Numbered from the stretch's first letter, positions 1-32,000 are shown. The stretch: DNA of 32,000 bases from Nitratidesulfovibrio vulgaris str. Hildenborough (GCF_000195755.1 NC_002937.3:180001-212000), one strand, 5' to 3'. Made by a program: numbers and translations. The notes: generated from the letters alone by a model not told the origin.

Positions 1-28
1 AGGGAGGAGTGGGAGGGTCGGGTTTCGG

Positions 29-436
29 TCAGGGTTTTGCCTCCCGTTCTTCGAGCAGGCGTTCGTAGACGTTTTCGATACGTTCGAGCAGTTCCTCGAC
101 GGGGCAGGGTTTGAGCAGATAGTCGCTGGCCCCGGCGCGCATGGCGTCGAGCGCGATGTCGGTGTAGGCGTGTCCGCTCAGGATGATGACCGCAGCATCG
201 TCGCCCCGGCGCCGCATGGCGCGCAGCACATCCCGTCCGTCCATGTCGCCCAGCTGGATGTCGAGCAGGACGACATCTGCCGGGTTGCCGGAGAGATGTT
301 CGAGGGCGTCGCCGCCACTCCGGGCCTCATCGACGTGGAGTCCGCGGTGGCGCAGGCGCCGTATCAGGGCGTCGCGGAAGCCGTCCTCGTCGTCGACAAG
401 CAGGATGCGGCAGTGGGTGAGAAGTTCGCTTTCCAT
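29..436 (-). CDS. Stand-alone response regulator receiver (CheY-like REC) protein, no output domain
   Basis: 135-aa ORF. Receiver signature: ILLVDDE acidic pocket, phospho-acceptor context VVLLDIQLGDMDG, conserved Lys in DYLLKP. GGAG lies 7 nt upstream of the ATG at 436. Last gene of the minus-strand cluster. Confidence 0.9.
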   Translation of the reverse strand: MESELLTHCRILLVDDEDGFRDALIRRLRHRGLHVDEARSGGDALEHLSGNPADVVLLDIQLGDMDGRDVLRAMRRRGDDAAVIILSGHAYTDIALDAMRAGASDYLLKPCPVEELLERIENVYERLLEEREAKP

Positions 437-579
437 CGATTTCTCCCGTGATGACGCCGGGCGGATGCTGCGTGATCGTTTTGTCCCGTTTTCTCGTCGT
501 ACCTCGGCCTGCGGCCAGCGTCCGTCCTGATGGAGGGGCGAGGCGCGGCCTTAAAAAATGTCAGGCTGGACCCTTCCGT

Positions 580-1389
580 TCAGCATGCGGCTGCCTGTGC
601 GCAGACGACATCACCCACCCGCACGGGGACTGATGCGTCGATGACGAGCACCGTGTCGTCGCGGTGGATTTCGCGTACCACGCCGTCGCCCACGAGACTT
701 CCGTCACGTCGCATGATGCGGCAGGCCATACCGCTGGACACACCCATGGCGCGCCCGATTTCGCAGGTTGCCTCGAAACCGTCACCCGTGGGCTTGAGCT
801 TGTAGATTTCGCCGCACCCCTCTTCTCGCAGCCTTCTGGCCCACAGGTGGCCCAGCAGGAAGTCCACAAGCGCAGCGAACAGGCCGAAGGGCAGAATGCA
901 GGCTGCGGTCACGAACGGGTCGCGGTCGAGCCACCGTTCGATACGTGAGAATGATGCTGCGCGCATGGTCTCGGCATCGGGCCAGACCACGACTTCGAAG
1001 ACGAGGGCCGGGTTCTGCTTCTCGCCGTAGGGGTCGCGTACGCTGATGACGTAGTTGCCTACCGTGGGCACGTCCCCAAGTTTCACCTCGCCGCGCCACA
1101 TCCCGCCGCCGAACCAGTAGCCGGAGTAGAGTGCCTGCGGTTGCAGCACCACCTGGCCGTCGCGCGAACCGCCGTCGACCACGAACTCCTCGACGCGCTC
1201 CGTGTTGGGCGGCATGGGGCCGCTGACGGAGTAGACGCCGCCGGGGATGCCGTCGATGCGGTTCACGCCGCGCTGCATCTGGGCCAGCAGACCATCAGCC
1301 AGCGAGAGAAGGCTCAAGGCCAGCAGGACCATGGCGATGCGGCTTGAGAACCACTGTGCCCGTGCGATGGTGACGCTGCGTTGCATCAT
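580..1389 (-). CDS. Uncharacterised bitopic membrane protein (TM, extracytoplasmic beta-rich segment, TM, small cytoplasmic C-terminal domain)
   Basis: 269-aa ORF. Its ATG overlaps the stop of the upstream ORF (ATGA at 1386-1389). Hydrophobic helices IAMVLLALSLLSLA and FVTAACILPFGLFAALVDFLLG. High GC3. I recognise no family. Confidence 0.7.
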   Translation of the reverse strand: MMQRSVTIARAQWFSSRIAMVLLALSLLSLADGLLAQMQRGVNRIDGIPGGVYSVSGPMPPNTERVEEFVVDGGSRDGQVVLQPQALYSGYWFGGGMWRGEVKLGDVPTVGNYVISVRDPYGEKQNPALVFEVVVWPDAETMRAASFSRIERWLDRDPFVTAACILPFGLFAALVDFLLGHLWARRLREEGCGEIYKLKPTGDGFEATCEIGRAMGVSSGMACRIMRRDGSLVGDGVVREIHRDDTVLVIDASVPVRVGDVVCAQAAAC

Positions 1390-1646
1390 GAAGGCTGCCT
1401 TTCTTCGTGTCCGACGTTTTCGTGTCCGGCGTCTTCGCTGCGGGAGTTGCGGAGAAGACGCTTGCCAAGCCAGCCCACGAAGAGGGTGGGGACGAGGGCC
1501 GTGAAGAACGTCTTGCAGAATACGGGGGTGAACTCGTCGGGCTGGAGTGAGGCCCTGTACATGGCGAGGAACACGCAGGCCACCACGAGAAGGTTCACTG
1601 TAAGTACGAGGCCCCTGCGGGCAAGTTCGTGTCTGTAGTCACTCAT
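1386..1646 (-). CDS. Small membrane protein (two predicted TM helices), unknown function
   Basis: 86-aa ORF. GGGAG lies 8 nt upstream of the ATG at 1646. Helices LVLTVNLLVVACVFLAMY and FFTALVPTLFVGWLG. GC-rich third positions. 4-nt overlap with the next gene. Confidence 0.6.
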   Translation of the reverse strand: MSDYRHELARRGLVLTVNLLVVACVFLAMYRASLQPDEFTPVFCKTFFTALVPTLFVGWLGKRLLRNSRSEDAGHENVGHEERQPS

Positions 1647-1665
1647 GTCTATTCTCCCTGTGGGC

Positions 1666-1691
1666 GGCGGGGCCGGCCATCCGGCCCCGCC
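1666..1691 (-). promoter_or_regulatory. Intercistronic GC-rich stem-loop (11-bp perfect stem, 4-nt loop) without a U-tail
   Basis: ggcggggccgg ccat ccggccccgcc read directly. It lies between the lipoprotein stop (1719) and the next start (1646). No T-run follows on the minus strand. Confidence 0.45.
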
Positions 1692-1718
1692 TTGCGTAGG
1701 GGGGGGTGTCTTTGCAGA

Positions 1719-2333
1719 CTACTTCTTGAAGATGTCGGTCTTGCTGATGTTCATGAAGCGGAGCGATACACCTTCGGTCTTGTAGTATACGCGCACTTCG
1801 TCACCGGCTTCCCATGTATGATCGGGCATCGAGAAGTACTCGTCGGGTACCGAGAAGGTGCAGAGCATCTTCTGGCGACCGGAGTAGATGGTGATGGTCT
1901 TCTTGTCGCGATCGACCATGGGGAACTTCTTCGCCGTATCGGTGGCCTTGTCGAACACCAGCGGGTGCTGCCTGTCGATGTTCTGCTGAAGGTCGATCAC
2001 GGTGATGGTGATGTCTTCGAACGCCTGGGTCTTGGGGTTGAAGATCTTCACGATGTTGGCCTTCGTGTCGAGCTTCATGCGCAGGCCGGCTTTGGGTTCA
2101 GGCCCCATCTCCGCCGGGTCGGCCGGCAGTTTGTAGGTGTGGGGCGGCAGGGTCGAGTAGTCGGGGTTCATGGGCTCTGCCAGCTTGTCCTGAATCAGGG
2201 TGACGGTCTTGGCCTGCTTGTCGAAGGCGATGACGCGTCCCTGGTCGACCTTGCCGTATTCGCCGCAGCCCACAAGGCCGAGAGGAAGGGCCATTACCAT
2301 CAGCGTGAGCAGTATGCGCTTGATGTTCATCAT
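1719..2333 (-). CDS. Lipoprotein of unknown function
   Basis: 204-aa ORF. Signal peptide with lipobox L-V-G-C (MMNIKRILLTLMVMALPLGLVGC). AAGGAG lies 3 nt upstream of the ATG. 19-nt gap after the permease gene. Confidence 0.8.
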   Translation of the reverse strand: MMNIKRILLTLMVMALPLGLVGCGEYGKVDQGRVIAFDKQAKTVTLIQDKLAEPMNPDYSTLPPHTYKLPADPAEMGPEPKAGLRMKLDTKANIVKIFNPKTQAFEDITITVIDLQQNIDRQHPLVFDKATDTAKKFPMVDRDKKTITIYSGRQKMLCTFSVPDEYFSMPDHTWEAGDEVRVYYKTEGVSLRFMNISKTDIFKK

Positions 2334-2352
2334 AGTCTCCTTTCGTGGGCCG

Positions 2353-3405
2353 CTAGTTGGCGCGCTTGCGGGCCAGTTCCATCTGAACGCCCTGAACCAT
2401 GCGGACGAAGATGTACAGCGACATGCAGGTCACGAGGCCAAGGACGAGTACGGTGGCACCGGCGTCGAGGAAGGCCTTGTACTGGGGCACCCAGGGCTGG
2501 ACGAGCTTCATCAGGATGGAGATGGCGCAGCCGACGACGGCGAGGCCGAAGGCGATGCGGATGCCGTAACCCTTGATGTACTTGGTGGCGACAGCGCCCA
2601 CCTGCGCACCCATGGCGGCACCGACGAGCATGATGATGGCGGCTACGAGTTCGGTACGACCCTTGTATGTGTAGGTCGCTGCACCGTAGAGGCCGGAGAT
2701 CATGACTTCGAAGAGGTCGGTACCGACGGCCACGTGGGTCGGGCAGCCGATGAGGTAGATGAGGGCGGGCATGCGGATGAGACCGCCGCCGATGCCGAGG
2801 ATGCCTGCGAGCCAGCCGGTGAGGAAACTCACGAAGATGGGCAGCCATGCGGAGCAGTAGATGCCGGCTTCCTTGAGGTGCACCATCGGGGGGATCTTGA
2901 TCTTGTGCAGGGCCTTGTGCCATTCGACGCCCGTGGCGCCAGCTTCGAGCTTCACACCCTTGGCCGCGGCTTCACGTTCCTTCTGGCGACGCTTGGCCAC
3001 GTCGTGGAAGACCATCCACGCGATGAGCGCGAGCAGCACGATGTAGATCCAGCGAACGACCTTCTCGACGCTGCCTAGCCGTTCGAGCCACATGACCATC
3101 TGTGCACCGGCTTCGAAACCGACGACCGTACCCACCAGCATGATCATGCCGAGTTTGTAGTCGACGTTGCCGAACTTGCCGTGGCGCATGGTGGAGATGA
3201 GCGACTTGCCCGCCATGTGCGCGATGTCGGTGCCGATGGCGAATGCCATGGGGAAGCCGAGGATGTTGAGGCCGGGGGTGACCATCCAGGCGCCGCCCAT
3301 GCCGAAGAAGCCGCCGATGATGCCAACGCCCACGCCCAGGATGATGAGGCCGGGCCAGAAGATCTTAACGCCCGCGATGGGCATCAGGATATACAACCAT
3401 TCCAT
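2353..3405 (-). CDS. TSUP / TauE-SafE family anion permease (two 4-TM repeats) with a roughly 48-aa charged central loop
   Basis: 350-aa ORF. Repeated glycine-rich TSUP motifs GGFFGMGGAWMVTPGLNILG and GILGIGGGLIRMPALIYLIG. GGAGG lies 5 nt upstream of the ATG at 3405. Charged insert HDVAKRRQKEREAAAKG... at nt 2863-3006. Confidence 0.85.
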   Translation of the reverse strand: MEWLYILMPIAGVKIFWPGLIILGVGVGIIGGFFGMGGAWMVTPGLNILGFPMAFAIGTDIAHMAGKSLISTMRHGKFGNVDYKLGMIMLVGTVVGFEAGAQMVMWLERLGSVEKVVRWIYIVLLALIAWMVFHDVAKRRQKEREAAAKGVKLEAGATGVEWHKALHKIKIPPMVHLKEAGIYCSAWLPIFVSFLTGWLAGILGIGGGLIRMPALIYLIGCPTHVAVGTDLFEVMISGLYGAATYTYKGRTELVAAIIMLVGAAMGAQVGAVATKYIKGYGIRIAFGLAVVGCAISILMKLVQPWVPQYKAFLDAGATVLVLGLVTCMSLYIFVRMVQGVQMELARKRAN

Positions 3406-3426
3406 GGTGTCCTCCGTCGTCCTTTC

Positions 3427-3723
3427 CTAGTGTTCCGCGAGATCGCGCGACTTCAGGTCGATGCCGATGTGGTTCATGATGATGTCGGCGATGACGCCGA
3501 AGATCACGCCCACGAGGGGAATCAGGATGATGGTGAGCACCGTGAACTGGAGATGGCTCTCATTGTAGAGGTTCGCCCACCAGGCGAGGACGCCGTCGAG
3601 TTTGCGCGTGTCGGCTACGATGACGACGGGGGCACCGCCGCCACCAGCGGCGAGCGCCGTGCCGGGCAGTGCGATGAGCATCAGCATCAGCGACCACCAA
3701 AGCTTGTTGAGTCTGGCCTTCAT
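3427..3723 (-). CDS. Small exported/membrane protein (signal peptide plus one C-terminal TM), unknown function
   Basis: Track ORF 3427..3756 trimmed to the internal ATG at 3723, which is preceded by AAGGAGGAAGAC. N-terminus MKARLNKLWWSLMLMLIALPGTALA-AGGGG. TM helix FTVLTIILIPLVGVIFGVIADII. First gene downstream of the sigma-54 promoter. Confidence 0.65.
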   Translation of the reverse strand: MKARLNKLWWSLMLMLIALPGTALAAGGGGAPVVIVADTRKLDGVLAWWANLYNESHLQFTVLTIILIPLVGVIFGVIADIIMNHIGIDLKSRDLAEH

Positions 3724-3886
3724 GTCTTCCTCCTTGCATGTTGCGTTCGGTGGCAAACTCCCGGCCCTGCCGGGGCGACCCTCTGCGGCCGGGTGCCACC
3801 CTGCCTCTTCCGCGTTCCGCCCTCTTGCCCGGGGCGGAGTGTTCCCGAAAAGCGTAAGACGCGTCGCGTCTGTTGCCTTTGCTTGA

Positions 3887-3901
3887 GCAATGGCCGTGCC
3901 A
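3887..3901 (-). promoter_or_regulatory. Sigma-54 (RpoN) -24/-12 promoter directing transcription leftwards into the 3723..29 gene cluster
   Basis: The reverse complement of 3887-3901 is TGGCACGGCCATTGC, followed by T. This is an exact match to the TGGCACG-N4-TTGCW consensus with correct spacing. It lies about 165 nt upstream of the ATG at 3723 and next to a divergent sigma-54 activator gene. Confidence 0.8.
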
Positions 3902-4042
3902 AAGCTGATTTTCGTGATGGCAACATGCTGAAATCGAAGGAAGCTTGTAAGAAGTGTTGCGCGATGCTCCGAAAGGAGTTACGCAGAAACAACACCTCTG
4001 CGCGATTCGTTCCGTCTGCGAAAACCTCTTTATGGGGGGGAT

Positions 4043-6916
4043 ATGCGCTTCTACCGGCCGCCCATCATCGGCAGCGTCTTCAGAACCGACCGCTCCGCCA
4101 GGGAGTGGAGCATCCCCAAACGGATGCTCCTTGTCGGAGTGCCGCTTCTGGCGGCGGTGCTGGCGTGTTTCGCCTTCGTCACCTACAAGGTGGGCGCGCA
4201 CTATCTGACGACAGCATATTCGCGGAATTCTCTCACCCGTGCCAAGGCACAGGCCCACGAGATAGCATCCCGACTGGAGACGGCCCGCAACGAACTGCTG
4301 TTCATGGCCGACGGCATCCTCGACCCGAAAAGACTTGCCCGCTACCTGCAAGGACGCACGGAGGCCGAAGGGCTGCGCTACCGCGAGATAGCCTTCCAGG
4401 GAAACGGGGGCAAAGACGATGCCTTCGTGCTGCTCAACACAGGGCGTGGGGTGGTATCCATACCTCCCGATACGGCCCTCGCCACACGCTTCGGCCCCTT
4501 CACGCGGCAGAGTGCGCCCACCGACCCGCAGCCGGGGCAGGTGTATCTTTCGCAGCCGCTGGAGGTCATCTATCCCAGTGTGCCGGTGCCCGGTGGCGTG
4601 CAGACTCTGCCTCTTCATGTCATTCGCCTTTCGACGCCTGTCTTTGCAGAGGACGGCACCATGCGCGGCATGCTGCTGCTGTCGCTGGACGTGGTGGCCT
4701 TGCGCAACGTGCTGTCACTCTACGCCTCGCAGCGTTCCCCTCTGCACATCTATCCGCAGGAGAGCGAGCGGTATCGCAGTTTCATGTTCGACCCCGCGGG
4801 GTGGATACTCTTCCAGTCGGAATCGCCCGACCTGCCCGATGCCGACCTCTCCAATGACGTTGTGCGGTCCGGATTGCAGGGCGACCTTGGCAGGACAGGG
4901 CTGGACATCGCCTTCAGGCCCGGGCCGGAGAATGAGAACTACTGGGCCATGGTGTCGGAGGTGCAGGCGGGACGGGCTGGCTTGAGCACGCTGGGTTCGC
5001 GCTTCGCCGACGCCGCGTCCCTCAACCGTTCCAGCTTCGTGAGTTATGTCCCCATCGTCTTCCGGGGCGGGCCGGGGCAGCTGCCCTCCGTGTATGCCGG
5101 GCTGGGGTTCATCGACACCAGCTTCATGGTCATGGCCTCGTCCTACAAGTTGGCGGGTGCGCTTTCCGTTGCCCTCGGGCTTGGGGTGTTCGTCATCACC
5201 ATCGTGATGGTGTCCATGGGGGTGCGCATTGCGCGCCCGCTTATCCAGCTTGCCAACGCCATCGAGAACAAGGCCGCTGAGGATGACATGTCACCCATGC
5301 AAGATGCGCTACTTCCACGGGAAGCGCATTTGTTGCGCAAGGGGGTGAACATGATCCTTGCGCGATTGCGTGAAGTGGTGCAGGCGTCGTCGTTGCATGA
5401 TGCGCGATCGCTCGCTGCGCGCAAGAGGCAAAAGGTCTGTTTTGATACTGAGCTTGCCGTGAGCGCCTCCGACATGCCCGACCCCGACAGCGAGAAGATG
5501 CCGGGCATCGTGGGGGTCAGCCCTGCCGTGAAGTCGCTGCGTGCCCTCATACGCAAGGCCGCATCCATCGCCGCCGACGTGCTCATCATCGGCGAGACCG
5601 GTACCGGTAAAGAGCTCACGGCAGAGGCGATTCATGCCAACAGCAGCAGGGCGAAGGGGCCTTTCGTCAGCATCAACTGCGGGGCGCTTGATGAGAACCT
5701 GTTGCTCGACGCCTTGTTCGGTCACGTGAAGGGTGCGTTCTCTGAAGCGAAGGGAGAACGCAAAGGGGCCTTTCTCGCAGCGGATGGCGGTACGCTGCAC
5801 CTCGACGAGATAGGCAACGCCTCTCCCAAGGTGCAGCAGGCCCTTTTGCGTGCCCTGTCGGTGCGTCGCATCAGGCCGCTTGGCAGTGACGACGAGATAG
5901 GCTTCGACGCCCGCATCATCGCCGCGACCAACGTCGACCTGCTGGAAAGCGCGGGGCAGGGGGCGTTCCGCGAAGACCTCTACTACAGACTGGCGGTCAT
6001 CACCATCAAGACGCCTCCGTTGCGCGAACGCCGCGAAGACATTCCAGCCCTTGCCGGGTATTTCATCAAGCTGGCGTCCGTTGAGACGGGGCGCACCCTC
6101 ATGGGGCTTTCACGTGGTGCCCTGGATGCCTTGCTGCGCTACCCATGGCCGGGCAACGTGCGCGAGATACGCAACGTCATCACCCGTGCCGTCGCCTTCG
6201 CCGAATCGGACATCATCTATGAAGAGGATTTGCGCTTCGGCTTTTCGGACGCAGGTGCCGAGGCTTCGGCCGAGGCCGACCCCGTCGCTGCAGAGTGGCC
6301 CGGTGTACCCGGCCTGTCGGGCATGCCCGGCAGCGTGACCGTCGCTTCTGCGGGGGGGCATCAGCAAGGCAGGGCGGGCACGGGGGCAGGACAGGGGGGC
6401 GAGGCCTACCCCGCCTCGGGTGGGGCGACCGGCATGACCGACGCATCGATGGCTGACGTCTCCCCGAATGGAGGCGGCGAGGGCGTTGGGGGCTTCCCTG
6501 TGGCATCGTTCCCCGCCGATGGCGGCGCCTTCGATGATGCAGCGCGTCCTCGTCGGCGTTCGTCCACCATGGGCAGGGGGTATGATGCCCCTCCGGCTGG
6601 CGATGATGCGGGTGGTGCGCCTCCTACGCGTGAAGTGGTGGAACGGTCCATGCAGGGTGATCGTGCAAGACCCGGTGCGGCGTTGCGCGATGCGGATGTT
6701 CTCGCCAGCCTCAACCCCCGACAGCAGTCGGTGTGGCCGCGCATCCTGCGCGAGGGTGGCATCACCCGTAGCGCCTATCAGCAGGCACTGGGTGCAGAGG
6801 TTTCGGTGCGTACGGCACAGTACGACCTTCAGGACTTCATGAAGCGTGGAGTCCTTGCCAAGGTCGGGCGTGGGCCTGCTTCGCGCTACGTGCTTATGGA
6901 GGACTATCGGGGGTAG
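4043..6916 (+). CDS. Membrane-anchored sigma-54-dependent transcriptional activator: TM, ~300-aa periplasmic sensor, TM, HAMP, AAA+ domain, long low-complexity linker, C-terminal winged-helix HTH
   Basis: 957-aa ORF. TM1 LLVGVPLLAAVLACFAFVTY, TM2 LAGALSVALGLGVFVITIVMVSMGV. HAMP-like RIARPLIQLANAIE. Walker A GETGTGKE (nt 5591). GAFSEA in place of GAFTGA (nt 5732-5749). Walker B LHLDEIG, RIIAATN, WPGNVREI. C-terminus ITRSAYQQALGAEVSVRTAQYDLQDFMKRGVLAKVGRGPASRYVL. The start could instead be the Met at aa 28. Confidence 0.9.
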   Translation: MRFYRPPIIGSVFRTDRSAREWSIPKRMLLVGVPLLAAVLACFAFVTYKVGAHYLTTAYSRNSLTRAKAQAHEIASRLETARNELLFMADGILDPKRLARYLQGRTEAEGLRYREIAFQGNGGKDDAFVLLNTGRGVVSIPPDTALATRFGPFTRQSAPTDPQPGQVYLSQPLEVIYPSVPVPGGVQTLPLHVIRLSTPVFAEDGTMRGMLLLSLDVVALRNVLSLYASQRSPLHIYPQESERYRSFMFDPAGWILFQSESPDLPDADLSNDVVRSGLQGDLGRTGLDIAFRPGPENENYWAMVSEVQAGRAGLSTLGSRFADAASLNRSSFVSYVPIVFRGGPGQLPSVYAGLGFIDTSFMVMASSYKLAGALSVALGLGVFVITIVMVSMGVRIARPLIQLANAIENKAAEDDMSPMQDALLPREAHLLRKGVNMILARLREVVQASSLHDARSLAARKRQKVCFDTELAVSASDMPDPDSEKMPGIVGVSPAVKSLRALIRKAASIAADVLIIGETGTGKELTAEAIHANSSRAKGPFVSINCGALDENLLLDALFGHVKGAFSEAKGERKGAFLAADGGTLHLDEIGNASPKVQQALLRALSVRRIRPLGSDDEIGFDARIIAATNVDLLESAGQGAFREDLYYRLAVITIKTPPLRERREDIPALAGYFIKLASVETGRTLMGLSRGALDALLRYPWPGNVREIRNVITRAVAFAESDIIYEEDLRFGFSDAGAEASAEADPVAAEWPGVPGLSGMPGSVTVASAGGHQQGRAGTGAGQGGEAYPASGGATGMTDASMADVSPNGGGEGVGGFPVASFPADGGAFDDAARPRRRSSTMGRGYDAPPAGDDAGGAPPTREVVERSMQGDRARPGAALRDADVLASLNPRQQSVWPRILREGGITRSAYQQALGAEVSVRTAQYDLQDFMKRGVLAKVGRGPASRYVLMEDYRG

Positions 6917-6985
6917 GCATGGCGCAGGTGCGCCACACTCTGCCGTGATTCTGGTTGTTGCGCCGGATGCAACGTAGGAGGGCAT

Positions 6986-9547
6986 GTGTCGCTGATCGAT
7001 TTTTTCCGCCGTCGCCGGACTACTCCCACTGCCGAAGAGCGTGACGCCATCATGAAGGCGTTTCGCCAGAGGTATACCCATTTCAAGGACTTGCTACAGT
7101 CCAACAGTGAACTGGGGCGTATCATGTCCGACATGGAACAGACCCTGACAGGGCACAGCCTCTTCGGCATGAACTACATCCGTTCACAGGCGACGCGGGC
7201 GGTCTTTCATACGATGCGCATGGTGACGGCACTCAACGCCATCGCCGACGACCGTTTCAGCGGTCTGGTTGCCACGGTGGAAAGCATCAACACGCGCATC
7301 AGCGACATCCTCGATGCCCGTGCCCCGGTACGCGTTGCGGAATTCGTGCTGCCCCTCGCGGAAGTGAACCGCGATGTGGTCGACTGGGTGGGTGGCAAGA
7401 ACGCCAATCTGGGTGAGATGATGAACCGGGTCGGTGTTCCCGTGCCGCGCGGCTTCGCCATCACCACCACCGCCTACCGGGCGTTCATGGACGGCAACGG
7501 CCTGATGGAGGAGACGCGCAAACTCTTGCGTGACGCCTTCGCAGACGACCCGGAAGGCCTCGTGAGAGTGTCGAAGGCCATCATGCGGCGTATCGACGAG
7601 GCCATCGTCCCCGACGAAGTGGTGGAGGCGATGCAAGCCGGATGGGATGCCACTTTCGGCCCCGGCCCCGTACGCTGCGCGTTGCGCTCCAGTGCTGTCA
7701 GCGAGGACGGCAGTCTCTCTTTCGCCGGGCAGTACCGCACCGTGCTCAACGTCACCCGCGATGAACTGCCTTCGGCTTTCCGTAGTGTGTTGGCCAGCAT
7801 CTTCTCGCCGCGTGTCATCGCCTACCGCTTGCATCAGGGGGTGCCGTTCGAGCATTGCGCCATGGCCATGGTCTGCCTTGAGATGGTGGACGCAGTGGCA
7901 AGCGGAGTGGCTTTTTCGCGGCATCCTGTCGACCTGTTGTCGGATGCCGTCGTCATCAACGGCATCTGGGGGCTTGGCGAATACGTTGTCGACGGCGTCG
8001 TGCCGCCGGATACGTGGCTGGTGTCTCGCGTCCGGCCCGACAGGGTCGCAGAACGTTCCATAGCCACCAAGAGTGTGAGACTCATGCCAGCCCTGCACGG
8101 TGGGGGCACGGTGGAAAGTCCTGTGCCACCTGAACAGCGTTCCATGCCAAGCCTGACGGATGCGCAGGTGATTGCGCTGGCTGACATGGCGCTGCGCCTT
8201 GAAGAGCACTACAGGCATCCGCAGGACATGGAGTGGGCGCTGGATGGCGCCGGGCGGCTGGTGGTGTTGCAGACCCGTCCCATGCGGCTGGCCGATGCGC
8301 GTTCCGACAACCTGCCCGCTTCGCCCCGCATCGAGGGTGCAGGGCTGCTTCTCGAGGGCGGGGATGTGGCGTGTGCTGGGGTCGGCTGTGGCCCGGTCGT
8401 GATCCCGTCATCGGCAGAGGAACTCGCGGCATTCCCCTGCGGCGGGGTTCTCGTGGCGGCGCACTCGTCACCGAATTATGTGCTGGTCATGGACAGGGCG
8501 CAGGCCATCATCACCGATGCGGGCAGTGTCACAGGGCACATGGCGTCGCTTTCACGCGAGTTCAACGTGCCGACGCTGCTCAATGCGCGCGACGCCATGC
8601 GAACGTTGCGCCCCGGTCAGGAGGTGACGGTGGACGCCATCTCGGGCCGCGTCTATGAGGGGTGCGTCGAAGAGTTGCTGGCGCTGCGTCGTCCGCGGCA
8701 GGTGTGTCTGGGCGACACGCCCGTCCATATCGCCCTGCGGCGCGTCGCCGACCATATCCTGCCCCTGCACCTTGTCGACCCCAAGGCCGCCACGTTCATC
8801 CCGCGGTCGTGCACCACGTTGCACGACGTCATGAGGCTGGTGCACGAATTCTCGTACACAGAGATGTTCCGGCTGAGTGATACGGCTACCGTGGCGGGGT
8901 CGGTTGCTGTGGAACTCAAGGCGAGTGTGCCGCTGGACTTGCACGTCATCGACCTTGGCGGCGGGCTTGCCGATGTGGACGGGCCCTACGCCTACCCCGA
9001 GCAGGTGGCGTCGGCACCCTTCGGCGCGCTGCTCGAGGGAATGCTCGACCCGGAGGTGCATGTGCGCGGGCCGCGGCCCATCGACATGGGGGGCTTTCTC
9101 TCCGTCATGGGGCGGCACATGATCGAACCGCCCAACATGCACACAGAACGCTTCGGCGACCGCAGCTACGCCATCGTCTCCGACAAGTACATGAACTTCA
9201 GCTCGCGTGTTGGCTACCATTACAGCATCCTCGACGCCTACTGCGGCGCGACCATGAACAAGAACTACATCACGTTCGAGTTCAAGGGCGGGGCTGCGGA
9301 CGAGGTGCGGCGGGAACGCCGGGTGAAGTGCATCGGCATCATCCTGCGCGAACTCGGTTTCACCATCGAGGTTCAGGGCGACCGTGTGCAGGCGCGCTAC
9401 CTCAAGTACCCGCCGGAGGAGATTCGTGCCCGACTCGTGCAACTGGGCAGACTGCTCATCGTCACCCGGCAGATGGATATGCTGATGACCACCGAAGCCG
9501 CAGTGCAGACATTTGCCGATAACTTCCTCAAGGGTGACTATCATTGA
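6986..9547 (+). CDS. PEP synthase / pyruvate phosphate dikinase-related phosphotransferase (ATP-grasp PPDK_N domain plus swivelling phospho-His domain) with a non-canonical C-terminal domain
   Basis: 853-aa ORF with a GTG start at 6986 preceded by AGGAGGG. VGGKNANLGEM nucleotide-binding motif. Mobile-domain motif TDAGSVTGHMASLSREFNVPTL, with the His codon at 8537-8539. The C-terminal ~280 aa lack the PEP/pyruvate TIM-barrel motifs I know. Confidence 0.85.
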   Translation: MSLIDFFRRRRTTPTAEERDAIMKAFRQRYTHFKDLLQSNSELGRIMSDMEQTLTGHSLFGMNYIRSQATRAVFHTMRMVTALNAIADDRFSGLVATVESINTRISDILDARAPVRVAEFVLPLAEVNRDVVDWVGGKNANLGEMMNRVGVPVPRGFAITTTAYRAFMDGNGLMEETRKLLRDAFADDPEGLVRVSKAIMRRIDEAIVPDEVVEAMQAGWDATFGPGPVRCALRSSAVSEDGSLSFAGQYRTVLNVTRDELPSAFRSVLASIFSPRVIAYRLHQGVPFEHCAMAMVCLEMVDAVASGVAFSRHPVDLLSDAVVINGIWGLGEYVVDGVVPPDTWLVSRVRPDRVAERSIATKSVRLMPALHGGGTVESPVPPEQRSMPSLTDAQVIALADMALRLEEHYRHPQDMEWALDGAGRLVVLQTRPMRLADARSDNLPASPRIEGAGLLLEGGDVACAGVGCGPVVIPSSAEELAAFPCGGVLVAAHSSPNYVLVMDRAQAIITDAGSVTGHMASLSREFNVPTLLNARDAMRTLRPGQEVTVDAISGRVYEGCVEELLALRRPRQVCLGDTPVHIALRRVADHILPLHLVDPKAATFIPRSCTTLHDVMRLVHEFSYTEMFRLSDTATVAGSVAVELKASVPLDLHVIDLGGGLADVDGPYAYPEQVASAPFGALLEGMLDPEVHVRGPRPIDMGGFLSVMGRHMIEPPNMHTERFGDRSYAIVSDKYMNFSSRVGYHYSILDAYCGATMNKNYITFEFKGGAADEVRRERRVKCIGIILRELGFTIEVQGDRVQARYLKYPPEEIRARLVQLGRLLIVTRQMDMLMTTEAAVQTFADNFLKGDYH

Positions 9548-9615
9548 GGGGCGCGGGCGGATTCGCGGCACACCGTTGCAGAAGTTCTGATCGAGAACAG
9601 AGCAGAGATTACAGG

Positions 9616-9641
9616 AAAAGCCCCCTTGATGGGGGCTTTTT
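9616..9641 (+). terminator. Rho-independent terminator after the PEP-synthase-like gene
   Basis: aaaagccccc ttgat gggggcttttt. GC stem gccccc/gggggc followed by a T5 run. The upstream A-tract could also let it work for the convergent tRNA. Confidence 0.7.
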
Positions 9642-9725
9642 GCGTGCGTGGAGACCTTGGGTGCAGACTGGTGCAGAATTCGTGAAAGAGCGGGCTAGGC
9701 GATAGACCTAACCCGCTGGTTTGTA

Positions 9726-9812
9726 TGGTACCCGGAACGAGGATTGAACTCGTACAGCCCGAAGGCCGAGGGATTTTAAGTCCCTTGCGTCTGCCAGTTC
9801 CGCCATCCGGGC
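9726..9812 (-). tRNA. tRNA-Leu, anticodon UAA, class II with long variable arm, CCA encoded
   Basis: Minus-strand read GCCCGGATGGCGGAACTGGCAGACGCAAGGGACTTAAAATCCCTCGGCCTTCGGGCTGTACGAGTTCAATCCTCGTTCCGGGTACCA (87 nt). 7-bp acceptor stem with G1-U72. Anticodon stem AGGGA/TCCCT with loop CTTAAAA. T-arm CGAGTTCAATCCTCG. Confidence 0.9.
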
Positions 9813-10003
9813 ACGAAGCGGTTACTTCCTAGTATGGCGACGTGTTGGCGTCAACGGTGGACTTGATGGCAGTATGACGGGGCGTGCAGTGCAGTGGCGC
9901 TGCCCCTGCCGGGCGTCGCGCCCCTTTGCGGGGCATGCCTGTGGGCAGGGCAGTCCCCTCAATCAGCCATCAAACCCCAGTCGGTGCGCCACTGGTGCGC
10001 CGT

Positions 10004-10387
10004 CTACGTCCAGCAGCGTCCCAGCCCCTCACGCGCACCGGGCACGCGCAGCACGCCCTCACGCCATACCCCGTCGGCAAGCAGGTAGAGGTGCAGTGTG
10101 CCGAGGTTGCGGTCGACGAAGAGGATACGCCCCTCCACATCGCCTCGCAGCATGGGCGAGACGGCATCGCACACGGCATGGAATAGCCCTTCGTCATGTT
10201 CGGCGAAGAGGCATTGCACGTTGAGGGCGTCACCCGTGGGGGCGAACTCCACATGCGCACCACCCACGTCTTCGAAGGTGGTCTGCATGGTCTCGACGAG
10301 TTCGGCCTCGCGTTCGAGGAGTTCATTGTAGGTGAGAGTCTGGTCGTAGACGAAGTTGGCGAACATCTCACTGTGCATGAGGGCCAT
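10004..10387 (-). CDS. Hypothetical cytoplasmic protein (127 aa)
   Basis: Track ORF 10004..10471 trimmed to the ATG at 10387, which has GGAGG 5 nt upstream. Acidic, non-repetitive sequence (MALMHSEMFANFVYDQTLTYNELLEREAELVE...). I recognise no family. Confidence 0.55.
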   Translation of the reverse strand: MALMHSEMFANFVYDQTLTYNELLEREAELVETMQTTFEDVGGAHVEFAPTGDALNVQCLFAEHDEGLFHAVCDAVSPMLRGDVEGRILFVDRNLGTLHLYLLADGVWREGVLRVPGAREGLGRCWT

Positions 10388-10698
10388 GGCGCCTCCGTGG
10401 GTGCCGCAGGGTCTCGACCCCATGGCAGGCATGGTCGTCGACGGCACGCCGCGCATGATAGCCGAAATCACGCTTCAGCGTCAAAATATCTGGTCGCGGG
10501 GGCCTCGTATGCGCAGATGTCATGCCCACTGGTCTGCTTCATGGGTTTTCGGCACAGGGTCGGGCTAGGGCACTACGGCGCGAAACGTGGCCGGTCTACA
10601 CGAGGCGGAGTTGCGGCCGTTCTGTCCCATCTCCGGCGCCGCGAGGGCAGGCTGGCGTCGCCGTGCTGCCGTGTGCCCGGCAGGTGCATCCGGCTCGC

Positions 10699-10744
10699 GC
10701 CGGGTGTCCCGTGGCTGTCGCGTCGGGTGTCCCGTGGCTGTCGC
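10699..10744. repeat. Tandem direct repeat, two copies of a 23-bp unit (g[c/t]cgggtgtcccgtggctgtcgc)
   Basis: Read directly: the 21-nt core cgggtgtcccgtggctgtcgc occurs at 10701-10721 and 10724-10744. It lies in the 467-bp divergent intergenic region, 111-156 nt upstream of the ATG at 10855. Confidence 0.85.
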
Positions 10745-10854
10745 CCCGGCGGCAGCGTCGCTGTTTGCCAGCGGCCGGCGGGCAGCCGACCTCTGCCCGC
10801 CATGCGTGGTGCTGTGCACTGGCCTTGCGGTGGGCCATCTGATAGAAAGGAAGA

Positions 10855-12243
10855 ATGCACAACGACGCCCGCCAACGCATGGTGGTGCTCGGTCTGGACG
10901 GCCTGCCGCTGGACCTCGCCCGCGACCTCTGCGCCGCAGGGCGCACCCCGCACCTCTCCCGCATCGTCAACGCCGCCGGAACCCGCACCATCGAGGCGGA
11001 ATTGCCCGAACTCTCGCCGGTGAACTGGACGTCGTTCTACACTGCCGCAGGGCCCGAGGAACACGGCGTGTTCGGGTTCACCCGCATCAACGCCGCGACC
11101 TATGCCCTGTCCTTGGCCGACTTCACGCAGGTGCGGGTGCCGACCCTCTTCGACCGCCTTGGCGAGGCGGGCTTCACCTCGCGCGTGGTGAACCTGCCCA
11201 ACACCTATCCCGCACGCCCCATACCGGGAATGCTGGTCTCGGGCTTCGTGGCCACGGACCTTGCGCGGGCGGTGCATCCGCCCTTCCTGCTGGGGCCGCT
11301 GGCAGGTGCGGGCTACCGGCTTGAGGCCGACACCTCGCGCGGTGGCGACGACCCGGCACACCTGCTTGTGGAATTGCGCGCCACACTCGAAAGTCGCCGC
11401 AAGGCGTTGCGCTTGCTGTGGCCCGACCTCGCGTGGCATCTCTTCGTCTTTGTGCTGACGGAGACGGACAGGCTCTTCCATTTCCTGTGGGATGCGGTGA
11501 CCGACGTTGCCAACCCGCTGCATGGGCCGTGTATGGATGTGCTGGCCCTGTGGGACACGGTGATTGGCGAAGTGCTCGACCTCGTGGCGGCACTCCCCGG
11601 CGGTGCCCGTCTCATGGTGCTGGCCGACCACGGTTTCACCCGGCTGGTGACCGAGGTCGACATCAACACGTGGCTGCGTCAGGAAGGGCTGTTGCAACTG
11701 GCCCCGGCGGGCCCCGCGGCAGATGCGGGAATGGAACTCGACGCCTCGCGCATCCTTCCCGGCAGCGTGGCCTTCGCCCTCGACCCCGGGCGCATCTACC
11801 TGCATACGCGCCGACGCTTCGCACGTGGCGGGCTTTCCGATGCCGAGGGCGTGGCCTTGGCTGCACGCCTGCGCGAGGGGCTGCTGGGATTGACCTACGC
11901 CGGACGCCCCGTGTTGCGTGATGTCCTGCCCGCCGACGGCCTGTACGACGGCCCCTGCCGCGACATCGCCCCCGACCTCGTCTGCGTCCCGCACGAGGGC
12001 TTCGACCTCAAGGCCAAGTTCAATCGTCCTGCCGTGTTCGGGCGTTTCGGGCGCACCGGAACGCATAGTGTGCACGGGGGCATCTTCCATGACAGCGAGG
12101 GTGGTGCCCCGCACCGCCTGCGTGACGCCGGAAGGCTGGTGCTCGAACATTTCGGCCTTTCCCGTCGACCCGACGCCGGAGGGCGTCTTGTGACCACTCC
12201 AACACAGGGCGCGTCCTGCATGCCCATAACGATGCACAAATGA
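10855..12243 (+). CDS. Type I phosphodiesterase / nucleotide pyrophosphatase family (alkaline phosphatase superfamily) enzyme
   Basis: 462-aa ORF. AAAGGAAG precedes the ATG. Metal-site DG in VVLGLDGL. Nucleophile region PELSPVNWTSFYTAAGPEEHGV aligns with the NPP motif PTxTFPNHxSxxTGxxPxxHG, with Ser in place of Thr. Later VLADHGF. Confidence 0.85.
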   Translation: MHNDARQRMVVLGLDGLPLDLARDLCAAGRTPHLSRIVNAAGTRTIEAELPELSPVNWTSFYTAAGPEEHGVFGFTRINAATYALSLADFTQVRVPTLFDRLGEAGFTSRVVNLPNTYPARPIPGMLVSGFVATDLARAVHPPFLLGPLAGAGYRLEADTSRGGDDPAHLLVELRATLESRRKALRLLWPDLAWHLFVFVLTETDRLFHFLWDAVTDVANPLHGPCMDVLALWDTVIGEVLDLVAALPGGARLMVLADHGFTRLVTEVDINTWLRQEGLLQLAPAGPAADAGMELDASRILPGSVAFALDPGRIYLHTRRRFARGGLSDAEGVALAARLREGLLGLTYAGRPVLRDVLPADGLYDGPCRDIAPDLVCVPHEGFDLKAKFNRPAVFGRFGRTGTHSVHGGIFHDSEGGAPHRLRDAGRLVLEHFGLSRRPDAGGRLVTTPTQGASCMPITMHK

Positions 12244-14399
12244 TAGAATTCGCCAAAGAACTCAACGCGGCCCAGTATGAGGCCGTGACCACGCTCGACG
12301 GCCCGGTGCTGGTCATCGCCGGTGCGGGCAGCGGCAAGACGCGCACGGTGGTCTACCGCCTCGCCAACCTGCTTGAGCGCGGCGTGCCCGCCTCGTCCAT
12401 CCTGCTGCTGACGTTCACCCGCAAGGCGGCCAACGAGATGCTGCAACGCGCCAGCCGCCTGCTGGGCTACGGGGTGCAGGGCATCGCCGGGGGCACCTTC
12501 CACGCCTTCGCCTATTCGCTCTTGCGCCAGTACCATCCGGCACGCCTTGAGGGGCGCGACCTGACCATCATGGACGGGGCCGACAGCGTGGCCGCCATCC
12601 AGCACTGCAAGGATGCGCTCGGCATCGCGCGGGGGGACAAGTCGTTCCCCAAGACACAGACGGTGCTGTCGTTGCTCAGCAAGTCGCGCAACAAGGAACT
12701 GCCGCTGGACGAAGTGCTGCGCCGCGAGGCGTACCACCTGCTGGTACATGCAGACGGGGTCTCGCGCATCGGCGAAGCCTACGCCGAATATCGCGCGGAA
12801 CACGGCCTGCTGGACTATGACGACCTGCTCTTCGAGGTGGAGCGCCTGTTGCGCGAACGGCCCGACCTGCTGGCCCACCTGCGCGACAGATACCGCTACA
12901 TCATGGTCGACGAGTATCAGGACACCAACCTCGTGCAGGCGCGGCTGGTGCAGCTTCTGGCGGGAGAGGGCGGCAACGTCATGGCCGTGGGGGACGACGC
13001 CCAGTCCATCTACGCCTTTCGCGGCGCCAACGTGCAGAACATCCTGTCGTTCCCGCAGTTCTTTCCCGGTACGCGCATCATCAAGCTGGAAGAGAACTAC
13101 CGTTCCACCCAGCCGGTGCTCGACCTCACCAACGCCATCCTCGCCGAGGCACCGCAGGCCTACCGCAAGCACCTGTACACCAGTCGCGAGGACGGCGTGC
13201 TGCCGCAGGTGGTGCGACCCCTGAGCGACCTCACGCAGGCATCCATCGTGGTGAGTCGCGTGAGTGAACTGCTGCGGACGTATCCGCCCCATGAAATCGC
13301 CGTGCTGTTCCGGGCGGGGTTCCACTCGTACCATGTGGAGGTACAGCTCAACAAACTGGGCATCCGCTTCCGCAAGTATGGCGGGGTGCGCTATTCCGAG
13401 GCCGCGCACGTCAAGGACGTGATGGCCTACGCCCGCCTTGTGCTCAACCCCCTCGACCTGCCGGCGTTCCAGCGTGTGGCGGCCCTGTCGCGCGGTGTGG
13501 GGCCCAAGACCACCCTGCGCCTCTACGAGGTCGCCCGACAGGGTGACCCGGCGGCGACGGCCCATGCCTGCGCGCGTTATCCGCAACTGCGGGCCGACCT
13601 TGAACTGCTCGACAGGCTTCGCAAGCGCACACCTGCGCCCGCCACGCTGCTGGAAGAGGTCATCGAGCATTACCAGCCGCGTCTCGAAGCCGCCTACCCC
13701 GACGACTGGCCGCGCAGACAGCAGGGACTTGAACAGCTTGTGCAGATAGCCTCGGCCTATCGCGACCTCGACCTCTTCATCTCCGACCTGTCGCTGGAAG
13801 ACCCCGGCACCGAGGAGGAGGACCGCGACAGCGTGGTGCTGTCCACCATCCATTCCGCCAAGGGGCTTGAGTGGAGTGCCGTCATCATCCTCGACCTCGT
13901 GGAGGACAGGTTCCCGTCGCGCCATGCCGTGACGCGCGCCGACGACTTCGAGGAGGAGCGCCGCCTGATGTACGTGGCCTGCACCCGCGCCCGCGAACGG
14001 CTCATGCTCTTCGTGCCGTCCAGCCTCTACCAGCGCGGGGAGGGTGGCAACCAGCCCGCCGCGCCCAGCCCCTTCGTCCGGGAGTTGCCCGCGGCACTGT
14101 ACGAGGAGTGGTACGAGAGCTATACCGGAGGTCTGCAACGGCGTGATACGTCGCGTCCGGTTGCGCGTCCGGCCGTGGCATCCACCTTCGGTTGCGCACC
14201 GCGTCCCGAATCGGCACCGGTGCCCGGCGGGCCGTCGCCCGTTGCAGGGGCGGCGAAGCTGGGGTTCTGCACGCACAAGATCTTCGGGCGGGGCAAGATC
14301 GTCCAGCATCTGCCGCCCGACAAGTACAGGGTGAACTTCCCCGGCGTGGGGCTCAAGGTCATCCTGGGCGACTATCTGACGCTGGAGGATGACGCATGA
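12240..14399 (+). CDS. uvrD: UvrD/PcrA/Rep-type superfamily 1A ATP-dependent DNA helicase
   Basis: 719-aa ORF. Walker A AGAGSGKT, motif II MVDEYQDTN, motif III VGDDAQSIYAFRGA, motif IV EENYRST, motif V TIHSAKGLEW, motif VI RRLMYVACTRARE. Small C-terminal beta domain (GRGKIVQHLPPDKYRVNF). ATGA overlap with the upstream gene. Confidence 0.95.
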   Translation: MIEFAKELNAAQYEAVTTLDGPVLVIAGAGSGKTRTVVYRLANLLERGVPASSILLLTFTRKAANEMLQRASRLLGYGVQGIAGGTFHAFAYSLLRQYHPARLEGRDLTIMDGADSVAAIQHCKDALGIARGDKSFPKTQTVLSLLSKSRNKELPLDEVLRREAYHLLVHADGVSRIGEAYAEYRAEHGLLDYDDLLFEVERLLRERPDLLAHLRDRYRYIMVDEYQDTNLVQARLVQLLAGEGGNVMAVGDDAQSIYAFRGANVQNILSFPQFFPGTRIIKLEENYRSTQPVLDLTNAILAEAPQAYRKHLYTSREDGVLPQVVRPLSDLTQASIVVSRVSELLRTYPPHEIAVLFRAGFHSYHVEVQLNKLGIRFRKYGGVRYSEAAHVKDVMAYARLVLNPLDLPAFQRVAALSRGVGPKTTLRLYEVARQGDPAATAHACARYPQLRADLELLDRLRKRTPAPATLLEEVIEHYQPRLEAAYPDDWPRRQQGLEQLVQIASAYRDLDLFISDLSLEDPGTEEEDRDSVVLSTIHSAKGLEWSAVIILDLVEDRFPSRHAVTRADDFEEERRLMYVACTRARERLMLFVPSSLYQRGEGGNQPAAPSPFVRELPAALYEEWYESYTGGLQRRDTSRPVARPAVASTFGCAPRPESAPVPGGPSPVAGAAKLGFCTHKIFGRGKIVQHLPPDKYRVNFPGVGLKVILGDYLTLEDDA

Positions 14400-15367
14400 A
14401 GGGCCTTGCGAGCGAAGAGGACTTCATCGCCTGCATCGACAGGCATTTTCCCAACGCGCACAGACACGTGGTGGTGGGGCGCGGAGACGATTGCGCCGTG
14501 CTGGCCTGCCCGGAACGCCTGTGCGTGAGCACCGACCTGTTCATCGAGGACGTGCATTTCAGACGTTCGTACTTCAGGCCCGAAGAGATAGGCCACAAGG
14601 CGCTGGCCGTGAACGTGAGCGATGTCGCCGCCATGGGCGGTGTGCCGCTGGGGTTCAGTCTCGCACTCATGACGCCCCCCGGCATGACCCGCGAGTACGC
14701 AGACGCGCTCTTTGCGGGCATGTCCGGACTGGCTGCCGCGTATGGCATGGTGCTCACCGGCGGCGACCTGTCCCGTGGCGGAGTGCTTGGTCTTTCCATC
14801 ACCGTGTGGGGTGAGCCCGTGCCGGGGCGCCGGTTCCTGCGTCGTGGCGGATGCCGCCCCGACGATGTGCTCTTCGTCGTGGGCAGCCTCGGCCTCGCAC
14901 GGGCGGGCCTGTGCGCGCTGGAGGCTTCAGGGCGTGACGCCCTGCGCCTGTACCCCGAAGCGTGCGCCGCGCATCTCACGCCCAACCCGCAGGTGTCAGC
15001 GGGGCAGTTGCTGGCGCGGTACCCCTCTGTGGCGTTGATGGACCTCTCGGACGGGCTGGCGCGCGATGTGCCCCGTCTTGTGGGGCTCGACCGCGACGGC
15101 GGCCTTGGTGCCGCCCTTGAACTGCACGAGGACGACCTGCACGACGAGGTCATGGCCTATGCCATCGCCAACGGACTCGACCCGGTGGAGGAAGCCTTCG
15201 CCGGAGGAGAGGACTACGCGCTGCTGGGGGCCTGCCCCGAAGACGACTTCGAGGCGCTACGTGAAGAGGTGCAGGGCGTGGTACGTGTCGGCACCGTGAC
15301 TGCCGACGGCCTGCTCACCCTCAACGGCCTGCCGCCTTCCAACAGCGGTTTCGATCATTTCGCCTGA
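14396..15367 (+). CDS. thiL: Thiamine-monophosphate kinase
   Basis: 323-aa ORF of the AIR-synthase-related fold. GDDCAVL, STDLFIEDVHF, GHKALAVNVSDVAAMGG, TGGDLS. GGAGGA lies 6 nt upstream. ATGA overlap with the helicase gene. Confidence 0.9.
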   Translation: MKGLASEEDFIACIDRHFPNAHRHVVVGRGDDCAVLACPERLCVSTDLFIEDVHFRRSYFRPEEIGHKALAVNVSDVAAMGGVPLGFSLALMTPPGMTREYADALFAGMSGLAAAYGMVLTGGDLSRGGVLGLSITVWGEPVPGRRFLRRGGCRPDDVLFVVGSLGLARAGLCALEASGRDALRLYPEACAAHLTPNPQVSAGQLLARYPSVALMDLSDGLARDVPRLVGLDRDGGLGAALELHEDDLHDEVMAYAIANGLDPVEEAFAGGEDYALLGACPEDDFEALREEVQGVVRVGTVTADGLLTLNGLPPSNSGFDHFA

Positions 15368-15387
15368 CCTCACGAGGAGGTTCGCCC

Positions 15388-16386
15388 ATGCAACCTGTAT
15401 TGCGTCCCATCGGCACCGTGCGCTCGCGTCTGACCCGCCTCGACGACTGTCCCAAGAACGGAGACGAGGGGGCCCCCGAGGCATGGATAGACATCCTGCC
15501 CGAATTCGCGGCGGGGCTGGATACGCTGGAGGCAGGGCAGGAACTGACCCTCGTCACGTGGCTGCATCTCGCCGACCGCGACACACTCGCAGTGCATCCG
15601 CGTGGCGACACGTCGCGGCCCATGCGCGGGGTGTTCAACACCCGTTCGCCCGCCCGTCCGAACCCCCTCGGCCTGCACGACGTGCGCCTCCTGGGCACCG
15701 CCCCCGGGCCGGACGGGATGGTGCGCCTTCTGGTGGCACCGCTTGAGGCCCTGCACGGCACTCCGGTGGTGGACATCAAGACCAGCCTCAGCCAGCGGCG
15801 TGATACGGGATGGGGCGACGGCGTCCCTCTGCGTGAGGCCGAGACGGTTCGCCGTCTGTGTCACACGGCGTGGCAACGGGGTCTGCTTTCGGGCTTCAAC
15901 GGCAACGTGAGCCTGCGCCTAGGGGCGACCTGTCTCGTCACCTGTACGGGGGCGGCCAAGGGCGACCTCTCTCCCGGCGACCTCGCCGTGGTCGACATCG
16001 CCTCCGGCAAGCGCATCGCAGGAGGTAAGCCTTCCTCTGAACTCGCCATGCACCTTGAGGTCTATCGTCGGCAGCCCCGGGCACAGGCCATCGTGCACAC
16101 GCATCCGCCACGCCTGCTGGCCCTCGGGCTGCGTGTCGCCCCGCAGCAGATGCTGCACATCGACGTCTACGAGGCGCAGATGCTCGTATCGCGCCTCGGG
16201 TCTGCCCCCGCCCATGCCCCCGGAACGCAGGCACTGGCCGATGCCGTGGGCGAGGCGGCCGTCACCCGCGAGGCGGTCTGGATGGAACGCCACGGGCTGG
16301 TGTGCTGGGGGGAGACGCCCATGCAGGCGCTTGCGCTGGGTGAAGAACTGGAACACCTCGCGGGCATCCATCTCTCGGTTTTGTAG
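15388..16386 (+). CDS. Fusion protein: N-terminal TrmO/YaeB (TsaA-like, UPF0066) domain plus C-terminal class II aldolase/adducin (MtnB/FucA-like) domain
   Basis: 332-aa ORF. GAGGAGG lies 8 nt upstream. N-terminal part: LRPIGTVRS...RGVFNTRSPARPNPLGL...GTPVVDIK. C-terminal part: GFNGNVSLR, PSSELAMHLEVY, AIVHTHPP. Confidence 0.85.
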   Translation: MQPVLRPIGTVRSRLTRLDDCPKNGDEGAPEAWIDILPEFAAGLDTLEAGQELTLVTWLHLADRDTLAVHPRGDTSRPMRGVFNTRSPARPNPLGLHDVRLLGTAPGPDGMVRLLVAPLEALHGTPVVDIKTSLSQRRDTGWGDGVPLREAETVRRLCHTAWQRGLLSGFNGNVSLRLGATCLVTCTGAAKGDLSPGDLAVVDIASGKRIAGGKPSSELAMHLEVYRRQPRAQAIVHTHPPRLLALGLRVAPQQMLHIDVYEAQMLVSRLGSAPAHAPGTQALADAVGEAAVTREAVWMERHGLVCWGETPMQALALGEELEHLAGIHLSVL

Positions 16387-16478
16387 TCACGGCGGCTTGA
16401 TGCGCACCTGCGGCTGACGGGAAAGATGACGTGCGACAGGGCCGGTGAATGGCGTCATCTCTTGATATGACCCCGTTA

Positions 16479-16516
16479 CGACAATCCCCGTCCTCGCATG
16501 AGGACGGGGATTGTCG
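16479..16516. terminator. Perfect 17-bp stem / 4-nt loop hairpin between convergent genes (putative bidirectional terminator, no clear U-tail)
   Basis: cgacaatccccgtcctc gcat gaggacggggattgtcg read directly. It sits between the stop at 16386 (+) and the stop at 16600 (-). Confidence 0.5.
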
Positions 16517-16599
16517 CTTGTGGAAGAGGCGGACGGGGCACGGACTCGGTTCGTTCAAGGTCTCCCGTATCCTGCCCGCGGATTCGTCTCCGGGGGCGG

Positions 16600-17121
16600 C
16601 TACACTACGGGCTCGTCGTCGCAGGTGCAGTGCTGTGCGGCCTGTGCATCACGTTCGGCACGCCGTTCCTCGCGCCGCAGTTCACGGCGTCGGCGGGCTT
16701 CTACGCAGCGGCGTTCGTGGGTGGGCGTTTCGCACAACAGCGGCGGCACGGCCACGGGCTTCCTGTCCGGCCCCATGGCCACGAACGTGAGATAGGCCGA
16801 AGCTGCGTGGCGCACCTCGCCGGTCAGCAGATTCTCGGCTTCGACACGCACACCCACCTCCAGTGACGTGCCTCCCGTGAGGTTCACGCTGGCTTTCAGC
16901 AGCATGAGTTCACCCACGTTGACCGGCGCGCGAAAGTCCATGCGGTCGATGGACGCGGTGACCACGGGTGTGCGGCAGTGCCTCATGGCGGCGACAGCCC
17001 CGGCGAGGTCTATGTGCTTGAGGATGACGCCCCCGTGCACGTAGCCCGCCGGGTTGGCGTCCTGCGGCAGCGGCCTGTGCGTCATGACCACTTCGCTTTC
17101 CGATACCTTCTTGGCCTGCAT
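16600..17121 (-). CDS. Acyl-CoA thioesterase (hotdog fold, YciA/Acot-like) with an Arg/Glu-rich C-terminal tail
   Basis: Track ORF trimmed to the ATG at 17121, with GAGGG 5 nt upstream. Motif NPAGYVHGGVILKHIDLAGAVAAMRH, then TASIDRMDFRAPV. Confidence 0.8.
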   Translation of the reverse strand: MQAKKVSESEVVMTHRPLPQDANPAGYVHGGVILKHIDLAGAVAAMRHCRTPVVTASIDRMDFRAPVNVGELMLLKASVNLTGGTSLEVGVRVEAENLLTGEVRHAASAYLTFVAMGPDRKPVAVPPLLCETPTHERRCVEARRRRELRREERRAERDAQAAQHCTCDDEPVV

Positions 17122-17146
17122 GATGCCCTCGTATGGCGGTGCGGGG

Positions 17147-18142
17147 CTAGCCCGCGAACGTGACGCCGCCCTTGCCCAGCAGGTCGTGCAGGTGCACGAG
17201 GCCCACAAGCCGGTGGTCGTCGTCGGTGATGGGAAGCACGGTGATGGCCTTCTGTTCCATGATGTCGATGAGTTCGGCCACCGACTGGGTCTGCCGTGCG
17301 AAACGGGGGTTGCGCGTCATGATGTGGGTGACTCCCACGCGCGGGCCGTAGGTGCCGCGAAGGACGGCACGGCGTACGTCACCGTCGGTGAGGATGCCGG
17401 TCAGCCTCCCACCGCCGTCCGTGAGGGCCACGGCCCCGAAGCCGCCCTTGTCGAGGGCGAGAACGGCCTCTTCGCACACGGCCTCTTCGTTGACCACCGG
17501 AATGCCCTCGGTGTGCATGAGTTCAGCCACGCGCAGCCGCAGCCGCTGGCCCAGTGAACCGCCGGGGTGGTAGCGCAGGAAGTCGTTCTCGGTGAAGGAC
17601 TTCCAGTCGATGAGGCAGACCGCCAGTGCGTCGCCAAGGGCGAGTACCGCCGTGGTGGACGCCGTAGGGGCAAGCCCCAGCGGGCACGCTTCACGCGGTA
17701 CGCCGCAGTCGAGCACGATGTCGGCACCGCGTCCCAGTGACGAGTCGGCGCGGCCGGTCAGGGCGATGATGGGCGTGCCGATGGCGCGCAGGCTGGGCAG
17801 GATGGCGTTGAGTTCATCCGTCTCGCCGGAGTTGGAGATGGCGATGACCACGTCGTCGGCCTTGAGGCTGCCCATGTCGCCATGTGCGCCCTCTACGGGG
17901 TGCAGGAAGAAGGCGGGGCTGCCCGTGGACGAGAAGGTGGCGGCCAGCTTGCGGCCCACCAGCCCCGACTTGCCGAGGCCTGTCACAACGACACGGCCGC
18001 GGCATCCTGCCAGCAGGGCCAGCGCGGATTCGAACGAGGGGCCAAGCCTGTCGCGTACGGCACGGATGCCCTCCGCTTCGATATCGAGAACGTCGCGGCC
18101 GCGTTGCAGCCAGTCGGTCTGATGTATCTGGTCGTCTGTCAT
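17147..18142 (-). CDS. kpsF: Arabinose-5-phosphate isomerase (SIS domain plus CBS pair), KpsF/GutQ family
   Basis: Track ORF trimmed to the ATG at 18142, with AAGGAG 8 nt upstream. GLGKSGLVGRKLAATFSSTGSPAFFLHPVEGAHGDMG, ISNSGET, EACPLGLAPTASTT. C-terminal tandem CBS-like repeats. Confidence 0.9.
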   Translation of the reverse strand: MTDDQIHQTDWLQRGRDVLDIEAEGIRAVRDRLGPSFESALALLAGCRGRVVVTGLGKSGLVGRKLAATFSSTGSPAFFLHPVEGAHGDMGSLKADDVVIAISNSGETDELNAILPSLRAIGTPIIALTGRADSSLGRGADIVLDCGVPREACPLGLAPTASTTAVLALGDALAVCLIDWKSFTENDFLRYHPGGSLGQRLRLRVAELMHTEGIPVVNEEAVCEEAVLALDKGGFGAVALTDGGGRLTGILTDGDVRRAVLRGTYGPRVGVTHIMTRNPRFARQTQSVAELIDIMEQKAITVLPITDDDHRLVGLVHLHDLLGKGGVTFAG

Positions 18143-18392
18143 GTCATGTACTCCTTGCGGCCCTTCTTGTAAGGCACGGGCCGCAGGTTGAAAAGGGCAC
18201 AAGAGTGCCTTCCGTAAAAGGGCGCTGGTGTGACGGTGCCCCCTTCGGGGGGCTGGCGGGGCATCCTGCGCAATGTAACGGGAACACAAGAGTGCACCGC
18301 CCTTGTCGCGCAGGTTGCATGGTGGCGTCCTTGGGCAGGCGTGGCAGCGATGTACGCCAGAGGGGCATCGTCGGTGGGGCTTGTGTCACGCA

Positions 18393-18420
18393 AAAGGGCC
18401 TCCGGCATGCCGGAGGCCCT
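18393..18420 (-). terminator. Rho-independent terminator after purF
   Basis: The minus strand reads GGGCCTCCGG CATG CCGGAGGCCC followed by TTTTG. It lies 25 nt downstream of the purF stop. Confidence 0.7.
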
Positions 18421-18444
18421 TCATTGCATGGTCGCTTGCGGCGG

Positions 18445-19833
18445 CTAGCAGCCGCATTCAAGGCAGAGTTTGCCGCCACCGGCGCAAGGGATGGGATAGT
18501 CGCCGGTGAAGCACGCGAGACAGTAGTTCTCGGGATGCGAGACCGAGCGCAGCAGCCCTTCGATGGTGATGTAGTGCAGCGAATCGATGCCGATGAAGCG
18601 TTCGATTTCGGATACGCTATGATTGGCGGCGATGAGTTCGCCCTTGGAGGCGAAGTCGATGCCGTAGAAGCACGGGAACTTGATGGGCGGGCAGCTCACC
18701 CTGAAGTGGACTTCACGCGCACCCAGTTCTCGCAGTTTCTTCACGCGCGTCCGGATGGTGGTTCCGCGCACGATGGAGTCGTCCACGATGCAGATGCGCT
18801 TGCCCTTGATCATGCTCTTCACCGGGTTGATCTTCACCCGGACGCTGAAGTCGCGCATGTCCTGCGAGGGCTGGATGAAGGTGCGCCCCACATAGTGGTT
18901 GCGGATCATGGCGTGTTCGTAGGGCAGCCCCGACTCCTGCGCGAAGCCGACGGCGCTGTAGACCCCCGAGTCCGGGAAGGGCATCACGAAGTCCACATCG
19001 GGGGCCGATTCGCGGGCCAGTTCCTGCCCCATGCGCTTGCGGCACTGGTACACGTCTTCACCGAAGACCAGCGAGTCGGGCCGTGCGAAGTAGATGAGCT
19101 CGAAGATGCACTGGCGTGTGGGGGCTTCGGTCTCAATCTTGTAGCTTTGCACCTTCGTATCTTCGATGACCACCATCTCGCCCGGGTCGAGCGAGCGTAT
19201 GAACTCTGCTTCCAGCAGGTCGAAGGCGCACGTCTCGGACGCGAACACATGCGCACCCGCCACGCGGCCCAGCGCCAGCGGACGGAACCCGTGCGGGTCG
19301 CGTACGGCGATGAGCTTGTTGTTGGCGAGGATGAGCAGGGCGTAGGCCCCTTTCACCTTGCGGCATGCCGCCATGACGGCCTCTTCGAGCGTATGCCCGT
19401 TGAGGTTGCGGGCGATGAGGTGCACGAACACCTCGCTGTCGATGGAGGTCTGGAAGATGGAGCCCTGTTCCTCCAGTTCGCGCCGCAATTCCAGCGTGTT
19501 CACGAGGTTGCCGTTGTGCGCGATGGCGATCTCGAGACCCTTGTAGCGCACGATGAACGGCTGCGCGTTGCGGATGAGCGACGCGCCCGTGGTGGAGTAC
19601 CGGATATGCCCGATGGCGATGTCGCCCTTGAGTTCCTTGCCGAGGTGGCGTTCGTTGAAGACCTCGGGCACGAGACCCATGCCGCGGTGTTCACGCAGTT
19701 TCTGTCCGTCCCACGTCACGATGCCGGCGCTCTCCTGCCCGCGGTGTTGCAGGGCGTAGAGGCCGAAGTAGGAAAGACGGGCGGCCTCGGCATGGTTGTA
19801 GATGCCGAAGATGCCGCAGTAATGCCGGATCAT
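18445..19833 (-). CDS. purF: Amidophosphoribosyltransferase (glutamine PRPP amidotransferase), Fe-S type
   Basis: 462-aa ORF. Short propeptide MIRHY before the catalytic Cys (CGIFG). RGQESAGI. PRPP loop ICIVDDSIVRGTT. C-terminal Cys cluster (CPPIKFPCFYG ... CLACFTGDYP). Confidence 0.95.
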   Translation of the reverse strand: MIRHYCGIFGIYNHAEAARLSYFGLYALQHRGQESAGIVTWDGQKLREHRGMGLVPEVFNERHLGKELKGDIAIGHIRYSTTGASLIRNAQPFIVRYKGLEIAIAHNGNLVNTLELRRELEEQGSIFQTSIDSEVFVHLIARNLNGHTLEEAVMAACRKVKGAYALLILANNKLIAVRDPHGFRPLALGRVAGAHVFASETCAFDLLEAEFIRSLDPGEMVVIEDTKVQSYKIETEAPTRQCIFELIYFARPDSLVFGEDVYQCRKRMGQELARESAPDVDFVMPFPDSGVYSAVGFAQESGLPYEHAMIRNHYVGRTFIQPSQDMRDFSVRVKINPVKSMIKGKRICIVDDSIVRGTTIRTRVKKLRELGAREVHFRVSCPPIKFPCFYGIDFASKGELIAANHSVSEIERFIGIDSLHYITIEGLLRSVSHPENYCLACFTGDYPIPCAGGGKLCLECGC

Positions 19834-19860
19834 GGCTCCCCCTTCTTCAGGAATGACGGC

Positions 19861-23094
<3,234 letters not shown>

Positions 23095-23471
23095 GTCGCT
23101 TCGTGTGGGGTGAAAGGTTGTCCGCGGGGCTGCAAGGCGGAGAAATCCTGACGGTACGAAGCGGAAGGAGGCGAACGCCCACGGAAGGGGGCGCGGGGGA
23201 GATGCCGTCCGCCCGCGATTGCGCCAGCGGGCCGCCCTCGGTACGCGCCGGTCAGCAATCTCCCTACCATATACCGGCAGGGGGTGACATGCAAGGGGCA
23301 CAAGCCTTGGGCGCAGGTGACGCATCTCTGTATCCCGTTTCTGCAATCAGGCTTCGCTTGCGCCAAGGTGGCTCGTTGCCGTGTGATGATAATGCCGAAA
23401 GTCATTGCGTGTCGCGACGCTTGATGTGTACTGTGAGTGCAGTGCTACTGATGCAATATCTGCTTTGATGT

Positions 23472-23520
23472 TGTCATGATAATCACTTTCTTTTTCTTCA
23501 TGGCAATGATTATCATCGAT
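23472..23520. promoter_or_regulatory. Candidate Fur-family (metal-responsive) operator pair in an AT-rich promoter region
   Basis: TGTCATGATAATCACTTTC (23472-23490) matches 14/19 of the E. coli Fur box GATAATGATAATCATTATC by my count. GGCAATGATTATCATCGAT (23502-23520) matches 12/19. Inverted arms TGATAATCA (23477-23485) and TGATTATCA (23507-23515). The sites lie 13-61 nt upstream of the GTG at 23533. Confidence 0.4.
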
Positions 23521-23532
23521 AGGAGTTGAGTA

Positions 23533-24093
23533 GTGCATCGCATTGGCATGAAATTGCAATGTGGTATCATATTCACTGTCCTGACAGGCTCCCTTGCCTG
23601 TCTGCACGGTTTTGACGTTGATGCATATGCTGATGACGGAAGACACGATAGGCATGGGGAACGACATGCATGGTCAACTGTGTCAAAAATGCCTGATGTT
23701 TATGTGAAATCTTGCGGAGGGTGCCACATGGCGTACCCTGCTGTACTGTTGGCGCATGAGGGATGGGCATCCATCGTCGGTTCAGCAAGCGACCATTTCG
23801 GGACGGTGGTCGAGATGTCTCCTGCGCAGCAGCAGGCTGTCGCCGCCTATCTTTCCGATAACGCGGCCGACAGGTCCGGCACCAAACTGGGCCGGAAGAT
23901 CGCCCGTTCCATGTCTGATGGGAACGTGTCGCGCATCACGGAAGTGCCCTACATCAGGCACAAGCATCGCGATATCGGGGCTGCCGTGCTGACCAGGGAA
24001 AGTGTAGGCGGGCTGGCGAACTGCATTGCCTGTCATCCCGGGGCAACTGGCGGGCAGTTCGATGATGACGACGTGGCGATTCCGACGGACTGA
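23533..24093 (+). CDS. Periplasmic dihaem cytochrome c (DHC-like)
   Basis: 186-aa ORF. AGGAG lies 7 nt upstream of the GTG; an alternative ATG is at 23548. Signal peptide. Two CxxCH motifs, CGGCH (23713-23727) and CIACH (24022-24036). The stretch CGGCHMAYPAVLL...GW..I......HFG........Q..V..YL..NAAD resembles the dihaem cytochrome c family as I remember it. Confidence 0.75.
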   Translation: MHRIGMKLQCGIIFTVLTGSLACLHGFDVDAYADDGRHDRHGERHAWSTVSKMPDVYVKSCGGCHMAYPAVLLAHEGWASIVGSASDHFGTVVEMSPAQQQAVAAYLSDNAADRSGTKLGRKIARSMSDGNVSRITEVPYIRHKHRDIGAAVLTRESVGGLANCIACHPGATGGQFDDDDVAIPTD

Positions 24094-24144
24094 TACGGGC
24101 GCATGGCACGAGCAGGCCACCATTCACTTTGACTGCGGAAGGAT

Positions 24145-25065
24145 GTGCGACGGATGATGTCTGAACAGCGCAGGGCTATCGCCTTGTCCCTCGTGTGCGG
24201 TGTGTGCATCCTCGTCCTGAAGATGCTCGCGTATCTCGTGACAGATTCAGCGGCACTCATGTCGGATGCATTCGAGTCCATCGTGAATGTGGTGGCGAGT
24301 GCTTTTACCATGTGGACCCTGTATGTGGCGCAGACGCCGCCGGACAGGCGCCATCCCTATGGGCATGGGCGAGTCGAGTTCTTCGCCGTGTTCTTCGAAG
24401 GGGCTCTCGTCATTGTTGCCGCACTGGGCATTATCGTCGCAGCGGCGCCTCGTATCATCGAACCGCGCGCAATGGTGCAGCTTGACATCGGCCTTGGGCT
24501 ATCGGTCGTCGCCTCTGCCATCAACCTCGTTCTCGGCCTTTATCTCATCCGTGTGGGACGGCGCGAAGACAGGCTGGCACTCGTTGCCGACGGTAAGCAC
24601 ATCATAACTGACGTGTACACGACCGGTGGGGTGCTTGCGGGTTTGCTGCTCGTCCATGCCACAGGATGGCTGTGGCTCGACGGGGCCATCGCATGCGTCG
24701 TGGCCCTGCACATCCTCGGAGCGGGGTATGGGCTCGTAAGGGAGGCGGTGCGTGGACTCATGAACGAGCGCGACGAGAAGCTGCTGCTGCGTATCGAGGA
24801 TGTCCTCAGACGCCATGAGCAGGATGACGGGATTGCAACGCATGATATCCGGGCATGGAGGTCGGGCCGGGACATCCATGTCGACCTGCATCTCGTGCTG
24901 CCCCGGCATATGACCATGGAGCAGGCACAGGCGCGCGCCACGGTCGTCGAAGATATCCTGCGGGGCCAGATTCCCCATGTCGTCGAGGTACTTGTGCGGG
25001 CCGAGGCCTGCGATGAGGCACAGTGCAGCGCCTGCCGCCATGCTGGCAGGTGCCATGAGAGGTAG
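24145..25065 (+). CDS. Cation diffusion facilitator (CDF) family divalent-metal efflux protein with a Cys/His-rich C-terminal tail
   Basis: 306-aa ORF. The GTG at 24145 may be replaced by the ATG at 24154 or 24157, with GGAAGGA upstream. Six TM helices. Motifs SAALMSDAFES and HPYGHGRVE, and HIITDVYT in TM5. C-terminal cytoplasmic domain plus tail CDEAQCSACRHAGRCHER. Confidence 0.9.
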   Translation: MRRMMSEQRRAIALSLVCGVCILVLKMLAYLVTDSAALMSDAFESIVNVVASAFTMWTLYVAQTPPDRRHPYGHGRVEFFAVFFEGALVIVAALGIIVAAAPRIIEPRAMVQLDIGLGLSVVASAINLVLGLYLIRVGRREDRLALVADGKHIITDVYTTGGVLAGLLLVHATGWLWLDGAIACVVALHILGAGYGLVREAVRGLMNERDEKLLLRIEDVLRRHEQDDGIATHDIRAWRSGRDIHVDLHLVLPRHMTMEQAQARATVVEDILRGQIPHVVEVLVRAEACDEAQCSACRHAGRCHER

Positions 25066-25276
25066 GGGCCCTGCGTACGGTTCAGGGATTACGGGGTATT
25101 GGCAGCAGATGGCGTGTCGCTCCGGTGCCGCGGGCGGTGCGTAGCCTGCGGGGGGGCGTAACACATGACTTAAGCCCGGCGCTGGCCTAGCGTATCCCCG
25201 GCAGGTCGTACCCCCCGGCAGGGGATGCCACGTGGCCCACAGCGTGCGGGTGCGACTTCGTGTCGCTCAATGGAAA

Positions 25277-25310
25277 GGCCCGCATGTATGCGGGCCCTTC
25301 GTTTGTCTTT
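25277..25310 (+). terminator. Rho-independent terminator between the convergent CDF and ABC-transporter genes
   Basis: ggcccgc atgtat gcgggcc followed by cttcgtttgtcttt. It lies 40-73 nt beyond the minus-strand ATPase stop (25350) and about 210 nt beyond the CDF stop. Confidence 0.6.
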
Positions 25311-25349
25311 ATGGGGGGGCAGTCACGGGGCAACCCGCGAGGCGCGCAG

Positions 25350-26363
25350 CTAGATGCGGCCTTCCTCCACGGCGTGACATGCCACCAGAGCACCGCCGGG
25401 CTGCGGCAGGGCGCGGGGCACCTCGTTCATGCAGCGCTTGTCGGCGTGGGGGCAGCGACCGTGGAAGACGCAGCCCGAAGGCAGGTTGATGGGCGTGGGC
25501 ACGTCACCGGAGAGGCGGATGTGCTTCAGGCCCTTCTGCCCGATACGCGGAATGGCGGAGAGCAATGCCTGCGTATACGGGTGGCGCGGTGAACCGAACA
25601 GGTCTTCGCTGGTGGCGAGTTCACACAGTGAACCGAGGTACATGACCGCCACACGGGTGGAGATGTGCTCCACCACCGAGAGGTCGTGGCTGATGAACAG
25701 GTAGGTCAGGTTGCGCTGTTCCTGCATGTCCATCATCAGGTTCAGCACCTGCGCCTGAATGGAGACGTCCAGTGCGGAGATGGGTTCGTCCGCCACGATG
25801 AACTCGGGGTCGACGGCAAGGGCGCGGGCGATGGATATGCGCTGGCGTTGCCCGCCCGAGAACTCATGCGGATAGCGCGTGGCCCACACAGGGTTGATGC
25901 CCACCTGTTCCATGACGGCGGCGACCCTGTCGAGCACTTCGCCTTCGCCGATGCCGGGGTTGTGGAAGCGGATGGGTTCTTCGAGAATCTGGTTCACGCG
26001 CATACGCGGGTTGAGCGAGGCGTAAGGGTCCTGGAAGACCATCTGCATGCGGGTGCGGTAGGGCAGCATCTCCGTGTCGGAGAGGTGGTCGATGCGCCGG
26101 TCACGGTAGTGGATTTCGCCGGAATTGGGGCGGTACAGGCCGATGACCGTGCGTGCGAGGGTCGATTTGCCGCAGCCCGATTCACCGACAACGCTGAGGG
26201 TCTCGCCCTCGTTGATGGTGAACGAGACGTCGTTGACCGCATGGACGACAGTGCGCTTGCGGACGATGCCGGAGCCGGTGAGCCTGAGCTGGTCGAGAAA
26301 GCCGCCGGAGATGTCGAAGTGCTTGACGACATTGCGCAGGTTGAGAAGAGGTTTCTGTTGCAT
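25350..26363 (-). CDS. Oligopeptide/dipeptide ABC transporter ATP-binding protein (OppF/DppF-like)
   Basis: Track ORF trimmed to the ATG at 26363, with GGAG 6 nt upstream. Walker A GESGCGKS, signature FSGGQRQR, Walker B FIVADEP. C-terminal oligopeptide-ATPase extension containing Cys residues. Confidence 0.9.
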   Translation of the reverse strand: MQQKPLLNLRNVVKHFDISGGFLDQLRLTGSGIVRKRTVVHAVNDVSFTINEGETLSVVGESGCGKSTLARTVIGLYRPNSGEIHYRDRRIDHLSDTEMLPYRTRMQMVFQDPYASLNPRMRVNQILEEPIRFHNPGIGEGEVLDRVAAVMEQVGINPVWATRYPHEFSGGQRQRISIARALAVDPEFIVADEPISALDVSIQAQVLNLMMDMQEQRNLTYLFISHDLSVVEHISTRVAVMYLGSLCELATSEDLFGSPRHPYTQALLSAIPRIGQKGLKHIRLSGDVPTPINLPSGCVFHGRCPHADKRCMNEVPRALPQPGGALVACHAVEEGRI

Positions 26364-26373
26364 CGTAACTCCG

Positions 26374-27360
26374 CTAGTCCAGCAGGTGGCACGCCACAAG
26401 TCCGCCGTTGCGCTTGGGCAGGAGGCGCGGCCGCGAGGTGCGGCACACGTCCTGACACAGCTCGCAACGGTTGTGGAAGGGACAGATGCCGTGCGCGATC
26501 TCGGAGAGGCTGGGCATGGCACCCGGAATCTGGTTCAGGCGATGCCGCTTGCCCACGCAGCCCCCGCCACAGCTGTTGCCCTGCGGCAGGGCGGCGAGCA
26601 GCCCCTTGGTGTAGGGGTGCTGCGGGTCGGCCACGATGCGCGCGGTCTCGCCCATCTCCACGATGCGGCCCGCGTACATGACGGCTATCTTCTGCGTCAC
26701 CTGCGAGACCACGCCGAGGTCGTGCGTGATGAGGATGAGACCCATCTTCTCGGACTCGCACAGTTCAAGCAGCAGGTCCATGATCTCGGCCTGAATGGTC
26801 ACGTCGAGGGCCGTTGTCGGTTCGTCGGCGATGATGAGGCTCGGCGAGGTGAGCAGGGCTATGGCGATGACGATGCGCTGGCGCATGCCGCCGGAGAACT
26901 CGTGCGGGTACTGCTTGAGCCGCTTCTCGGGCGAGGGGATGTAGACCTTGCGCAGCTTGTCGAGGGCGATCTCTTCCGCCTCGCGGCGGCTCATCTTCTG
27001 GTGCGCGAGAATCGTCTCCACCATCTGCGAGCCGATGGTGAGCACCGGGTTCAGCGTCATCATGGGATCCTGGAAGATCATGCTGATGCGGTTGCCGCGG
27101 ATGTCACGCAGCGTTTCGGCATCGGTGGTGACGAGGTCGTTACCCTCGAACAGCACCGAGCCACCGGCGATGAAGCCGGGCTTGCTGATGAGGTTGATGA
27201 TGGAGAAGCCGGTGACGGACTTGCCCGCTCCCGACTCGCCCACAAGTCCGAGACGTTCGCCACGGCCCAGCGTGAACGAGACGTCGTTCACGGCGGTGAG
27301 CGCTTCGTCGCGGAGAGCGAACTTGACGGTGAGGTTCTGGACGTCGAGCAACGCTTCCAT
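26374..27360 (-). CDS. Oligopeptide/dipeptide ABC transporter ATP-binding protein (OppD/DppD-like)
   Basis: 328-aa ORF. Walker A GESGAGKS, signature FSGGMRQR, Walker [14 protein letters not shown]-terminal extension with [14 protein letters not shown]. Confidence 0.9.
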
Positions 27361-27362
27361 GG

Positions 27363-28283
27363 CTAGTCCTTGTAAAGCTTGGGATTGAGGAAGTCGCGCA
27401 GCCAGTCACCGAGCAGGTTGATGGACAGCACCAGCAGAATGAGCATGATGCCCGGGAAGAGCGTTATCCACCAGCTTCCGCTGAAGAAGTACTGGAAGCC
27501 CGACTTGATGAGCGAACCGAGCGAAGGCTGCGTGACCGGCATCCCGAGACCCAGGAACGACAGGGCCGCCTCGCTCATGACCGCGTTGGCCACCTGCACC
27601 GTGGAGATGACAAGCACCGGGGTGAGCGTGTTGGGCAGGATGTGCCGCAGCATGATGCGCCGTGCCGGAAGGCCGATGACGCGCGCCGCCTCGACGTATT
27701 CCTTCTTCTTCTCGGCCAGCACCGAGGCGCGTACGGTACGCGCTATCTGGGGCCATTCCGAAAGGCCGATGACGAAGATGAGGAAGGGCACGGCCACCTC
27801 TTCGTAGCGGCCCACGCCCACGACCATCTGCAGGATGGCGCCGAAGAAGATGGCCACCATGTAGGACGAGAACGAAAGCTGCACGTCGGCCACGCGCATG
27901 AGGATGGAGTCGATGCGCTTGCTGCCGTAGCCGGACACGAGACCCACGAAGATGCCGATGACGGATTGCAGGGCCACGGCGCCAAGGCCGATGACCAGCG
28001 AAACGCGCATCCCGTAAAGCATGGCCGAGAGGATGTCGCGGCCCTGGTTGTCGGTGCCCAGCAGGAAGTCGGCGGTGCCTTCGGGCTTCCATGCGGGCGG
28101 AAGTTCCGCGTTCATGATGTCGAGGGTCGCACCGTCATAGGGCGAATGGGGGGCGATGAGCGGCGCGAGAATGGCCGACACGGCAAGGATGAACAGCAGC
28201 GCGAAGCTGCCCACGGCCACGGGGTCGCGCAGGAAGCTGTAGAGGAAGTACGACTTGCGGAAGCGTCTGATGAGGGCGACCAT
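27363..28283 (-). CDS. Oligopeptide/dipeptide ABC transporter permease (OppC/DppC-like)
   Basis: 306-aa ORF with multiple TM helices. EAA-type loop EYVEAARVIGLPARRIMLRHILPN. 2-nt gap to the next gene. Confidence 0.9.
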   Translation of the reverse strand: MVALIRRFRKSYFLYSFLRDPVAVGSFALLFILAVSAILAPLIAPHSPYDGATLDIMNAELPPAWKPEGTADFLLGTDNQGRDILSAMLYGMRVSLVIGLGAVALQSVIGIFVGLVSGYGSKRIDSILMRVADVQLSFSSYMVAIFFGAILQMVVGVGRYEEVAVPFLIFVIGLSEWPQIARTVRASVLAEKKKEYVEAARVIGLPARRIMLRHILPNTLTPVLVISTVQVANAVMSEAALSFLGLGMPVTQPSLGSLIKSGFQYFFSGSWWITLFPGIMLILLVLSINLLGDWLRDFLNPKLYKD

Positions 28284-28284
28284 G

Positions 28285-29262
28285 CTATTTCCTCCCCGCG
28301 ATGCGGACCATGGGGTTCACCAGACCGTAGACGATGTCGACCACGGTGTTCACCGTCACGAAGATGGCGCCGCAGAAGATGAGGTACGCCACAAGCAGCG
28401 AGGTGTCGGCGCGTTCCACGGCGTCGATGAACATGAAGCCCATGCCCTGCCACTGGAAGACCGTCTCGGTGAGGATGGTGAAGGCGATCATGGTGCCAAG
28501 CTGCACCCCGCCGACGGTGATGACCGGCAGCAGCGTGTTCTTGAAGGCGTGAACCATGATGACGCGCCATGTCTTAAGGCCCTTGGCGCGGGCGAATTTG
28601 ACGTACTCGGTCTCGAGCACTTCCTTCATCTCGGCGCGGATGAGGCGGATGAAGAGCGGCAGCATGATGGAGGAGAGCGAGATGCCGGGCAGGATGATGT
28701 GCTTGAAATTGGCCCACGTGGTGAGGTTCGTGTCCCATGAGCCGATGACGTGCTCAGGGTTGCCGCGCCCGAAAGAGGGCAGCCAGCCGAGGTTCACCGA
28801 GAAGATGTAGATGAGGAATATGGCGGTGAGGAAGACCGGCACCGACACACCGATGGTGCTTACGCCCATGAACAGACGTGAAAGCACGTCCTTGGGGCGG
28901 CACGCCGCATAGACGCCCACGGGTACGGAGATGAGGATGATGAGGCATGCCGCCACGAACACCAGTTCGAGGGTGGCAGGTGCCTTGTCGAGTATGACGT
29001 CGAGGGCGGGCTTGCGGTAGAAATACGAGATGCCGAGGTCGCCCTTGAGGGCGCCCGAGGCGAAGCGGGTCCACTGGACGGCGAACGGGTCGTTGAGGCC
29101 AAGCTCTTCGCGCAGGGCCTCGCGCTCCTTCACAGATACCGAAACGCCCATCATCTCACGCGTGGGGTCGCCGAACGAATACTTGATGGCGAACCCGAGC
29201 AGGCTGATGATGAACATGACAAGGAGCGCCTGGGCAACCCTGCGTATGATGAATGCAAACAT
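28285..29262 (-). CDS. Oligopeptide/dipeptide ABC transporter permease (OppB/DppB-like)
   Basis: Track ORF trimmed to the ATG at 29262 (MFAFIIRRVAQALLVMFIISLLGFAI). EAA-type loop EYVKFARAKGLKTWRVIMVHAFKN. 1-nt gap to oppC. The upstream 50 aa in the track are Arg/Pro-rich and lie in intergenic hairpin DNA. Confidence 0.9.
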   Translation of the reverse strand: MFAFIIRRVAQALLVMFIISLLGFAIKYSFGDPTREMMGVSVSVKEREALREELGLNDPFAVQWTRFASGALKGDLGISYFYRKPALDVILDKAPATLELVFVAACLIILISVPVGVYAACRPKDVLSRLFMGVSTIGVSVPVFLTAIFLIYIFSVNLGWLPSFGRGNPEHVIGSWDTNLTTWANFKHIILPGISLSSIMLPLFIRLIRAEMKEVLETEYVKFARAKGLKTWRVIMVHAFKNTLLPVITVGGVQLGTMIAFTILTETVFQWQGMGFMFIDAVERADTSLLVAYLIFCGAIFVTVNTVVDIVYGLVNPMVRIAGRK

Positions 29263-29395
29263 GGGTGTTCTGCTCGTTGGAGGTTGCTGACGCGAGGCTC
29301 GTGATGACAGGCCCCGCGGGAGGGCTACACAATTATGTGAGTGCAGGCAAGTGCGTGAAACACCGTGCCCGGAGCCTTCCCGCGGGGCGCAACGC

Positions 29396-29423
29396 ATCGC
29401 GGGAGGCGTCAACCTCCCGCGAT
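29396..29423 (-). promoter_or_regulatory. Intercistronic stem-loop just downstream of the binding-protein gene
   Basis: atcgcgggagg cgtcaa cctcccgcgat, an 11-bp stem, starting 9 nt after the stop at 29432. The T-run lies on the plus-strand side only, so on the coding (minus) strand it is a hairpin without a U-tail. Confidence 0.5.
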
Positions 29424-29431
29424 TTTTGTCG

Positions 29432-30994
29432 TTACTGCATCATCAGATCGCCGAAGTAGGGGAAGTCCTGTGCGTTGACGACCTGCTTGGCGTTCTTGAC
29501 GGTCTTGCGAGCTGCCCACGACAGCGGTTCCCAGTGCAGGGGCACGAAGGCGGCGTCGTTGTAAGCCATCTGCTCCGACTCCTTCAGGAGCGCGTCACGC
29601 TTGGCCGGGTCGGTCTCGCGGTTGGCGGCGTCGATGAGGGCGTCGAACTTGGGGTTGGCGTAGTTGCCGCTGTTGTACTGGCCCATGCCCGTGTCCTTGT
29701 TGGGGGTCATGAGCAGGTACTCGGAGTAGTTGGCGGTGTCCTCGGTGTCAGGATGCCAGCCGATCATCTGGATGTCGGCAACCTGGGCGTCGAACTGGTC
29801 CCAGTACTGCGCCTTGGGCATGGTCTTGAGGTTCACCTTGATGTTGATGCGAGCCATCATCGAAACGAAGGCCTGCGCGATCTTCTCGTCGTTCACGTAG
29901 CGGTTGTTGGGGGCGATCATCGACACTTCGAAGCCCTTCTCGAAGCCGGCGTCCTTCATGAGCTTCTTGGCGTTGTCGAGATTGTAGCGGGGCTTGAGGT
30001 CGGCGATGTAGCCAGCGAAGCCCTTGGGGGCCTGCTGCTGCGTGGTGGTGGTGTAGCCCTTCATGACCTTGGCCACGATACCGGCGGTATCGGTGGCGGC
30101 GATGATGGCTTCACGCACGCGCTTGTCCGCGAACTGGGGGAACTTCTTCTGGTTGAGCTGAATGGTGATGATGCGGGCGCTGGGCATGGTGATCAGTTCC
30201 ACATCGGCATTCTTGGAAAGCTGGTCGTAGTCCTGCACGGGCACGGGCGAGATGAAGTCGACGTCACCCTTCAGGATGGCGGCCACGCGGGTGGCTTCGT
30301 TCTTGATGGGGGTGAGTTCGATGGTGTCGACGTTGCCGCGCTTGCCCCAGTAGCCCTTGTTGGCCTTGAGGATGAGCTTCACGCCCTGTTCACGCTCGGC
30401 CACGCTGTAGGGACCGGTGCCGGAGGCGTTGTCGTTGGCGAACGAGTAGCCGCTCTTCACGATGGCGTCCTTGGGCTGACCCTTGGCGTCGGTGCCAGTG
30501 TAGAACTTGCTGTCCATCGGGAAGATGTAGGTGGCGAGGTTCATCACGAGGCCGTAGGGCTCGGTGGTGATGATGTCGATGGTGTTGTCGTCGATGACCT
30601 TGGGCTCGGCGAACTTGATGAACAGGCCCTTGAAGTCGGGGGACTTCTTCAGGCGGTCGAGCGTCCATGCCACGTCCTTCGCGGTGAAGGGGTTGCCGCT
30701 ATGGAACTTCACGCCCTTGCGCAGGTGGAAGCGCATGGTGGTGGGGTTGATCTGTTCCCACTTCTCGGCAAGGCGCGGCTCGAACTTCATGTCCGGGGTC
30801 CAGCGTACCAGCGGGTCGAAGACCCAGTGCGAGTATGCCAGGATGGGGCCGGAAAGCTGCATGTGGGGGTCGAGGGACTCGGGGTCGGACGCCATGGCGA
30901 TGCGGAAGGTCTTGCCTTCGGCAGCGTTGGCGATGCCGCCGAGGGCGAGCATGGCCGCAAGAGCCAGGGACAACAACGCGATGAGACGCTTCAT
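29432..30994 (-). CDS. ABC transporter periplasmic substrate-binding protein, family 5 (OppA/DppA/NikA-like)
   Basis: Track ORF trimmed to the ATG at 30994, with GGAGG 7 nt upstream. Signal peptide MKRLIALLSLALAAMLALGGIANA-AEG. 520 aa, with typical family-5 SBP length and motifs (DPH...; WEP...). Confidence 0.9.
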   Translation of the reverse strand: MKRLIALLSLALAAMLALGGIANAAEGKTFRIAMASDPESLDPHMQLSGPILAYSHWVFDPLVRWTPDMKFEPRLAEKWEQINPTTMRFHLRKGVKFHSGNPFTAKDVAWTLDRLKKSPDFKGLFIKFAEPKVIDDNTIDIITTEPYGLVMNLATYIFPMDSKFYTGTDAKGQPKDAIVKSGYSFANDNASGTGPYSVAEREQGVKLILKANKGYWGKRGNVDTIELTPIKNEATRVAAILKGDVDFISPVPVQDYDQLSKNADVELITMPSARIITIQLNQKKFPQFADKRVREAIIAATDTAGIVAKVMKGYTTTTQQQAPKGFAGYIADLKPRYNLDNAKKLMKDAGFEKGFEVSMIAPNNRYVNDEKIAQAFVSMMARINIKVNLKTMPKAQYWDQFDAQVADIQMIGWHPDTEDTANYSEYLLMTPNKDTGMGQYNSGNYANPKFDALIDAANRETDPAKRDALLKESEQMAYNDAAFVPLHWEPLSWAARKTVKNAKQVVNAQDFPYFGDLMMQ

Positions 30995-31065
30995 GCGGAA
31001 CCTCCAGAAAAGGTGTGTGCAACACGGCAACGCGCCGGGAATGCCCGCCCCGACGCATGGTTGCC

Positions 31066-31081
31066 ACGGTCACGTGACCGT
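31066..31081. promoter_or_regulatory. 16-bp perfect palindrome, candidate operator upstream of the ABC-transporter operon
   Basis: ACGGTCACGTGACCGT read directly. It lies 72-87 nt upstream of the ATG at 30994, in the 432-bp divergent intergenic region. Confidence 0.4.
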
Positions 31082-31426
31082 ATTCACAAGATAACACTCC
31101 TGTAAATCATCCGCCCCGCACCCCGTCAAGGGGGATGGCAGCCAAATATGCAGAATGCCGCTGACGGGCCGATGAGGGAAGGTCTTTTCCGAGTTGACGA
31201 CGTGTGCGCAGGGCAGTGTCGCGGTCGTATGTGTGAGAGATGCTTTCGAATGCTGACGAGTCGCATCGACTGTGGCCCTTGGCGCACCGGGAATCCGTGC
31301 CTGCATCGTGTCATCAATGGTGGCAGGCGGGTACATTGCATCCGCTGTTTTTCGCCAAACCTATAATTGTCGACGCCTCAGGTCGGGGTTGCTTGTACAA
31401 AGTCATCATCGCCCCGGGGAGGCATC

Positions 31427-32000
31427 ATGAAAGGATCCAGAGTCATCACAGCTGCCTTTGTCGTTCTGGTTCTGACCCTCATTGGCACGGTGCTGTTGCA
31501 TGTGCAGGTCGAACGCTACCACGCGCAACGCGAAACCGCGGCCGAAGGGTTGATGCAGGTCAGTGCCGAAGGCAGCCGTCTCGTCCAGTTCTATGGTTCT
31601 GGCAAGGATGCGGGTGAAGGTGCGGGCGTGGCGACGCTTGAGCGGAAGGTCTCCTCGCTGCGCGCTTCGCTGCGTGGGCTTCATGAAGGGCGCGAGAACC
31701 CCGATTTGGCCGCTTCTCTCGGTTCGTTGGCGGAACAGGTGCAGGGCCTCAAGGTCGCCATGGAATCCGCCGCCCGACCGGAAGAGATGCTTCGGCGTAC
31801 GGCCGACCTCTCACAGGCAGCGGCACGCGCCGAGAATCTCGTCGACAAGGCTATAGAAGGCCGCGTCGGATGGATGTCGCGGCTTGAAGGGGCCATGCTC
31901 TTCGTGACGTTCTTGGGCGTGGTACTGGCGGCGTTTCTCCTGCAATGGCGGGTCTTCAGGCCATTGTCCATGGTCGAGGCCTACGCGCGCGAACCCAACG
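31427..32000 (+). CDS. 5' part of a membrane sensor protein (TM, ~150-aa helical periplasmic domain, TM, start of HAMP); probably a methyl-accepting chemotaxis protein or sensor kinase. Truncated by the window end.
   Basis: Absent from the ORF track because it has no stop. I translated 31427 to 32000 by hand and found no in-frame stop (MKGSRVITAAFVVLVLTLIGTVLL...AMLFVTFLGVVLAAFLLQWRVFRPLSMVEAYAREPN). GGGGAGG lies 4 nt upstream of the ATG. Confidence 0.6.
   Translation, partial: MKGSRVITAAFVVLVLTLIGTVLLHVQVERYHAQRETAAEGLMQVSAEGSRLVQFYGSGKDAGEGAGVATLERKVSSLRASLRGLHEGRENPDLAASLGSLAEQVQGLKVAMESAARPEEMLRRTADLSQAAARAENLVDKAIEGRVGWMSRLEGAMLFVTFLGVVLAAFLLQWRVFRPLSMVEAYAREPN

Follow-up and report, generated by a model that had tools for sequence, protein, structure and literature searches.

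The DVU0145-DVU0152 locus of Desulfovibrio vulgaris Hildenborough has been described before, both from the side of its regulation and from that of its expression. In the passages of Kazakov et al. 2015 (PMC4641369) that concern it, DVU0151 is presented as the one-component activator of DVU0150-DVU0146 ("transmembrane transport"), divergent from the sigma-54 promoter of these genes and endowed with a GAFSEA loop and a winged-helix, not Fis-type, DNA-binding domain. The same passages name a "long conserved N-terminal region" with no mention of transmembrane topology, end the operon at DVU0146, and make no mention of DVU0152, of taxonomic spread or of two-component replacement. The same genes appear in expression studies (Walker 2009; Plugge 2010; Qi 2014, PMC4265775) which, in the portions dealing with the cluster, give expression data only, with no mechanism, and take DVU0145 as the likely regulator. 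According to the relevant portion of Qi 2014 (PMC4265775), citing Walker 2009 and Plugge 2010, DVU0145-DVU0150 are up-regulated in syntrophic coculture with two different methanogens, and the cluster goes down once sulfate respiration resumes, after sulfate addition. The regulatory layout and the induction during growth with methanogens are, then, already published, and the module cannot count as new: both the DVU0145-DVU0151 locus and its syntrophy-linked expression are in the literature. The Walker coculture was reportedly compared with a sulfate-limited monoculture and, if so, sulfate starvation alone would not fully explain the induction.

The components of the locus also recall other known systems. 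The Pfam TauE domain of TauE/SafE-type TSUP permeases (TC 2.A.102) spans DVU0149 too, but DVU0149 is larger (350 aa), has a charged central loop and in every case has four dedicated envelope proteins encoded alongside it. TRAP and TTT systems offer an analogy, as they also encode together a secondary carrier, small accessory membrane subunit(s) and an extracytoplasmic protein under dedicated regulation; however, there is no homology, and the DVU0148 lipoprotein is all-beta rather than an alpha/beta binding protein. DVU0151 shares with NtrC-family enhancer-binding proteins the AAA+ domain, the lid, a GAFTGA-loop variant, a divergent target promoter and candidate upstream sites, but for input it relies on a transmembrane sensor built like a histidine kinase or chemoreceptor (two helices, a periplasmic domain and a HAMP-like linker) and fused directly to AAA+, for output it has a winged helix at the end of a linker of about 145 aa, and it contains no receiver, GAF or PAS domain. 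DVU0152 shares ATP-grasp and phospho-histidine domains and the catalytic histidine motif with PEP synthase, rifampin phosphotransferase and phenylphosphate synthase, but it lacks the PEP/pyruvate-binding TIM barrel of PEP synthase.

Organization of the locus

The window analysed here is a stretch of 32,000 nucleotides (genome positions 180001-212000), in which window coordinates plus 180000 give the published genome coordinates and the published primers for DVU0148 and DVU0149 find exact matches. A preliminary description, made from the sequence alone, covered DVU0145-DVU0151, and rechecking of its genes, gaps, promoter and activator found it correct in nearly every detail. The features are as follows.

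29-436, minus strand: DVU0145, stand-alone CheY-like receiver of 135 aa (Pfam Response_reg, E 4e-28, full length)
580-1389, minus strand: DVU0146, 269 aa (AlphaFold2 model, pLDDT 94; hydropathy scan)
1386-1646, minus strand: DVU0147, two-helix membrane hairpin of 86 aa (hydropathy scan)
1719-2333 (annotated start 2330), minus strand: DVU0148, DUF4881 lipoprotein of 204 aa (Pfam DUF4881, PF16222, E 4.5e-94)
2353-3405, minus strand: DVU0149, TSUP (TauE/SafE) permease of 350 aa (Pfam TauE, E 3.9e-43)
3427-3723, minus strand: DVU0150, 98 aa (NCBIfam NF040783 "DVU0150 family", E 6.5e-45)
3724-3875, minus strand: 5' leader of about 150 nt (from the sequence)
3886-3901, minus strand: sigma-54 -24/-12 promoter TGGCACGGCCATTGCT (exact consensus TGGCAC-N5-TTGCW)
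3957-3985: candidate activator-binding sites of the TTGCGCAA type, read on the minus strand as CGCGCAA at 3963-3957 and TGCGTAA at 3985-3979 (inferred)
4043-6916, plus strand: DVU0151, activator gene, 957 aa (Sigma54_activat, E 1.7e-58; AAA_lid_14)
6986-9547, plus strand: DVU0152, PEP-synthase-like phosphotransferase (PPDK_N, E 3.8e-88; PEP-utilizers, E 7e-18)

The six minus-strand genes are tightly packed, with computed gaps of 21, 19, 72, -4 and 143 nt that reproduce the range of -4 to 143 nt first given, and each is preceded by a Shine-Dalgarno sequence (AAGGAGGA, CGGAGGA, AAAGGAG, AGGGAGA, GAAAGG and CGGGAGA, from the 98-aa to the 135-aa gene). That of DVU0146 is weak and the start of this gene is overlapped by 4 nt by the 3' end of DVU0147, suggesting translational coupling. 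Because of the 143-nt gap, and because the operon of Kazakov et al. ends at DVU0146, the receiver gene may be transcribed separately. DVU0145 retains the acidic pocket (DD15-16), the phospho-acceptor D59, S87 and K109, as read from its sequence, and its best NCBIfam matches are the receiver domains of NtrC-family regulators.

The promoter is the only exact TGGCAC-N5-TTGCW match in the window, where 0.02 are expected by chance, and it is still the sole match when one mismatch is allowed (1.33 expected). Its GG at 3900-3899 and GC at 3888-3887 (minus strand) place the predicted start site near 3875. A perfect palindrome (3857-3871) lies inside the leader, just past this position; the leader fold is not unusual (z -1.3) and the leader has no Rfam match. 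Of 75 orthologous loci, 48 have a sigma-54 element 85-235 nt ahead of the first gene (leaders there span 85-235 nt), and 25 of 26 further loci have one upstream of a leading usp gene; from the information content of the pattern, about two and about one, respectively, would be expected. Measured from the -24 element, the two putative activator sites are located 62 and 84 nt further upstream; among 49 orthologous upstream regions, 26 contain 7-mers of the same type at conserved distances from -24 (57-115 nt upstream). The proposal that a divergent activator and a sigma-54 promoter drive the operon is well supported: promoter, candidate activator sites and gene order are conserved across orders of Desulfobacterota, and the same arrangement was independently predicted in the part of Kazakov et al. 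2015 (PMC4641369) devoted to the locus.

The divergent activator

The window contains no sigma-54 AAA+ gene other than DVU0151, which is divergent from the operon and shares with it an intergenic region of 319 bp. As had been proposed, the protein is membrane-inserted, with hydrophobic helices at residues 28-46 and 376-394 that flank about 330 residues. This sensor region has a weak dCache_1 match (E 7.5e-4), which at 19.5 bits falls short of the Pfam cutoff of 45, and residues 370-449 show a weak similarity to NarQ over its second transmembrane helix and HAMP (E 0.025). The order of the protein is transmembrane helix, periplasmic sensor, second helix, HAMP-like segment, AAA+ domain, lid, Gly/Ala/Pro-rich linker and winged-helix-like C-terminus. 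The AAA+ domain carries a Walker A motif (GETGTGKE, residue 517) and a variant of the GAFTGA loop (GAFSEA, residue 564) that is counted, in the relevant passages of Kazakov et al. 2015 (PMC4641369), among those expected to stay active. A Fis-type C-terminal helix-turn-helix is missing, as a Pfam search gives no HTH_8 or Fis match, and winged-helix (SSF46785) matches in DVU0151 orthologues are listed in the same paper. Almost all of the 123 representatives of the sensor domain occur in proteins of the length of DVU0151; this periplasmic sensor is found almost only in the DVU0151 activator family.

The envelope proteins and the permease

DVU0150 scores 151.6 bits against the NF040783 equivalog cutoff of 70 and has a weak DUF1634 match (E 0.0095). 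Its earlier assignment as an exported or transmembrane protein agrees with the hydropathy scan, which shows a signal-like N-terminus, a short periplasmic segment, one transmembrane helix and a short cytoplasmic tail. DVU0148, taken to be a lipoprotein, indeed contains a LVGC lipobox whose Cys23 is invariant in the DUF4881 alignment; it covers profile positions 1-174 of 174 and has more than 1800 homologues. Its AlphaFold2 model (pLDDT 86) is all-beta and periplasmic, unlike a classical Venus-flytrap binding protein, with no significant structural relative (no PDB fold match better than E 0.077). DVU0147 shows the two helices expected of a two-TM protein and has no known family in Pfam or NCBIfam. 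DVU0146 had been described as bitopic, which is ruled out by the hydropathy scan and the AlphaFold2 model (pLDDT 94): it has two transmembrane helices, in the order helix, periplasmic Ig-like beta-sandwich, second helix and small cytoplasmic beta-barrel, the latter with two near-invariant cysteines in the homologue alignment. For this protein 87 homologues were found, there is no Pfam or NCBIfam match, and Foldseek returns only chagasin-like or Ig sandwiches (best E 5.8e-4). Profile (Pfam, NCBIfam) and structure searches bear out the statement that none of the accessory proteins can be placed in a characterised family, and they gave no informative structural relatives. Models and hydropathy scan together place domains of the core proteins on both membrane faces.

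DVU0149 is an enlarged TSUP permease, as first proposed, with 148 bits against the PF01925 cutoff of 32.6 (residues 20-296), hydrophobic segments along its whole length and a charged loop of some 50 residues in its centre (about 137-185). It matches no NCBIfam equivalog model, its sole NCBIfam match being partial (residues 21-135, E 1.4e-4) and far below the cutoff of that family, and a sequence search finds no solved-structure relative. Within the Pfam family, all members characterised so far are described as exporting sulfite or sulfoacetate (family name; Marietou 2018), and induction takes place in a fermentative state with changed metabolite pools, so the permease could instead be an exporter or serve detoxification, expelling, as TauE/SafE does, an anion such as sulfite, a sulfonate or an accumulating end product of fermentative or syntrophic growth while the accessory proteins stabilise or gate it. 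We consider this quite improbable, as a periplasmic lipoprotein and a periplasm-sensing activator better match uptake or outside-in sensing, and DVU0149 is only distantly related to the characterised TSUP members.

Conservation of the module

The comparison covered 80 related loci, drawn from among 304 species that have a DUF4881 gene; 47 of the 80 are fully flanked. The core order DVU0150 family, TSUP, DUF4881, 86-aa protein and 269-aa protein is collinear in essentially every one of the 80, and the five are present in 47, 47, 47, 37 and 46, respectively, of the 47 fully flanked loci; a DVU0147 homologue is found by tblastn at the same position in 59 of the 80, despite its short length. The co-occurrence of the activator and six genes, which the preliminary description proposed to check, stands for this five-gene core, holds for the receiver gene in 35 of the 47 loci, and fails in many lineages for the membrane activator, which is swapped for a histidine kinase plus an NtrC-type response regulator. 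The TSUP protein has a median identity of 81% to its orthologues across orders, against 32-67% for the other four core proteins, and this exceptional conservation fits a constrained multi-partner core.

The distribution of the cluster is almost restricted to sulfate-reducing or syntrophic Desulfobacterota, which would suit a scavenger of sulfur oxyanions, that is, a high-affinity TSUP importer of sulfate, thiosulfate or sulfite, with the lipoprotein as oxyanion receptor, induced when there is no electron acceptor and repressed when sulfate returns. The TSUP family is tied to sulfur-containing anions and its genes are abundant in sulfate reducers (Marietou 2018), the cluster falls on the shift from syntrophy to sulfate respiration (in the relevant part of Qi 2014, PMC4265775), and DUF4881 very weakly, and non-significantly, resembles oxyanion-binding Mop/TOBE-type barrels (Foldseek E 0.3; Pfam GlcV_C E 0.16). 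These structural hints are, however, at noise level, and it was another TSUP gene, DVU2958, that was picked as sulfate-transporter candidate by Marietou 2018. The transposon insertion table of a published fitness study contains many insertions in DVU0148 and DVU0150, and no phenotype was found reported for cluster genes in the portions of its main text and supplement that bear on them; this also counts against the preferred transporter reading given below. Since the PEP-synthase-like DVU0152 would also be left with no role, a scavenging function appears unlikely.

The PEP-synthase-like protein DVU0152

DVU0152 directly follows the activator gene and was overlooked in the preliminary description, whose self-contained unit has to be enlarged, as this gene is co-conserved with the cluster. 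The two plus-strand genes are separated by 70 nt with no terminator predicted between them, and DVU0152 is probably co-transcribed with DVU0151. It is found in 34 (plus 7 weaker) of the 47 fully flanked loci and stays with the cluster even where the activator type differs, while in about one quarter of loci it is missing within 8 kb. Three domains make up the protein: ATP-grasp, a phospho-histidine swivel domain and, at the C-terminus, a conserved one of about 290 aa; the ATP-grasp domain and the catalytic-histidine motif GHMA are conserved. PEP synthases in the PDB match residues 118-570 only, and all NCBIfam PEP-synthase models score it far below their cutoffs. The PEP-utilizers_C TIM barrel is missing from the C-terminus, which gives no Pfam match even at E 5, and a profile of this region finds nothing in the PDB.

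A phosphotransferase, a receiver, histidine kinases and universal stress protein genes (27 loci) co-conserved with the cluster could also point to a complex for signalling or envelope adaptation, not a transporter: a membrane sensory or structural assembly, responding, for example, to partner-cell contact or energy limitation and signalling through DVU0145 and DVU0152. The exclusive sensor of DVU0151, suggestive of a readout of the system's own component, would fit, as would the name of syntrophy-specific lipoproteins and membrane proteins that is given to the DVU0145-DVU0150 products in the literature passages concerned. Such an assembly is nevertheless very unlikely: the component with the highest conservation has a canonical secondary-carrier fold, the cluster contains no domain of the kinds usual in adhesion or signalling output, and the same cluster exists in many organisms with no known obligate partner.

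Proposed mechanism

We lean, with some caution, towards a sigma-54 regulon unit, DVU0145-DVU0152, that would combine a membrane-sensing activator with an inducible TSUP transporter of several subunits, coupled in turn to a phosphotransferase in the cytoplasm. The signal, which may be a small molecule or contact with the periplasmic part of the controlled complex, would reach DVU0151 through its periplasmic domain and pass along the second transmembrane helix and the HAMP-like segment to the AAA+ ring. The C-terminal winged helix, on its long flexible linker, would bind the TTGCGCAA-type sites, some 60-110 bp ahead of the -24/-12 element, and DVU0151 would then open the RpoN promoter complex. 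The strict collinear co-conservation of the core genes suggests a single permease complex, in which the TSUP permease would be joined by the DUF4881 lipoprotein, the two-helix DVU0146 and two small membrane subunits, DVU0150 and DVU0147, into one multi-subunit secondary transporter. Its logic would be analogous to that of TRAP or TTT, whose secondary carrier is assisted by a periplasmic receptor and by small accessory subunits in the membrane. From its gene neighbourhood, DVU0152 might draw on ATP and on its swivelling histidine to transfer phosphate to the solute being transported or to a partner protein, and DVU0145 may tune activity.

To the published regulatory layout and expression pattern, the present analysis adds the collinearity of the core, the conservation of the promoter, the candidate activator sites, DVU0152, the near-exclusivity of the sensor and the missing structural relatives of the accessory proteins. 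On the preferred reading, a regulated transporter coupled to a phosphotransferase, the unit is turned on when the organism grows syntrophically without sulfate, and off again once sulfate respiration returns.

Gene Content of the Locus

The DVU0145-DVU0152 region of Nitratidesulfovibrio vulgaris Hildenborough (DvH) appears, on balance, to encode an inducible multi-subunit transporter of the TSUP type, together with its sigma-54 activator, the PEP-synthase-like protein DVU0152 and a lone receiver; confidence in any particular substrate is much lower than in this overall picture. Published qPCR primers for DVU0148 and DVU0149 match exactly at 1815-1835 and 3157-3178 (minus strand), and a supplement of Trotter et al. 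2023 places DVU0148 at 181719-182330 and DVU0150 at 183427-183723, that is, at the window position plus 180000. Because primer matches and published genome coordinates agree, the feature corresponds to DVU0145-DVU0151. The genes, with DVU0152 added, are as follows.

Genes of the locus (window coordinates)
DVU0145, 29-436, minus strand: receiver domain (profile search)
DVU0146, 580-1389, minus strand: 269 aa, no profile match
DVU0147, 1386-1646, minus strand: 86 aa, no profile match
DVU0148, 1719-2333, minus strand: DUF4881 lipoprotein with an invariant lipobox cysteine (profile search, alignment)
DVU0149, 2353-3405, minus strand: TauE/TSUP permease (profile search)
DVU0150, 3427-3723, minus strand: 98 aa, NCBIfam 'DVU0150 family'
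DVU0151, 4043-6916, plus strand: sigma-54 AAA+ activator
DVU0152, 6986-9547, plus strand: PEP-synthase-like, with ATP-grasp and phospho-histidine domains

The locus is real and the preliminary description of it was accurate: its account of six minus-strand genes, spaced by gaps of 21, 19, 72, -4 and 143 nt and each with a ribosome-binding site, holds throughout, and DVU0151 is indeed the sole sigma-54 AAA+ gene within the window. DVU0145 is the only receiver gene in the window, and the remaining large ORFs checked are housekeeping genes. The sole observation to be corrected concerns DVU0146, which had been called bitopic and has two transmembrane helices according to both a hydropathy scan and an AlphaFold2 model. 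The TSUP fold and the receiver, the only components that had been assigned to families, were borne out by profile searches, in which the 86-aa and 269-aa proteins remained unmatched; the DUF4881 and 'DVU0150 family' models were matched as well.

Conservation of the Cluster and Its Partner DVU0152

A scan with the DUF4881 alignment, using one genome per species, found relatives in at least 304 species, sulfate reducers and syntrophs. The best 80 of these loci, which were examined, belong for the most part to Desulfovibrionales, Desulfobulbales, Syntrophobacterales and other Desulfobacterota, and a few to metagenome bins with a Nitrospira or Acidobacteriota label. In these best 80 loci, the order DVU0150-TSUP-DUF4881-86aa-269aa is collinear throughout. 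DVU0150, the permease and DUF4881 are each present in 47/47 loci with complete 8-kb flanks (full loci), the 269-aa protein in 46/47, the 86-aa protein, which is short and divergent, in 37/47, and both the receiver and the membrane-type activator in 35/47. Median identity to the DvH proteins is 81% for the permease, 67% for the DVU0150 family, 62% for the lipoprotein, 43% for the 86-aa protein and 32% for DVU0146.

The preliminary description delimited a real cluster and missed the co-conserved DVU0152, which lay outside its coordinates; the link between the two is newly noted here. DVU0152 begins 70 nt past the activator gene, with no terminator predicted in between, and a full-length homologue with at least 40% identity is found in 34 of the 47 full loci (weaker in 7 more). 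At loci with the other activator type, this homologue is convergent to the cluster end or follows directly after the lipoprotein gene. DVU0152 resembles PEP synthase in its ATP-grasp and phospho-histidine swivel domains, with a conserved histidine motif, but lacks the PEP/pyruvate-binding barrel, which is replaced by a strongly conserved C-terminal domain of ~290 residues, always seen in this architecture; the name PEP synthase is thus unsuitable. This domain has no Pfam match at E 5 and no match in a PDB profile search, and a search of 5.8 billion proteins recovered the same architecture only, annotated 'pyruvate, water dikinase' by homology.

Two neighbouring features were also recorded. A gene of the type I phosphodiesterase/nucleotide pyrophosphatase family lies at 10855-12243 (plus strand), ~1.3 kb downstream of DVU0152. 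In ~11 Humidesulfovibrio or Desulfocurvus-type genomes (loci L035, L039, L040, L045 and related), the cluster is followed within 1-5 kb by genes for a membrane-bound [NiFe] hydrogenase resembling Ech/Coo (NuoL-, NuoH- and NuoB-like plus large subunit, judged by eye), an adjacency that may be simply lineage synteny.

The Transmembrane Activator

The claim that DVU0151 is inserted in the membrane agrees with a hydropathy scan, which places transmembrane helices at residues 28-46 and 376-394. The ~330 residues between them give a sub-threshold match to dCache_1, and the segment after this periplasmic part weakly resembles NarQ in its second helix and HAMP domain. In comparison with the usual design, a transmembrane kinase-style sensor joined directly to a sigma-54 AAA+ engine is unusual. 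Of 1.84 billion cluster representatives, only 123 contain the periplasmic domain (4181-5167, plus strand). Nearly all of these are 800-960 residues long and carry it at an unchanged position, so that the sensor is practically confined to the activator family. Such exclusivity is compatible with the reading of a component of its own system, not of a common metabolite.

A Gly/Ala/Pro-rich, low-complexity linker of ~145 residues (residues ~745-890, window ~6275-6710) runs from the AAA+ lid to a C-terminal winged-helix-like domain, and the total length of the orthologues varies between 826 and 1043 aa; a tether of this size would allow a membrane-bound ring to reach DNA. In Syntrophobacterales and others, a histidine kinase and an NtrC-type response regulator stand in place of the membrane activator. 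A sensor common to the membrane activator and these kinases was considered and rejected, as neither phmmer nor the family HMM detected similarity.

Promoter and Leader Sequences

The sigma-54 promoter that had been described upstream of DVU0150 (TGGCACGGCCATTGCT, 3886-3901, minus strand) is the sole exact consensus in the 32 kb, where ~0.02 would be expected by chance. In 48/75 loci, the first gene is preceded by a -24/-12 element at a distance of 85-235 nt, against about two expected by chance from the information content of the pattern. A universal-stress-protein gene, which DvH lacks at this place, leads 26 loci (L011, L012, L020, L021, L025, L036 and L038 among them), directly upstream of the DVU0150 homologue, and the element precedes it in 25 of the 26 (about one expected by chance). 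In Desulfobulbus loci, the -12 element occurs in TTGN variants. Because the element persists while the activator is exchanged, control by sigma-54 is the constant trait and the activator type is not. Among 7-mers within 160 nt upstream of the promoter, TTGCGCAA-type palindromes are the commonest, being present at conserved offsets in 26/49 regions; the DvH counterparts of these candidate activator sites are CGCGCAA (3963-3957) and TGCGTAA (3985-3979).

Directly downstream of the predicted start site, DvH carries a perfect palindrome, AGACGCGTCGCGTCT, at 3857-3871, which may act as a 5' stem-loop or as a binding site for a protein; Nitratidesulfovibrio relatives have a different inverted repeat (GCGCGG...CCGCGC) at this position. 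A riboswitch was rejected for the leader, which has no Rfam match and, in DvH, an unremarkable fold (z -1.3). The leaders of Desulfobulbus (L015, L018, L026-L028, L031, L054, L067, L069) contain a hairpin ~60-130 nt upstream of the first gene, with compensatory changes in 8/15 pairs, a CUCCCCC loop and a second motif, ACUCCCCC, upstream; a related sequence, ACACUCCGCCCC, is present in the DvH leader. These elements, for which Rfam gave no match in Desulfobulbus, might be anti-Shine-Dalgarno or protein-binding elements.

Accessory Proteins

DUF4881 gives a confident all-beta AlphaFold2 model (pLDDT 86) with no significant match in a Foldseek search of the PDB; a relationship to Mop/TOBE-type domains (E 0.3 and 0.16) was at noise level and is not counted as evidence. 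The DVU0146 model (pLDDT 94) consists of a helix, a periplasmic Ig-like sandwich, a second helix and a small cytoplasmic beta-barrel, which carries two near-invariant cysteines in the alignment; Foldseek matched it in the PDB to generic Ig or chagasin-like sandwiches only. That the cluster encodes a signalling or envelope-adaptation complex and not a transporter is the least probable of the readings weighed. No solved TSUP structure was found by sequence search, and the possibility that the TauE-family permease works as a TauE-like exporter is quite improbable. DVU0150 has a weak Pfam match to DUF1634 (E 0.0095), a family of small membrane proteins often encoded beside TauE/DUF81 permeases; if this association holds, TSUP permeases in general would tend to have small partner subunits.

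Expression and Possible Function

For DvH itself, the literature already contains both the module and its regulatory logic, the regulatory architecture having been predicted in 2015. In Kazakov et al. 2015 (BMC Genomics, PMC4641369), Table 1 gives DVU0151 as a single-component regulator in which the GAFTGA loop reads GAFSEA, with DVU0150-DVU0146 as target operon and 'transmembrane transport' as function; the authors remark on its divergent transcription from a sigma-54 promoter and on its winged-helix, not Fis-type, DNA-binding domain, which no other of the 37 activators has. DVU0145-DVU0150 are up in coculture with methanogens (Walker 2009) and down on return to sulfate respiration (Plugge 2010), both as cited by Qi et al. 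2014 (PMC4265775), who contribute single-cell RT-qPCR support and report no response under the pure-culture conditions tested; their assays covered only DVU0145, DVU0148 and DVU0149, and the abstract names a DVU0148-DVU0150 cluster. According to the transposon table in Trotter et al. 2023, insertions are tolerated in both DVU0148 and DVU0150. No paper proposing a biochemical function for the cluster's seven or eight proteins was found; literature searches on DUF4881, DUF1634, DVU0152 and the G20, Miyazaki and Desulfobulbus locus tags gave nothing relevant, and a Syntrophobacter proteome paper does not mention the cluster proteins.

Scavenging of a sulfur oxyanion by the cluster would fit the range of taxa as well as the sulfate repression, and is nevertheless considered unlikely. 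In the preferred picture of an inducible transporter, a periplasmic cue would switch the membrane-anchored DVU0151, which would bind its upstream sites through the winged helix on the flexible ~145-residue linker and then activate the RpoN promoter; the five envelope proteins would assemble around the permease DVU0149, with DVU0152 and the receiver DVU0145 working on the cytoplasmic side. More speculatively, and rather doubtful as a whole, the cluster may represent a new multi-subunit TSUP class using a lipoprotein, in which the activator reads the transporter's periplasmic parts and a DVU0152-type enzyme with a new substrate domain phosphorylates the solute, a metabolite specific to the sulfate-free or syntrophic life of Desulfobacterota.

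Moderate interest attaches to the role of so broadly conserved a membrane system that responds to syntrophy, to the unusual transmembrane design of its activator and to the link with DVU0152. Identification of its substrate or signal would fill a gap in how these organisms alternate between respiring sulfate and living with methanogens, a change that matters for anaerobic carbon turnover.
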